Positions 1-64,000 of a DNA stretch of 64,000 nt are shown here, piece after piece (within the stretch, counting starts at the first letter, position 1; each line of letters opens with the position of its first letter). The notes under the pieces were generated by a model. It had not been told where the DNA came from, did not search any database, and worked only from the letters and a program-made list of their open reading frames with translations. The stretch covers positions 54,884-118,883 of the forward strand of contig JAITQO010000006.1 in assembly GCA_031288835.1 (NCBI GenBank), in the 5' to 3' direction. The translations under genes were made by a program, and so were the position numbers. This DNA is from Rickettsiales bacterium (GTDB lineage: Bacteria; Pseudomonadota; Alphaproteobacteria; Rs-D84).

Positions 1-173
1 GGGGGGACGGGTGGTGGTTCGCGGGCATGGCCAATCATTCCATTGTCGGCGCCGTTCGGCGCCAGAGCGGAATGACGGAGTATGTGTTGTCGATACCATC
101 AGACAACAGGGCAAAATGATGTTTGTCGAAAGTATTGCTTTGGCATGAATGAAAATTATTATAGGATGAAAAA

Positions 174-1442
174 ATGTTGAAAAAATTGAAATCTTTTAAT
201 GCCGGAACTTCGCCGCGGTCGCGCGGTTCCAATGCCGGCAGGCGCGACCGGATCGCGCTGGGGCTGCTGAAATGGAGCGAGGCGCTGATGTTTTTCATGC
301 CAATCCTGCCGGTGATTGTGCTGGTTTATCAGGGCAAGGGCGTGACGCTCGGCGAATTCTTCCTGATTCAGGGGCTGTTTTCTGTCGTCGCGTTTTTGTT
401 CGAGATTCCGTCCGGCTATCTTTCCGACGTTTTCTCGCGCAAAAAGATTCTGGTGCTCGGGGGACTGATACAATTGGCGGCCATGACGTGGCTGATATGG
501 GCCGAGGGATTCTGGGGCGTCATGGCGGTCGAGGCAATGCTGGGCGTCGCGAGCGCCCTGTTTTCCGGAACGAAAGAGGCGTATGTGTTCGATTTGCTGA
601 AGCGGATGAAGCGCGAAAACCAATATGTCAAAGAAAACGGCAGCGTGCAAACGTTCACGCGGGCGGGAACCACTATCGGCACGCTGGTCGGCGGGGCGAT
701 ATACGCGTTCAGCGGCAGCCTGCTGCTGGCGATAGAGGCGCTGTCTGTTCTGATGGCCGTCGGAATGCTGGTCTGGCTGCCCGAATTGCGCGAGGTCAGG
801 CGCAAGGTCGCGCCCGAGTCCAGCCCGATAAAGGATTGCCTGGCCGTGGTGAAAATGTCCGTGAGGCATCCCGAGATAAAATGGCTGATGATTTTCCCCG
901 CTCTTTACGGCGGCTTCACGAAACTGCTGATGTGGGTGATGCAGCCGATGATGGAGGCCGCCCTGGTCCCGGTCGCCCTGTTCGGATTATTCATGGGGTT
1001 GAACCAGGGATTCCGCGCGCTGTTTTCCAAAATCGCGCACCGGCTGCTGGCGTTCATGGGCGCGCGCCGGCTGATGATTCTTTGCATGGCGACGCTCGCC
1101 GCCGGATTCATGCTGGTCGTGGCGGCGATTGAATCGGCCGGACATATGGCGCTGGTTTACGCCATCACGTCGGTTTTCGCCGTCATTCCGGCGATGCAGG
1201 CGATGGTCGCGCTGGTAATGAAGAATTACGTCCACCACAGGATTCAGTCGAACGAGCGCGGGACGATATTGTCGGTGAACGCCATGTTCTCGCAAATCGC
1301 GAGCGGAATCGTCCTGATGCTGGCCAAGCCGGTTATCGACGGCGTCGGAATCGAGGCGGCGATGTTCGTTTGCGTTGCGGCGGCGGCCGTGCTATTGTTT
1401 CCATTGAAAAAGGTTCTGGAAATAAAGGGAATTGAAAAATGA
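174..1442 (+). CDS. MFS-type transporter (12-TM), paralog of 4817..6025
   Basis: 422-aa hydrophobic ORF. Conserved block FLIQGLF..FEIPSGY shared with the second copy. MFS-like TM periodicity. Confidence 0.65.
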   Translation: MLKKLKSFNAGTSPRSRGSNAGRRDRIALGLLKWSEALMFFMPILPVIVLVYQGKGVTLGEFFLIQGLFSVVAFLFEIPSGYLSDVFSRKKILVLGGLIQLAAMTWLIWAEGFWGVMAVEAMLGVASALFSGTKEAYVFDLLKRMKRENQYVKENGSVQTFTRAGTTIGTLVGGAIYAFSGSLLLAIEALSVLMAVGMLVWLPELREVRRKVAPESSPIKDCLAVVKMSVRHPEIKWLMIFPALYGGFTKLLMWVMQPMMEAALVPVALFGLFMGLNQGFRALFSKIAHRLLAFMGARRLMILCMATLAAGFMLVVAAIESAGHMALVYAITSVFAVIPAMQAMVALVMKNYVHHRIQSNERGTILSVNAMFSQIASGIVLMLAKPVIDGVGIEAAMFVCVAAAAVLLFPLKKVLEIKGIEK

Positions 1443-1555
1443 AAAATAATTTTTTGCACGAACTAGAACAGCGGGGGATGATGCGTCCGGGATGCCGCTG
1501 ACCGAGGATGATGTCGACAAAAACCGCGCGGGCCCCTCGAAATACGCCTAGTCCG
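1440..1555 (+). pseudogene. tyrS remnant: first 15 codons of tyrS fused out of frame to an internal tyrS segment
   Basis: 43 of 45 nt match the tyrS start at 2780-2824. After a deletion, nt 1497-1533 match tyrS 3048-3086. The ORF collapses after 20 codons. The ATG overlaps the MFS stop codon. Confidence 0.55.
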
Positions 1556-1925
1556 CCTCGCGGTACGGCCCGGAATCGTAAACCGTGTCGAATTTCACCA
1601 GCTTGCCGCTTTTGTCGAAATACGCGAACAGGCTGCGGTTCTCGAATGTCTGGGATCCGACGAACGCCGCGGCCAGGGCGACAACCGGAATATAGTCTAT
1701 GATTCTGTCGGAAATCGTGATCTTCTGATATTCGTAGACCTCAAGATCCTTGCTGGAAAACTTGCGGACTGGCTCGCCGAATTCGGCGACGACCGCGGCC
1801 CGTGATACATCGTCGCGCGACATGAACTCGCGGACGGAATTCTCGGACCCCAGCCCGCCCGTTCCGACGGACGCCGAGCACGCGGACAAAATCAAGGCCG
1901 TAAAAAGCGGCGCCGGGTTTTTCAT
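1548..1925 (-). CDS. small lipoprotein (signal peptide + Cys)
   Basis: Internal start MKNPAPLFTALILSACSAS gives a lipobox-like LSAC. The annotated upstream extension is Arg-rich junk. Confidence 0.4.
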   Translation of the reverse strand: MKNPAPLFTALILSACSASVGTGGLGSENSVREFMSRDDVSRAAVVAEFGEPVRKFSSKDLEVYEYQKITISDRIIDYIPVVALAAAFVGSQTFENRSLFAYFDKSGKLVKFDTVYDSGPYREAD

Positions 1926-2530
1926 TTCGTTTCCTTTGGCTTCACGTTCATAATTTTGACTGCGAACGGGCGGCCGGATTCCCGCTCGTATTTTTCCTTG
2001 TCCTCGGCGGAGATTTTGTCCGACTTGTCGGCGGCGGCGACGCCGATATTGTATGTTTTCGTGCTGCTGCCCGAAAACAGCCCGCCGCCCTCGCCGGACA
2101 CGTACTGTCCCGTGATGTTCAGGGCGCCCAGGTACGCGAATTCGCCCGATTTGACCGAAAAGCCTATGTCGTGATTCTTGACGATGTCCGACATGGACTG
2201 CCTGGTGCAGATCCGGCCGCCGCAAACGGCGCTGTACGATTCGAAGTTCGCGACCTTATAGCCGCCGGCCGGCAGCATGGCCGCGACCGGCTTCTTTTTT
2301 CCGCCGAACCTGAACTGGTACCGGTTTCCGTCCGCGTCGTCGATTGACACCGTGTCGTGGCCGTCGAGCAGAATATTGTTGGCCGAGAAAACGACGTATC
2401 CGCGTCCGCCCTGCGCGTAAATTTCCGGATTGAATGCCGTCTTGACCTGCGTGAAATCAACGTCGGTGGGATTCTTGGGGATGGAGCATCCGGTTGCAAG
2501 GATGGCGAGCGCCAGCAAATATTTCTTCAT
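1922..2530 (-). CDS. lipoprotein, unknown function
   Basis: MKKYLLALAILATGCS signal peptide with lipobox. 202 aa. Native codon usage. Confidence 0.5.
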   Translation of the reverse strand: MKKYLLALAILATGCSIPKNPTDVDFTQVKTAFNPEIYAQGGRGYVVFSANNILLDGHDTVSIDDADGNRYQFRFGGKKKPVAAMLPAGGYKVANFESYSAVCGGRICTRQSMSDIVKNHDIGFSVKSGEFAYLGALNITGQYVSGEGGGLFSGSSTKTYNIGVAAADKSDKISAEDKEKYERESGRPFAVKIMNVKPKETK

Positions 2531-2779
2531 TATTTTTCCTCAACGGGGCCATTATACATGCGGACGGAAACCATTGCAACAGATTTTTTTCTTTGATTTT
2601 TCGCGGCTTCGCAAGCGGGTTGACTTTCCGCGCGGCGTATTTTATAATCGGAGCGTTATGAAAACATTTTCGTTTTCTTGCCTTTATCTTTACGGCGCGC
2701 CGCGCCGGTAATTTATGCGCCCGAAATCGGGCTTAAACTTTTGATTTTTTTTTGATAAACTTATAAAAAGGAAACGATT

Positions 2780-3994
2780 ATGAAGAATGATTTTTTGCAC
2801 GAACTAGAACAGCGGGGGATGATGTTTCAGGCGTCCGATTTGGACGGCCTGGCCGATTGGCTGAACGGCGGTGGCCGGACAGGATACCTCGGCGTCGACC
2901 CGACCGCGGATTCGTTCCACGTCGGGCATCTGGTTCCCGTCATGATAATGCGCTGGTTCCAGCGTTACGGGCACAGGCCGATAATGCTGGTCGGCGGCGC
3001 CACCGGCCGCATAGGCGACCCCAGCGGGCGCGATACGTCCCGGCTGCTGCTGACCGAGGACGACGTCGATAAAAATCGCGCGGGGCTGCGCAAATGCTAC
3101 GAGCAGTTCATAAGGTTCGGCAACGGCGCGTCCGACGCGATTATGGTCGACAACTACGACTGGCACAAGAACTTCTCGCATCTCGATTTTCTGCGCGAAT
3201 TCGGAACCAGCTTCACCATTCCCAAAATGCTGGCCATGGAGAGCGTCAAAAAACGGCTTGAAAACGACATGAGTTTCCTGGAGTTCAACTATATGCCCCT
3301 GCAGGCGGTGGACTTTTTGGAATTGTTCGACGAATACGACTGCCGCCTGCAATTGTGCGGCGCGGACCAATGGGGCAATTCCGTCGCCGGAATCAGTTTG
3401 ATTAGGAGAAAGAGACAGGCTGAGAGTTTCGTCCTGTCGACGCCGCTGATAACCGATTCCAGCGGAAATAAAATCGGCAAAACCGCCGGCAATGCGGTCT
3501 GGGTCGGCGCCGACAAATTATCGCCGTTCGATTACTATCAGTATTTCAGAAATATTCCGGACGATTTGGTCGAAAAGTTTCTGAAAATATTCACGGAGCT
3601 GCCGATGGACGAAATCGCGCGGCTGGCGGGGCTGCGCGACGCCGAATTGAATGAGGCGAAAAAAATCCTGGCGTTCGAGGCGGCGAAAATCGCGCACGGC
3701 GAACGGGCGGCGGCGGACGCGGCGGACGCGGCGGCGTCGCTGTTCGGCGGCGGGGCGGCCGACGGGAATATTCCGAGCATGAAAATAAAGGCCGAGCTGC
3801 CTATGCCGGCGCTCGACTTCGCGATGCTGACGGGACTGTTTTCGTCGAAGTCCGAGGCGCGCCGCGCCATCGGGCAAGGCGGGCTTTCAATCGGCGGCCT
3901 CCGCGTCGCGGGCGCGGAGGCCGTCGTCCTGCCCGCGCGGGAACTTCTGGTGCAGAAAGGAAAGAAAACTTTCTTGAAGGTGATTGTAAAATAA
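2780..3994 (+). CDS. tyrS: tyrosyl-tRNA synthetase
   Basis: HVGH-type motif (FHVGHLVP), KMSKS-like region and C-terminal S4-like domain. 404 aa. Confidence 0.9.
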   Translation: MKNDFLHELEQRGMMFQASDLDGLADWLNGGGRTGYLGVDPTADSFHVGHLVPVMIMRWFQRYGHRPIMLVGGATGRIGDPSGRDTSRLLLTEDDVDKNRAGLRKCYEQFIRFGNGASDAIMVDNYDWHKNFSHLDFLREFGTSFTIPKMLAMESVKKRLENDMSFLEFNYMPLQAVDFLELFDEYDCRLQLCGADQWGNSVAGISLIRRKRQAESFVLSTPLITDSSGNKIGKTAGNAVWVGADKLSPFDYYQYFRNIPDDLVEKFLKIFTELPMDEIARLAGLRDAELNEAKKILAFEAAKIAHGERAAADAADAAASLFGGGAADGNIPSMKIKAELPMPALDFAMLTGLFSSKSEARRAIGQGGLSIGGLRVAGAEAVVLPARELLVQKGKKTFLKVIVK

Positions 3995-4006
3995 AAGGAA
4001 CCTATT

Positions 4007-4795
4007 ATGAAAAAACAAAAATTTCCAATCTTGGAATTCGACCAGGGACGGGACGCCGTCATCGACCCGCGCAAAATAATCCGAAAAATCCGCGGGATGC
4101 CGGAATACTGCGTTCTTTGCTTTTTTGACGAGGCTATTAAAAAACTGGTCAAAAAATATCCGCACGAAACCGTGTCGTATTTCAAGTCGGACGGCGGCAT
4201 TAAGAAACCGATTTACAAGGTCAAGGTCGGAAATAAAAACGTATGCCTGACGGCCGCCTTGCTGGGAGGCCCGTTCGCCGTCGGACAAATAGAGGAAATA
4301 AGCGCGATGGGGTGCAAAAAGTTTCTGGCCGTCGGGTCGTGCGGCGTGATAGACAAGGAGCACCAATACGGAAAACTGATAATACCGGCGGTCGCGGTCA
4401 GGGACGAAGGCGCCAGTTATCACTACGTGAAGCCGTCCCGCGAAATCAGTATGAGCGGGCGCATAGTCGAATCGATAGAAAAATATTTCATCAAAAACAA
4501 ACTTCCGTATATCAAGGGAAAAACCTGGACGACGGACGCGCTCTATCGCGAGACAAAGGACAAAATCGCCCTTCGTAAATCCGATGGATGCGTATCTGTC
4601 GACATGGAATGCGCGAGCTATCTGGCCGCGGCGCGATACAACAACGTTTCGTTCGGACAGATTCTGTATGCCGCCGATTGCATCGGCGGGGCGGAATGGA
4701 ACGACAGGAAAAGGCGCGAAACAAAGGCGAACGTGCTGCGCACGAGATACGAGCTGTCGGAGCACGCGCTGAAAATCGTACAACAATTCCGGTGA
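4007..4795 (+). CDS. nucleoside phosphorylase family protein (PNP_UDP_1-like)
   Basis: GSCG...IPAVAVRDEG...VDMECASY pattern typical of uridine/purine nucleoside phosphorylase and MTA nucleosidase folds. Confidence 0.5.
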   Translation: MKKQKFPILEFDQGRDAVIDPRKIIRKIRGMPEYCVLCFFDEAIKKLVKKYPHETVSYFKSDGGIKKPIYKVKVGNKNVCLTAALLGGPFAVGQIEEISAMGCKKFLAVGSCGVIDKEHQYGKLIIPAVAVRDEGASYHYVKPSREISMSGRIVESIEKYFIKNKLPYIKGKTWTTDALYRETKDKIALRKSDGCVSVDMECASYLAAARYNNVSFGQILYAADCIGGAEWNDRKRRETKANVLRTRYELSEHALKIVQQFR

Positions 4796-4816
4796 AGAAA
4801 ATCGTGGTGAAATGAA

Positions 4817-6025
4817 ATGAATCGCGCGGCGGACAGGTCGGACAAAAAGGCGCTCGGCCTGCTGAAATGGGGCGAGTTTTTCAAGGATTTCATGCTGGTC
4901 CTGCCGGTCGCGACGCTTCTTTACCAAAGCAAGGGCATCACCGTCGGCGACTTTTTTCTGATTCAGGGAATGTTCCGCGTCACGTCGTTTCTGTTTGAAA
5001 TCCCGTCCGGATACATATCCGGCGCGATGTCCGGAAGAAAGGTTTTGCTTTTGGGCGCGACGATTTGGTTCGCGGCGCTCGCGTGTTTGTTCCGGGCGCA
5101 CGGATTCTGGCAAATCGCCGCGTGCGAGATGGCGATGGGGCTGTCCTATGCCCTTTTTTCCGAAACGCAGGAGGCATACGCATACGACCTGTTGAAACGA
5201 ATGGGGCGCGAAAAGGACTTTATAAAAGAAAACGGCGGCATCATGGCGTTCTCGCAGGCGGCGTCCGTTATCGGCGTTCTTCTCGGCGGATACCTTTACG
5301 CGTTCGTCGGGGATTTTATCATCGCAATCGAGGCGGCCGCGGCGTTTCTGGCCGTCATCTGCGCGTGGCAGCTGCCCGAACTGGCGGAGGACGAAAGAAA
5401 AACCGCGCCGGAATCGTCGCCGCTGCGCCGCCTGGCGGGCGTGATTAAAACGTCCGCGACGCATCCGGAAATAAAATGGCTTTTGATTTTTCCGGCGCTA
5501 TCCGGCTCGTTCGCCGTCGTCCTGATGTGGATTTTGCAGCCGGCGATGGAGGCGGCGCGCGTTCCGGTCGCGATGTTCGGAATATTCCTCGGGCTCAACC
5601 AGTCCGCGCGCGCGGCGCTTTCCAAATGCGCGCGTATAATCGCCGGCGCGTTCGGCGGAAAAAAAATATTGCCCGGCTGCGTCCTCGCGCTCGCGGCCGC
5701 GCTCGGCGCGGTTGCCGCGATGCCGCATGCCGGCGACATGGCGGCGGTCTACGCCCTGTGCGCGTTCGCCGCGATTGTCCCGGCGGCGCATTCGTTGTGC
5801 AAGACGGTGACGGGCAATTATATCCGCGAAAGAATAAGGCCGGCCGAGCTCGGGGCCGTCATGTCCGCCGGAGGGATGTATTCCATGTTTCTAAGCGGCG
5901 GAATGCTGATGCTGATGAAGCCTCTTCTGGACGGGTTTGGAATCCGGACGGCCATGCTCGCCGCTCTGTCCGCGCTCGCAATAACGCTGGTTCCTTTAGG
6001 AAAAATCCTAAGGATGAAGTCATAG
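4817..6025 (+). CDS. MFS-type transporter, paralog of 174..1442
   Basis: 402 aa. Shares LGLLKW, FLIQG.F, FEIPSGY, YDLLKRM, PESSP and HPEIKWL blocks with the first copy. Confidence 0.65.
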   Translation: MNRAADRSDKKALGLLKWGEFFKDFMLVLPVATLLYQSKGITVGDFFLIQGMFRVTSFLFEIPSGYISGAMSGRKVLLLGATIWFAALACLFRAHGFWQIAACEMAMGLSYALFSETQEAYAYDLLKRMGREKDFIKENGGIMAFSQAASVIGVLLGGYLYAFVGDFIIAIEAAAAFLAVICAWQLPELAEDERKTAPESSPLRRLAGVIKTSATHPEIKWLLIFPALSGSFAVVLMWILQPAMEAARVPVAMFGIFLGLNQSARAALSKCARIIAGAFGGKKILPGCVLALAAALGAVAAMPHAGDMAAVYALCAFAAIVPAAHSLCKTVTGNYIRERIRPAELGAVMSAGGMYSMFLSGGMLMLMKPLLDGFGIRTAMLAALSALAITLVPLGKILRMKS

Positions 6026-6464
6026 TCCGCCGTCCGCCGCGGCGTTCTTTCCCGAAAAGATATTCCTTTTCCGCAATTTTATTGAAAAAATCATTCAAGA
6101 AGAACAACTGAAATCTCGCGCGAACCTGCCGGCAAAGAGACTGGGAATCAAAAAAAACCTGGCGATGGATTTAATCGCGGGAAAAAGCATACATATTTGG
6201 AAAAAGGAGCCCTGCTGGATTTTTCCGCGAAACTGATTGCAAAGCGCCTTGGAATGAAAAAAAGCCAAATCAGGCAAAGCACGCCTGTTCCCAATCTATG
6301 CGGCGGCCCGAGAGGCGAATGCGCCTATTATCTGGCGCGGAAACTGAACCTGCCCTTCGACGCCTTGGACGATTTTCCGGTTCCGCGGACAATCGAAGAC
6401 GTGTATAAAATGATTCTGGCAAGGAAATGCCCGCCCGCCGATTCCCGCTAAGGCGCGCCCGCGC

Positions 6465-7478
6465 CTATCCGATAAGTTTTCCGATTTCCGCGGCCGTGTC
6501 GCACATGCGGTTCGAAAAACCCCATTCGTTGTCATACCACGACGCGATGTGAAGCGTCCTTTCGCCGACGATTTTCGTCATCGTCGCGTCAAAAATCGAA
6601 CTGCGGCTGTCATGGATGAAATCGGACGACACCAGCGGAATCTCGCTGTAGCCGAGGATTCCTTTCAATTCGTTTTCCGCGGCGCGCCTCATCGCGGCGT
6701 TCACCTCGTCCGCGGACGCCTTGTTTTCCAGCCGCACAATCAGTTCGGTAATCGAAACGTCGGGCGTCGGAACGCGGATTGCGGTTCCGTTCAGCCTGCC
6801 GTCCAGATTCGGCAGAACCACGCCGATTGCCTTCGCTGCGCCCGTCGACGACGGGATGATGTTTATCGCCGCCGCGCGCGCGCGGCGGAAATCCGGATGA
6901 TTCCTGTCCAGCAGCTGCTGGTCGCCGGTGTATGAGTGAACCGTCGTCATCCATCCCTCGGCTATGCCGAACTTTTCGTCGACGACGCGCGCGATTGGCG
7001 CCAGGCAATTCGTCGTGCACGAGCCGTTCGAGACAATCAAATCCGTCTTCTTCAGCGTTTTGTCGTTGATGCCATAAACGATTGTGGCGTCCGCCCCGTC
7101 GGACGGCGCGGAAACCAGAACGCGCTTCGCGCCCGCGTCCAAATGAACCCGCGCCTTTTCCGCCGACGCGAACAATCCGGTGCATTCCATGACTATGTCG
7201 ACGCCCAGCTCTTTCCACGGCAGATTCGACGGGGTCCGCTCCGCGATGACTTTTATTTCGCGCGCGCCGACACGAATCGCGTCGCCGTCCGCCCTGACGG
7301 GGGTTTCGAGTTTCCCGTGAACCGAATCATATTCCAGCAGGAACGCGGACTGGTCCGCCGGCATCAGGTCGTTGACGGCGACGAACTCCAAATCATCCCT
7401 TTTTGATTCCAGCGCGGCGCGAAGAACCAGGCGCCCGATTCTGCCGAATCCGTTTATCGCAACTTTCGTTTTGCTCAT
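6465..7478 (-). CDS. gap: glyceraldehyde-3-phosphate dehydrogenase
   Basis: N-terminal INGFGRIGR Rossmann motif. Catalytic SNGSCTTNCLAP. 337 aa. Confidence 0.9.
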   Translation of the reverse strand: MSKTKVAINGFGRIGRLVLRAALESKRDDLEFVAVNDLMPADQSAFLLEYDSVHGKLETPVRADGDAIRVGAREIKVIAERTPSNLPWKELGVDIVMECTGLFASAEKARVHLDAGAKRVLVSAPSDGADATIVYGINDKTLKKTDLIVSNGSCTTNCLAPIARVVDEKFGIAEGWMTTVHSYTGDQQLLDRNHPDFRRARAAAINIIPSSTGAAKAIGVVLPNLDGRLNGTAIRVPTPDVSITELIVRLENKASADEVNAAMRRAAENELKGILGYSEIPLVSSDFIHDSRSSIFDATMTKIVGERTLHIASWYDNEWGFSNRMCDTAAEIGKLIG

Positions 7479-7586
7479 ATTTTTCCCCTTTTTCGTTTAG
7501 AAAGGAATCAAGGACGGGTGGGTGGCAAGTTCATGGATAAAAAACTTTTTTAATTTCATGCGCTCGCCATCCCCCGCCCCTACCCC

Positions 7587-7615
7587 TGGACAATGGTATA
7601 TTTACATTTTATAAT
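7587..7615 (+). promoter_or_regulatory. sigma70-like promoter: TGGACA, 17-bp spacer, TATAAT, about 10 nt upstream of the miaA ATG (near-leaderless)
   Basis: Exact TATAAT at 7610-7615. TGGACA at 7587-7592. 17-nt spacer. Confidence 0.3.
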
Positions 7616-7625
7616 ACGGATTGCA

Positions 7626-8492
7626 ATGGTAAAAAAATCATATGTGATTGCCGGGCCGACGGCATCCGGCAAGTCGGATTTCGCGCACAAACTGGCAAAG
7701 CGCGTCGGCGGAACAATCATAAACGCGGATTCCGTGCAGATTTACCGGGGGATTGAGAACATATCGGCCAACCCCTTGTCCATCGTCCCCCGCTCCTCGT
7801 CCCTTGTCGACGGCGTGCCGCACAAGTTGTTCTCTATCAGGGATTTGTCGGAACAGATAACCGTGGCCGATTATCTTAAGATGGCGCGCGCGGAATACGA
7901 CGCGGCGGACGTTCCGATTTTCGTCGGCGGCAGCGGATACTACATCGGCGCGCTGCTGTATGGAATATCGCCGATTCCGAGCGTATCCGCGGAAAACCGC
8001 GCGCGCGCGCGGAAAATGGTGTCCGAGGCGCCGGACGCCGCAAGGAAACTCACGGATTTCGAGTTTCACGACCCGCAGCGCATGATGCGCGCGCTGGAGG
8101 TTTTTCTGGAAACCGGCCTCTCGATTTCCGAATGGCAGAAACTGCCCCGCGCCGGGGCGCTTGTTCCCGCGCCGTTTCGCATTTTGGTCGCGCCGCCGAA
8201 CGACATTCTGGACGGGCGGATAAGGGATAGGCTCAAAATCATGCTGGACGACGGCGGGATGGACGAAGTAGCGAAGCATATCGACTTTCCGGACCGCGCG
8301 ATTGGAATCGACGAAATCGGAAAATACATCAGGGGCGAAATATCGATGGAGCAGGCGCTGGAAAACTGGGCGACGCGCACAAGGAGATACGCGAAGCGCC
8401 AGAGGACGTGGTTCAAGAATCAATACGCCGCGGACATGATAATCCCGCGCGTTCCGACGGACAAGGATTTGGAAGATGTTCTCGGCCGGTGA
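7626..8492 (+). CDS. miaA: tRNA dimethylallyltransferase
   Basis: P-loop GPTASGKS at the N-terminus, then the DSVQIYRG motif. Likely start at the second Met (MVKKSYVIAGPTASGKS). Confidence 0.85.
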   Translation: MVKKSYVIAGPTASGKSDFAHKLAKRVGGTIINADSVQIYRGIENISANPLSIVPRSSSLVDGVPHKLFSIRDLSEQITVADYLKMARAEYDAADVPIFVGGSGYYIGALLYGISPIPSVSAENRARARKMVSEAPDAARKLTDFEFHDPQRMMRALEVFLETGLSISEWQKLPRAGALVPAPFRILVAPPNDILDGRIRDRLKIMLDDGGMDEVAKHIDFPDRAIGIDEIGKYIRGEISMEQALENWATRTRRYAKRQRTWFKNQYAADMIIPRVPTDKDLEDVLGR

Positions 8493-9438
8493 AATAGCGA
8501 AAGTCCTGATTCCGAACGAAGCGAACCGCGGGTTCGATTACAGGCTGTCCGAGCCCGCCGGAATCGGCGACTTCGTTTCCGTATCCGTCCAGAACAAAGT
8601 TTACGACGGCCTTGTCGTCGGCGCGGGCGACGGGAACGTGCCGCTGGAAAAAATCAAGCCCGTGCTGGCGCGCCACGGGCTCTCGCTGCCGGAAAAAACG
8701 ATTGCATGGATAATGAGAATGTCCGACTGGACGATGATGCCGCCCGGCAACGTTCTGAAACTGATGACGGGCGCCGCGGATTTCCGAAGCGCGATGCGGG
8801 AGGGCAAGGAGGCGGATTACCGCGATACGGGCGCGGTGCGCCTGAACGACGAGCAGAGGGCGGCGGCGGACGCGATAAAACTGGACGGATTCCGCGTTCA
8901 TCTGCTGGACGGAATAACGGGCAGCGGAAAGACGCAGGTTTATTTCGACGCGGTTCTGCGCGCATACGGCGCGGGAAAATCGGTTCTGATGATGATGCCG
9001 GAAATCGCGCTGACCGCGCAGTTCATGGGGCGCTTCAAGGACAGGTTCGGGGCGGAGCCGGCGGTGTGGCACAGCGGCCTCACGCCCGCGCGGCGGCGCG
9101 GAATCTGGCGCGGCGTCATCGGGGGAAAAATCAAAATCGTCGTCGGCACGCGGTCGGCCCTGTTCCTGCCGTGGCGGGACCTGGGACTGATTGTGGTCGA
9201 CGAGGAGCACGATTCGTCATACAAGCAGGAAGACATGGGGAACTACCACGCGCGGGATATGGCGATTCTGCTGGCGAAAATCGCGGGCTTTCCGGTGATT
9301 CTGGCGTCCGCCACGCCGTCGTTCGAGACAATCAAAAACGTCCGCGCCGGAAAATACGAATGCTCCAGATTGACATCCAGATTCGGCGGCGCTACACTTC
9401 CGCGGATTGAGGTTGTGGATATGAGAAAGAAGTTATGA
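8476..9438 (+). pseudogene. priA: primosomal protein N' (PriA), truncated to the N-terminal 320 aa
   Basis: Contains the 3'-DNA-binding N-terminal domain, Walker A GITGSGKT and Walker B DEEH. It stops (TGA) at the first base of a MITE. The helicase C-lobe, Cys-rich Zn region and C-terminal domain are absent. Confidence 0.7.
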
Positions 9439-9542
9439 GTTATAAGCCATAAGCCGGCAAAGTTTGCAGGCGGTGCGATATTCTATAAAAACGTGCCTGC
9501 GTGACGCAAAGGCTTATAATTTATAGCTTATAATTCATAACT
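9439..9542. mobile_element. MITE-like element (~105 bp) with ~24-bp terminal inverted repeats TTATAAGCTATAAATTATAAG, copy A
   Basis: About 85% identical to 26786..26889. The ends are inverted complements. It sits exactly between the truncated priA stop and the comM start. Confidence 0.55.
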
Positions 9543-9549
9543 AAAAAAG

Positions 9550-11064
9550 ATGCTTACGCTAAAAACCCTCATCTTCAACGGAATGACGCCGACGCCGATT
9601 GACGTCCAGGTGCAGCTGACCGGCGGGCTGATTCATCCGAAGGAGCCGTTCGCAATCGTCGGGCTTGCGGACAAGGCGGTCAGCGAATCAAGGGAAAGGA
9701 TTAGAAACGCCCTGTTTTCGATGAACCTGTCCCTGCCGCCGCAGAAAATCACCGTCAATCTTGCGCCGGCGGACATCGAAAAGTCCGGCTCGCATTTCGA
9801 TTTGCCGATTTTATGCGGGATTTTGTGCGCGCTCGGGACATTGCCCGAAAAGGAACTGTCGAAATATGTCATTCTGGGCGAGGTTGGTCTGGACGGAACG
9901 ATTCTGAAATCCCCGTCCGTTCTGCCGGCAAGCGTCCACGCCGCAAAAAACAAACTCGGCATAATCTGCCCCGGGGCGAACGGCGCGGAGGCAAGATGGG
10001 CGGGACATGCGAATATTCTGGCGCCGACGCACATCCTGTCGCTAATCAATCATTTTCGCGGAACGCAAATACTGCCCGTTCCGCGGGCGGACCCGGCCTC
10101 GAAACGCGAAGGACAGGATGCGGATTTTTCCGAGGTAAGGGGGCAGACGGCCGCGAAAAGGGCGCTTGAAATCGCGGCGGCCGGCGGGCACGCGGCGCTG
10201 ATGATCGGACCTCCGGGCGCGGGCAAGACGATGCTGGCCTCGAGGCTGCCGTCCATATTGCCCGACATGACGGCGGACGAGATTTTGGAAACGTCGATTC
10301 TGTATTCAATCGCCGGAAAACTGGAAAGCGGCGGACTGGTGTCCGAGCGGCCGTTCCGCCCCGTGCACCACAGCGCGTCGTCCGTCGCGCTGGCGGGCGG
10401 CGGCGCGAACGCCAGGCCGGGCGAGATTTCGCTGGCGCACAACGGCGTTCTGTTTCTGGACGAACTGCCCGAGTTCGGCCGCCAGACTTTGGAAATCCTG
10501 CGCCAGCCGATGGAGGCGGGAAAAATCCTGGTTTCCCGCGCCAAGACGCAGGCGGAATACCCGGCGCGGTTCCAGTTGGTCGCGGCGATGAACCCGTGCC
10601 CGTGCGGACACCTGAAGAATCCGAAGATGTCGTGCAGCAAGGCGCCACGCTGCGCCGAGGCGTATCAGAACAGGATTTCGGGGCCGCTGCTCGACCGCAT
10701 CGACTTGCACATAGATGTCGACGCCGTGAACCCGTGGGAAATGTCCGATGACGCGAAGCCTGCGGAGAGCAGCGCGGACATACGCCGGCGCGTCGCCGCG
10801 GCGCGCGACAGGCAGCTGATGAGACAGGGGGTTCTGAACGCGCGCCTGGACGGGAAAAAGCTGGACGGGTTCGCGAAGATTGACGGCGATGCGCTGCGGC
10901 TGCTGAACGATGCGGCGGAGAAAATGGGTCTGTCGGCAAGGGGATACAACCGGATAAGGCGGGTCGCGCGGACAATCGCCGACCTGCGCGGCTCGGAAAC
11001 CGCGGACGCGGCCGACATAGCCGTGGCGCTTTCCTACCGCCCAATCAACAGGGGAGGGTTTTAA
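9550..11064 (+). CDS. comM: Mg-chelatase-like AAA+ ATPase (ComM/YifB family)
   Basis: N-terminal Lon-like domain. Walker A GPPGAGKT, Walker B LFLDELPEF. C-terminal Mg_chelatase_C region. Confidence 0.85.
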   Translation: MLTLKTLIFNGMTPTPIDVQVQLTGGLIHPKEPFAIVGLADKAVSESRERIRNALFSMNLSLPPQKITVNLAPADIEKSGSHFDLPILCGILCALGTLPEKELSKYVILGEVGLDGTILKSPSVLPASVHAAKNKLGIICPGANGAEARWAGHANILAPTHILSLINHFRGTQILPVPRADPASKREGQDADFSEVRGQTAAKRALEIAAAGGHAALMIGPPGAGKTMLASRLPSILPDMTADEILETSILYSIAGKLESGGLVSERPFRPVHHSASSVALAGGGANARPGEISLAHNGVLFLDELPEFGRQTLEILRQPMEAGKILVSRAKTQAEYPARFQLVAAMNPCPCGHLKNPKMSCSKAPRCAEAYQNRISGPLLDRIDLHIDVDAVNPWEMSDDAKPAESSADIRRRVAAARDRQLMRQGVLNARLDGKKLDGFAKIDGDALRLLNDAAEKMGLSARGYNRIRRVARTIADLRGSETADAADIAVALSYRPINRGGF

Positions 11065-11112
11065 CGCGCGCCGCGGGGCGTTCCAACGATGTCCCCGGCA
11101 TATCTTCGCATA

Positions 11113-11605
11113 CTATTTATTGCCACGCAAAATCAAATCGCCATTGTTTATCATAATATCGGCAAAACTTCCAGGGATTGGATTTTTTGCCGATTCCGTC
11201 TTGTAGGCCGTTTTTTGAAAAAACGCCCCATCCGTAACGCGATTGAACGTTTCTTTGTCAAACGGCCTGTCCGCATAGCGCCACCATAACTGGTGCGTCG
11301 CGTCCCGCGCGATATGCGGAACGTTCATAAAATCCCCCGTAATTGTGCAAAAGCTCGACCCGCGCTATGTCGGCAAAATGGGCGGGTCTCATATCGCCGC
11401 CTTTATATTTGTCCCAAACAAACCCCGGTAGCTCTATATAATCGGATAAAGTGTTTTCGTCAAGCAATATCAGTTGTCGGCGGCAGTTGCCGCGAATGCT
11501 GCGCAGACAGGCCCTGACCAATGGCGGAGCGTTTTCTTCGCCCTGAAGCCAAAATGAATTGCAAATAAAAAGGCAAATATAAATCATAATCAAAATATAC
11601 GGCAT
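11113..11605 (-). pseudogene. GT32-family (DXD) glycosyltransferase, frameshifted
   Basis: The N-terminal ORF has the LLDENT DXD region and the FADIARVELLHNYGGFY motif. The reading frame switches near 11290-11330 into a second overlapping ORF (HQLWWRYADRP...). Confidence 0.4.
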
Positions 11606-11621
11606 CGCCCCGCGGCATATT

Positions 11622-11853
11622 TTTTCATTTCACTTTCGCCTTGCCGCGTGTTATGATAGCCGCGTATCCGAAAGGAACCGAGAACCAAAAAGTCTCGTAA
11701 CCAGTGCGCTTGGATAGGCGCATAAACTTCTATCCCGCCAATGGCGGGATTGCGCCGGTTATATATTGAAGACCGGTGCGGTCGTCTGGTTACGGCCTTT
11801 TTGGAATCCCGCCACCTTTTGGTACATGCAACAAACAACCAAAAGGTGGAAAA
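11622..11853 (+). ncRNA. conserved structured 5' leader / cis-regulatory RNA (copy 1), class unassigned
   Basis: About 75% nt identity to 57205..57436. Compensatory changes in two stems: CGUAACCAG/CUGGUUACG versus CGUAGCAAG/CUUGCUACG, and GCGC/GCGC versus GUGUG/CACAC. Conserved hairpin AUCCCGC..GCGGGAU. A CCACCUUUUGG/CCAAAAGGUGG stem sequesters the SD. Confidence 0.45.
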
Positions 11854-12183
11854 ATGGCTCAAGATACGGATAATTTTGCAAGGAAGGTGCTGGACAAATA
11901 CCTGCGGCACATTGTCGACGACGTATTCATGGCGATACGGACGGACGACGATACGCGGAACGACTTTATGAATCTGGCCGCGACAAGGGCGCGCGAATTG
12001 GGCACCGCGGGTCATGAAATGGCGGACGAGCTGCACAAGGACATAAAGGCGTCGATAAAGAAGTTATTGGACTTGGACGACGTCAGGATAAACAGGCATC
12101 CGGAATCGCGCATGGTGGACAGTTATATGGAGCACAAATTGAAGGAACGCCCGGCGTCGAAATCGGCGTATCTAATCGAATAG
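11854..12183 (+). CDS. small conserved hypothetical protein (~109 aa), paralog of 57437..57766
   Basis: SD AAGGTGG 7 nt upstream. Starts MAQDTDNFARK. Shares the IVDDVF, KDIK.S.K.LL and RHPES blocks with the paralog. Confidence 0.5.
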   Translation: MAQDTDNFARKVLDKYLRHIVDDVFMAIRTDDDTRNDFMNLAATRARELGTAGHEMADELHKDIKASIKKLLDLDDVRINRHPESRMVDSYMEHKLKERPASKSAYLIE

Positions 12184-12291
12184 CTTTCGACGTTCCCGAT
12201 TTCGCGCCATGCGGCGGCATATAATCACGCCCGCGGCCGGACGCGCATTTATCGTTTTTTATTCGCCCGGAATTGTGATATAATTTCAGAT

Positions 12292-13230
12292 GTGAAAATA
12301 CTATTCTTGTCTCTTGCATCTTGCATCCTGTATCTTATCCCTTTGCACGCCAACTGGGAATACGGCGGTGGGCATGACGACGGCGGGCGCCTGCTGGTGT
12401 CGGCAAAGGGCGGGGTCGCCATGCCGTTCGCGTCGATGAAGAACGATTTGGGCGGCGTAATCGTCGGATACTACACGGACGGAAACGGAAACATATTCAA
12501 CAACAACACCTGCGACGGCGCCGGATGCAATCCGACGACGCCCATCGCCACCGCGGATTTGGGAAAAATGCCCCTTGGCAAGAAATACGATTCGTTTTCG
12601 TGGGCCGGCGGGGCAAGCGTCGGAATGGTTCCGGACGGCCGCCCGAACATCCGCATCGAACTGGACTGGCTGTATATTTCCGAAACCGATTACAACGCGA
12701 ATCCCCTGTTTTTGGAAGAGCTGGACGCGATTGGCTTCGAGCCCCAGCAGAATCCCGTCGCGGTCGCCAGGTCGACGGTTTCGACGGACGTCGTATCCGC
12801 GATGATTTATTACGACTTTCTCGCGGGGGAGAGGGCGGCCGGACAGATGATTCCGTATGTCGGAATCGGGCTCGGGTACGCGACCAGCGAGACGGTTCTG
12901 TCGCTGTCGGACAACTACGCCGACCTGCAGGCGGACATTTCGATTTGCAGCGATTTCGGCGAGCAGAACGGAAACCTGTGCGACTTTTACACGTCCACCA
13001 CGCGCACCGGCAATTTCGCGGTGTCCGGGGCGGTCGGGATGTCGTATGGAATGGACGAGGGGGTATTTCTCGACATAGGCGCGCGGGCGAGCTACATTCC
13101 GAGAATCAGATGGGCGCTGAACAACGACGGGAAAAGCGACGCCGTCACGCCGGGCAAAAGCCGGGACATATTCTCCGCGCATAACATCGTGTTCTTGAAC
13201 GTCTACGCCGGATTAAGATTCGAGTTTTAA
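12292..13230 (+). CDS. outer-membrane beta-barrel protein, Msp/WSP-like surface antigen family (C-terminal Phe)
   Basis: Signal peptide. Alternating beta-strand pattern. Terminal ...YAGLRFEF typical of OMP beta-barrels of the Rickettsiales surface-antigen type. Confidence 0.5.
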   Translation: MKILFLSLASCILYLIPLHANWEYGGGHDDGGRLLVSAKGGVAMPFASMKNDLGGVIVGYYTDGNGNIFNNNTCDGAGCNPTTPIATADLGKMPLGKKYDSFSWAGGASVGMVPDGRPNIRIELDWLYISETDYNANPLFLEELDAIGFEPQQNPVAVARSTVSTDVVSAMIYYDFLAGERAAGQMIPYVGIGLGYATSETVLSLSDNYADLQADISICSDFGEQNGNLCDFYTSTTRTGNFAVSGAVGMSYGMDEGVFLDIGARASYIPRIRWALNNDGKSDAVTPGKSRDIFSAHNIVFLNVYAGLRFEF

Positions 13231-13311
13231 ATCCTCGGCGGAACGGCGTTAATTTTGCCAATCCGTCATACATCACTCCGTCGCTTTCTTGTCTCTTGTC
13301 CTTCGCGCGCG

Positions 13312-13794
13312 TTACTTTTCGCCCTTCAATTTCTTCGCCAACAATTTGTTCACGGTTTTCGGATTCGCCTTGCCTGCGGAGTTTCTCGCCATGAAGCCGA
13401 CGGCGTTTTCCAATAGTATGCGCGCGGCTTCGGAATCCAGGTTCTCCGCTCCGCGCTCCGCCGCCTCGAAACTGGTCAGGCCTTCGTCGAACAGAATGAC
13501 GGGAATGTCCGTTTCCTTCGCCAATTCTTCCGCGAACGCCCTGACCCGCGCCGTCGTTTCGGATTCCGTTCCGTCCAGCCGCAGCGGCAGTCCCACCACA
13601 ATCCCGGCGATGTTCTCGGATTTCGCAAAATCCGCAATCCGCTTCGCCGCTCCGGCGGCGGCCGTAATCCGGGGGCGCGCAAAGACGAACCCGCGCCCCG
13701 GGTCCGAAACGGCGACGCCGACGCGCTTCTCGCCCCAATCGATTCCCGCAAGTCTCCCGGTTGTCGGAAAAAAATTGAAATCTTTGCAAATCAT
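13312..13794 (-). CDS. ruvX: Holliday junction resolvase-like YqgF/RuvX with a chimeric C-terminus copied from the gatB 3' end
   Basis: LAGIDWGEKRVGVAVSD RNase H-like N-terminus. The last ~22 codons are about 88% nt-identical to the last 22 codons of gatB (AGKANPKTVN.LLAKKLKGEK*). Confidence 0.7.
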   Translation of the reverse strand: MICKDFNFFPTTGRLAGIDWGEKRVGVAVSDPGRGFVFARPRITAAAGAAKRIADFAKSENIAGIVVGLPLRLDGTESETTARVRAFAEELAKETDIPVILFDEGLTSFEAAERGAENLDSEAARILLENAVGFMARNSAGKANPKTVNKLLAKKLKGEK

Positions 13795-13825
13795 TGCTAT
13801 ACTCGGGCGAATTATAGGAAGAAAA

Positions 13826-14119
13826 ATGGCATTCAGCAAGCAGCAGCTGCAAAAATTCGCCCACCTTGTCCGCATAGAGGCCTCCGACGGCGAGCTTGAA
13901 AAAATGCAGATATCGGGCGTCATCGAATGGCTGGACAAACTGCAGAGAATCGACACGTCCGGGGTCGAGCCGCTTCTGACCCCGGCCGAGCACGCCCTGC
14001 CGGAAAGGGACGACGTTGCGGACGACGGGAATTGCCGCGACGCGATTCTGGCGAACGCGCCGGACAGGGACGGGGTTTCTCGCGGATACTTCGCCGTGCC
14101 GAAGGTTATTGGCGAGTGA
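13826..14119 (+). CDS. gatC: Asp/Glu-tRNA amidotransferase subunit C
   Basis: 97 aa with typical GatC motifs (KLA.L.R......E....QI..I...V..L....T.GVEP). Immediately upstream of gatA and gatB. Confidence 0.8.
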   Translation: MAFSKQQLQKFAHLVRIEASDGELEKMQISGVIEWLDKLQRIDTSGVEPLLTPAEHALPERDDVADDGNCRDAILANAPDRDGVSRGYFAVPKVIGE

Positions 14120-14212
14120 CAAGAGACAAATAATGAGAACGCGCGGATTTTTATGCAATGCGGGCAATCAAAAACACGCCGCTTGTCTCTTGTCGCTCGA
14201 AAGGATGAAGAT

Positions 14213-15658
14213 ATGACTGATTTGACGATGGTTCAGGCTTTGGCCGGACTGAAAGAAAAAAAGTTTTCCGCGACCGAGCTCGCCCGCGCGCATTTGGCGA
14301 GGATTGAAAAATACGGCGATATCCTGAACTGCTATATCACGAAAACGCCCGAACGCGCCCTCGCGGACGCGGCGGAGTCCGACAAAAGATATGCCGCCGG
14401 AACCGCCCGCCCTCTGGAGGGCATTCCAATCGGAATGAAGGATTTGTTCGCGACCAAGGGCATCCGCACGACAGCCGCGTCGAAAATACTGGAAAACTTC
14501 GTGCCGGAATACGAGTCGACCGTTTCGCAGAAACTTATCGACGCGGGAACCGTTCTGCTCGGAAAGACAAATTTGGACGAGTTCGCGATGGGGACGTTCA
14601 GCAAGACGAGCCATTTCGGCGCCCCGGTCAGCCCCTATCAAATCGAAAGGCGCCTGACCGCGGGCGGCAGTTCCGGCGGTTCGAGCAGCGCGGTCGCGGG
14701 CGGACTGGCCATGGCCGCGACTGGGACGGACACGGGGGGCAGCATACGCTTTCCGTCCGGAATCACCGGCCTTGTCGGGATGAAGCCGACATACGGGCTG
14801 TGCTCGCGCTGGGGCTGCGTCGCGTTCGCGTCCAGCCTGGACACTCCGGGGCCGCTCGCGAGGACCGTCGACGACTGCGAATTAATGCTTCGCGCGATGC
14901 TCGGGCACGACCCGAAGGATTCGACAAGCGCGAAACAAGGGACAATGGACGGGGGGCGAGGGATAAAAAGAATAGGGGTCATCAAAGAATTCGCGGATGT
15001 CGAAATATCGGAAGACATGAAAAGGCTGCGGAATGAAAGGCTGGGCGATTTGCGCGCGGCGGGGTATGAAATCGCCGAGGTTTCGATTCCGAACATTCTG
15101 GACGCGCTGGCGGCGTATTACATAATCGCGCCGGCCGAGGCGTCGAGCAATCTGGCGCGGTATGACGGCGTGCGATACGGCTTCCGCGCGGACGCGGACA
15201 ACCTGACGGACATGTATAAGAAAACGCGCGCCCAGGGTTTCGGCGAGGAGGTTCGGCGCCGGATGATTGTCGGAACCGCCGTGCTGTCGAGCGAATCATA
15301 CGAAGTTTATTTCCTGCAGGCCGCGCGCGTGCGCCGCATGCTCGCGGATTCGTTCGCCAGGGCGTTCGAAAAATGCGACCTAATCGTCTGCCCGTCCGGC
15401 GCCGGAACGGCGATGCCGCTCGATTCCGACCTGACGCCGCTCGAATACTACGCGCTGGATTTGTTCACGGTCGCGATGAATCTGGCCGGCGTTCCGGCGG
15501 CGAGCGTCCCGTGCGGGCGCGCCGAAAACGGGCTGCCCCTCGGCCTGCAGGTGGTCGGAAAAAGGTTCGACGACTTCCGCGTCCTCGCCCTCGCGCGGGA
15601 AATCGAAAGGTTCGCGGGATTGGACAACAGGCCGAGTTTCGTGATGCGCGACGCGTAA
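14213..15658 (+). CDS. gatA: Asp/Glu-tRNA amidotransferase subunit A (amidase)
   Basis: Amidase signature GGSSGGS..AVA. Start at MTDLTMVQ, preceded by AAGGA. Confidence 0.9.
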   Translation: MTDLTMVQALAGLKEKKFSATELARAHLARIEKYGDILNCYITKTPERALADAAESDKRYAAGTARPLEGIPIGMKDLFATKGIRTTAASKILENFVPEYESTVSQKLIDAGTVLLGKTNLDEFAMGTFSKTSHFGAPVSPYQIERRLTAGGSSGGSSSAVAGGLAMAATGTDTGGSIRFPSGITGLVGMKPTYGLCSRWGCVAFASSLDTPGPLARTVDDCELMLRAMLGHDPKDSTSAKQGTMDGGRGIKRIGVIKEFADVEISEDMKRLRNERLGDLRAAGYEIAEVSIPNILDALAAYYIIAPAEASSNLARYDGVRYGFRADADNLTDMYKKTRAQGFGEEVRRRMIVGTAVLSSESYEVYFLQAARVRRMLADSFARAFEKCDLIVCPSGAGTAMPLDSDLTPLEYYALDLFTVAMNLAGVPAASVPCGRAENGLPLGLQVVGKRFDDFRVLALAREIERFAGLDNRPSFVMRDA

Positions 15659-15672
15659 CGAAGGAAAAGAAG

Positions 15673-17154
15673 ATGTATGCAATCAAGGGAAAAACTTGCG
15701 ACTGGGAATTGGTAATCGGGCTTGAAACCCACATCGAGGTTTTGAGCGAATCCAAATTGTTCAGCGGCGCCAGCGCCGACTACAACCCGGCCGTCCCGCC
15801 CAACACGCAGGTGTCGTTCGTCGACGCCGCGATGCCCGGAATGCTGCCCGTGCTGAACCGCGAATGCGTCGGGCAGGCGATAAGGATGGGCCTGGGGCTG
15901 AACGCGGAAATCTCGCGCCGGTCGCGCTTCGCGCGAAAGCAGTATTTTTATCCCGACCTGCCGCAGGGGTATCAGATTTCCCAGCCCGCGGAAGAGCCCC
16001 CAATCGTCGGCCGCGGATGGGTCGAAATCGCCGGCGACGACGGAAAGCCGAAAAAGATTCTGGTGCTGCGCGCGCATTTGGAGCAGGACGCCGGAAAGAA
16101 CAAGCACGACGCGCATCCCTCGAAGACATTCACGGACCTGAACAGGTCTGGCGTCGCCCTGCTCGAAATCGTGACGTTCCTGGACACGGCGCCGGGCGCG
16201 GAGAATTCGTTCATAACCTCGCCGGACGAGGCGGAGAGGTATCTTCGCGAAATACGCTCCGTCGCGCGGACGCTCGGCGTTTCCAACGCGAATATGGAGG
16301 AGGGGTCGATGCGCGCGGACGTGAACGTGTCCGTTCGTCCGGCCGGAGAGAGGACGTTCCGCACGCGGACCGAGACGAAAAACATGGTTTCGTTCAAGTT
16401 CATAAAAACCGCGATAGAATACGAGGCGCGCCGCCAGATTGAAATCTACGAATCCGGCGGAACGGTTTCGCAGGACACCATGCGTTACAACCAGGGCGAC
16501 GGAACGACGTCCGTCATGCGGTCGAAGGAGGACGCGCTGGATTACCGTTATTTCCCCGACCCGGATTTGCTGCCGCTGATTGTGACGGACGAGGAAATCG
16601 AGGACGCGCGTCGCGCGATGCCGGAATTGCCCGCGGCGCGAAAGGCGCGGTATGCCGCGATGGGGCTGGCGCCGGCCGACGCGAACCGAATAGGCGACGA
16701 CAGGGATTTATACGATTTCTTCGACGCGGCGGTCGGGGGCGCGCCGGCGCGGGCGAAAACGGTCGCGAACTGGATGCTGGGCGCGCTGGCGGCGAACCCG
16801 GAATACGAAATGAAGCCCGCTTATCTGGCGGAATTGGCGGATATGATTTCGTCGGATGAAATCAATTCCAAAATCGCGAAGGATATTTTCGCGAAAATGC
16901 TGGACGGCGAAACCGGCGGGCCGCGGGAAATCGCCGAAAGGCGCGGCCTGGGGCAGACGGCCGACGCCGGGGCCGTCGAATCCGCGGTTGACAAGGTTCT
17001 GGCGGGCAATGCGGACGCGGTCGCGCAATACAAGGCCGGCAAGGCCGGATTGCTGGGATTCTTCGTCGGCGCGGTCATGAAGGAAACCGCCGGCAAGGCG
17101 AATCCGAAAACCGTGAACGAGTTGCTGGCGAAAAAATTGAAAGGCGAAAAGTAA
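15673..17154 (+). CDS. gatB: Asp/Glu-tRNA amidotransferase subunit B
   Basis: N-terminal IGLETHIEV motif. C-terminal YqeY-like tail ...GKANPKTVNELLAKKLKGEK. Confidence 0.9.
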   Translation: MYAIKGKTCDWELVIGLETHIEVLSESKLFSGASADYNPAVPPNTQVSFVDAAMPGMLPVLNRECVGQAIRMGLGLNAEISRRSRFARKQYFYPDLPQGYQISQPAEEPPIVGRGWVEIAGDDGKPKKILVLRAHLEQDAGKNKHDAHPSKTFTDLNRSGVALLEIVTFLDTAPGAENSFITSPDEAERYLREIRSVARTLGVSNANMEEGSMRADVNVSVRPAGERTFRTRTETKNMVSFKFIKTAIEYEARRQIEIYESGGTVSQDTMRYNQGDGTTSVMRSKEDALDYRYFPDPDLLPLIVTDEEIEDARRAMPELPAARKARYAAMGLAPADANRIGDDRDLYDFFDAAVGGAPARAKTVANWMLGALAANPEYEMKPAYLAELADMISSDEINSKIAKDIFAKMLDGETGGPREIAERRGLGQTADAGAVESAVDKVLAGNADAVAQYKAGKAGLLGFFVGAVMKETAGKANPKTVNELLAKKLKGEK

Positions 17155-17171
17155 TTCGCGCAGGGGATGTT

Positions 17172-18038
17172 TTATTTCCCGCAAATCAGCCGGATTTCCC
17201 CGACATACAACTTTGTCATTTCGTCCGTCGCGGCGGAGAGAATCCGCCGCGGGTCGATTCCGGCCGCCGGAACGGCGAATTGGTCGGAAAACATTCGCCT
17301 TACCGTCGCCATCCACGCCAAACGCGCGTCCGAATCCACGTTCACTTTGTTGATTCCGAGCGCGACGGCCTTTTTAATTTCCGCCGCGGGAATGCCGGAG
17401 GCGTCTTTCAGTCCCAAAACCCGCGCGTATTTTTTCGGGATTTGACTGGCGCCGTGCAGCACCAGCGGCGTTTTCGGCAGCAGTCTCCGCACCTCCGCCA
17501 ATATGTCGAACCGAAGGCGCCCGTTTCCCTTGTGCGCCCCGTGGCTGGTTCCGATTGCGAGCGCCAGGGAATCGCAGCCGGTCAACTCGACGAACTTTTT
17601 CGCCTGCGCCGGGTCGGTGAATCCGCAATGCGGCGCGCGGACGCCGTCCTCGGTTCCGCAGAGAACGCCCAGTTCCGCCTCGATCCAGACGCCGCGGCGG
17701 CGCGCATAGTCGGCGGCGCGGCGCGTCAGCCTCACATTCTCGTCGAACGGCAGCATGGAGCCGTCGAACATGACGCTTTGAAATCCCAGCGCAACCGCAC
17801 GCTTTACCGCCTCGAAACTGCGGCCGTGGTCAAGGTGGACGTATCCGTTTTTCACGGCGAAATCGCGCAGAAACGCGTCGCCCATGTATCTGATTGCTGA
17901 TTCGCTGGCTGCGAAAATCACCGGCCGGCCGGTTTCCCGCGCGGCGGCGGAAATCGCATGGAACGATTCCAAGTTATAGAAATTGAACGCCGGAACGGCG
18001 GAATTGCGGCGAAGGACTTGGTTCAGCAGGTTTTTCAT
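17172..18038 (-). CDS. fba: class II fructose/tagatose-bisphosphate aldolase family
   Basis: 288 aa. FNFYNLE, HLDHG and VLHGASQIP motifs of class II aldolases. Confidence 0.65.
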   Translation of the reverse strand: MKNLLNQVLRRNSAVPAFNFYNLESFHAISAAARETGRPVIFAASESAIRYMGDAFLRDFAVKNGYVHLDHGRSFEAVKRAVALGFQSVMFDGSMLPFDENVRLTRRAADYARRRGVWIEAELGVLCGTEDGVRAPHCGFTDPAQAKKFVELTGCDSLALAIGTSHGAHKGNGRLRFDILAEVRRLLPKTPLVLHGASQIPKKYARVLGLKDASGIPAAEIKKAVALGINKVNVDSDARLAWMATVRRMFSDQFAVPAAGIDPRRILSAATDEMTKLYVGEIRLICGK

Positions 18039-18148
18039 GATATAATCATTATATCACAGGCGGCGGCGAATATTGCGAAAAAAAGCGCGCGCCACTTGAC
18101 ATATTTTAACTTGGTATTATATTATATATGTAAGAACGGAGAGGCAAA

Positions 18149-20503
18149 ATGGCGGACACATATATATACAACAATTTCGGCGATTTTCTTTACGGCTATT
18201 TCCGCCAGCTGCATCTGAACAGCATGCCGGCCGAAAAAAAGGCGAAGTTCGCCGAGCTGAAAGAGAAAAAGAGACTGACAAAGGCGCAAGATAACTGGGT
18301 AATAGGCAACGGAGACGAGAATCTTCCAAACATCTCGAATCTGGAGCCCGAACAGGTGGAAAACCTGTACCGCAGGATTCTCGGAGCGCTGCGCGGAATG
18401 GACGACAACCACCAGGACATTGGGCGCAAGAACCCGAAATTGACATCCGTTCTGGACAAGTTTTTCGGCGAATCAATGCCGTTCGACAAGTTTCACCCGG
18501 ACGAGGCAGTGCAGAAAAAGGCGAAAGACCTGGGCAGATTTCTCACGGAAAATTCGCGCACGCCAGTCGCGTCGTTCATCCTAACCAACTGTTTCAATGA
18601 CAAGGAATACAACCTGAAGAAGTTCATGGACGACCTTGACAGAAATAATTACGGCGAAGCGTTCATAGACAGGGTGAACTATATCATGCGCAGTGTGAGC
18701 AACTGGTTCTTTCAGTTGGGAGACACCGACAAAAACTCAAAAGAAATTAATGAGTTCCTGAATACGTTCAATGAACTCGAAAATGGGCTGGACCAATCGA
18801 AAGAGGATTTGGGTAGACCAGAGTCCAAACGCAAGATTGAAATGTTCAAACAGCCAGAGGTATATCGGCAAATCTTCCAGGCGGTTTACGGTGACGAAAA
18901 GTTCCGGCAAGAGTTTGAGAAAAGTTCGGCCGGGCGCAAAATAACGGACGAATTGGACAAGGCGAAAGAAAATGCCAACTATGACAAGCTGTCCACGAAA
19001 ATGGACGACAAGCCTACATGGCTGCAGCAGAAAAAGGATGCTTTTGACAAGGCAATCGGCGGAACCGTCGGAAAACTGACCGACCGACATAAAAAGCACA
19101 ACTATGTGACGGCGGCGGCGCAAAGCATTGTCGAGGCGATTCGAGAGGCGAAAATCGAGCCAAAGGACGGGCTTGAAAAGGTTCTCGAAAAAGCAAACGA
19201 TATAAAAGAGAGGCTCGAGGGGGAAAGTCCCGCGGCCGTCGGGGCGTGGGATACCTTTGCGGACGTCATGGGCAAGATAGGGAAAGGAATGCCGAAGGCG
19301 TTCGCCGGATGCCTGAAAAACGGCGCGCAAATGAGGGCGGTGGTCCAGCAGGTAATCGCGATGTGCCTTGAAACCGGCAAGTTCGACGAAGCCAAGGCGA
19401 TTATGGAAACGCTGTCGGTCCTAATGTATGGCAGTCTGACTTCCGACGTGTGGGAGGAATGGAAAAAGAACGACATCAAATTGTGGGACGGCGTGACGGG
19501 AATGGACAAAGGATTTCTGAAATGGTTCGCCACCGGAACGAACTTTGCGGTGAACAGAGGCGTGAACGCGCTGTTCTGGGCGGGACAAATAACCGTGAAC
19601 AAAATCCGCCTCGGAGGAGCGCGGTTCGGAAACGACGAAGACCTCGGCGCGCTGAAAAAGCCGCTGGAGTATTACAGAACGCACGACGACCCGGACCATA
19701 TCGAAACATACAGAAAAAAGGAAGAGGCTGCGGGGAGGCGAATGACCCCCGAGGTCGAGGCGAATATAGATGGCGAGATAAGCAATGCGATGTCGAACAA
19801 GACGGCCAAGGAAGCCGAAGTAAAAACAGCGGAAAGAAAAGAAAAAAGGTTCGAATATCTGAAGGAAAAATCCAAACTTGAATTGGAATCGGCGTATGAA
19901 GAGATGCGTAAAGAGGAAGAGAACCAGAGAAAGGCATACGAAGCATTTAAAAAAGATAAAAGCGACAATATTTTGATGAGAGAAACCCATGTGGCTGACT
20001 ACATGGTTAAAAAAGCCAAAGAAAAACTGGAAAAAGCGGAAAAAAAGGCCGAAATAGCTGAAAGGGTTCACAACAATAAACTCAATGACGCCGAAAAAAG
20101 AAAGGAAGAATTGGAAAAGGCGGCGGAACTTGCGGACAATCCGCACGAATTGATGAATGATTTGATTGCGCAGCGAAAAGCCGCCGGGCGCGGAACGCCC
20201 GAGGCGCGGGAATTGGCCAGAAAGATAGTCACGTTCAAAAAAAAGTTCAGGTACGAGGCCGCCGCGGAGAATCTGAGGAACAAAGAAAACAGGCCCGGCT
20301 TTGATTCGAATGAAAAAACGAAATACCAGCAGGCGGTGGAACTGATGGATTTCTGGGATTTCATGCAAACGAAAACGGTCGAAGACACGAATATTCTACA
20401 CCACCACAAAAACGTGCAAAAAGATTTCACCGAAAGAATGAACAGCCGCAATAGTCCGTTCGCCATGTTCATGCGACAGCAGGAAGAAGGGAGGGCCGCC
20501 TGA
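18149..20503 (+). CDS. large hypothetical protein (784 aa), K/E-rich coiled-coil C-terminal half; candidate secreted effector
   Basis: Long uninterrupted ORF with native codon usage. No recognisable catalytic motifs. Strong heptad-like KE-rich segment from about aa 500 to 700. Confidence 0.5.
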   Translation: MADTYIYNNFGDFLYGYFRQLHLNSMPAEKKAKFAELKEKKRLTKAQDNWVIGNGDENLPNISNLEPEQVENLYRRILGALRGMDDNHQDIGRKNPKLTSVLDKFFGESMPFDKFHPDEAVQKKAKDLGRFLTENSRTPVASFILTNCFNDKEYNLKKFMDDLDRNNYGEAFIDRVNYIMRSVSNWFFQLGDTDKNSKEINEFLNTFNELENGLDQSKEDLGRPESKRKIEMFKQPEVYRQIFQAVYGDEKFRQEFEKSSAGRKITDELDKAKENANYDKLSTKMDDKPTWLQQKKDAFDKAIGGTVGKLTDRHKKHNYVTAAAQSIVEAIREAKIEPKDGLEKVLEKANDIKERLEGESPAAVGAWDTFADVMGKIGKGMPKAFAGCLKNGAQMRAVVQQVIAMCLETGKFDEAKAIMETLSVLMYGSLTSDVWEEWKKNDIKLWDGVTGMDKGFLKWFATGTNFAVNRGVNALFWAGQITVNKIRLGGARFGNDEDLGALKKPLEYYRTHDDPDHIETYRKKEEAAGRRMTPEVEANIDGEISNAMSNKTAKEAEVKTAERKEKRFEYLKEKSKLELESAYEEMRKEEENQRKAYEAFKKDKSDNILMRETHVADYMVKKAKEKLEKAEKKAEIAERVHNNKLNDAEKRKEELEKAAELADNPHELMNDLIAQRKAAGRGTPEARELARKIVTFKKKFRYEAAAENLRNKENRPGFDSNEKTKYQQAVELMDFWDFMQTKTVEDTNILHHHKNVQKDFTERMNSRNSPFAMFMRQQEEGRAA

Positions 20504-20649
20504 TTGTGATGCTGTATTAAACATAAATAATTCGAAGGTTCGTTTTTACAAAAGTTTCAAAGGAACTTCTGTCATTTCTGCGCCTTTTTCCTTGCCATCC
20601 CCGCGCAAGCCGGGACTGGAACGAAAACCGAAACAAACGCACAAAGTAA

Positions 20650-20862
20650 TTTTGTCATTCCCGCGAAGGCGGGAATATGGTCCATAAAGTGCGAACGAAG
20701 CGAATCATTTTTAACTTGAAGAGCGAATAACAGAAAGCAGATAACAATGTGTAGGGAATAAGCATGCCTTGCTGCATGCTTTTCACATTCTGCCCTCCCT
20801 CAAACAAAGTTTTTGCTTGCGGGACTGAAAGACCCCATCCCCGCCTTCGCGGGAATGACAAG
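20650..20862. repeat. composite intergenic repeat: two dRS3-like inverted repeats (ATTCCCGCGAAGGCGGGAAT; ATCCCCGCCTTCGCGGGAAT) flanking a ~155-bp core
   Basis: The palindromes at 20657-20676 and 20836-20855 flank the core. The core is repeated in inverse orientation at 31100-31245. Architecture resembles Neisseria NIME/dRS3. Confidence 0.5.
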
Positions 20863-20970
20863 GAAAAAGGCGCTGGAACGACAAAACACTCCGTTTTTTA
20901 TCGCCTGGATTCCGTTGGCGGCGCCAGAGCGGAATGAAGATTCGTGCTTGTTTGCGCGGCGGCGGCGCGG

Positions 20971-21357
20971 CTACCTCACCTTTCCGTAATACATGACCTC
21001 GAACTCGCGGTTGCGGGCCAGGCCCCTCAGGTGCGAGAATCGGGCGAACACGGGATTGTCGTCAAAAACGTCCATTATCGACATGCCGATGATTTTCTCG
21101 ACTTTGCTTATGTCCGTTTTCACCGAATTGTAATATTTGTCGCCCAGAAGTTCCCGCAGGACAGCATCGTCGACCCGGCGCGCGGGCGGCGCCCGCCCTT
21201 CCACGCTTTTATCGCGGAAATCATCGAGCCGAGCCGAGCCCCCGCGCGCGCGGGCGTCCAGCAGCAGCCACAAATACAAATCGTCCCTCCCAATCCGGAA
21301 CCTCACGAACAACAGCAAACAATAAATCCTGGCTGTCATAACAGGCACTTCGCGCAC
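20971..21357 (-). CDS. hypothetical protein (128 aa)
   Basis: ORF overlaps the 3' end of rsmE and could be co-transcribed. No recognisable domains. The overlapping plus-strand ORF looks spurious. Confidence 0.25.
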   Translation of the reverse strand: MREVPVMTARIYCLLLFVRFRIGRDDLYLWLLLDARARGGSARLDDFRDKSVEGRAPPARRVDDAVLRELLGDKYYNSVKTDISKVEKIIGMSIMDVFDDNPVFARFSHLRGLARNREFEVMYYGKVR

Positions 21358-22019
21358 AGCGCAACGGCGGCGACCTCGGCGCGCAGGATTGTTCCGCCCA
21401 GACGCGCGCCGATTGCGCCGGCCGCGTCCAGCGCGGCGAACTCCGCGTCCGAAAAACCGCCCTCGGGGCCGACCATCAGCGACAGTTCCGGCGCCCCGCG
21501 GCGAGCCGGCGGAGCCGGGCGCCGCACGGACTCGGCGGATTCGGGCTCGGCGGCCTTTCTTTCGTCACCGTAGACGATTGTCCGTTTGTCCAGCGCGGCG
21601 AACGGAATCGGCTCGCGCAGCTCGGGAACGGAGCCGCGCCCCGACTGCTCGCAATTCTCGACAATGATTTTCCGCATGCGCGCCCAGTTGACGCGCCGCG
21701 CGACGGTTCGCTCGGTAATCACGGGCTGCAAGATTCCCGCGCCGAACTGGACTACGCCCGCAATCAGGTCTTCCGCGCGCTTGATCGGCGCGAAGCAAAA
21801 CGTCCATTCGCCGGACGGGTCGCGGCGTTCCGTCGAACTACGAATTACGAATCGCGAACGGCCGATTATCTCGGCCTCGTATTCTTTCCCGCCGTTGAAC
21901 GCCAAGAACCTGTCCGCCCGCATCACATGGGCCAGATAATGATGCTGTTCGGAAGACAGTTCGAACTGCTTTCCGACCTCAAGCGGCATGTCGATAAAAA
22001 CCCGCGGCGACGCTTTCAT
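21336..22019 (-). CDS. rsmE: 16S rRNA (uracil1498-N3)-methyltransferase
   Basis: 227 aa. PUA-like N-terminus. C-terminal LGPEGGFS..E......G......LG..ILR.E motif of the RsmE SPOUT family. Confidence 0.75.
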   Translation of the reverse strand: MKASPRVFIDMPLEVGKQFELSSEQHHYLAHVMRADRFLAFNGGKEYEAEIIGRSRFVIRSSTERRDPSGEWTFCFAPIKRAEDLIAGVVQFGAGILQPVITERTVARRVNWARMRKIIVENCEQSGRGSVPELREPIPFAALDKRTIVYGDERKAAEPESAESVRRPAPPARRGAPELSLMVGPEGGFSDAEFAALDAAGAIGARLGGTILRAEVAAVALCAKCLL

Positions 22020-22075
22020 AATTCATAACTATTTTTCGCCTGCGGCGAAAAATCTTTTGTGCTATAATAGTAAAC

Positions 22076-24268
22076 ATGAAGAAGAGTTTCAAGTTATTAT
22101 CGGTATCAGGAGAGGGAAAGGGACTCGGCATATTCCGCTCGTCCGCGTATAAGGAGCACGACCGCGACCCGATGGCGCAGCTGTTCTGGATTATGCGCTG
22201 GAACGTCTTCGTATGGGTCGTCTGCTTTCTCGGGTTCGGGTTTGGGTTCGCGGCCGAGCACATATGGCGATACGGATGGTCTCCGGCGACGGCGAAATGG
22301 TGCGAATTGTTCCTGCACAACGTGCTTTATTCCGGAACGCTGTCGATTTTCGCGGAAATACCGGCGTGGCTCGGGCGCGTGTTTCTCAGGACGGACATCG
22401 CGACAGTCGCGCCCGTCGTCCCGCTGATTCTATACCACATGCTGCGGAACGACACGCTGGAAAAGGAGCTGAATCCGCACGGCAAGGACAAGTTCGATGA
22501 AAAATCGTCCAAAAAGGCGACCAAGGCGGAGATTAAAAAAATGGGGCTGCTCGACGGCTTCATGATAGTTTTGGGATATTTCGAGAAAAAGCCGCTGAAA
22601 ATGCCCGAAACGCTGTCGGCTTTGTGCGTCGCGCCGCCCGGCACCGGAAAAACCGCGGGCGTGGTCGTGCCGACAGTGTTCGAGTGCGCCGAAAGCGTGT
22701 CGATGATTATCAACGACCCAAAGCCGGAACTGAAGCAAATCGCGTCCGGCTGGTGCGCGAAGCACGGATTCGTGTTCATAATGAACTGGGCCGGACAGGA
22801 CAACCCGACGCGGAATATTTATTACCCGTCGTGGAACCCGCTGTCGCCGACGCACGTCCCGTTCCAGGAAGAGCAGCGGGACCTTTACATCGACTCCATC
22901 TGCGCGGTTCTGATTCCGGACAAGGCGGCCAGCACGGCGGACCCGCACTGGACGATTTCCGGGCGCGCGGCCCTGTCCGGGCTGGTGCAGTTCATGGTGT
23001 CGAAGATAGACAAGGCCAAGGCGGACGACTATTTTTACGCGCGCCTCAGGGCGGGGGCGTTCGACAACGACGACGCCGCGATTCTGGGCGAATACTACAC
23101 GATGATGAACGACCCGAACGCCGAGGCGGCGCGGGCGCTGCTCGCGGCCGGGCAGCTGTCCGCGGCGAACTATGTCCACGTCGGAACGTGGCGGAACATT
23201 CCGTCCAGTTGGTTCGGGCACGAGGCGTCGCTGTCCATGATTCTGGACTGGCTGAACATGAATCAAATCAGAATCGCAGAGGAGACGGAGCAGAGGCGGA
23301 AAAACGGCGACCAGATGGTGATAATGGCGGACCCGATGCGCGACCTGTTCACCGACGCGGTGGACGAGGCGCGGCAATACGGATACGCGCACCGTTCGAT
23401 TCTGGAACTGACGCAGCTGGCGAACACGCCGGACAAGGAGCGCGGCTCGATTCTGTCCACGGTAATGGCGGGGCTCGGCATTTTCCGGAACGCGGCGGTC
23501 AGGAACAGAACCAGCCATTCGGACTTTCACTTTTCGGACTTGCGCGGAATCAAAGACCCCAAGGACGGAAAATGGAAGCCGGTGCACGTGTTTCTGTCCA
23601 TAAACCTGGTCGACGCGGACGCGGTGAATCCGATAACGGCGATATTCATAGAATTGATGAGCCAGTTCCTGCTGGCCAACCTGCCGGACGGCGTGCACGC
23701 GGGCGAGAAGCTGGGCCCGTTCCCCGTTCTGTTCGTGCTGGACGAGTTCCCGAAGATGCAAAGGCTGCAGGCCGTGATTCAGGGGCCCGACCTCGGGCGC
23801 GGATGCAAGGTCTCGTATCTGGTCATCGGGCAGGACCTGCACCAGATTTCTGAGCGATACGGCGCGGACGCGGCGGCGACAATCATGTCGACTACGGCGG
23901 CGAAAATCGTGCTGCGCCAGAACGACGTGGAGACCGCGACCAAGTTCTCGAAAATGATAGGGATGGAAATCAAAAAGAAAATGCAGAAAGTCGGGGAAAA
24001 AGAGGAAGAGATGCCCGATTCCAAGGACCTTTACAGCGAAATGGACATACGGACGCTGGACGACAAAAAGCAGCTGGTCATCTACCAGGGGTGGGCCAGG
24101 CGCCCGATAGAGGCGGACAAACAATACTGGTTCAACACGGATTCGCTGAAAAACCGGGCTCTGCCGGAATCGGCCCCGCTGCCGGAGCATCTTGTTCCCC
24201 AGCACATTCGCGCCATGGGATACGACGAGGCCAAAATCAGAGAAATTCAGGAAAGAATGAAGAAGTAA
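22076..24268 (+). CDS. virD4: type IV secretion coupling protein (VirD4/TraG family)
   Basis: Two N-terminal TM helices. Walker A CVAPPGTGKTAGVVVPT. Walker B VLFVLDEFPKM. Conserved GQDLHQISERYG...TAAKIVLRQND.ETA.KFS..IG block of TraG/VirD4. Confidence 0.7.
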   Translation: MKKSFKLLSVSGEGKGLGIFRSSAYKEHDRDPMAQLFWIMRWNVFVWVVCFLGFGFGFAAEHIWRYGWSPATAKWCELFLHNVLYSGTLSIFAEIPAWLGRVFLRTDIATVAPVVPLILYHMLRNDTLEKELNPHGKDKFDEKSSKKATKAEIKKMGLLDGFMIVLGYFEKKPLKMPETLSALCVAPPGTGKTAGVVVPTVFECAESVSMIINDPKPELKQIASGWCAKHGFVFIMNWAGQDNPTRNIYYPSWNPLSPTHVPFQEEQRDLYIDSICAVLIPDKAASTADPHWTISGRAALSGLVQFMVSKIDKAKADDYFYARLRAGAFDNDDAAILGEYYTMMNDPNAEAARALLAAGQLSAANYVHVGTWRNIPSSWFGHEASLSMILDWLNMNQIRIAEETEQRRKNGDQMVIMADPMRDLFTDAVDEARQYGYAHRSILELTQLANTPDKERGSILSTVMAGLGIFRNAAVRNRTSHSDFHFSDLRGIKDPKDGKWKPVHVFLSINLVDADAVNPITAIFIELMSQFLLANLPDGVHAGEKLGPFPVLFVLDEFPKMQRLQAVIQGPDLGRGCKVSYLVIGQDLHQISERYGADAAATIMSTTAAKIVLRQNDVETATKFSKMIGMEIKKKMQKVGEKEEEMPDSKDLYSEMDIRTLDDKKQLVIYQGWARRPIEADKQYWFNTDSLKNRALPESAPLPEHLVPQHIRAMGYDEAKIREIQERMKK

Positions 24269-24358
24269 AAAAAAAAAGCAAACTGTCTGCGGCCGACGAA
24301 ACGACATTTGCGCGCAATCCGGCGACCATTGCTATCAGACTGCCGATTCCTTGCCAAA

Positions 24359-25066
24359 ATGCTAAGAATATCGAAATTTTTATCGGATGCCGGAATCGCC
24401 AGCAGAAGGGACGCGGAGAAAATGATTCTCGCCGGCCGGGTGTCCGTGAACGGGGAAAAAATCGAGACGCCCGTGTTCTTCGTCGACGGCGCGGAAAAAA
24501 TAACCGTCGACGGCAAACCCGTCCCGAATCGCGGCGCGGAAACCGCGAGCCGCGCCGGCCGAACGCCGGCCGTATACCTGTTTCACAAGCCGGCGGGATG
24601 CATATGCTCGGCGCGCGACCCGGAAGGGCGCAAAACGATTTACGATATCCTGCCGGAAAAATACCGGAACCTGAAATACGTCGGGCGATTGGACTATAAT
24701 ACCAGCGGGCTGCTTCTGATGACCGACAGCGGCGATTTCGCCAGAAAAATGACCCTGCCCGATTCCGAAATCCCGCGAACATACGTCGCGAAACTCGGAC
24801 GGACGTGGACGATGGACGACGAAACGGTCGGCCGCCTGCTGAAGCCGGTCCGCCGGGGCGCGAAAATCGACGGCACGATTTACAGGCCGATGAAGATAGA
24901 GCGGCTGAACGCGACGGACTTCAAGATAACGGTCACGGAGGGGAAAAAGAACGAAATCCGCGTCATATTCGACCATATCGGGCTGCCGGTCCGGAAACTG
25001 CACCGCATTTCTTATGGAAAATACGAGCTCGGCGGCCTGCCCGCCGGAAAAATAATTAAATCTTGA
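24359..25066 (+). CDS. rRNA pseudouridine synthase (RsuA/RluB family) with N-terminal S4 domain
   Basis: S4 domain (RISKFLSDAGIASRR). Catalytic GRLDYNTSGLLLMT motif. Confidence 0.75.
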   Translation: MLRISKFLSDAGIASRRDAEKMILAGRVSVNGEKIETPVFFVDGAEKITVDGKPVPNRGAETASRAGRTPAVYLFHKPAGCICSARDPEGRKTIYDILPEKYRNLKYVGRLDYNTSGLLLMTDSGDFARKMTLPDSEIPRTYVAKLGRTWTMDDETVGRLLKPVRRGAKIDGTIYRPMKIERLNATDFKITVTEGKKNEIRVIFDHIGLPVRKLHRISYGKYELGGLPAGKIIKS

Positions 25067-25109
25067 CTTTCTTTCAAGGGGGTATATTATTGACAAAAAA
25101 GGATTTCTT

Positions 25110-25310
25110 ATGCCCCAGAAAAACAATAGACAAAAGACCATAAAGAAGTCTGAAAAAATGTCTGAAAAAGCCAGGCTCGATAACCTGGCCTATGCGAACG
25201 GCATGATTGCGGAAATATCGCGCGCGGAAGAAAACGGGTTCCTGAGCAAGACCGGCGCGGACGAACTGTTGAAAACCTATTACGCGATGAACGAGAAATA
25301 TTCGCACTGA
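25110..25310 (+). CDS. small hypothetical protein (66 aa)
   Basis: ORF with plausible codon usage. No similarity recognised. Confidence 0.25.
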   Translation: MPQKNNRQKTIKKSEKMSEKARLDNLAYANGMIAEISRAEENGFLSKTGADELLKTYYAMNEKYSH

Positions 25311-25353
25311 ATCCGGACATTGCCCGCCAATCGGAAAAACAAAGGAATAAATC

Positions 25354-25854
25354 ATGAAGAAAAAACCATACTTCGTGTCGTTTGAAATAAAACGCACACA
25401 AAGTTCGAGCGACTGGTCCGGCAAAAAAATGAAAATGCCCATAATTCTGTTCGACGAACGCCAATACTTTCCGCTCACGCGGGAATATTACGACACCGTG
25501 CCGGAGTTCACGGCGCCGGTTCTGACATTTCCGCCGCGTTACCCCCTGCTCCGCTCCGTCGGCCTCATCACATACGTGGGGCGCAATTTTGGCGAAATAA
25601 CGGACGCGTGGCTGCCCAGGGGAACGACTTTTAATGACCTGCGCGTATTCGCCGCCATCGAGGACGACGTTTGCGGCCATTGCAATCTGGGGTGCGGACG
25701 GACAAAAAATTGGCCGACGCATGCGGAAAGGGAGGCGGAATCGCCGTGCGGCCTGGTCTGCCCGCATCAACGGGAACTTTACAAGACGCTTTTTAAAGGC
25801 GGCACTCTGCGCCATAATCTTATCATCCGGCATCTTGTGTGGGCCGGCCGGTGA
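25354..25854 (+). CDS. hypothetical protein with Cys cluster (CGHCNLGCG...CGLVCPHQ)
   Basis: 166-aa ORF. AAGGA-like SD (caaaggaataaatcATG). Confidence 0.4.
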   Translation: MKKKPYFVSFEIKRTQSSSDWSGKKMKMPIILFDERQYFPLTREYYDTVPEFTAPVLTFPPRYPLLRSVGLITYVGRNFGEITDAWLPRGTTFNDLRVFAAIEDDVCGHCNLGCGRTKNWPTHAEREAESPCGLVCPHQRELYKTLFKGGTLRHNLIIRHLVWAGR

Positions 25855-26060
25855 ACATCGCCCGCGGCGCGGCGATATGACGAAGCCGCCCCCTTCCGCA
25901 TTGGATTCGCAGTCCTTTGTTTTAAAATACCGGCAAAAACCCGCCGAAAAATCAAACCGGGATTTTTCGGCGGGTTTTTGTAGAATTAGTTTGTTTTCCA
26001 TTTGACATTACATAAATAGTTATGTAACATAACGATATAAAGAAACGAAAAGATTCAGAA

Positions 26061-26255
26061 ATGCCGGTAAGACAAACCGCGGATGAGTTGGAAAAAATGG
26101 TAAAAAAAGACAATTGATTCCTCGTGCGCGCAAACGGTTCCCACCGTCATTACAATCACCCGATAAAACCTGGGACTGTAACTATACCGATGCACAAAGG
26201 CACGATGAGTCCAAAAACGGCAAAAAGCATACCTAAGCAGGCGGGATTAAAATAA
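26061..26255 (+). pseudogene. hicA: HicA mRNA-interferase toxin with an in-frame TGA at codon 19 replacing a conserved Trp
   Basis: Translation across the TGA gives ...KKDN*FLVRANGSHRHYNHPIKPGTVTIPMHKG...IPKQAGL. This matches the HicA GSHxxF.HP...V.VP.H motif. The TGA sits where HicA has Trp in GW..VR. Confidence 0.55.
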
Positions 26256-26266
26256 AGGATGCGAAC

Positions 26267-26686
26267 ATGGCGCAATATATAGCATTTATCGAACTAGAAC
26301 GCGGGCAATCGGGCGATATGCTCGGCGTGGCGTTTCCCGACTTTCCCGGGCTGGCGTCCGCCGGCGACGATTATGCGTCGGCATACCGCAACGCGCACGA
26401 GGCATTGTCCGGCCATGCCGATGTCATGAAAAAACATGGCGAAAGAATACCGAATCCGCGCACGTTGGAACAAATAGAGAAAGAATGGGACGATTTCCCG
26501 GACTGGAAAGATACAAAATATGCGGTCGCGTATATCGACCTGCTGCCGTCCAGCGAAACCAAACGCTATACTATTTCAATGGATGCCAAACTGATGGCTC
26601 GCATAGATTCCCGCACAAAAAACCGTTCGGCATTCCTGGCATCGGCAGCGGAACGCATGCTATCGGACAATAGAATGAAAGCATAA
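26267..26686 (+). CDS. hicB: HicB-family antitoxin with C-terminal ribbon-helix-helix
   Basis: N-terminal UPF0150/HicB fold (AFPDFPGLASAGDDYASAYRNAHEAL). C-terminal RHH (KRYTISMDAKLMARID). Begins 12 nt after the hicA stop. Confidence 0.7.
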   Translation: MAQYIAFIELERGQSGDMLGVAFPDFPGLASAGDDYASAYRNAHEALSGHADVMKKHGERIPNPRTLEQIEKEWDDFPDWKDTKYAVAYIDLLPSSETKRYTISMDAKLMARIDSRTKNRSAFLASAAERMLSDNRMKA

Positions 26687-26785
26687 AAACCATTTCGCAA
26701 GGGTGTTCCGACGTTAATTTTGGGACATATTGCGCCCCCAACAGGCGCCGCCGCAGGGGAAACCGGACGACAGAATGAATTATCA

Positions 26786-26889
26786 GTTATAAGCTATAAA
26801 TTATAAGTCGGCAAAGCTTGCAGGCAGTACAAATATTCTATAAAAACATGCCTTCGCGACACGATGGCTTATAATTTACAGCTTATAGC
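26786..26889. mobile_element. MITE-like element, copy B (same family as 9439..9542), full-length terminal inverted repeats
   Basis: GTTATAAGCTATAAATTATAAGTC ... GGCTTATAATTTACAGCTTATAGC. Ends 3 bp from the fabG stop codon. Confidence 0.55.
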
Positions 26890-26891
26890 TT

Positions 26892-27629
26892 TCAGAACCT
26901 TCCCAACCCGCCGTTCACATGGATTGTCTGGCCGTTGACATAGGCCGCCTCGTCCGACGCCAAAAACACGGCGGCGGCGGCGACATCCGACGGCTCGCCA
27001 AAACGGCCGGCCGGGATTTGCTTCAAATACGCGTCCTTCAGCTCGTCGGGCAGGACGTCCGTCATCGGCGATTTTATGAATCCGGGCGCGATGCAGTTCG
27101 CGGCGACGCCCCTGCCCGCGACCTCGGCCGCAATCGATTTGGTCAGCGCGATTATTCCGCCCTTCGACGCGGCATAGTTCGCCTGCCCGGGCCCGCCGAT
27201 TATCCCGACAATCGACGCCATGTTTATAATACGCCCGGAACGACGCGCCATCATCGGCCGGACAGCCGCGCGGCAGAGACGGAAAATCGTCCGAAGATTC
27301 ACGTTCAAAACGTCGTCGAACTGCTCGTCCGTCATGCGCATCAAAAGAGTGTCCTTTGTAATTCCGGCGTTGTTCACCAGAATATCGATTCCGCCGGCCT
27401 TCTCAATCGCCTCTTTGACCAGCCTCTCGGCCTCGCCCGCTTCGGACAGGTCGGCCGAAATGACGAGGCTTTTGTCCCCGGCGATTTTTTTCGCGGCATC
27501 CAGTTTCGCCACGTCGCGGCCGGTCAGAACGACCCTGGCGCCCTGCCCCGCGAACGCGGCGACCAGCCCCTGCCCTATTCCGCCGGTCGCGCCGGTAATC
27601 AAAACGACTTTGTTCTTCAAATCAAACAT
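26892..27629 (-). CDS. fabG: 3-oxoacyl-ACP reductase
   Basis: SDR family. TGATGGIG Rossmann motif. Catalytic S...Y...K. 245 aa. Confidence 0.85.
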   Translation of the reverse strand: MFDLKNKVVLITGATGGIGQGLVAAFAGQGARVVLTGRDVAKLDAAKKIAGDKSLVISADLSEAGEAERLVKEAIEKAGGIDILVNNAGITKDTLLMRMTDEQFDDVLNVNLRTIFRLCRAAVRPMMARRSGRIINMASIVGIIGGPGQANYAASKGGIIALTKSIAAEVAGRGVAANCIAPGFIKSPMTDVLPDELKDAYLKQIPAGRFGEPSDVAAAAVFLASDEAAYVNGQTIHVNGGLGRF

Positions 27630-27692
27630 ATTTTCTCCTTTTTCATATCATACGACACTGATGCCGCGTTCTCAACCTCCGCTGGAAAATAA

Positions 27693-28235
27693 TTACAAAA
27701 CCGAAGCGGGAGGGGACGCGGCGGGCGCCGGCGCGGTTTTTTCACACTCCTCCGCCTTCCTTCCCGGGAATAACACCTGCGCCGGATTCATATACAATTT
27801 TCTATTGCCGTCATACATGACCGTCACGACGTAATTACCCCTGCCGTCCCTATGCATCCCCGCTCTGCCGATGACCTCGGCCTGCTTTACGCTCGCGCCT
27901 TCCTTCGCATGCTCCATCGGCTTCACATTCCATACGTCAATCTCGCGATTGCTCGCGGCGCACGCGATGCTGATATACTTCAGCCCGCGCTCGTTGTCCG
28001 GCAGGTCGGAGGGCGCGTTTTTTGCCGGCGCATCCCCGATTTTGCGAATCTTTCCGTCGCACGAGGCAAAAACGATATCCCCTTCCTCGATGGACGTCGG
28101 CATGGGAATCGGATTTTCGGACGTGCAAACTTTGTCATAATCGATTTTGACGGGCGCGGATTTCACCGATGTCTTTTTGGCGGACGCGCACGCCGCCATA
28201 ATCGGCAAAAGCAAAACCAGATTTCTAATTTTCAT
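27693..28235 (-). CDS. lipoprotein, possibly degenerate M23/LytM-like
   Basis: Start at MKIRNLVLLLPIMAACAS (lipobox). C-terminal region loosely resembles the M23 peptidase core. Low certainty. Confidence 0.4.
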   Translation of the reverse strand: MKIRNLVLLLPIMAACASAKKTSVKSAPVKIDYDKVCTSENPIPMPTSIEEGDIVFASCDGKIRKIGDAPAKNAPSDLPDNERGLKYISIACAASNREIDVWNVKPMEHAKEGASVKQAEVIGRAGMHRDGRGNYVVTVMYDGNRKLYMNPAQVLFPGRKAEECEKTAPAPAASPPASVL

Positions 28236-28327
28236 TATTTTCGGCCTTCCAACCGCGGCAATCATAAACAAAAAGCGCGCAAAAACAAAACATTTTCGAA
28301 AAAATGCGGCCGGCGGCGGCGCGGTTT

Positions 28328-28347
28328 CTTATTTCACATGAAATAAG
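28328..28347. promoter_or_regulatory. isolated parS-like palindrome CTTATTTCACATGAAATAAG
   Basis: Same 20-mer as the cluster at 32371-33541. Matches the parS consensus tGTTtCAcGTGAAAca at 14 of 16 positions. Confidence 0.45.
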
Positions 28348-28351
28348 GATA

Positions 28352-29254
28352 TTATAATTCCAGCTTATAACAGTTCAATTCCGGCGCAATGCGTTTGACA
28401 AGCCCGGTCAGAACGTTTCCGGGGCCGATTTCGACCACTTCGTCAATCCCCAGCGCCGGCATGTTCAGAACGCTTTCGCGCCAGCGCACCCCGTGCGTCA
28501 ACTGATAAACCAGCGATTCCTTTATCTCCGCGGTGTCCGTCATGACGCCCGCCGTCTTGTTGGAGATTAGCGGACATATCGGGCTTTTCCATTCGATTTC
28601 ATCGAGCGCCGCGCGGATGCCTTCGACGGCCGGCCGCATCAGTCCCGAATGCGCTGGCACCGACACAGACAGCACTTTCGCGATTTTCGCCCCGCGCCCC
28701 TTCGCCAATTCGACCGCCTTTTCGACGGCCGCCGAATATCCGGAAATAACGGTCTGCCCCGGACTGTTGTCATTCGCCACTTCGCATATTCCGGCCGCGG
28801 CCGCGTCGGCGCAAATAGCCGGAACGTCCCCGACGCCTATAATCGCGGCCATCGCGCCGACTCCGGATGGCGCCGCGTCCTGCATCAGCTCGCCCCTTTT
28901 GCGCAAAAGCCGCGCCATGGCGCCGACTCCTACGGAACCGGCCGCGCAAAGCGCCGAATACTCGCCCAACGAATGGCCGGCGACAAAATCGGGCGGCGGC
29001 GGCCCCAACGCGTCCGGCGACGCCTTCCATCCGAGATACATGGCCATCGATACGGCGAAAACCGCAGGCTGAACGTTTTTCGTCAGGTTCAGTTCCTCGG
29101 CCGGCCCGTTGAAAATCAAGTCCGACAATTTCTCGCCCAGCGCGTCGTCAACCTCGTCGAACACGGCGCGCGCCATAGGATTTTTGTCATACAAAACCTT
29201 TCCCATTCCGACGCTTTGGCCCCCCTGCCCCGGAAAAACATAACATTTGCCCAT
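28352..29254 (-). CDS. fabD: malonyl-CoA:ACP transacylase
   Basis: GQGGQSVGMGK and GHSLGEYSAL active-site motifs. 300 aa. Confidence 0.85.
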   Translation of the reverse strand: MGKCYVFPGQGGQSVGMGKVLYDKNPMARAVFDEVDDALGEKLSDLIFNGPAEELNLTKNVQPAVFAVSMAMYLGWKASPDALGPPPPDFVAGHSLGEYSALCAAGSVGVGAMARLLRKRGELMQDAAPSGVGAMAAIIGVGDVPAICADAAAAGICEVANDNSPGQTVISGYSAAVEKAVELAKGRGAKIAKVLSVSVPAHSGLMRPAVEGIRAALDEIEWKSPICPLISNKTAGVMTDTAEIKESLVYQLTHGVRWRESVLNMPALGIDEVVEIGPGNVLTGLVKRIAPELNCYKLEL

Positions 29255-29297
29255 TTTTTGCTCCTTTGTCCCGCAACCCGACGGAAAAATCCCCGGC

Positions 29298-30977
29298 CTA
29301 TTTCAATCTTTTCAATTTTCTTTCCACTTCGCTTTTTATGACCAAGCCGTCGCCGGACAGGGAAATCGCCTTTTCATACGCCTGCGCCGCCCCCGACTTT
29401 TCCCCGTCCCGGGCGCGGAAATCGCCCAAATGCATGAACAATTCCGAGCATTCCTCGGCAACGCGGCCGACTTTTTCCAAGATTTCCCGCGCCGGGCCCG
29501 CGCCCTCTTTGGCGAAAACGACCATCGCCAGAATATCCCAGTTCTCGACATTTCCCGGAAACGCCCTTACCAGGGAAATGGCATAGCGGTATGCCTCGTC
29601 CAGATTCTTTTTTCTCGCCGCCCAAACGCGCGCGGACAACCCCATGACCCCGGCGTCAAGCGGCGACAATTTCAGCGCCTCGGCCAAATCCCCTTCGGCC
29701 GACTCGTAATCGCCGGACATATAAAAAGTCTGCGCCCGCATTTTCAACAGATACGCCCTGCCCGCCTCGGGCACGTTGCCCCGCTCCAGCGCCCTGTCCA
29801 AAATCCTGAGATTGGCGTTTTCCCGGCCGTCCTGCATATTTTTCCGCCACAATTTCTGTATAGCAGGAACAAAAAGGGGATGATGCCTGATAATCCTGTT
29901 CATTCTGCGTTCGGCTTTCGGCGAGAATCCGTTTTTTTCGGCCTCTTTCATATCCACGAACGGGGCGTAAATCGGATTGCTCTTCAGTTTGTTCCAATAT
30001 TTTTTATAATTCTCGCTGCCCGCCGAATAAAAGTATCCGCCGGTGTAATAATTGAGCGCGTCGTTCCCGCCCCCAATCATGGCGGCTATGCGGAGAATCA
30101 GCAGGCCCGAATCCGTGAATCCCTGCTCTCCGCCATGGGACACGTTCTGAACCAGCCCCGCGGACAGCATTTTCTGGAACGAATCGTAAACGCCCCAGTC
30201 CTCTTTCAAATCCAAGTCCGCCATGAACATCCCGCCCGGACTGCCCACCCATTTTTTACGAAGTTCGGCGGCGTCTTTCGAAAAACCGTTCTTTTTATAG
30301 AAAGACATGACCATGTGATAGTCGCCCAGGTTCATGAACGACGTGGGAACGCGGCCGAAAAACCCGCGCGCGGTTTTCGGATTGCCCGTCGCGGCGTATA
30401 CGGCGCCCTTGGCGAAGTTCTTCCACGAATCCGTCGCCCGCGCGTTTTTGTCTATGAAGGCGATTGCATTCCGGAATTTTCCTATGCCGACGGACGACCA
30501 AATCCGGAACGGCGCGAATATCTGGGATTGCTCGTTCTTGAAAATCCCGTGGACGGCCGCCCATTTTCCGTCGCGGGCCATGGTCGACGCGCCTATCAGG
30601 CGAAAGGCGAAGATGTTGATTTTTTTCAGGCTCTGAATATTTTTCACGTCCGCGGAGTCCAGGAACATGACAAGGCTCTGCGTCGCGGCGACGGATTCGC
30701 TTTTTTTGTCCTTCATCTTGCCCAGGAACTCCAGCGCCCTTTCAAAGTCGTCCGCGAACACCGCATGCTGCGCGGCCAGCCAGTTGCCGAAACGGGATTC
30801 CCGATTCGGGAACCTGGAACCGAGAGCCGACAGCCGGGACGGCAGGCAGGAGAAATAAGCGCCGGCGAAACCGGACGCGAAACCGGCCAAAAAAAACATC
30901 CATGAAAAAACGCGCCCTTTCGATTTGCCCATGATTAAAGACATGATAAACGAAACCGCCGCCAAAATCAATCCCAA
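29298..30977 (-). CDS. membrane-anchored TPR-repeat protein
   Basis: N-terminal TM segment and several TPR-like repeats in the C-terminal third. 559 aa. Confidence 0.55.
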   Translation of the reverse strand: MGLILAAVSFIMSLIMGKSKGRVFSWMFFLAGFASGFAGAYFSCLPSRLSALGSRFPNRESRFGNWLAAQHAVFADDFERALEFLGKMKDKKSESVAATQSLVMFLDSADVKNIQSLKKINIFAFRLIGASTMARDGKWAAVHGIFKNEQSQIFAPFRIWSSVGIGKFRNAIAFIDKNARATDSWKNFAKGAVYAATGNPKTARGFFGRVPTSFMNLGDYHMVMSFYKKNGFSKDAAELRKKWVGSPGGMFMADLDLKEDWGVYDSFQKMLSAGLVQNVSHGGEQGFTDSGLLILRIAAMIGGGNDALNYYTGGYFYSAGSENYKKYWNKLKSNPIYAPFVDMKEAEKNGFSPKAERRMNRIIRHHPLFVPAIQKLWRKNMQDGRENANLRILDRALERGNVPEAGRAYLLKMRAQTFYMSGDYESAEGDLAEALKLSPLDAGVMGLSARVWAARKKNLDEAYRYAISLVRAFPGNVENWDILAMVVFAKEGAGPAREILEKVGRVAEECSELFMHLGDFRARDGEKSGAAQAYEKAISLSGDGLVIKSEVERKLKRLK

Positions 30978-31094
30978 TCGAAATTCGAAACAAAATCCAA
31001 GCGAGGTTTTGTCATCCCGACGCCTTTCTCCTTGCCATTCCCGCGTTTTTTGTCACCCCGGCGCAGGGCGGGGCGGGAATAGGGTCTTTCATTC

Positions 31095-31245
31095 CTATAC
31101 GCAAAAACTTTGTTCGAGGGAGGCGGAATGTGAAAAGCATGCGGCAAGGCGCGCTTGTTCTTTGCGCATTGTTATTCGCTCTTCATTATCTGAAAAGGCG
31201 GCTCGCTTCGCCCGCACTTTATAGACCCTATTCCCGCCTTCGCGG
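31095..31245. repeat. inverted copy of the 20650-20862 composite repeat, ending in ATTCCCGCCTTCGCGGGAAT
   Basis: The reverse complement of 31100-31150 matches 20770-20830. The dRS3-like palindrome is at 31221-31240. Further partial copies at 31320-31400, 35085-35140 and 38588-38610. Confidence 0.5.
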
Positions 31246-31631
31246 GAATGACAAATGTAAAAAGCGGCGGGAATGACAAATGTGAAAAGATAGGAGAATG
31301 CCAAGCGTATTTCACTGCCGTTCGAGCAAAGTTTTTGTTTGCAGGACTGAAAATCCCATTCCCGCCGGAGTTTACCCCCGCAGAAAGCGGAGGCGGGAAT
31401 GACAAAGAGAAGCCGCTCATCCACCAACCATTCTGAAGTTCGCGACCTTCGGCGCGATTTCGGAATGACGGAGAGAAGAGTTGCGCCATGCGGCGGCGCA
31501 ACGGAATGGCGGCGCCTTTGTCAATATCTTACCTCATCACCTGTCGTTTTCCGGTCCCTTTTCCTCCGTCCCTCGTCCTTTTTTCCCCTTGCCCATATTC
31601 GCCTCTTTGATATAATGGCGCCGACAGACAA

Positions 31632-32198
31632 ATGACCATCGAAGAAAAATACAATCTTTACGAAAAACTGTTGGCCGAGTGGAACGAAAAAATGAACCTG
31701 GTTTCAAAAAGCACCGTCGCCGATATTCGCAAACGCCACATTGACGATTCGGCGCAATTGGCCAAATACATCCCGCCGGACAAAACCGTCGTCGACCTTG
31801 GCAGCGGAGCGGGATTCCCGGGCGCCGTTCTGGCAATTTTGGGATACAAAGTCATCGCGATAGAGTCGATTGGAAAAAAATGCATGTTTTTGGAAACGCT
31901 GAAACAAAAATTGTCGCTCGAAAACCTTGCAATAGTGAACGACAGGGCGGAAAATGCCGTTCCAGACATCATAAAAAACGCAAAAAACGGAGCGAATTTC
32001 GTTTTCGTCGCCCGGGCGCTCGCCCCGCTTTCCCGCATGCTCGATTGGACGGCAAAAACTGGACAACGCTATGTTTTGCTGAAGGGAAGAGGGGTATGGG
32101 ACGAAATCGCCGAAGCCCGCAGAAAACATAGGTTTTTCATAGAGCTTTATCCCGGCGAGACAGGCGATGGATTCGTGATAAAGTTGACAATAAAATAA
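31632..32198 (+). CDS. rsmG: 16S rRNA m7G527 methyltransferase
   Basis: GidB family. SAM-binding DLGSGAGFPG motif. 188 aa. Confidence 0.85.
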   Translation: MTIEEKYNLYEKLLAEWNEKMNLVSKSTVADIRKRHIDDSAQLAKYIPPDKTVVDLGSGAGFPGAVLAILGYKVIAIESIGKKCMFLETLKQKLSLENLAIVNDRAENAVPDIIKNAKNGANFVFVARALAPLSRMLDWTAKTGQRYVLLKGRGVWDEIAEARRKHRFFIELYPGETGDGFVIKLTIK

Positions 32199-32370
32199 TT
32201 CTGTGTCAAACCATACCGGAACACTTTGCCGCATTTGCAGAGATGGCGGAAATCCGCGGTCTTGCCGGGTCGAAACCCATCTATACCGCGGATTTCCTGG
32301 GGCGGAGCGATTTTCTTTTCTAGCGGCAGAAAACCGCCGAAAACAACGAAAAATCGGCGGTTTTTTACCC

Positions 32371-32670
32371 GGCCGATTTCTTATTTCACATGAAATAAGG
32401 TTTTATATTGTTCATATTGTTTATCTGCCGGCAAAGAATTAATCGGCGAAACAGCCGTGGCAAAAATATGCGAAAACAACCGCCTTTGTTTCTTATTTCA
32501 TGTGAAATAAGAAACTGTTTTCGCCGTTCGCCGTATTTTTTTACCTGGCCGTTTTGTTTCCGGCGCACGTTCTCTTATTTTTCCGAAACAGATGGCGAAT
32601 CCTTATTTCACGTGAAATAAGGATTCGCGCCGGCTGTTTTTAATTTTCTTCTTATTTCATGTGAAATAAG
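32371..32670. promoter_or_regulatory. cluster of four parS-like 20-bp palindromes upstream of parA (putative centromere)
   Basis: CTTATTTCA[CA/TG/CG]TGAAATAAG at 32371, 32492, 32602 and 32651, spaced about 110 bp apart. The core matches the parS consensus. Confidence 0.6.
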
Positions 32671-32733
32671 GTTTTTCGCTTGCAATCAAAAAACGAATCG
32701 TCTAGAATGCCGATAATAATCAAAGGGAATACC

Positions 32734-33495
32734 ATGGCAAAAGTAATCGCATTCGCAAATCAAAAGGGCGGGGTGGGAAAAACAACGACCGCAATCAATA
32801 TCGGCGCGTCGCTCGCCGCGGTGAAAAAGTCGGTTCTTTTGGTGGATTTGGACCCGCAGGGAAACGCCGGAACGGGACTCGGGTTTGTGCGCGGCAGCAC
32901 GCGGCAATCGATTTATCCGGTGATTATGGGGCTTGAACGCGCGGCGGAAAACATACTGACGACATCAGTGAAAGGCATGCACATCATCCCGTCGACGCAG
33001 CAATTGTCGGGCGCCGAGGTCGAGCTGCTGGACGAGGATAACCGCGAAAGCCGCCTTAAAACGGCGCTGGGCGCCCTTCGCGATTCCTATGATTACATAC
33101 TGATTGACTGCCCGCCGGCGATGGGCTATCTCACCATAAACGCGCTGGTTGCCGCGGATTTCCTGATTGTCCCCCTTCAGTGCGAGTTTCTCGCGCTCGA
33201 AGGACTCAGCCAGCTGATGAAGTCCGTGGACGCAATCCGGAAACGCTGGAACCCGGATTTGGCGCTGATGGGAATATTGCTGACAATGTATGACAAGCGC
33301 AACAACCTGTCCCGGGCAATCGAGGACGATGTTCGAAAAAATTACAAAACGGCCGTGTTTCAGACGGTCATACCGCGTAACGTCCGGGCGTCCGAAGCGC
33401 CCAGCCACGGCAAACCGATTCTGTTCTACGACTTCAACTCGATTACGGCGCAGCAGTATCTGAAGCTTGCGACCGAGGTTGTGGAAAAGGAATAG
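32734..33495 (+). CDS. parA: chromosome partitioning ATPase ParA/Soj
   Basis: Deviant Walker A KGGVGKTTT. 253 aa. Confidence 0.9.
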   Translation: MAKVIAFANQKGGVGKTTTAINIGASLAAVKKSVLLVDLDPQGNAGTGLGFVRGSTRQSIYPVIMGLERAAENILTTSVKGMHIIPSTQQLSGAEVELLDEDNRESRLKTALGALRDSYDYILIDCPPAMGYLTINALVAADFLIVPLQCEFLALEGLSQLMKSVDAIRKRWNPDLALMGILLTMYDKRNNLSRAIEDDVRKNYKTAVFQTVIPRNVRASEAPSHGKPILFYDFNSITAQQYLKLATEVVEKE

Positions 33496-33497
33496 GG

Positions 33498-33541
33498 CTT
33501 ATTTCACATGAAATAAAAAACCTTATTTCATGTGAAATAAG
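33498..33541. promoter_or_regulatory. two adjacent parS-like palindromes between parA and parB
   Basis: CTTATTTCACATGAAATAA at 33498. CTTATTTCATGTGAAATAAG at 33522. Confidence 0.55.
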
Positions 33542-33728
33542 GGCAACCAAAAGGAAGAAAAATGGCAAAACAAAAGAACAAGCCCGAGACAATTATCAAC
33601 CTGCCGGTTTTGCAGCGGCAGGGGCGCGTCTTCGGACTCAGCAATGCATTTGAAGCGCTTGAACGGAAACGGCGTTCAAGGCAATGCAAAACCATTATCA
33701 AAAGAAACCAAACCCAAAGGGGGCTCTG

Positions 33729-34634
33729 ATGGCAAAATTCGGACTTGGAAAAGGATTGGCGGATTTGGAGACCGAGGCCGGGGCGTCGCCGGAAATCGCG
33801 GCCCTGTCCGGAATGCCGGAACGGGTGGTGGTGCGGCCGATTCCCATCGCGCAAATCGGGGCGAATCCTGACCAGCCGAGGAAAACGTTCTCGGCAGACG
33901 AGCTGGAGGACTTGGCGCAATCGATTCGCGAGCACGGGGTGCTTCAGCCGATTATCGTCCGCACGGTGACGGGCATGCCGCATCTTTACGAAATCGTGGC
34001 GGGCGAGCGCCGCTGGCGGGCGTCCCAAATCGCCGGCAAGGAGACAATTCCGGCGCTGGTAAAGCCGATTTCCCAGGAATCCGCGATGGAAATCGCGTTG
34101 ATTGAAAACGTCCAGCGCGAAAACCTGAACGCAATCGAGGAGTGCGACGCGTATAAGAATATAATGAACAAATGCGGATACGCATTGCCGGATTTAAGCG
34201 CTCTGATTGGAAAATCGGAATCGTATATCCGGAACATCATGCGGCTGTCGTCCCTGCCGGAAAAGGTGAAGATGATGGTGAAATCCGGGGATATTAGCGC
34301 CAGCCATGCGAGGACGCTGGCGGTATCGGAAAACGCCGAGGAATTGGCGCGGAAAATAATGGATGAAGAATTGTCCGTCGCCCAGGCCGCGCAGCTGGTG
34401 AAATCGGGGCCGAGGGCGAAAACGGCGAAACGCAAGGCGCCGGCCAGATACGGCTATCCGCCGGAACTGCTGCGCGGGGCGGAGGAACGGCTGGAAAAAT
34501 CGCTGGACATAAAGGCGAAAATATCCGTCCGAATCAACGGCGCCGGAAGCATGACGCTGTATTTTAAGGACAAGGAAACATTGGAGCTTTTGATTGAATT
34601 GCTGGCAAAGCGGGGCAAAAACCCGGGGGCGTGA
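33729..34634 (+). CDS. parB: chromosome partitioning protein ParB/Spo0J
   Basis: ParB box GERRWRA. HTH region. Begins MAKFGLGKGL. Confidence 0.85.
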   Translation: MAKFGLGKGLADLETEAGASPEIAALSGMPERVVVRPIPIAQIGANPDQPRKTFSADELEDLAQSIREHGVLQPIIVRTVTGMPHLYEIVAGERRWRASQIAGKETIPALVKPISQESAMEIALIENVQRENLNAIEECDAYKNIMNKCGYALPDLSALIGKSESYIRNIMRLSSLPEKVKMMVKSGDISASHARTLAVSENAEELARKIMDEELSVAQAAQLVKSGPRAKTAKRKAPARYGYPPELLRGAEERLEKSLDIKAKISVRINGAGSMTLYFKDKETLELLIELLAKRGKNPGA

Positions 34635-34639
34635 TTCGC

Positions 34640-35160
34640 AGGCCAGAGCCTGTTATTCCGGCAGCCCGCCGGAAAGGGATAAAGAGGCGAGGGAAAAAGG
34701 ACAATTGACGGAATGACAAAGTTAAAGTTATTCCGGCAACCCGCCGAACGGCGGGAACAAAAAAAAGAAAAGGCGAAAGACGGATAAGTGACGCAGCGAC
34801 AGAATGACGAAGCGACAAAGTGAAATGGCGACAAAGTTGGCGGCTCGTCCGCCATTCCAGCGCTTTGCCGAACGGCATGAACGACGAGCGCCATCATCCC
34901 GGAATTCATGATACCGACGCGCAAAGGGCGGGCGCCGCTGTTTGAATATTTGGAAAAGAATTGATTATAAAAAGGCGCGACAATAAAAGCAAACACATTG
35001 AAAATCACGATAAACCGCCCCGCTGCCGAAGTGTTCGAGTTTGTCTGTTACCTGCTCTTCGTTATTTGTTCTTTAAAATAAAAGATGGTTCGCTTCGCTC
35101 ACGGTTTATAGACCCCATTCCCGCCTTCGCGGAAATGGCAAGGGGAAAGGCGCCGGGATG
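34640..35160. repeat. dense array of GC-rich short dispersed and tandem repeats (GGAATGAC-containing family plus a dRS3-like end)
   Basis: Tandem GTTATTCCGGCARCCCGCCG units. Repeated GAATGACRAAG. The ATTCCCGCCTTCGCGGAAAT palindrome at 35117. Confidence 0.4.
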
Positions 35161-35384
35161 ACAAGTATAAAAAAGGCAATTATATGGATAAGTACGCAAA
35201 CATCTAAAATCAACATCTAACCGCCAGTAATCTGCATATTTTTAGCAAAAACCGCAGAAATCCGTAAAAATATGGCTGTAACCTGCCAAACTGTAATGTA
35301 AATGCTTGGGCTGTGACGTTAACTGAATATTTGCTGTTTTTCGTAATGCTTGTCTGATATACTCTGTCAAAAGGAGTATATGAG

Positions 35385-35582
35385 ATGACAAATCCTATGA
35401 TAGCTAACTTGACTTCACTACAAAGGCAAATATTCTTTCTAAACATTGTTTTTAAGAAATTTGCAAAGAACCTTAAACCAGAAGATTTTAAGAATGAGTG
35501 GAAAGATTATAAAATGAATTCAAATAATGATATGTTTACTTATGAAATGTTTCTTGAACAATGGAAAGGAATTATGGGTTAA
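35385..35582 (+). CDS. small hypothetical protein inside the AT-rich cassette
   Basis: 65-aa ORF. GGAG SD (aaaggagtatatgagATG). Confidence 0.3.
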   Translation: MTNPMIANLTSLQRQIFFLNIVFKKFAKNLKPEDFKNEWKDYKMNSNNDMFTYEMFLEQWKGIMG

Positions 35583-35754
35583 TTTTTCATCTAGAAGCAA
35601 AGCTCGCTTGCAGACCTGCCAGCCATATCATATAACTCAAATTCTTTTTTCTTCCTGCCTCTTAACAGCCAAATAAAAAATCGCTTTATCATGTCAGTAT
35701 TTACAGCATGAAAAAGTCCGTTTTTTGATACGGTAAATCCAATTATGGAACTTC

Positions 35755-36501
35755 TTATTTAAATAGACTCCAAAACCAATGATATTTAGGAGATTTAGAT
35801 TCTTTTTTGCAATCATTATCGCGAACAGCGTGATTATCGGAATCTTTATTCTTTATCAATTCTTTTTGGAATTCAATCATATCTTCAATATGACATTCAT
35901 TGCCGCGCCGGCCAATTTTGCTTGCCAACCGCCTTGCGTTTTCAAAATCGCCAGTCCTTCTGTAAATATCCAACAGGACAAGCCGGTTTTCCAAGCCGTC
36001 AAGTTTTTCAAAATACGGCAACGCTTTCTTTCTACATGACACGGCGCTTTCATTATCTTGCCTATCATCCGCATTCCAAGCCGCATCAAGATATGCCCCG
36101 GCGATTCTTTTATCTTCCGCGTTGCATTTTTCCAACAAAAACGCATAAGCCAAATATTCGTCGGAATAAGTTATTTTGCCTTTCTTGAAAAAATTTTGAT
36201 ATTCGCTGGATTTGACAATATCGTTTTGATTGTCGCAAACAGGCTTTTCTATACTATAACCGACCAGATTGCACTTTTCGCATCTTTTAATGAAATGATT
36301 CGGCTTCTTGCCGCCGGAAACCCTTGAATCAAGGTATATAGTGGAGCCAAACGTATTATAAGAAGCAACGACGGAATATTTATCTTTACGGCCGCAAACC
36401 GAACAGGTCTTTTCTTCAATAGATATTTTTGTCGCCAGAGCCGAACCCACAACTCCGAAGGACATCAATAATACAAGTATCTTTTTCATATCGAAGCTCA
36501 C
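35755..36501 (-). CDS. secreted protein with CxxC...CxxC zinc-ribbon and TPR-like C-terminus (cassette cargo)
   Basis: Signal peptide MKKILVLLMSFGVVGSALA. CSVCGRK...CEKCNL motif. Low-GC codon usage unlike the neighbouring genes. Confidence 0.5.
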   Translation of the reverse strand: MSFDMKKILVLLMSFGVVGSALATKISIEEKTCSVCGRKDKYSVVASYNTFGSTIYLDSRVSGGKKPNHFIKRCEKCNLVGYSIEKPVCDNQNDIVKSSEYQNFFKKGKITYSDEYLAYAFLLEKCNAEDKRIAGAYLDAAWNADDRQDNESAVSCRKKALPYFEKLDGLENRLVLLDIYRRTGDFENARRLASKIGRRGNECHIEDMIEFQKELIKNKDSDNHAVRDNDCKKESKSPKYHWFWSLFK

Positions 36502-36993
36502 TTAATTTTCCCGTATCATACAAATCTGATTCCACAAAAACAACAAAAACAACTGCAAAATAGCGGATTTTCAATTAACATTACAACATTTCAAGTTACA
36601 TTACAGTTTGATAGATTACAACGATATTCCTACGGACTTCTGCGGATATTGTAAGAAGTCCCCTAGATACTGGCGGTTAGATGTAGATTTTGGCTGTTAG
36701 CGTAGCTAATCGCATAATTGCCATAAAAAACAATGGAAAAACAAGGAGAAGGACGCAATGGAATGACGAGAGTGGCGTTGCCAGCCCTTCGGCGGCGCAA
36801 CGGGATGACGGAGAGAGGTGTTCGCGCCATTCGGCGCTGAAAAGACGGGTTCGCCAGCGGAAACGCCAGTTTTATGCGCGGCTTTTTACGGGCGAACGTA
36901 AAATCAAATCTGTGGATTTTCTCTGAAATTTTTCGCGTATTTATTATTGACAAATTACATATCTGTGTTACAATCGAAGCGTAAAGGTGTAAA

Positions 36994-38571
36994 ATGAAAA
37001 AGATAGAAAAAACAAAGTTATACGCCAAAAATAAATATGGGGATAAAATCGACGCCCTGCTGGCTGCGCGCAAGAATACAAATGGCGACGGAGTGTACTT
37101 CCCGACAGCCGATGCACTTATCGATGAATTCGTCAAATTTCCGAAAATAAAAAAATATCTGGATAGGGCGCTGGAATATTATGCCAGGGGGGAAATCGTA
37201 TCGGAAGACCTGGGCGTGCTGAACGATAATTTTGCGGAATTTGAATCGCGCAAGCACCAGTTGGAAATCAAAGACATAAGCGGATACCCAACCGTATACG
37301 ACCTGCGTCGGGCAATCAATGGGACAAAACGCGGAATGTCAATGCACCAATTAAGGAAAATCGCCAAAGACGAAGGCGCCTATAAAATTTTTGAGAACGA
37401 TAAACTTTTGGCAGTCGTCACGGAAACATACGAGGCGAACTGTCTGTATGGCGCCAACACCCATTGGTGCACTACATCAAAACGGGGTTCCGAAACATTC
37501 GATGAATATAATAAACAAGGCCCTCTGATAGTTTTGATTGACAAGACAGGAACTGGGAAAAAATATCAATTTCATTTTGCCACAAGCCAGTTCATGGATG
37601 AACTTGATAGCCATGTGGATATTGTGGATTTTCTTTATGACAAACCGCAGAAACTTAGAAGGAGCATCGTGGATATTTGCTGCTGTGAATATTCATCTGA
37701 TTGGGACGTTTGTTATGAATTCGTTCTTAATGAGGATGACTTTCGTTATGAATTGATTCTTAACAAGAAATTAAAAAGCAGCGACCTTTACGCTTTCGAA
37801 GACGTTGAAATTGTTGACTCGATAGAATACTTTCAGTGCTATAGCGCTTATATGAATTCGGGCGTCATGCGAAGATTATTCCCTTATGGGAAAAAACTAG
37901 ATGGCAGGATACATGTCAACGGAATGAAGTATAAGGATTTGCTCTATTCTGCGCTGAGTAAAATAGTGAAAGGCTACGGGCGTTGCAGGATGCCTACGCC
38001 GGCGGAGAAGAAGACGCTGCTAAGATATATAAACCATCCTATACTTTCAGCGAGTGAAAAATTAAATATGCTTGGCGCTATGAAAGAGAATGGTTTTTTG
38101 GATATTCCAAAGCAAATTTTCGATGGGTTGACAGAAGAGGTTGTGCTTGAAATGGGCAATCCCGAGATTTCGGCGAAGAAGAGATTACAGTCGTTGCATG
38201 CTATGGGATATGATGGTCTTCAGTATGTTCCATATAAAGTGTTTGTTAGGTTGGAGAACGAAGTTGTCTTTACGCGTATGTATGGCAATCCCTTAAACAT
38301 GTTTAGAGGCGGTTATTTGTGTCGGGTTGGGGGTTTCCTAAAAAATTTTAAAGATTCAAGAATACTGGTGGACGCGGTGAAAATATCCGAATACGATGGC
38401 GTCATGCTGAAAACTGTGCAGGATATAGCCAAACGAGTTCATTTGGATTATCTGAATAATGGAAGATTTACCATAACCGAATTGACCGCCGATGAAAAAA
38501 CCGCGATATTTTCACGGACAAAGACCCTTGTTAAAAACGCCGTCAATAGCTTTCAACAGAAAGTGAAATAA
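36994..38571 (+). CDS. hypothetical 525-aa protein, low GC (about 40%), likely horizontally acquired
   Basis: Long ORF with AT-rich codon usage. GANTHWCTTSKRGSETFDEY and a CCC triplet. No confident family assignment. Confidence 0.45.
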   Translation: MKKIEKTKLYAKNKYGDKIDALLAARKNTNGDGVYFPTADALIDEFVKFPKIKKYLDRALEYYARGEIVSEDLGVLNDNFAEFESRKHQLEIKDISGYPTVYDLRRAINGTKRGMSMHQLRKIAKDEGAYKIFENDKLLAVVTETYEANCLYGANTHWCTTSKRGSETFDEYNKQGPLIVLIDKTGTGKKYQFHFATSQFMDELDSHVDIVDFLYDKPQKLRRSIVDICCCEYSSDWDVCYEFVLNEDDFRYELILNKKLKSSDLYAFEDVEIVDSIEYFQCYSAYMNSGVMRRLFPYGKKLDGRIHVNGMKYKDLLYSALSKIVKGYGRCRMPTPAEKKTLLRYINHPILSASEKLNMLGAMKENGFLDIPKQIFDGLTEEVVLEMGNPEISAKKRLQSLHAMGYDGLQYVPYKVFVRLENEVVFTRMYGNPLNMFRGGYLCRVGGFLKNFKDSRILVDAVKISEYDGVMLKTVQDIAKRVHLDYLNNGRFTITELTADEKTAIFSRTKTLVKNAVNSFQQKVK

Positions 38572-38719
38572 TTAAAATCAATTTTTTATTATTCGCGCCT
38601 TCGCGGGAACGACAAGTATAGAAAGCGGCAGAAGAACAAGAAGAAATGCGGGGGAATGGCAAATCGCGCCCCGCGGAACGCGCTTTATAAATCCCCCAAA
38701 ATATGCTATAATCAAGCAA

Positions 38720-40611
38720 ATGAAAAAAGCGTGGATTTTTGTGCTGGCGGCGGCGCTGTGCGGCGGACGCGCCGACGCCGCGGCGCAGACGCGCGGAACC
38801 GCCGCGCGCGGCCAGGCGGCAGCCGCGGGCCCGGCGCCGGGCTCGGCAATCGCCGCAACCGCAATGGCCCCGAAGGCGAACGCCGCCCGCGCGGCCAGCG
38901 CGTCAAAGGTGCTGTTCGGCGGCGGCGCGAAGGCGCCCAAAATCGCGGCATCAAGGGCGGACAACGACGTCGACGGCAATCCGTGCAAGGAGGAATACTG
39001 GCGGTGCATGGACATGTTCTGCATGTCGGACATCGAAAACGGGGGGCGCTGCGCCTGTTCGAACGACAGCATAAAACTGGACAAAGAATACAAGGAAACA
39101 GTGGCGGCGGTCGACGCCGAGCTGGGCAAATTGTCCTCCATCGAAACGGAAATCGAATACGGCGGAGAAGTATCCGGCCAGAAGGGCGGAGAAAATGACG
39201 AAGACGATGAAGCGGAATGCGAAAACGACGACATTGTCTGCAAAATCGGCGCGGCAAAATACAACGCGGCGGTCAAAATGTGCGAAAAAGACGTGTCGGC
39301 CGAATGCAAATCCTCCTTCTCGTTCACCAAGCTGCAATACACCCAGAACATCCGCTCGGACTGCTCGGCATACCAGGCGGCCATAAAAAACATCAAAGAA
39401 AAGGGCGCCGCCGCGACGTCGCAGGCGCGCAAAAGCATGCGCGAGACGGCCGTCGAACAGTTCGAAGCCAAAAACAAATACGACGAAGGCCGGTGCGTCG
39501 TCGAACTGAAGAAATGCATGAACGGCGCCGACGTCTGCGGAGAGGACTGGACGCGCTGCGTCGGCGGGGTCGAGGAAAAGAAATTCCATTGCGAGCCGGT
39601 GCTGGAAAACTGCGCGGCGGTCAGGGATTCGGCGTGGGACGGGTTCGTCGCCGAAATCGCGCCGACCCTCAAATCCGCGGAACTGGACGCGGAAAACAAC
39701 GCCCGCCAGGCCTGCCTGACGCGAATGTCCGACTGCGTTTTGAACGCGTGCCGCGAAAATATCGACGGGCTGGGCGAAACGATGGACGGATGCCTGGCGC
39801 GGCCGGAAATGGCGCGCAGCTTCTGCAAAGTGGAGCTTGACGAATGCGACGAAACCGGAAAACTGTGGGTGTTCGTGAAGCAAAAACTCGCGGCCATGCG
39901 CACCGGCAAATGCGCGGACGAGGTGAATGAATGCCTCACCGGCGAAAACGCGTGCGGCGAGGATTTCGGAAACTGCATCGGCATGGACATTGCCGCCGTA
40001 TACGAACTGTGCCCGGCGGAAAAACTGGTCGTATGCAAACAGGATAATCCGGACTTTTCAATATCGGACATCGGCGGGATGATATGGGGCATAATGGCCC
40101 GGCTGGAAGATAAACTGACGGCAAAATGCACAGAAATAGCGGAAAAAAGAATGCTGGAAGTATGCGGCGAGCTGAACGACTGCGCCCCGCCGTTCCAAAA
40201 TGACAAAACGACGCATTTCTTGGGCGCCGCGGACTTCGGCCGCGTCGGATTTTCGAACGGAACGGAATGGAGCAAATGCAAAGAAAACAACGCGGGCGCC
40301 AAATGCGCGGCGTTTCCGCAGGCTGGAACGCTGCTGGTCGACGACTATATGGAAACGGCGGGCGGCGCCGCGGACGCGGAAAAGGACAGGATTAAAAGCG
40401 ACCTCAGAACCGCCGCCACCAGAATCGACACGGTTATCGGGGAAATTGAAAACGACGCGAAGGTATCGTGGTGCATAAACGGCCGCGATTTGGGACAAAT
40501 AGGGGGCGAAGGGACAACGCTCGCGAGGCAGCCGGCTTTGACGCAAAGGTTCCGCAGAGTCGTGGCCGGCGCGGGGCTTAAAAAATTCGCCGGGAAGCAA
40601 AAGACCGAAAA

Positions 40612-40615
<4 letters not shown>
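38720..40615 (+). CDS. secreted cysteine-rich acidic protein (631 aa)
   Basis: Signal peptide MKKAWIFVLAAALCGGRADA. Around 50 Cys in recurring C..C / CxxxC spacing. Native GC. The minus-strand Ser-rich ORF over the same region is spurious. Confidence 0.55.
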
Positions 40616-42743
<2,128 letters not shown>

Positions 42744-42771
42744 TCGCGGGGCGCGAATCAGAGGACGGAAC

Positions 42772-43041
42772 ATGAAAGACATCGGCAACGAATCTTCAAT
42801 ATCAGGCGGCGGAGAAACCGCGGCGGACAAGAGTCGCGGGGCGCAGGCCGCGGAGAGCGGCATGTCTTTCGAGGACGCATACCGCCAGCTTTCGGAACTG
42901 GTGAAAAAGATGGAGAACGGGACGCTGCCTCTCTCGGACTCCGTGGCGGCATACGAGCAGGCGACGAAGCTGAAGACGTATTGCGAGCAACTGCTGAAGC
43001 AGGCGGAAACAAAAGTAGAGACGGTAGGAACCAGTCAATAG
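42772..43041 (+). CDS. xseB: exodeoxyribonuclease VII small subunit
   Basis: SFEDAYRQLSELVKKMENGTLPLSDSVAAYEQATKL fits the XseB helical hairpin consensus. Confidence 0.65.
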   Translation: MKDIGNESSISGGGETAADKSRGAQAAESGMSFEDAYRQLSELVKKMENGTLPLSDSVAAYEQATKLKTYCEQLLKQAETKVETVGTSQ

Positions 43042-43118
43042 TCCGATAGTCGGCGAAGCGGAATCCGCGCGCTATCCCATGACCGCTTACTGTCAGACTA
43101 TCGTGCCATCGGTCAAAA

Positions 43119-45500
<2,382 letters not shown>

Positions 45501-45510
45501 GGAGGAGCGG

Positions 45511-47253
45511 ATGCCTAAAACCCTGTTCGGATTTTATTGGAAAATGCTGAAAGAGCACAAATGGTACTCGATAATCCTGTGCGTGCTGAGGGTCGTAAAA
45601 AATGCGTTCGATATTTCGTTCTATCCGTTCATAATGTCTAGGATTTATTCCATTTTCGACTACAAGGGGCCGGACTTTTGGAACTACGCGCTCGGGATAA
45701 TTCTGCTTGCGTTCGGAATGCAATTCGCGCGAAGGCTACTCCTCACCACCGCCGCCGTTTTCGAGCAAAAATTGCGCCCGCGCGTCATGGTCAAGATTTC
45801 CGAAAAATTATCCGCATGCATTTACGGCGCCGATTACAGGTTCTTTCTGGATAAAAACGTTGGACTAATACAATCCCAGGCGGAACGCATATGCGCGGGG
45901 TTCCATCCGATGACGATATCCCTGGCGTCGGAGATTTTGGGAATATTGGCGGGGCTGGGGCTTATATTCGGAATGCTGCTGAAATTGGACGCCGGCGTCG
46001 CATTCATCATTCTGGCGGCCGGCGCGTGGCTGATAACCTCGCAGCTGCTGGTCATGAGGAAAAGCGCCAGGCTGGCCGCGGAGGCCGCAAAAAGCGGCTC
46101 GAAGGCGGACGGAACTGTATCGGACAGCATTCTGAACTTTATGAACATCAAGATTTTCGCGTCCGCAGACCGCGAATTGGAATATGTGCGGAAAGACCGG
46201 CTCGACGCCGAGGAAAAAAAATGGAAGGAACAGCGGTTCGCGATAACAACCAACGCGGCGTCCTGGTTCGTCGACATTTGCATAATGTGGGTGGGAACAA
46301 TCGCATACTGCGCCTATCTGTTCCATAACGACATCATCAATGTCGCGGGGTTCGCGCTGGTATCGGCGGCGTTCGGACGGTTCGAGCAGCATTTCAGCGC
46401 AATCGGCAGAATCATAAAAAGCACGAACGAGGCATACGCCGACGCAAGGCAGGCGTGGGGCGAAATCATGGTTCCGCGGCGGGTCACGGACAGGCGCGGC
46501 GCGAAGCCGATGGAAATAACGCGCGGGGCGATCGAACTTCGCGGAATATCGTTCAAATATCACAGCGACCGGGTGGTGCGGGACATGTCCCTTAAAATAA
46601 AGCCGGGCGAGAGGATTGGGGTTGTCGGAGTATCGGGCGCCGGAAAAACCACTCTATCCCAGCTGCTGCTGCGGCTGTTCGACGTAGAGAAGGGCGGGAT
46701 TTTCATAGACGGGCGGAATATCAGGAATGTCCGACAGGACAGCTTGCGCCGCGAAATCGCGTTCGTTCCGCAGGACCCGGTTCTGTTCAACCGGACCATC
46801 GGCGAGAATATCGCCTATGCCCGGCCGGACGCACCGCAATCCGAAATAGAAAATGCCGCGAAAATGGCCAATATTCACGACTTTATCATGAAAACCGGGG
46901 ACAAATACGACACCATCGTCGGAAATCGCGGCATAAAACTGTCCGGCGGGCAGCGCCAGCGCATCGCCATCGCGCGCGCGGTTCTTAAAAACTCCAAAAT
47001 ACTGATTCTGGACGAGGCGACAAGCGCCCTCGATTCCGAAACCGAAACCGCGATTCAACAGGCGCTCGGCGAACTGATGAAGAACTGCACCACCCTGGCC
47101 GTCGCGCACCGGCTGAGCACTTTGCGCAAAATGGACAGAATCGTCGTCATGGAGGACGGAGGAATCGCGGAAGAGGGCGCGCACGCCGAATTGCTGAAGA
47201 AAAACGGCATTTACGCCCGCATGTGGAAAACGCAATCCGGCGGGTTCGTATGA
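45511..47253 (+). CDS. ABC exporter, fused permease-ATPase (MsbA-like)
   Basis: Six TM N-terminal domain. Walker A GVSGAGKTT. ABC signature LSGGQRQR. Walker B ILILDEATS. Confidence 0.85.
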   Translation: MPKTLFGFYWKMLKEHKWYSIILCVLRVVKNAFDISFYPFIMSRIYSIFDYKGPDFWNYALGIILLAFGMQFARRLLLTTAAVFEQKLRPRVMVKISEKLSACIYGADYRFFLDKNVGLIQSQAERICAGFHPMTISLASEILGILAGLGLIFGMLLKLDAGVAFIILAAGAWLITSQLLVMRKSARLAAEAAKSGSKADGTVSDSILNFMNIKIFASADRELEYVRKDRLDAEEKKWKEQRFAITTNAASWFVDICIMWVGTIAYCAYLFHNDIINVAGFALVSAAFGRFEQHFSAIGRIIKSTNEAYADARQAWGEIMVPRRVTDRRGAKPMEITRGAIELRGISFKYHSDRVVRDMSLKIKPGERIGVVGVSGAGKTTLSQLLLRLFDVEKGGIFIDGRNIRNVRQDSLRREIAFVPQDPVLFNRTIGENIAYARPDAPQSEIENAAKMANIHDFIMKTGDKYDTIVGNRGIKLSGGQRQRIAIARAVLKNSKILILDEATSALDSETETAIQQALGELMKNCTTLAVAHRLSTLRKMDRIVVMEDGGIAEEGAHAELLKKNGIYARMWKTQSGGFV

Positions 47254-48203
47254 CGGCGTCGGGATTCGTGCTTTTGGACAAGCCGGAGGGCATAACCAGC
47301 AGGCGGGCGGGCGCCAGGGTCGCGCGGCTCTTCGGCGCGAAAACCTTCGGGCATATCGGCACGCTCGACCCCATGGCGTCGGGGCTTTTGGTCATAGCGC
47401 TGGACGAGGCGACGAAAATGATTCCGTTCCTGGAGGGACAAGGGACGAGGGACGAGGGAAAGGAATATCTCTTTTCCATAAAATGGGGAATCAGGACGGA
47501 TACGGGGGATATCACGGGAAAGATTTCGGAACGGAACGATTCCGTTCCGGAGGAGGCGGAGGTTTTGAAAATACTGCCGGAACTGGTCGGGGAATACGAG
47601 CAGACGCCGCCCGCGTTTTCGGCGAAAAAAATCGGGGGCAAGCCCGCTTACGTCCTTGCGAGAAAAGGATTGGAACCGATATTGCGGCCGAAGAAAATAC
47701 ATGTTTTCGAATTGGAGGCGCTTCGCGCCCGAAACCCGCCCGACGCGCCCGGCGGATTCGCGCTACGCGTCAAATGCTCGCCCGGAACGTATGTCAGGGC
47801 GCTGGCTCAAGATATCGTTTCCGCCGTCAACCGGCGTTCGAAATTCGGGCCGCTGCTTGGAACCTGCGACATGATTCGACGCATAAAAACAAACGGATTC
47901 GACATAAAAGACGGACGCGCCCTTGATTTTTTGGAAAAATTATTTAATAATGGCGAAACGGCGCCGGGCGATTGCCTGATGCCGCCTGATTTCGGGCTGG
48001 ACGGCATTCCGGTCATGAAGTTGGAGCCAAAGGACGCGGAGCTGTTCCGGCACGGCGGATTCGTAAAATCGGAGCCGGCGATTCGCAACGGAGGATTCGT
48101 CCGCATATATTCCGACAGTCGATTCATCGGAATCGGGGAAATAGAGCGGGGCGTCCTGAAACCAAAGCGCGTGCTTTGCGAAAGGCATGCGGAAAACGAC
48201 TGA
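47250..48203 (+). CDS. truB: tRNA pseudouridine(55) synthase
   Basis: GFVLLDKPEGITS and GHIGTLDPMASGLLVIA catalytic Asp motif. Start overlaps the ABC stop. Confidence 0.8.
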   Translation: MTASGFVLLDKPEGITSRRAGARVARLFGAKTFGHIGTLDPMASGLLVIALDEATKMIPFLEGQGTRDEGKEYLFSIKWGIRTDTGDITGKISERNDSVPEEAEVLKILPELVGEYEQTPPAFSAKKIGGKPAYVLARKGLEPILRPKKIHVFELEALRARNPPDAPGGFALRVKCSPGTYVRALAQDIVSAVNRRSKFGPLLGTCDMIRRIKTNGFDIKDGRALDFLEKLFNNGETAPGDCLMPPDFGLDGIPVMKLEPKDAELFRHGGFVKSEPAIRNGGFVRIYSDSRFIGIGEIERGVLKPKRVLCERHAEND

Positions 48204-48216
48204 AAAGGAGTCTCGA

Positions 48217-48489
48217 ATGTCGATAACGAAAGAAGAGAAGACGAAAATTATTGCCGAACACAAGGCGTCGGACAAGGACAACGGCGGGTCGGCGGAATCG
48301 CAGGTGGCGGTTCTGACCTCGCGCATAAACAACCTGACCGGGCATATGAAGGACAATAAGAAAGACCAGCATTCCAAGCGCGGATTGCTCGCGATGGTGA
48401 ACCGCCGCAAGAAACTGCTGGCATACGTCAAGGGGCGGAGCCCCGAGAAATACGAGGAACTTATCAAAAGATTGGGGCTTCGTAAATAA
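48217..48489 (+). CDS. rpsO: 30S ribosomal protein S15
   Basis: 90 aa. GSAESQVAVLTSRINNLTGH...DHHS.RGLL..V..RRKLL.Y. Confidence 0.85.
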   Translation: MSITKEEKTKIIAEHKASDKDNGGSAESQVAVLTSRINNLTGHMKDNKKDQHSKRGLLAMVNRRKKLLAYVKGRSPEKYEELIKRLGLRK

Positions 48490-48624
48490 ACGCGGGCGCG
48501 GCACGGGCCGCGCAGGCGAAAGCAGGAGGGGGATTATTCATTCTTATGTTCGTAAAAAGAACATAACGACGAATGATTTATACTCCTGCAAAAAAGCATA
48601 ACAACAAAATAAAGGAGTATAATT

Positions 48625-50781
48625 ATGCTGTTTGGTTTGATTAAGGACAAGGAACAATTGAACAACCCGGTGACCGTTTCCGTAAAATACGGCGATGAAA
48701 CGCTGACGCTGGAAACGGGCCGCTTCGCGAAGCAGGCGGACGGCGCGGTCATGGCGACGATGGGCGGAACCATGGTTCTCGCGACCGTCTGCGCGGAAAA
48801 AACGGCGGAAGAGGGGCAGGATTTCTTCCCCCTGACCGTGGATTATCAGGAAAAGTTCTCGGCCGCGGGGCGCATCCCCGGCAGCCGCGAGCGGCGCGAG
48901 GGCAGGGCGACGACCGCCGAAACGCTGACCGCGCGGCTGGTTGACAGGCCCATCCGCCCGCTGTTCCCGGACAACTTCAAAAACAGGGTCGAGATTGTGG
49001 CGCAGGTGTTTTCGTATGACAAAAAGAACCAGCCGGATATCATGGCGGTGATTGCGTCGGCGGCGGCGCTGGCGATTTCAGGCATCCCGTTCATGGGGCC
49101 CGTCGCCGCGGCGCGCGTCGGATATGCGGACGGAAAATACATTCTGAACCCGGACAAATCGGAAACCGACGAAGGCGAGATGGACATGGTCGTCGCGGCG
49201 ACGAAAGACGGCGTTCTGATGGTGGAATCGGAAATCGGCGAACTGGATGAAAAGACGACCCTCGGCGCGGTGAAATTCGGATTCGACGAGCAGCAGAAGG
49301 TGCTCAAAGCCATTGGCGAATTGGTCGAAAAAGCCGGGAAGCCGGCGTGGGAAATCGCAGAAAAAACCGGAACCCAAATCGAAATCGAGAAGTTTTGCGA
49401 AAAATACGCGGGCGGAATCGAAGCGTCCCTGGGCATAAAGGAAAAACTGGCGCGTCTGGACGCCTTGGCGGAAATCCGTGCGGCGGCGAAAGCCGAGACT
49501 GCCGAAAAGTTCAAGGAATCGATGGCCGAAAGCGCCCTGAAATCGCTCGCCGACGAGACAATCGAGGGAATCGCGGCGCGGATTATGCGCGGCGCGATTC
49601 TGGCGGGAAAGCCCCGCATCGACGGGCGCGACAACAAAACCGTCCGGCCGATTGAAATCGAGCTGGGCGTTCTGCCGCGCGCGCACGGCTCGGCGCTGTT
49701 CACCCGGGGCGAAACCCAGGCGCTGGTGTCGGCGACCCTGGGCGGCGGCAAAGACGCGCTGCCAATCGAGGGGATTGACGGGCAGAGCGACCAGGACATA
49801 ATACTGAACTATAACTTTCCGGGATATTCGGTGGGCGAGGCGAAAATGCTGAAAAGCCCCGGCCGGCGCGAAATCGGGCACGGCAACCTGGCGTGGCGGG
49901 CGATTCACCCGATGATGCCTTCGCGCGAGCAGTTCGACTATGTAATCCGGATTGTGTCCGACATAATGGAATCGAACGGCTCGTCGTCCATGGCGACGAC
50001 GTGCGGCGCGACTCTCGCCCTTATGGACGGAGGGGTTCCGATAAAGCGCCCCGTCGCCGGAATCGCGATGGGGTTGATTAAAGAGGGCGCCGATTACGCC
50101 GTTCTGACCGACATTCTGGGCGACGAGGACCATCTGGGCGACATGGATTTCAAGGTGACGGGAACGTCCGAGGGAATCACGGCGCTGCAGATGGACATCA
50201 AAATAACCTCCATCACGTTCGAGATTATGGAAAAGGCGCTGGAACAGGCGAAAGACGGCCGCATGCATATCCTGGGCAAAATCGAAAAGGCCATAAAGGC
50301 GCCGCGAAAAAGCGTATCGGAGTTCGCGCCGCAGACGTATTCGATGAAAATCAATCCGGAAAAAATCCGCGAAGTCATCGGAAAGGGCGGCAGCGTGATT
50401 CAGGGCATGGTCAGGGAAACCGGGGCGCAAATCGACCTGGACGACGATGGAAACGTCAAGATTCTGGCCACCAGCAAGGAGCAGGCGGACGACGTCATCG
50501 CGCGAATCAAGGATATTACGGCCGAGCCGGAAGTCGGCGTGATTTACGAGGGCATAGTATCCGGCGTCAAGGACTTCGGCCTGTTCGTGAAGTTCATGGG
50601 CGAAAACGAATCCCTGGTTCACATTTCCGAGATAACGGGCGAGCGGATTGCCAAAATCAACGACGCCAATCTGAAGGAAGGCGACCATGTGTGGGTGAAA
50701 TACCTCGGCAGGGACAACCGCGGAAAAACCCGGCTATCCATGAAGGGAATAGACCAGAAAACGGGAGAAGATGGAAAATAA
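48625..50781 (+). CDS. pnp: polyribonucleotide nucleotidyltransferase (PNPase)
   Basis: Two RNase PH domains, a KH domain and an S1 domain. 718 aa. Confidence 0.9.
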   Translation: MLFGLIKDKEQLNNPVTVSVKYGDETLTLETGRFAKQADGAVMATMGGTMVLATVCAEKTAEEGQDFFPLTVDYQEKFSAAGRIPGSRERREGRATTAETLTARLVDRPIRPLFPDNFKNRVEIVAQVFSYDKKNQPDIMAVIASAAALAISGIPFMGPVAAARVGYADGKYILNPDKSETDEGEMDMVVAATKDGVLMVESEIGELDEKTTLGAVKFGFDEQQKVLKAIGELVEKAGKPAWEIAEKTGTQIEIEKFCEKYAGGIEASLGIKEKLARLDALAEIRAAAKAETAEKFKESMAESALKSLADETIEGIAARIMRGAILAGKPRIDGRDNKTVRPIEIELGVLPRAHGSALFTRGETQALVSATLGGGKDALPIEGIDGQSDQDIILNYNFPGYSVGEAKMLKSPGRREIGHGNLAWRAIHPMMPSREQFDYVIRIVSDIMESNGSSSMATTCGATLALMDGGVPIKRPVAGIAMGLIKEGADYAVLTDILGDEDHLGDMDFKVTGTSEGITALQMDIKITSITFEIMEKALEQAKDGRMHILGKIEKAIKAPRKSVSEFAPQTYSMKINPEKIREVIGKGGSVIQGMVRETGAQIDLDDDGNVKILATSKEQADDVIARIKDITAEPEVGVIYEGIVSGVKDFGLFVKFMGENESLVHISEITGERIAKINDANLKEGDHVWVKYLGRDNRGKTRLSMKGIDQKTGEDGK

Positions 50782-50904
50782 CAATGGGAAAATGGACGGG
50801 GGACAAATAGAAAGCAATAAAATTGCGGTATATCGCAAAATAAATATTTTCAGTTCCTTGTCCCACGTCCCTTTTCCCTTGTCCCCTAACAAAAGGAGCG
50901 GGGC

Positions 50905-51201
50905 ATGGATATGAACGAACTGATGAAGCAGGCGAAGGAACTGCAGGACAAGGTTGCGGCGGCGCAGAACGAACTCGCAAACGTGTCCGTAAAGGGAATC
51001 GCCGGCGCGGGCCTTGCCATCGTGGAACTGGACGGCAAATACAATCTTAAAAAACTGACCATATCTCCGGATTTGCTGAAGGAATCCGCGGGCGACGCGT
51101 CGGCCATGATTTCGGCGGCGTATAACGACGCGAAGGTCAAGGTCGACGCCGTCATCGACAAGGTTATGGGCGAGGCCACCGGAGGAATGAATCTGCCGTG
51201 A
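50905..51201 (+). CDS. ybaB: nucleoid-associated protein YbaB/EbfC
   Basis: LMKQAKELQDK...GAGLAIVELDGKYNLKKLTISPDLL...AAYNDA matches the YbaB family along its full length. Confidence 0.75.
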   Translation: MDMNELMKQAKELQDKVAAAQNELANVSVKGIAGAGLAIVELDGKYNLKKLTISPDLLKESAGDASAMISAAYNDAKVKVDAVIDKVMGEATGGMNLP

Positions 51202-51231
51202 AATACAACATGTGATGCGTGATACTAAAAC

Positions 51232-51307
51232 GGGCGTTTAACTCAGTTGGCAGAGTGTTTGCTTTACATGCAAAATGTCGGGGGTTCGAGTCCCTCAACG
51301 CCCACCA
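51232..51307 (+). tRNA. tRNA-Val (anticodon UAC), CCA encoded
   Basis: Acceptor stem GGGCGTT/AACGCCC. Anticodon stem TTTGC/GCAAA with loop TTTACAT. T-arm GGGGGTTCGAGTCCCTC. 3' ACCA. Confidence 0.85.
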
Positions 51308-51661
51308 AAATGCGACCGCCGCGAAACGCGATATGAAACGAGGATGTGCGGTTTTCCATGCGCTATCGGCAATCGAATCTATATCATACTTCACTTGTCG
51401 CATATCACGCATTATATGCCCCATATCGATTTTTTCTTTGATTTTTTCATGATTTGACTTATAATGCGGGCGACGCGGGCGTGTTGCCTGCGTTGAGGCT
51501 TCAAAACCTTTCCGATGGTGTCCATTGCGGACAAGAGCTCCTGCCGCGGCGGGAGGGCGATGGAATATTTGGAATACATCGCGCAATTCATCGGATTGTT
51601 TTGAACCTCCTGCCACCAATTGAAAACTTGGTGGTTTTTATTAACGCGCGAGGGGGCGTCC

Positions 51662-52231
51662 ATGAGAAAATCGCTGCTGTCGATTTATCTCTTTATATTT
51701 GCGGCCTACGATTCATCCGCGGCGGTGCTGTGCCACGTTCCCAACGGCTTTGCGTGCCCCATAATCGCGAATATGTCGACGGACGGCGGCGGCTACGCTT
51801 CAGGCGGCGGCGGAATCGAAGACACATGGAGCTCGAGCGGGCCGTGGGGCGGCGGCGGCTCGTCGATAGTGATTAACGGATTTTCGCGATGTTCCGACGC
51901 AAGCGGCTCGCCTCTGAGCACGGGCGCTCCCGCGGCCGGCGGCGGGTTAAATTGCTGGTGCCAAATGGTGGTGGATAACGACGTCTTGGGCGCGTGGGTA
52001 TTCATGCAAGAAAGCACCTATACGGGCTGCGCCGCAAACTGCTCGTCCGTCTGCGCGATCAATTTCAGTTATTACTCGCTCGCTCGCTCCGCAATCTGCT
52101 CCCCATCGCCTCATTGCAGCGGCATGGCGGAGATTAAGGACGGCGATTGTCCCGCCGGATACGCGCAATGCGTCGGAACCAAAACCGGCGACGACGACAA
52201 AGGCCGGTATACTATAACCTGCGAAGAATGA
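51662..52231 (+). CDS. secreted Gly/Cys-rich protein
   Basis: Signal peptide MRKSLLSIYLFIFAAYDSSAA. GGGG runs. Nine Cys. C-terminal ...CPAGYAQCVGTKTG...YTITCEE resembles the 62413..62607 product. Confidence 0.45.
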   Translation: MRKSLLSIYLFIFAAYDSSAAVLCHVPNGFACPIIANMSTDGGGYASGGGGIEDTWSSSGPWGGGGSSIVINGFSRCSDASGSPLSTGAPAAGGGLNCWCQMVVDNDVLGAWVFMQESTYTGCAANCSSVCAINFSYYSLARSAICSPSPHCSGMAEIKDGDCPAGYAQCVGTKTGDDDKGRYTITCEE

Positions 52232-52261
52232 TCGTCGGCACGGACGACGCGTGCGATTGAA

Positions 52262-52290
52262 AAAAGCCGCCTTGCGGCGGCTTTTTGGCA
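52262..52290. terminator. bidirectional rho-independent terminator AAAAAGCCGCCTTGCGGCGGCTTTTT (part of a 48-bp duplicated module)
   Basis: Perfect 8-bp GC stem with a TTGC loop and flanking A/T runs. Identical copy at 53863-53890. Confidence 0.6.
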
Positions 52291-52317
52291 GTGCGGCGGG
52301 CATTATCCGCTCCCCTG

Positions 52318-53793
52318 TCACTTTACGTTCTCTTCCAGATATTTCAGGACTACGTCGCGCATCGGGTGGTTCGCCGGCATTTTCTTCGCCGCCTCCGTTT
52401 GTTTCAGCAGGCTGTGCAATTTGACGCCGTATACGCCGGCCAGTCTGTCCGCGGCGCCTTCCTGCTGGCGGTCGATAAGGACAAAGGCGTCGCTGACCTT
52501 GATGCCTTTCGCGGAAAGCTGCTCGCATCCTTCCCAAATCGATTTCCCGCTGGTCACGACATCCTCGATGATAATCGCCGTGTCGCCGTCTTTAAATCTT
52601 CCAACTATGCTGTCCTTGTCGCCGTGCTCTTTCGCGCCTTCCTTGCGCATGGTAACCACGGGTTTGCCCATGTCATAGGCGACGGCATTCCCCAGCGCCA
52701 GCGCGCCATACGGAACGGACGCCACGCGGTCGAACCGGACGCCGGAACGCTCGATTTTCCTCCGCATCAGATAAACGGCCTTCCTAAATAGAGCGGGATA
52801 CGACTGCACCGCGCGGATATCCCAATAAATCGGCGATTTCGTCCCGTTGTTCAGCGTGCGCCAATTCTCCGCGTTCGCGTCAGGCGCGAGCCAAAGTATT
52901 TCCTCGGAAATCATGCCGTCGACGAAATATTCCGAAACCGACCGCATCTCGTAGCCGCCGGCCGCCGCGTCGTTCAGGATGTTCTTCCATTCAAGAGCCG
53001 CCCGGCCCGGCGTCCGCCCGTTCAGATACTTCGGATTTACCAGTCCGCTGGAAATCGGATAAACCGCGTTCGGCCCCGCGTATTTTACAAATTCCAGATT
53101 CCCGCCCTGGCGGCCGAACCCGGGCGCGAGAACCCATGCCGTGTTTTCCGGCGCATAACCTTCTTCAAGTTCGGCCGCGCGGATGTCCCGCATGTCCTCC
53201 GGCTTGGTGCTGCCGACGACCAGGCCGACGCGCCCCGCATCCACCCCCCGCACCTCAAGGGCCATTTGCTGATATATTTTCAGCCCGCCGGCGTTCAGAT
53301 TCTGAACGGGCGTGTCTTCATTGGACGTCGCCGCCAGCGCGAAAACCGCGCATTCAGGCTTCGCGTCAAGATACGGACGTATGGTGTCGGCCTGCCCGGT
53401 ATATGGGGCGACGGTAACTATGTCCGGATCGAAGTTGAGGAAGTCCGCCGCGGCGTATTTCCTCTGGGTATTGCCTATGTCGCCGCGCTTCGCGTCGAGG
53501 ATTTTCAGCAATTCCGGATATTTGGTTTTGGCGTAATGAAAAATTGTCTTCAACGAATCGCGGTTCTGCCATTCGTAAAAACCGAGGTTCGGCTTTATTC
53601 CGACGATATTCTCATGGGTTTCGTCTATCAGACCGACTACATGGTCAACCATCTTGTCTGACACGAGCTCTTGGTTTTCGGGGTCGAGCCCCAGGATAAG
53701 ACGGGAATTCTTTTCCTTCACTTGCTCTGAGAGTTTTTGCAAAGCGTGCATTTTTGCCATTACGAATCCTTTTTCGTTTTTTCTCTCCGGCAC
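52318..53793 (-). CDS. pyrFE: bifunctional orotidine-5'-phosphate decarboxylase / orotate phosphoribosyltransferase (PyrF-PyrE fusion)
   Basis: N-terminal type-2 ODCase (ILGLDP...K...GIKPNLGFY...DAKRGDIGNT). C-terminal OPRTase PRPP loop (IIEDVVTSGKSI). Real start may be an internal Met (MAKMHALQ). Confidence 0.8.
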   Translation of the reverse strand: MPERKNEKGFVMAKMHALQKLSEQVKEKNSRLILGLDPENQELVSDKMVDHVVGLIDETHENIVGIKPNLGFYEWQNRDSLKTIFHYAKTKYPELLKILDAKRGDIGNTQRKYAAADFLNFDPDIVTVAPYTGQADTIRPYLDAKPECAVFALAATSNEDTPVQNLNAGGLKIYQQMALEVRGVDAGRVGLVVGSTKPEDMRDIRAAELEEGYAPENTAWVLAPGFGRQGGNLEFVKYAGPNAVYPISSGLVNPKYLNGRTPGRAALEWKNILNDAAAGGYEMRSVSEYFVDGMISEEILWLAPDANAENWRTLNNGTKSPIYWDIRAVQSYPALFRKAVYLMRRKIERSGVRFDRVASVPYGALALGNAVAYDMGKPVVTMRKEGAKEHGDKDSIVGRFKDGDTAIIIEDVVTSGKSIWEGCEQLSAKGIKVSDAFVLIDRQQEGAADRLAGVYGVKLHSLLKQTEAAKKMPANHPMRDVVLKYLEENVK

Positions 53794-53862
53794 CCGCGAT
53801 GGATTCTAATGCGTTCGGCGCCGGTTTGCAAATGTTTTTTTACGCGAAGCGCGTGCAAGAAA

Positions 53863-53890
53863 AAGCCGCCTTGCGGCGGCTTTTTGGCAG
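53863..53890. terminator. second copy of the bidirectional terminator module
   Basis: Identical 48-bp sequence AAAAAGCCGCCTTGCGGCGGCTTTTTGGCAGTGCGGCGGGCATTAT. Confidence 0.55.
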
Positions 53891-53901
53891 TGCGGCGGGC
53901 A

Positions 53902-54291
53902 TTATTCCTGCGGCTTCGGGCCTTTGCCGGGCACCTTGCCGCCGGGGCCGGGCCTGCCGCCCTCGGGACGCTCGGGCTTCTCTATTCCGCAATCCTCGAA
54001 CGCCTTGTCCAGGCATTCCCGGCTTTCCTTCATAGCCGCCTTTTCCTCTTCGCTCATTTCCGGACGCTCGGGTCTTTCGCCGCGTTCTTTGTCATCCGGC
54101 TTCGCGCCCTCCGGGGCCTTTCTTTCGATTTTCGGGCAATCCGCCTTCTCGACGCACGCCCTTTGCTCCTCGGTCAGGTTCCGCATGAATCCGCCGCCTC
54201 CGGGGCCGCCGCGCTGCGGCGCGGGATTATCATCCGCATAGGACGGAGCGCATATCGCGGCGAACGCCGCAAGCAATGCAAGTTTTTTCAT
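53902..54291 (-). CDS. small secreted Pro/Gly/Glu-rich protein
   Basis: Signal peptide MKKLALLAAFAAICAPSYA. Low-complexity PERPE / GGPGPGG repeats. Confidence 0.4.
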   Translation of the reverse strand: MKKLALLAAFAAICAPSYADDNPAPQRGGPGGGGFMRNLTEEQRACVEKADCPKIERKAPEGAKPDDKERGERPERPEMSEEEKAAMKESRECLDKAFEDCGIEKPERPEGGRPGPGGKVPGKGPKPQE

Positions 54292-54302
54292 CTTCGCGCC
54301 CC

Positions 54303-54563
54303 TTATTTCTGTTTTTCCGGTTTCGCGGAGCCTTTCGGCGCGCCGGCCGGCCGAGCCGCCTTGTCTCCCGGGCGCGGAGGCATGCGGCGCGCGTCGCCGG
54401 GCATTGGGCCGCTGCGGAAATCTCCGCGACGCTCCGATATTCCGTCATGACGGAACCCCATCGGCGGGCGATGGCCTGGGCGAACCGCGCCGTATATGGC
54501 GACGGCCAGCGCTACAATAGACACCGCTATGGCTATTTTTGCCAGTGTTTCCGGTTTTTTCAT
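54303..54563 (-). CDS. small membrane-anchored Pro/Arg-rich protein
   Basis: Single TM near the N-terminus. Basic Pro-rich tail. Confidence 0.35.
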   Translation of the reverse strand: MKKPETLAKIAIAVSIVALAVAIYGAVRPGHRPPMGFRHDGISERRGDFRSGPMPGDARRMPPRPGDKAARPAGAPKGSAKPEKQK

Positions 54564-54666
54564 TTTTTTCTCCTTTGTGTTTAGGGATTTGCGTTTCGGG
54601 TGGCCGGGATTGTCTCGGACCTCGTTTCCTTTCCTCGCAACGCATTATATCACGTCCGCGCGGGAA

Positions 54667-54768
54667 ATGTCACAACATTATTTCGAAATCCGGGCGCGAC
54701 GGAAACCAATTCGGCGCAAACGGGCGCCAAAACATACCCGACGGAGTATAAAAATCCGTTTTTATTAA
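54667..54768 (+). CDS. 33-aa highly basic ORF at the position normally held by rpmH (L34); identity uncertain
   Basis: MSQHYFEIRARRKPIRRKRAPKHTRRSIKIRFY. Arg/Lys-rich like L34 but lacks the conserved MKRTFQPS N-terminus. Confidence 0.2.
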   Translation: MSQHYFEIRARRKPIRRKRAPKHTRRSIKIRFY

Positions 54769-54811
54769 ACACTTTGACAAAATACTATTTTCTGCTAAAA
54801 TGTCAAGAATT

Positions 54812-55123
54812 ATGAAAAATACCATAAAATCTCACAGGGATTTCAATTTCGAGGGAGAGAAGTCCATCTCCACGCCGGCGTTCATCATGAAATACCGGAA
54901 AAAACTGCGCGAAACGGGGGAATACGGCCTGGTTGTCAGCAAAAAGATATTTCCGCACGCGGTTCAGAGAAACCGCGCGAAGCGAATGCTGCGCGAATGG
55001 CTCCGCGGATGCGTTCCGCCAAACGACTTCGACATCCTGCTTATCGCGCGCACGGAAATCCTGCAAACCCCGATGCCGACGGGCGCCAGGCAGATGAAGG
55101 CCATAGTCAAAAAAATCAAATAA
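54812..55123 (+). CDS. rnpA: ribonuclease P protein component
   Basis: GLVVSKKIFPHAVQRNRAKRMLRE RNR motif region. About 104 aa. TTGACA-16-TAAAAT promoter-like sequence at 54774-54801. Confidence 0.65.
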   Translation: MKNTIKSHRDFNFEGEKSISTPAFIMKYRKKLRETGEYGLVVSKKIFPHAVQRNRAKRMLREWLRGCVPPNDFDILLIARTEILQTPMPTGARQMKAIVKKIK

Positions 55124-55196
55124 GCCCGCTTTGCGGGGACATCGGTTGACTATACGACAAATTATGCTATAATCCCGCTTGCTAAAAAGGATTCAT

Positions 55197-55646
55197 ATGT
55201 CAAAACGCGCTATCGCCAAAGTCGCCAAAATGATGGACGAAACCGGCCTGATGGAAATCACCGCGGAATGGTCCGCGTTCTGGGGACTGGTTAGGCGAAA
55301 AATACACTTGTCAAAACAAAATATTTGTATAACAAATGCGGCAATAGATTCCGGCATCAATTCTGAAAAATCCCAAAAAAGCCAAAAAAACTCGGCGGAC
55401 TCGGCAAATGCCGAGGGCGCAATCACGTCGCCCATGGTCGGCGTCGCGTACCTGTCGCCCGAGCCGACGGCAAAGCCTTTCACGGATGTCGGAAAAAAAG
55501 TCATGAAGGGCGACACCCTGTGCCTGGTGGAGGCGATGAAGACGTTCAATCCAATCAAGGCGCCCAGGGACGGCGTGGTCTCCGATATTCTTGTCAAAGA
55601 CGGCGAGACCGTGGAGTTCGGCACGCCTTTGATAATCGTGAAATGA
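55197..55646 (+). CDS. accB: biotin carboxyl carrier protein of acetyl-CoA carboxylase
   Basis: Biotinyl-lysine motif EAMKTFN within the lipoyl-like domain. Confidence 0.8.
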   Translation: MSKRAIAKVAKMMDETGLMEITAEWSAFWGLVRRKIHLSKQNICITNAAIDSGINSEKSQKSQKNSADSANAEGAITSPMVGVAYLSPEPTAKPFTDVGKKVMKGDTLCLVEAMKTFNPIKAPRDGVVSDILVKDGETVEFGTPLIIVK

Positions 55647-56992
55647 AAAGGCAAATCAAAAAGATTTTGATAACGAACAGGGGCGAGATTGCGCTGCGCG
55701 TCATCCGCGCGTGCAGGGACATGGGAATCGCAAGCGTGGCGATATACTCGACGGCCGACGCGGAATCGGCGCACGTCCGCGCGGCGGACGAATCGGTGTG
55801 CGTGGGGCCCGCGCCGACCAAGGATTCGTATCTGAACGAGGGGGCGATTCTGACGGCCGCGCTGCTGACCAACTCGGACGCGATTCATCCCGGATACGGC
55901 TTTTTGTCGGAACGCGCCGAATTCGTGAAAAAGGTCGAGCAGCACGGACTGATTTGGATTGGCCCGTCCAGCGAGACGATCGCCAAGATGGGCGACAAGG
56001 TCGCGGCAAAGAAAACCGCAATCGAATGCGGGCTGCCGGTTGTTCCGGGCAGCGACGGCTCGGTCGAATCATTGGAATCCGCATACGAATGGGCGGACAA
56101 AATCGGGTATCCCGTCATGCTGAAGGCGGCCGCGGGCGGGGGCGGCAAGGGCATGCGCCCCGTGTTTTCCAAGGACGAGATGGCCGAGAACTTCGGACTG
56201 GTCAAGGCGGAATCGAAAAACGCGTTCGGCGACGACACAATCTACATGGAAAAACTGCTTCTACACCCGCGGCACATAGAATTCCAGGTTTTGGCGGACC
56301 ATCACGGCGAGGTCGTGATTATAGGCGAGCGCGACTGCTCGCTGCAGCGCAAAAACCAGAAGATTATGGAGGAATGCCCGGCCGTCGCAATCAATGGGGA
56401 CGAGCGCAGGAAAATGCTCGACGTATGCCGCAGGGCGGTAAAAAAAATGGGCTACGCGAACGCGGGAACGCTGGAATTCATGTATGAAAACGGCGAGTTT
56501 TATTTTCTGGAGATGAACACGCGACTGCAGGTCGAGCATCCGGTGACCGAGCAGGTATACGGGATTGACCTTGTGCGCGAGCAGATTCGCGTCGCGGAGG
56601 GCGAAAAGCTGGGCTTTTCCCAGAAGAGCCTGGCGCCGAAGGGTCACGCGATGGAGTTCAGAATCAACGCCGAAGACCCGGAGACGTTCACGCCGAACCC
56701 GGGGACTCTTTCGCAATACCGCCCGGCCGGGGGATTCGGCGTCCGCGTCGACTCCGCGGCATACGCGGGATACGCGATTCCCCCGAATTACGATTCTTTG
56801 ATTGCGAAACTGATTGTCCACGCCGAAGACAGGCCGTCGTGCCTGAGGCGCGCGTCCCGCGCGCTGAACGAATTCGAGATTTCCGGAGTCAGGACCACAT
56901 TGCCTCTGCAGCGCAGATTGGTTGCGAACGAGGACGTCAAAAACGCGAACTTCGACAACCATTGGCTGGAAAGGTTCCTGTCGAAAAAATAA
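55643..56992 (+). CDS. accC: biotin carboxylase subunit of acetyl-CoA carboxylase
   Basis: MKRQIKKILITNRGEIALRVIRAC N-terminus. ATP-grasp motifs. ATG overlaps the accB stop. Confidence 0.9.
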   Translation: MKRQIKKILITNRGEIALRVIRACRDMGIASVAIYSTADAESAHVRAADESVCVGPAPTKDSYLNEGAILTAALLTNSDAIHPGYGFLSERAEFVKKVEQHGLIWIGPSSETIAKMGDKVAAKKTAIECGLPVVPGSDGSVESLESAYEWADKIGYPVMLKAAAGGGGKGMRPVFSKDEMAENFGLVKAESKNAFGDDTIYMEKLLLHPRHIEFQVLADHHGEVVIIGERDCSLQRKNQKIMEECPAVAINGDERRKMLDVCRRAVKKMGYANAGTLEFMYENGEFYFLEMNTRLQVEHPVTEQVYGIDLVREQIRVAEGEKLGFSQKSLAPKGHAMEFRINAEDPETFTPNPGTLSQYRPAGGFGVRVDSAAYAGYAIPPNYDSLIAKLIVHAEDRPSCLRRASRALNEFEISGVRTTLPLQRRLVANEDVKNANFDNHWLERFLSKK

Positions 56993-57204
56993 GGCGCGGC
57001 GGGCAATCAGCCCCCGTCATTCCGTTGCAGTGCCGAATGGCGCCGACAACGGAAGCCAGATAATATTGTCGCGCGCAAAGCACGGGCCTTATTCATCTGG
57101 ATTCCGGCGTTCCAGCCCTGCGGCGGGCCGCCGGAATGACGAATTATAAGTCACTTTGTCAATACATCACTCTACAGTCTCTTTTCCCTCGTCCCTCGTC
57201 CCTA

Positions 57205-57436
57205 ATTTTTCATTTCACTTTCGCTTCGCTGCGTGTTATGATTAACGCGTATCCGAAGGGAGCCGAGACTTGAAATATCTCGTAGCAAGTGTGTAGGATA
57301 TGCACACAAAATAGTATCCCGCACAGGGCGGGATTGCATCTGCCATATATTGAAAACAGGTGCGATCGTCTTGCTACGATTGTTTCAAAATCCCGCCACC
57401 TTTTGGACACACAACAAACAACCAAAAGGTGGAAAA
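57205..57436 (+). ncRNA. conserved structured 5' leader / cis-regulatory RNA (copy 2)
   Basis: See copy 1. Identical 5' start TTTTTCATTTCACTTTCGC, identical SD-sequestering hairpin and identical 3' end ...CAAACAACCAAAAGGTGGAAAAATG. Confidence 0.45.
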
Positions 57437-57766
57437 ATGGCAAAAAATACCGATGAATTCGCAAGAAAAATAGTAAACAGATACATTATCAGGAATATTG
57501 TCGACGACGTGTTCCTGGCGATTCAGTCCAACGACGACGCCATGGAGGATTACTTGGACTTGATAGAAAGCAGGATATTGGAATCCAAGGCCGGAAGCAG
57601 GAAGGCGGGGGCCGGCCTGCGCAAAGACATAAAGACATCCGTAAAAAACCTGCTGGGTCTCGAAAGTATAGGGACGAACAGGCATCCGGAATCGCATCTG
57701 ATAGAGAGCTATGTCGAGCACAGGCTGAAAAAACGCCGGGATTCGCGGAACGACGCGACGGAATGA
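57437..57766 (+). CDS. small conserved hypothetical protein, paralog of 11854..12183
   Basis: MAKNTDEFARKIV...IVDDVFLAI...RKDIKTSVKNLLGLE...NRHPESHLIESYVEHRLKKR. Confidence 0.5.
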   Translation: MAKNTDEFARKIVNRYIIRNIVDDVFLAIQSNDDAMEDYLDLIESRILESKAGSRKAGAGLRKDIKTSVKNLLGLESIGTNRHPESHLIESYVEHRLKKRRDSRNDATE

Positions 57767-57782
57767 CGGGCCGGACGCGCGC

Positions 57783-58820
57783 CTACATCGCGATTGTTTT
57801 GCAATTCGGGACGGGGGCGAACGCGGCGGCATTCGTCCCGCTCAGCCATATTTGCGCGCCCGCGTCCGCAAGGCCGGCGAAAAGGGCGTCTCGGGCATTC
57901 CCGTCAAGATGGGAATCCGCCTCGTCCAACAGCACCAAAAGCGGCCGGGACGGATTTTTCGCGCGCAAAAGTTTCGCGTTCGCAATTATCAATTTGTTTA
58001 GGAGCAGCTTTTGCTGTCCGGACGAGGTTTTTTCGGCCGGCAGCCCGAGTTTGCGATTCATGACCGAAAAGTCCGTCCTGTGCGCGCCGTCGACGCTCAT
58101 TTTATCGGCGATTAAAAACCGGTTTTCAGACAGGTATTTCAGATAAAAATCCTCAAAATCGCCGGCTTTTTCGCCATCCATTATTTTTTGCTCCAGCATT
58201 CCGGACAGTCCGGCGACGCCGTCGGAAAAAAAATGATTCAATTCGGCGACATACCTTACCCGTGCGTCCGCGACGGCGGACGCGGCGGACGCGATGTTCG
58301 CCTCTATGCCGCCGAGCCAGTTTTCGTCGGCGCCGTTCCTAAGCGCGAACGCCCGTTCGGACAGCAGCTTCGACAATCGGGCGACGCGCCCCGTGTGGCG
58401 CCCGTCGAATCCGGCGACAAGGTTGTCGAAAAACGCGCGGCGCCCGGACGGAGGGCCGCAAAAAAGCAAATCCTCGGCGGATGTCAGCCAAACGATGCCG
58501 ACGCGTTTCGGCAATTCGGACAGCGGAACGGATTCGCCGTCCACCTTCGCCTTCCTGCGCCCGCCGCCGAGCCAGAAAACGCAGAGTTCCGAGCCGTCGG
58601 AAAACTTCGCCGCAACGGCGTATTCGTTCGTCCCGAAACGCGCCAAATCCCCGGATTGGGCGCCCCGAAGCCCGAAACCGCCCGACAGCAGGGACAACGC
58701 CTCCAGCACGTTCGTCTTTCCGGCCCCGTTCGCGCCGGAAAGGGCGACGTTCCCCCCGTCCGCCCTGATTCGGAAACTTTCGTGATTCCTGAAATTGGTA
58801 AGCGTCAGCTGCTCTATCAT
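57783..58820 (-). CDS. recF: DNA replication and repair protein RecF
   Basis: Walker A GANGAGKTNVLEA at the N-terminus. C-terminal Walker B LLDEADSHLD. 345 aa. Confidence 0.8.
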   Translation of the reverse strand: MIEQLTLTNFRNHESFRIRADGGNVALSGANGAGKTNVLEALSLLSGGFGLRGAQSGDLARFGTNEYAVAAKFSDGSELCVFWLGGGRRKAKVDGESVPLSELPKRVGIVWLTSAEDLLFCGPPSGRRAFFDNLVAGFDGRHTGRVARLSKLLSERAFALRNGADENWLGGIEANIASAASAVADARVRYVAELNHFFSDGVAGLSGMLEQKIMDGEKAGDFEDFYLKYLSENRFLIADKMSVDGAHRTDFSVMNRKLGLPAEKTSSGQQKLLLNKLIIANAKLLRAKNPSRPLLVLLDEADSHLDGNARDALFAGLADAGAQIWLSGTNAAAFAPVPNCKTIAM

Positions 58821-58832
58821 ATTTTCATTTTG

Positions 58833-59999
58833 CTAAAATCCGGCCCGGATTTCAACGGATAAATTGGAGAGCCCGAGCTTGACGACGACAGCCGCGTCGT
58901 CTTCGGAAAAACGCCATCCGGCGGTCAGCCCGAAATCGGTTTTATAAAAATCCCGGGAGACATAGAATCCGTATCTCTCAGAAACGCCGACGTGCCTGTC
59001 CGACACATAGGCGTGCAGGCCGTATGACAGATAAAGATATTCGTCCGATTCCACGGCGATTTCAGATTCGACATAATTCAGCCGCAGGACGGGGCGAAGG
59101 CGGTCGAATGCCGGCGAGAAATCCAGAAATGCGTGAAACAGCCGGCTTTTCGCGCTATCTTTCAAACCTCCGGCGGGCGTCATCACGGCGATATTGTCCC
59201 AATCCGCCCAAAGCGTCTTTACGCCGATTCCAAAATGCTTGTAATATGCGGACACGCCGGCTCCGTAGACGAGGGCGCGGCCGGTTTTGTATTTGTCGTC
59301 CTCGTTCGCCTCGCCCATGTAAAATCCGGACGATACGGAAAAATCGGCGCCGGAATGCCCGAACGAAACGCCGCCCCAAAGGTTCTGGCCGTCCGTTTCG
59401 TATCTGACGCCGCCGAACGGACCAGGCCTATCCATGCCGCCGAAATCAATCCCCGCCATCATCCTGTGCAGCGAGTCGTTCAGAACCAGAGGATTAAAAA
59501 ACATGGTCTTGCCCATTTCCCGGGACAACTGCGGCAGGCTTTGCGCCGCGTCCAAATTTTTCAGGATTTTACTGTCCGGGTCGCCCGTGCGGAGCGAATT
59601 CAGAAACATCGCCCTTTTGTCGCCGCCCCCGAAAATCACCGCGTAATCGGTTTCCCGCACGGAATTGACGTTTACGTTGTCCGACTCGATAAAATAGTTG
59701 AACATCGGGTCAGTGTCGCCCAAAAGCGCCGGGTAGACAAGGCCGCCGAACTTCGGAAGAACGCGCGCGGCGCCGTCATAATCAAGAATCAAAAGCCTGA
59801 CGCTGCCGCCGTCGGCGATGAGAATGCGGCGCGCCAATTCGGCAAGTTCCGACATGCGGGCGGTTATTTCGTAAAAATATCCGCCGATTTCAATGGAATC
59901 GCCTGGCAAGGCCAGCAATTCGGCGGCGCTGACGGCCATCATCTCCCTCATTGCAAACGTCGTTAGGCACAAAAAACACGCAAGTTTTTTCATGCACAA
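58833..59999 (-). CDS. outer-membrane beta-barrel protein (porin-like; C-terminal Phe)
   Basis: Signal peptide. Alternating hydrophobic strands. Terminal ...SVEIRAGF. Confidence 0.5.
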   Translation of the reverse strand: MCMKKLACFLCLTTFAMREMMAVSAAELLALPGDSIEIGGYFYEITARMSELAELARRILIADGGSVRLLILDYDGAARVLPKFGGLVYPALLGDTDPMFNYFIESDNVNVNSVRETDYAVIFGGGDKRAMFLNSLRTGDPDSKILKNLDAAQSLPQLSREMGKTMFFNPLVLNDSLHRMMAGIDFGGMDRPGPFGGVRYETDGQNLWGGVSFGHSGADFSVSSGFYMGEANEDDKYKTGRALVYGAGVSAYYKHFGIGVKTLWADWDNIAVMTPAGGLKDSAKSRLFHAFLDFSPAFDRLRPVLRLNYVESEIAVESDEYLYLSYGLHAYVSDRHVGVSERYGFYVSRDFYKTDFGLTAGWRFSEDDAAVVVKLGLSNLSVEIRAGF

Positions 60000-60202
60000 G
60001 CTGCAATAATAAAAAATCCGGCGCGGTTTTGTCTATATTTTTAATCCCGGCGGCGAAATCGTCGTTCCGAAAAACGCAATCCGCAGATTCGCCCCTACTT
60101 ATAATACCCATTTTCCAGGACGCGGCCGGCGACGTCGATTGCGGCGTCGGCGGACGCAAAGGCATATATGTCCGCGGGGACAGACTGGTTCCCACGCGCG
60201 GA

Positions 60203-61858
60203 TTATTTCCGAACGGCGCCGAGAAGAACCATGATTCCGGCGGGCGTCATCCCACGGATGCGCGAAGCGGCGGCGATGTTTTCCGGACGGACGCGCGAAA
60301 GTTTTTGGCGCAGCTCGTTCGTCAATCCCGATATGGACGAATAATCCAATCCGGGCGGGATTTTGATATTCTTGTCTTTCCCGAGCCTTTCGATACGAAC
60401 ATTCTGCTGGGCGATATAGCCGGCATACAGAAAATCGTTCGCTTTGCAGGTAGCGGCATTTCGTTCCCGCATTTTCTCCGCAATCCCGGGATTTACAAGG
60501 TTCAAGGCGACGCCGATGCCGCCCAGACGGAATATCGCGTTGTCGGCGCGGAGCTGCAGGCGGTATTCGGCGCGGCTGGCGAACATCCTATACGGCTCGT
60601 CCACGCCGTTCGTCGTGATGTCGTCGAGCATTACCCCTATCATCGAGTTCGCGCGGTCAATCTCCAGCGCGGGCAGCCCCAGCGCGAACGCGGCCGCGTT
60701 CGCCCCGGCCGCCAATCCCTGCGCGGCGGCCTCTTCGTATCCGCTGGTGCCGTTGATTTGCCCGGCGAAAAATATTCCGGGATGCGTTTTGCTTTCCAGC
60801 GTCGCGCGGAGATGCCGCGCGTCGATCGCGTCGTATTCAATCGCGTATCCGTATCGCGCGACGCGCGCGTTCTCAAGCCCGGGAATCGTTCGCAGAAACC
60901 TGTCCTGGATTTCGGCGGAAAACGACGTCGACAGGCCGTTGGGGTATATTATTTCCGGATTCGCGAACCCCGTTTCAGGTTCCAAAAACACATGGTGCGA
61001 CAGGTGTTCCGGGAACTTCATCACCTTGTCCTCAATCGACGGGCAATATCGCGGCCCGATTCCCAATATATCCCCGTTATACAGCGGCGCGTCTTTTATA
61101 TTGTCGCGGATGATTTCATGCGTCCGCTCGTTCGTATGCGTTATGAAACACGAAGCCTGTTCCCTATCCTCCGACCCCTGTCCCCGAAAAGAAAACCATT
61201 CGTGGGGATTGTCGCCCGTCTGCTCCGCGCATTTGGAAAAATCGACGCTGTCGGCATAAAGGCGCGGCGGCGTTCCGGTTTTAAGGCGCAGGAGCGAAAA
61301 GCCCGCCGCCCCGAGCATTTCCGATATGTTTTCCGTATTTTCCTGATACGTTCCGTCGTCGCAAAGCCTGCCGCTCGGGATTTTCTCGGTTCCGCGCGTC
61401 GCAAGGCCGTTCAGAAACGTTCCCGTTGTCAAAACCAGCGCAGTCCCGCGATATTTTCCATTCACGGCCTTGTTTTCAAGGTCGACATCTTCAACGTCAT
61501 CGTATACGATTTCGAGATTCGCGATATGCGAAACGTGAAATGTGATATTTTTCCTATAAAGATTCCTGTCGATTTGCGCGCGCAGCGCCCGGGTCGCGGG
61601 GCCGTGCGCGGCGTTCAGCATGCGAAATTGGATTCCGGATTCGTCCGCGGCGACGGGCATTATCCCGCCGAGCGCGGCCATCTCGGCGACCATCTGCGAT
61701 TTCCCCGGCCCCCCGACGCTGGGGTTGCACGACATCGCCCCCAGGTCGCCGGGCGACTTGGTCAAAAGCAGCGTCCGCGCGCCGCGCCGCGCCGCGGCAG
61801 CCGCCGCCTCGACGCCCGCGTGCCCGCCGCCGATTACAATCGCGTCATATCTTTCCAC
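60203..61858 (-). CDS. mnmG: tRNA uridine-5-carboxymethylaminomethyl modification enzyme MnmG/GidA
   Basis: FAD motif [11 protein letters not shown]. Conserved [11 protein letters not shown] and C-terminal ASRI.G.TPA.I..LL. 551 aa, shorter than the ~620-aa E. coli protein in the C-terminal domain. Confidence 0.9.
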
Positions 61859-61860
61859 TG

Positions 61861-62232
61861 TTACCTTGAATCTTTAATCGCCCGAATCCATCGCGTCGCA
61901 TTGGAGCAGATTTCAATATGAGACCGAACAATGAAAGCAAAGCTGCGTTCCTCATGCTCCGCCAATTTCTTGTAAAGAGACGGATTTTTTTCTTCGAATT
62001 GCTTCAATTCTTCCATGGCATCCAAATGTTTTCTATATGCATTTTCTATGGCTGCGCACGTATTTCGGTCAATCGCGGATATGCGGGAATCCGCATATGA
62101 ACGCACTTCCTCATCCATCCGCTTTTTATGCACTTCCAGCTCTTTGCCCAACTCTTTCTGTTTAATCTCTAATCTTTTTCTTCCAATCGCCAGATAGGCA
62201 TTAATTGCCTGCTTTAATGTATTCATATCCAA
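61861..62232 (-). CDS. hypothetical helical protein in a low-GC (about 42%) patch
   Basis: 123-aa ORF, K/E-rich. Composition contrasts with the flanking mnmG. Confidence 0.35.
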
Positions 62233-62344
62233 AGCCGCTCCTTTTTAACCAGATTTTATTTCATTTTCCGCCGATGTCAAGCACGCGCCAAAAGGCGAAT
62301 CGCAACCACCAAGACTTTCTTGATGGTTTTAACAGGGAGGAATC

Positions 62345-62607
62345 ATGAGACCGCTTATATTCTTTTGTCTGTTCATATTGATGATGGCCGCGATGGCGGA
62401 GGCGTATAAACTATGCACGGCCAAGCATGCGAAGCCGACAAGCCGCACGATGTCGGGGTCACCGCGGACGTCGCCTGTCCGGCGGACTATGCGGACGCCG
62501 GACAAAGCGCCGACGGAGTATGTCCGGCCGGGCAGACGGAATCGGCCGGCGTCATAACGGGGCAGACGGATTCGCGCGAAACATTCACGATGACCTGCGG
62601 CATGTGA
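62345..62607 (+). pseudogene. frameshifted small secreted Cys-containing protein, family of 51662..52231
   Basis: Signal peptide ORF (62345..) in frame 1. Cys-rich domain (62413..62607, ...GVCPAGQTES...TFTMTCGM) in frame 2. The C-terminus parallels ...CPAGYAQC...YTITCEE. Confidence 0.3.
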
Positions 62608-62712
62608 CGAAACGCTTGAAATACAAAAAAACTTCTGATATAATCCGCGCAAATGAGCAGAAAGACCATAATCATTATCAGATAAACCTAGGGGCGCTTT
62701 GGCGTATCGCCG

Positions 62713-62738
62713 GGGCGCGAACGCGCCCTTTTTTATTT
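62713..62738 (+). terminator. rho-independent terminator or attenuator hairpin GGGCGCGAACGCGCCC followed by TTTTTTATTT, 17 nt upstream of ileS
   Basis: 7-bp GC stem, 2-nt loop, U-tract. Confidence 0.45.
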
Positions 62739-62754
62739 AACAAAGGCAAAAAAC

Positions 62755-64000
62755 ATGGCGTATCCGAAAACAGAACCAAAGGCGGATTTTGTCGCAATCG
62801 AACATCAAATACTGGATTTCTGGCGCGCGAGCGATATTTTCCAAAAATCATTAAAGGCGACGGAGAAGGGCGCGCCGTTCTCGTTTTACGACGGGCCGCC
62901 TTTCGCGAACAACCTGCCGCATTGGGGACATTTGAGCGTCTCGGCCTTCAAGGACCTGGTCTGCCGGTACCGCACGATGCTGGGGCGGTTCGTCGACCGC
63001 GAATTCGGATGGGACTGCCACGGATTCCCGGCCGAAAACTCGGTCGAGAAACAGAGCGGCAGGCAGGCCAAGGATATTGTCGCCGAACAGGGAGTCGGGA
63101 CGTTCTGCGAAATGTGCCGCGCCGACGTGTCGACATACACAAAGGAGTGGGAGGCGTTTATCGCGCGGATTGGCCGCTGGGTCGAGATGGGCGACGACAA
63201 GGGATACCGCACGATGGACAAAAACTATATGGAATCCGTAATATGGGGATTGTCGGAGCTGTATAAAAAAGGCCTCCTTTACAAAGACTACCGCGTGAAC
63301 CCCTACGATTGGAAATTAGGGTCAGTTCTATCCAACAGCGAGGCGTCCGCCGACTATCGCGACGTCGTGGACGACGCGGTCACGATATGGTTCGAACTCC
63401 TGGACGGGCGGCGCGTTCTGGCATGGACGACGACCCCGTGGACATTGCCGGGCAATTCCGCGCTGTCTGTCAATCCGAAAATCAAATACGCGGTTATGAA
63501 GGATGCGGACGGCAAAGAATACATAATCGCCGAATCGCGCCTGGCGGCGTATGAAAAACAATTCGCGCAGGCGGAAAAGGTCGGCGCGCTCTCGGGCGCG
63601 GATATGGTCGGACTGAAATACAAGCCATTGTTCGATTACTATGACGACGAGCGGCTGTTCGTCGTCATCGCCGCGGATTATGTTTCGGATTCCGACGGAA
63701 CCGGAATCGTCCATATCGCGCCCGCGTTCGGCGAAGAGGATTTCTGGGCGGCAAAGGAATTCTGTCCGGAATTCCCGATTATCGTGAATGTGGACAATTA
63801 TGGAAATTTTGACGCCGGCGTCCGCGACTGGGCGGGCGAAAACATTTTCGAGGCGACGCCGAAAATAACGGAATATCTCAAAAAATCCGGCTTTTTGGTT
63901 AAAAAAGAGCAATACAAGCACGCCTATCCCTATGGCGAGCGGTCAAAGGAGAAGCTGATTTACCGCGCGACGGATTCATGGTATATCGACGTTCCGAAAA
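62755..64000 (+). CDS. ileS: isoleucyl-tRNA synthetase, type 2 (eukaryote-like), 5' partial; continues beyond the window
   Basis: Open frame from ATG 62755 to the window end, absent from the ORF table because there is no stop. FYDGPPFANNLPHWGHL HIGH-type motif. TTTPWTLPGN block typical of IleS2. Confidence 0.85.
   Translation, partial: MAYPKTEPKADFVAIEHQILDFWRASDIFQKSLKATEKGAPFSFYDGPPFANNLPHWGHLSVSAFKDLVCRYRTMLGRFVDREFGWDCHGFPAENSVEKQSGRQAKDIVAEQGVGTFCEMCRADVSTYTKEWEAFIARIGRWVEMGDDKGYRTMDKNYMESVIWGLSELYKKGLLYKDYRVNPYDWKLGSVLSNSEASADYRDVVDDAVTIWFELLDGRRVLAWTTTPWTLPGNSALSVNPKIKYAVMKDADGKEYIIAESRLAAYEKQFAQAEKVGALSGADMVGLKYKPLFDYYDDERLFVVIAADYVSDSDGTGIVHIAPAFGEEDFWAAKEFCPEFPIIVNVDNYGNFDAGVRDWAGENIFEATPKITEYLKKSGFLVKKEQYKHAYPYGERSKEKLIYRATDSWYIDVPK

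Follow-up and report, generated by a model that had tools for sequence, protein, structure and literature searches.

The stretch of DNA analysed here, referred to as the window, comprises 64,000 nucleotides of contig JAITQO010000006.1 from a Rickettsiales bacterium, and all features reported below lie on its forward strand. Two small-protein genes of the window, ORF A (LBT45_01090, positions 11854-12183) and ORF B (LBT45_01310, 57437-57766), each encode 109 amino acids, are 45% identical at the protein level and are immediately preceded by two similar regions, copy A (11622-11853) and copy B (57205-57436). A divergent third member, copy C (51483-51614), stands ahead of a 189-residue ORF (51662-52231) that is unrelated to ORFs A and B, is Cys/Gly-rich with a predicted signal peptide and has no Pfam family. 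ORF A belongs to an uncharacterised small-protein family; its product had no Pfam, NCBIfam or PADLOC family match, and its AlphaFold model (pLDDT 88), predicted to consist of four helices and a beta-hairpin, had no match among solved folds, including known RNA-binding folds.

Copies A and B had been singled out in an earlier note, made from the sequence alone, as two similar regions, and both regions and all of the motifs quoted in it were found again on reading the sequence. The shared region begins with TTTTTCATTTCACTTTCGC and ends with CAAACAACCAAAAGGTGGAAAAATG, and contains the hairpin ATCCCGC(N5)GCGGGAT (11732-11750 in A, 57316-57334 in B) as well as a stem of CCACCTTTTGG and CCAAAAGGTGG (11812-11822 with 11839-11849 in A; 57396-57406 with 57422-57432 in B) whose 3' arm holds the Shine-Dalgarno (SD) sequence. 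Two further pairings change between the copies: the long-range pair CGTAACCAG (11696-11704) with CTGGTTACG (11786-11794) in A corresponds to CGTAGCAAG (57281-57289) with CTTGCTACG (57370-57378) in B, and the GCGC..GCGC hairpin of A becomes GTGTG..CACAC in B, with GGATA between the arms. The leaders are 78.6% identical (184/234 columns), the ORF DNA 62.9% and the proteins 45%, which bears out the claim that the leader is better conserved than the protein, and identity falls to about 49% in the flanks (200 nt upstream and 150 nt downstream). Within the 64-kb window, A and B were the only close copies returned by blastn (E = 2e-59).

The conserved start of both regions (11622-11663 and 57205-57248) is most likely a sigma-70-type promoter and not RNA. 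A promoter scan located a -35-like TTCACT, a 17-nt spacer and a TG-extended -10 box, TATGAT, at 11629-11657 in copy A and the same arrangement (TTCACT-17 nt-TATGAT with TG upstream) at 57214-57242 in copy B, and the hexamers and spacing are identical in a further family member, L018. Copy C carries a promoter-like site, TTGATT-16 nt-TATAAT (51438-51465), found by sequence reading and unscored by the promoter scan; by reading, all other members have their own -10-like box 7-12 nt upstream of the mini-hairpin P0 described below. The promoters of the leader units look constitutive, and transcription probably starts near 11664 in A and near 57249 in B. The proposal of a leader RNA of about 235 nt thus holds for the structured leader but not for its length, and because the first ~40 nt most likely lie outside the RNA, the 5' helix that RNAalifold draws with promoter bases is probably spurious.

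The putative 5' untranslated region of copy A (about 190 nt, 11664-11853) and the leader of copy B (57249-57436) have minimum free energies (MFE) of -96.7 and -86.5 kcal/mol, whereas their shuffles average -63.4 and -53.8 kcal/mol. The corresponding z-scores are -7.4 and -7.7, none of 200 shuffles being equally stable, and the sister copy L001 gave a z-score of -8.6. Copy A scored 179.6 bits with the covariance model R1 and 151.2 bits with R2. In the lowest-energy structure, Fold I, P0 is followed by a closing helix (P1) around three hairpins (P2, P3 and P4) and then by the SD hairpin. In copy A, P0 (UCC-GAAA-GGA, 11667-11676) stands first, at the 5' end. The 5' strands of P1 (11685-11704) are P1a CCAAAAAG (11685-11692) and P1b CGUAACCAG (11696-11704), and their partner at 11786-11804 consists of P1b CUGGUUACG (11786-11794) and P1a CUUUUUGG (11797-11804), within the 3' region 11780-11804. 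P2 (11705-11722) is UGCGC..GCGCA with a conserved GGAUA loop, P3 (11732-11751) pairs seg1 (AUCCCGCC, 11732-11739) with seg2 (GGCGGGAUU, 11743-11751), and P4 (11751-11780) has the conserved loop AUAUAUUGAA. A third segment, seg3 (AAUCCCGCC, 11805-11813), is unpaired in Fold I. The equivalent parts of copy B are P0 at 57252-57261, P1 at 57270-57289 with 57370-57388, seg1 at 57316-57322, seg2 at 57327-57335 and seg3 at 57389-57397.

Folding A and B jointly with RNAalifold, a check proposed in the earlier note, gave a prediction of 10 compensatory pairs, and RNAalifold on MAFFT alignments recovered P0, P1, P3, P4 and the SD hairpin independently of our model. The claim of a selected RNA structure with compensatory changes also survives the addition of homologues. 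Across seven full-length copies, aligned by a covariance model that was itself built on Fold I, 96.1% of cells are paired and 31 of 42 pairs have changed on both sides, counts that come from 7 sequences of 2-4 genomes in which some changes are inherited and not independent. Such changes affect 16 of the 18 pairs of P1, all five of P2 (100% paired), five of the eight of P4 and two of the three of P0 (100% of cells paired). The covariation score is 0.703, compared with at most 0.134 in slid controls, and 0/500 shuffles match the observed values.

Directly abutting the core is an expression platform of one of two kinds, and seg3 overlaps the 5' strand of its stem by 2-4 nt. In copy A an SD-sequestering hairpin (11812-11849) is predicted, in which the anti-SD strand CCACCUUUUGG (11812-11822), whose first two bases are the last two of seg3, pairs across a CA-rich loop with the SD strand CCAAAAGGUGG (11839-11849). 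This hairpin has a perfect stem of 11-12 bp (-18.0 kcal/mol in A, -16.4 in B) and gives support to the suggestion that the SD of these genes is held within a hairpin arm. SD-masking platforms are found in A, B, L018 and L024, and terminator-like hairpins followed by a U-run in copy C, L001-1063, L001-4326, L001-1974 and L019. The platform of copy C (51613-51639) consists of CCACCAA-N8-UUGGUGG, seen in both the sequence and the MFE structure, then UUUUU, and it too opens with the final two bases of seg3. Termination at hairpins of this kind is a prediction from sequence, as is any processing of the leader. A role of P0 as an 'anti-anti-SD', in which CCGAAAGG would pair with CCUUUUGG, is not supported, since P0 is conserved even where the platform lacks CCUUUUGG.

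Copy C was detected with R1 at 26.7 bits (E = 2e-5) and by its fold; its score of 89.2 bits with R2 is not independent, copy C being part of the R2 seed. Its P1b pairs CCGAUG with CAUCGG, and its seg1, seg2 and seg3 read CUCCUGCC, GGCGGGAGG and CCUCCUGCC. Seven copies were found beyond A and B, namely copy C and six on related Rickettsiales contigs. The family is counted as ten, nine of them seen and one inferred from a third paralogous gene of the same genome (P0002, LBT45_03985), and its sources are two related Rickettsiales MAGs and two metagenome contigs. Profile searches of genome contigs (4 sequences) gave only an irrelevant partial Halobacillus match, while no match was obtained in a profile search of metagenome contigs (7 sequences) or in a pattern scan of viral contigs. 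Reverse-strand matches of the covariance models at the same loci (~20-27 bits) were set aside as mirror images of the hairpins and not separate elements.

Each unit is ordered as its own promoter, a structured core of ~150 nt, an expression platform and a gene. The genes are small proteins of the 'HIVDDVF' family, two signal-peptide proteins without a Pfam family, a GT8 glycosyltransferase and a PAP2 phosphatase. Counted over the two MAGs and one metagenome contig, five copies precede HIVDDVF-family genes, and a sixth such gene (L017) keeps the platform end at a contig edge. The claimed duplication ahead of paralogous small proteins therefore describes A and B, but not the multi-copy family with its two kinds of platform. 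The units lie among housekeeping genes: accC and recF beside B, a tRNA beside C, and rpsA, dcd, ruvC and ileS beside the sister copies; the neighbours of A are a capsule-synthesis fragment and an OMP gene. We are inclined to regard the family as lineage-restricted, cis-acting 5' leaders with a core of about 150 nt, although with no great confidence.

The leaders can also be drawn in a second way. At gathering threshold, Rfam returned only tRNA in the whole window and no sRNA-Xcc1 match, in line with the earlier description of the RNA as unassigned; below threshold, however, cmscan aligned the leaders with sRNA-Xcc1 (RF02221, gathering score 53), at 28.0 bits for A and 26.9 for B among the window copies, and at 47.9 and 46.9 bits (L001, L019), plus one at 28.4, among the sister copies. 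The alignments span model positions 1-87 in every copy of the first two leader types, and true sRNA-Xcc1 members (L020-L023) score 69-73 bits. The resulting Fold II is an sRNA-Xcc1-type three-way junction in which seg2 and seg3 form a closing helix, H1, around H2 and H3. H2 is the same hairpin as P4, which aligns with the first inner hairpin of the RF02221 model; H3 is a local hairpin (GGUCGU-CUGGUU-ACGGCC, 11780-11797 in the cmscan alignment) alternative to the P1 3' strands; and seg3 of copy A (11805-11813) becomes the 3' strand of H1, paired with 11743-11751. Since seg2 is the 3' strand of P3 in Fold I and the 5' strand of H1 in Fold II, the two folds are mutually exclusive.

Like Fold I, the second fold is supported by covariation. 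The pairing of H1 reaches 90.5%, and three of its nine pairs have changed on both sides; H2 and H3 reach 95.7% and 82.9%, respectively. The three segments occur in five concerted versions (seg1/seg2/seg3): AUCCCGCC/GGCGGGAU/AUCCCGCC, CCCGAC/GUCGGG/CCCGAC, CUCCUGCC/GGCGGGAG/CUCCUGCC, CUCCUGC/GCAGGAG/CUCCUGCC and GUCCCGGCC/GGUCGGGAU/CUCCCGACC. As seg3 has no partner in Fold I, the co-variation of seg2 with seg3 requires H1. When RNA beginning at seg2 was folded, four of the five copies tested took the sRNA-Xcc1 shape, and in L001 Fold II leaves 6 of the 10 bp of the terminator stem. H1 and the anti-SD stem have just 2 bases in common in A and B, where the H1-enforced fold keeps an SD hairpin of 9-10 bp.

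On balance we favour, with confidence only somewhat on the positive side, a default-OFF, bistable cis-regulatory leader with two mutually exclusive folds. By default, the RNA would adopt Fold I, with the 5' extension paired to the 3' half and seg3 free, so that the platform hairpin would form fully; A and B would then be translationally silent and the terminator-type copies would terminate transcription. A trigger that favours the sRNA-Xcc1-like junction, or that takes away or engages the 5' extension, would draw seg3 into H1; the platform hairpin would then be weakened and expression would rise. We infer the direction of the switch, and likewise that a trigger exists and of what kind it is. 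Fold I is the MFE structure in every full-length copy, by 7-21 kcal/mol over H1-enforced Fold II, and as Fold II is less stable by this amount and forms later in transcription, a strong effector would be required. Also weighing against the proposal, Fold II would by its predicted energies leave the SD of A and B unexposed, and the downstream genes have no evident common function that would hint at a ligand.

The same energies suit a static reading, which we consider unlikely, in which the leader consists of Fold I and the SD hairpin only, acts without switching as a constitutive damper of translation and/or a stabiliser of the mRNA for genes whose expression has to stay low, and resembles sRNA-Xcc1 only through ancestry. 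Fold I prevails in every full-length copy, and the SD hairpin is perfect, very stable and hardly opened by Fold II in A and B. Such a leader would nevertheless leave seg3 unexplained, a segment that is unpaired in Fold I and yet nearly invariant within a subtype and co-varying with seg2 between subtypes, and there would be little point in a terminator that separates a gene from its strong promoter unless it could be bypassed.

Somewhat less probable still is a c4/IsrK-like processed RNA, in which the domain would be excised, for example by RNase P, as an RNA of ~90 nt that base-pairs with its own or sister transcripts. With RCCA behind it, H1 resembles the acceptor end of a tRNA, and ACCA, GCCA or ACC follows H1 in most copies, while the folding of RNA beginning at seg2 into the sRNA-Xcc1 shape also fits excision. 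Northern blot and RACE showed the sRNA-Xcc1 of Xanthomonas as a discrete RNA of 88 nt (PMC2996969), and Rfam matches to sRNA-Xcc1, IsrK and c4 alternate in a tandem array of Xylella (PMC12189769, Table 4). At four canonical sRNA-Xcc1 loci, an exact-complement test found a complement of H3 86-94 nt upstream in 4/4, that of L020 being a 6-mer at chance level (362/2000 shuffles), and another at the ribosome binding site (RBS) or start codon in 3/4; shuffles reaching the observed length numbered from 0/2000 to 362/2000 for the upstream complements and 0-37/2000 for those at the RBS. With RNAduplex, the whole of H3 against the flanks of the canonical loci was not significant except in L023. Against such processing, the models of c4 (RF01695) and IsrK (RF01394) had no match at E <= 10 in the A/B leaders or at E <= 1 in the sister loci, and the Rickettsiales H3 loop has, by sequence reading, a covarying upstream partner (P1b) and no complement at the RBS. 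P1b moreover differs in every copy, which suggests that it pairs within its own molecule; Fold II, on which cleavage by RNase P would depend, is disfavoured in the precursor, and processing leaves the co-transcriptional terminator platforms unexplained.

The earlier note had also raised a protein-binding autoregulatory leader, here taken as the HIVDDVF small protein regulating A and B and cross-regulating the other leader genes. This is improbable, and autoregulation is unlikely as the sole logic: the leader is better conserved than the ORF and in five copies precedes genes of this family, a sixth of which keeps the platform end, but four unrelated genes follow the same leader, HIVDDVF relatives in other phyla sit in tight operons of defence islands without a long leader, and the predicted fold is unlike known RNA-binding folds. 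The remaining explanations are very improbable: a recent unconstrained duplication or a DNA-level repeat or mobile element would suit multi-copy, intergenic units adjoining palindromic repeats but is largely refuted by substitutions concentrated in compensatory pairs (31/42), and the fall in flank identity to ~49% and the lack of any terminal repeats or transposase seen also speak against it; a thermosensor, also suggested earlier, does not fit a perfect SD stem of -16 to -18 kcal/mol, known thermometers being weak, mismatched stems.

Rickettsiales have few transcription factors and, to our knowledge, cis-regulatory RNAs are hardly known in this order. Nor do we know of a mechanism ever established for sRNA-Xcc1, an Rfam family that occurs on many mobile elements of proteobacteria and that the literature describes as a trans-acting sRNA. 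The leaders resemble this known family distantly, and as far as the sequences tell the leader variant itself is new. A single promoter-leader cassette stands before genes of at least five kinds and ends in a terminator-like hairpin in some copies and an SD-masking one in others, a pattern characteristic of a general regulatory device. Together with the four canonical loci, the Rickettsiales members suggest that sRNA-Xcc1 works in cis, with H3, its third hairpin, apparently pairing to sites of the transcript that carries it. Tentatively, and with clearly less confidence than in the bistable leader as such, the leaders may represent a new class of bistable regulators that work in the manner of a riboswitch or attenuator and have the sRNA-Xcc1 junction as their scaffold, with canonical sRNA-Xcc1 likewise the core of a cis-acting leader. 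If so, a cellular signal (a small molecule, protein, RNA or RNase) would choose between the extension-locked and junction folds, and through this choice govern both termination and translation for small-protein and envelope-related genes of Rickettsiales. The widespread 'trans-acting' sRNA-Xcc1 that integrons, plasmids and prophages carry would in turn be a leader core controlling the ORF behind it, for which the leader family offers a testable handle.

Among known systems, the RNA thermometer has a weak and imperfect SD stem that melts at physiological temperature, unlike the perfect stem here (-18.0 and -16.4 kcal/mol). With classical attenuators of the trp/his type, the leaders share segments that pair 1:2, 2:3 and 3:4 in a mutually exclusive manner, a segment 3 that runs on into the 5' strand of a terminator or SD-masking hairpin, and a default of 1:2 plus 3:4 that is OFF; they differ in what lies between segments 2 and 3, a whole three-way junction and not a simple loop. 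Attenuation by a leader peptide was rejected because copy A has no start codon: ACC stands where B, L018 and L024 have UUG, GUG and CUG, respectively, as possible starts. No conserved leader peptide is found, and the candidate frame would end in the P2 loop, before seg1 is reached.

As in riboswitches, a conserved, covarying multi-helix core lies directly upstream of genes, and one core serves a terminator or an SD-sequestering platform through a shared 3' strand of its closing helix. Unlike riboswitches, the leader genes have no common metabolic theme and form no coherent set, the family is known from one narrow lineage only, and the competing structure is a large 5' extension and not a short anti-terminator. 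In the c4/immI operon of phages P1 and P7 (RF01695, c4-a1b1), a small RNA is co-transcribed upstream of the gene that it controls, the complementary a1/b1 sites lie upstream in the same transcript, and the closing stem with its CCA-like tail resembles a substrate of RNase P. The Rickettsiales leaders have the upstream partner in P1b and differ in having no antirepressor gene behind them.

Closest is sRNA-Xcc1 itself, from which the leaders nonetheless differ in several respects. They score below the gathering cut-off (27-28 bits in the window and 47-48 in the sister copies, compared with 53), A and B lack the conserved H2 insert AAUACAAUACCCGAAAGGGGAA, and in place of the inner H2 motif AAUACAAUACCCGaAAGGGGAA, which is partly present in L001 and L019, A and B have a short hairpin with the loop AUAUAUUGAA, the inner hairpin of the model being deleted. 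An added 5' extension of ~80 nt (P0, the P1 5' strands, P2 and seg1), for which an R2 search of the canonical loci gave no match, out-competes the sRNA-Xcc1 fold, so that the junction is not the MFE structure of the full-length leader. The leaders are chromosomal, among Rickettsiales housekeeping genes and not in integron cassettes, transposons, plasmids or prophages, and the genes behind them are not of the SymE, KilA-N or BRO types. Shared by both are the three-way junction, with H1 around two hairpins and the 3' tail CaCC, a same-strand ORF downstream (38-46 nt away in three of the four canonical loci and ~250 nt in L020), and an H3 region whose complement lies further upstream, as P1b does in the leaders.

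Every sequence feature that the earlier note had listed for leader copies A (11622-11853) and B (57205-57436) was found in place on reading the window sequence. The two leaders are 78.6% identical, compared with 62.9% for the DNA of the small-protein ORFs behind them and 45% for the proteins, and the sequence flanking the units on either side is ~49% identical, which is the random level; blastn across the 64 kb detected no further close copy. The minimum free energies are -96.7 kcal/mol for A and -86.5 kcal/mol for B (z = -7.4 and -7.7, respectively; 0/200 dinucleotide shuffles folded as well). RNAalifold recovered 10 compensatory pairs from A and B alone, bearing out the compensatory base changes originally proposed.

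Within their first ~40 nt, A and B have identical sigma-70-type promoters, in which 17 nt separate TTCACT from a TATGAT with a preceding TG; the same TTCACT-17 nt-TATGAT arrangement is carried by a third copy, L018, from outside the window. In the remaining family members the upstream sequence differs, yet in each of them a -10-like box precedes the first hairpin by 7-12 nt. These elements would place the transcription start near 11664 in A and 57249 in B, and the leader would therefore be ~190 nt long; the structured leader previously described thus stands, at less than its proposed ~235 nt. The 5'-most helix in the RNAalifold drawing of A and B would then be an artefact of the included promoter DNA.

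The stretch at 57185-57204, just upstream of the copy B promoter, is one occurrence of a short dispersed repeat (CCCTCGTCCCTCGTCCCT type) that blastn also found at 47434-47464, 31554-31578 and 50851-50885; at the sister loci L001 and L018, related TCGTGGT/TCGTGAT runs are present on the flanks. Upstream of copy A, a minus-strand ORF (11258-11605) matches the Caps_synth profile (PF05704, E = 3.5e-26) over no more than positions 53-128 of 278 and is possibly a pseudogene or a fragment of a gene. Two parS-like palindromes (TTATTTCACATGAAATAA, TTATTTCATGTGAAATAAG) are present at 33498-33545, between parA (32680-33495) and parB (33684-34634). A short ORF also located between these genes (33544-33700) has an initiation context nearly that of the leaders (CAACCAAAAGGAAGAAAAATGGCAAAA; 27-nt blastn match to copy B) with neither an anti-Shine-Dalgarno (anti-SD) stem nor a leader, and hence the SD context of the leaders looks like a genome-wide preference.

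The ORF behind copy A is LBT45_01090 of the Rickettsiales metagenome-assembled genome (MAG). A full HMMER search with both paralogs yielded a family of 83-98-aa proteins, and a word-indexed profile search gave 198 members, mainly from Bacteroidota, Calditrichota, Fibrobacterota and spirochaete metagenomes. There, the family's gene lies 10-70 nt behind other genes of defence-island-like operons, lacks a long leader and frequently occurs as two tandem copies. The genes upstream of distant relatives at loci L002-L015 encode HsdM-HsdS, an AAA_15/AAA_21 ATPase with a 429-aa protein, or a type ISP restriction-modification enzyme with a 452-aa protein; these relatives are 85-90 aa long, and two match Pfam CTD12 of ABC-3C systems weakly (E about 0.005). 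No family in Pfam, NCBIfam or PADLOC matched the small protein, and no fold among solved structures matched its confident AlphaFold model (pLDDT 88), which has four helices and a beta-hairpin. The subfamily with the HIVDDVF motif has only 7 members among 5.8 billion proteins: LBT45 and a second Rickettsiales MAG, LBL21, have three each, and the seventh is from a JGI metagenome.

Fetching the loci of this subfamily provided the sister leaders L018, L001 and L019. L018 is a full leader of the A/B type in which the long-range helix is changed again (CGUACACAG/CUGUGUACG). L001 and L019 share this core, with P2 and P4 hairpins of greater length; it is followed by a terminator-like hairpin GACCGCCAAU..AUUGGCGGUC, then UUUGAUUU, and a second hairpin, with no anti-SD stem in that place. 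A pattern scan of metagenome contigs added L024, an A-type leader downstream of ruvC whose next ORF differs and encodes a signal-peptide protein. Searches with covariance models, the first built from A, B and L018 with the lowest-energy structure (Fold I), returned three more divergent copies. Copy C (51483-51614; 26.7 bits, E about 2e-5) precedes a secreted Cys-rich ORF and carries a clean terminator, CCACCAA..UUGGUGG with U5. Both others are in L001: the copy at 4326-4473 (27 bits) precedes a GT8 glycosyltransferase, and the one at 1974-2103 (19.7 bits, second model) precedes a PAP2 phosphatase gene, with GACCACCA..UGGUGGUC and U6 after the copy. With filters off, the second model found exactly 3 copies in the window. 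A tRNA gene at 51232-51304 (69.2 bits), ~150 nt upstream of copy C, is probably tRNA-Val given its UAC anticodon loop. A long palindromic repeat at L001 624-785 scores 46.9 bits against Rfam WsnRNA46 (Wolbachia sRNA 46), short of the gathering score of 65.3; the motif GCCCTGCGGCGGGCCGCCGGAATGACG, present both in L001 (about 800-830) and before copy B in the window (about 57108-57141), and this repeat probably represent a REP-like element common to these Rickettsiales.

The leader is real and under strong structural selection. Fold I, comprising hairpins P0, P2, P3 and P4 and the long-range closing helix P1 (P1a/P1b), was evaluated on a model-based alignment of 7 copies that had been fitted to Fold I and drawn from few related genomes; pairing reaches 96.1% of cells (72.4% in shuffles), both sides have changed in 31/42 pairs, and the covariation score is 0.703 against 0.07-0.13 with partners slid by 1-3 columns, values attained by 0/500 shuffles. 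P1 alone has 16/18 compensatory pairs. The same helices were predicted by RNAalifold on plain MAFFT alignments, without Fold I being supplied. Covariation thus persisted once homologs were added.

The only consistent Rfam match at permissive thresholds was sRNA-Xcc1 (RF02221), with model positions 1-87 covered every time. Scores were 28.0 (A), 26.9 (B), 28.4 (L018), 47.9 (L001) and 46.9 bits (L019) against a gathering score of 53. The leaders therefore lie outside sRNA-Xcc1 by Rfam's criterion, but they are clearly related to it. They add a 5' extension and expression platforms that are undescribed for sRNA-Xcc1.

On copy A, the sRNA-Xcc1 model pairs seg2 (GGCGGGAUU, 11743-11751) with seg3 (AAUCCCGCC, 11805-11813) as helix H1, closing a three-way junction (Fold II) in which 11780-11797 form the local hairpin H3. 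Fold I instead uses seg1 (11732-11739) as the partner of seg2, giving P3, and 11696-11704 as the partner of the H3 loop and 3' strand, giving P1b; because both use seg2 and the H3 strands, the folds are mutually exclusive. Sequence comparison supports both, since the three segments vary jointly (five versions across the family), H1 is 90.5% paired with 3/9 compensatory pairs, and seg3 has no partner in Fold I. Fold I is favoured by 7-21 kcal/mol in the full-length RNA, and an RNA starting at seg2 takes the sRNA-Xcc1 shape in 4/5 copies.

Seg3 continues straight into the platform hairpin, with 2-4 bases in common. The seg1:seg2, seg2:seg3 and seg3:platform pairings have the topology of a classical attenuator and, as in riboswitch families, one core is combined with a terminator in some copies and with an SD-masking hairpin in others; we therefore favour a default-OFF cis-regulatory switch as the model for these leaders. 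The platform hairpin would form in Fold I (OFF), and a putative signal favouring the junction fold, or occupying or removing the 5' extension, would weaken it. Several points clearly weigh against the model. In A and B, H1 and the SD hairpin overlap by only 2 bases, and the SD hairpin persists in the H1-enforced fold. No conserved leader peptide was found; its start codon is missing in copy A. The varied downstream genes argue against simple autoregulation, one of the functions first suggested, as well as against an obvious metabolite. A thermosensor is unlikely, the SD stem being far too stable for a thermometer.

Canonical sRNA-Xcc1, a discrete 88-nt RNA in Xanthomonas (PMC2996969), offers a comparison. 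Four bona fide members (L020-L023, 69-73 bits) all lie upstream of a same-strand ORF (KilA-N/ORF6N-like, BRO or hypothetical). The gap is 38-46 nt except in the Neisseria locus (L020), where it is about 250 nt. This position agrees with published reports in which sRNA-Xcc1 precedes symE in integron cassettes of Xanthomonas (bioRxiv 10.1101/2025.06.18.660453) and an ORF6N gene in phages of the APSE group (bioRxiv 10.1101/2020.03.17.996009). L021 and L022 have a common conserved hairpin with U7 ~45 nt upstream of the RNA. The H3 region has an exact 6-8-nt complement at a fixed 86-94 nt upstream in 4/4 loci, the Neisseria 6-mer being at chance level (362/2000 shuffles), and in 3/4 a second complement, of 7-11 nt, is located at the RBS or start codon of the ORF that follows. 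In the three loci whose upstream matches are 7-8 nt and whose RBS matches are 7-11 nt long, 0-96/2000 shuffles reached the observed length; a broader duplex test of H3 complementarity in the bona fide loci was not significant. In minimum free energy folds H3 uses one partner or the other. These four loci, a small sample, suggest cis action on the following gene as the general mode of sRNA-Xcc1 RNAs. The alternative-partner logic of H3 resembles that of phage P1 c4 RNA, with its a1/b1 and a2/b2 sites. Consistent with such c4-like logic, sRNA-Xcc1, IsrK and c4 matches alternate within one Xylella tandem array (PMC12189769).
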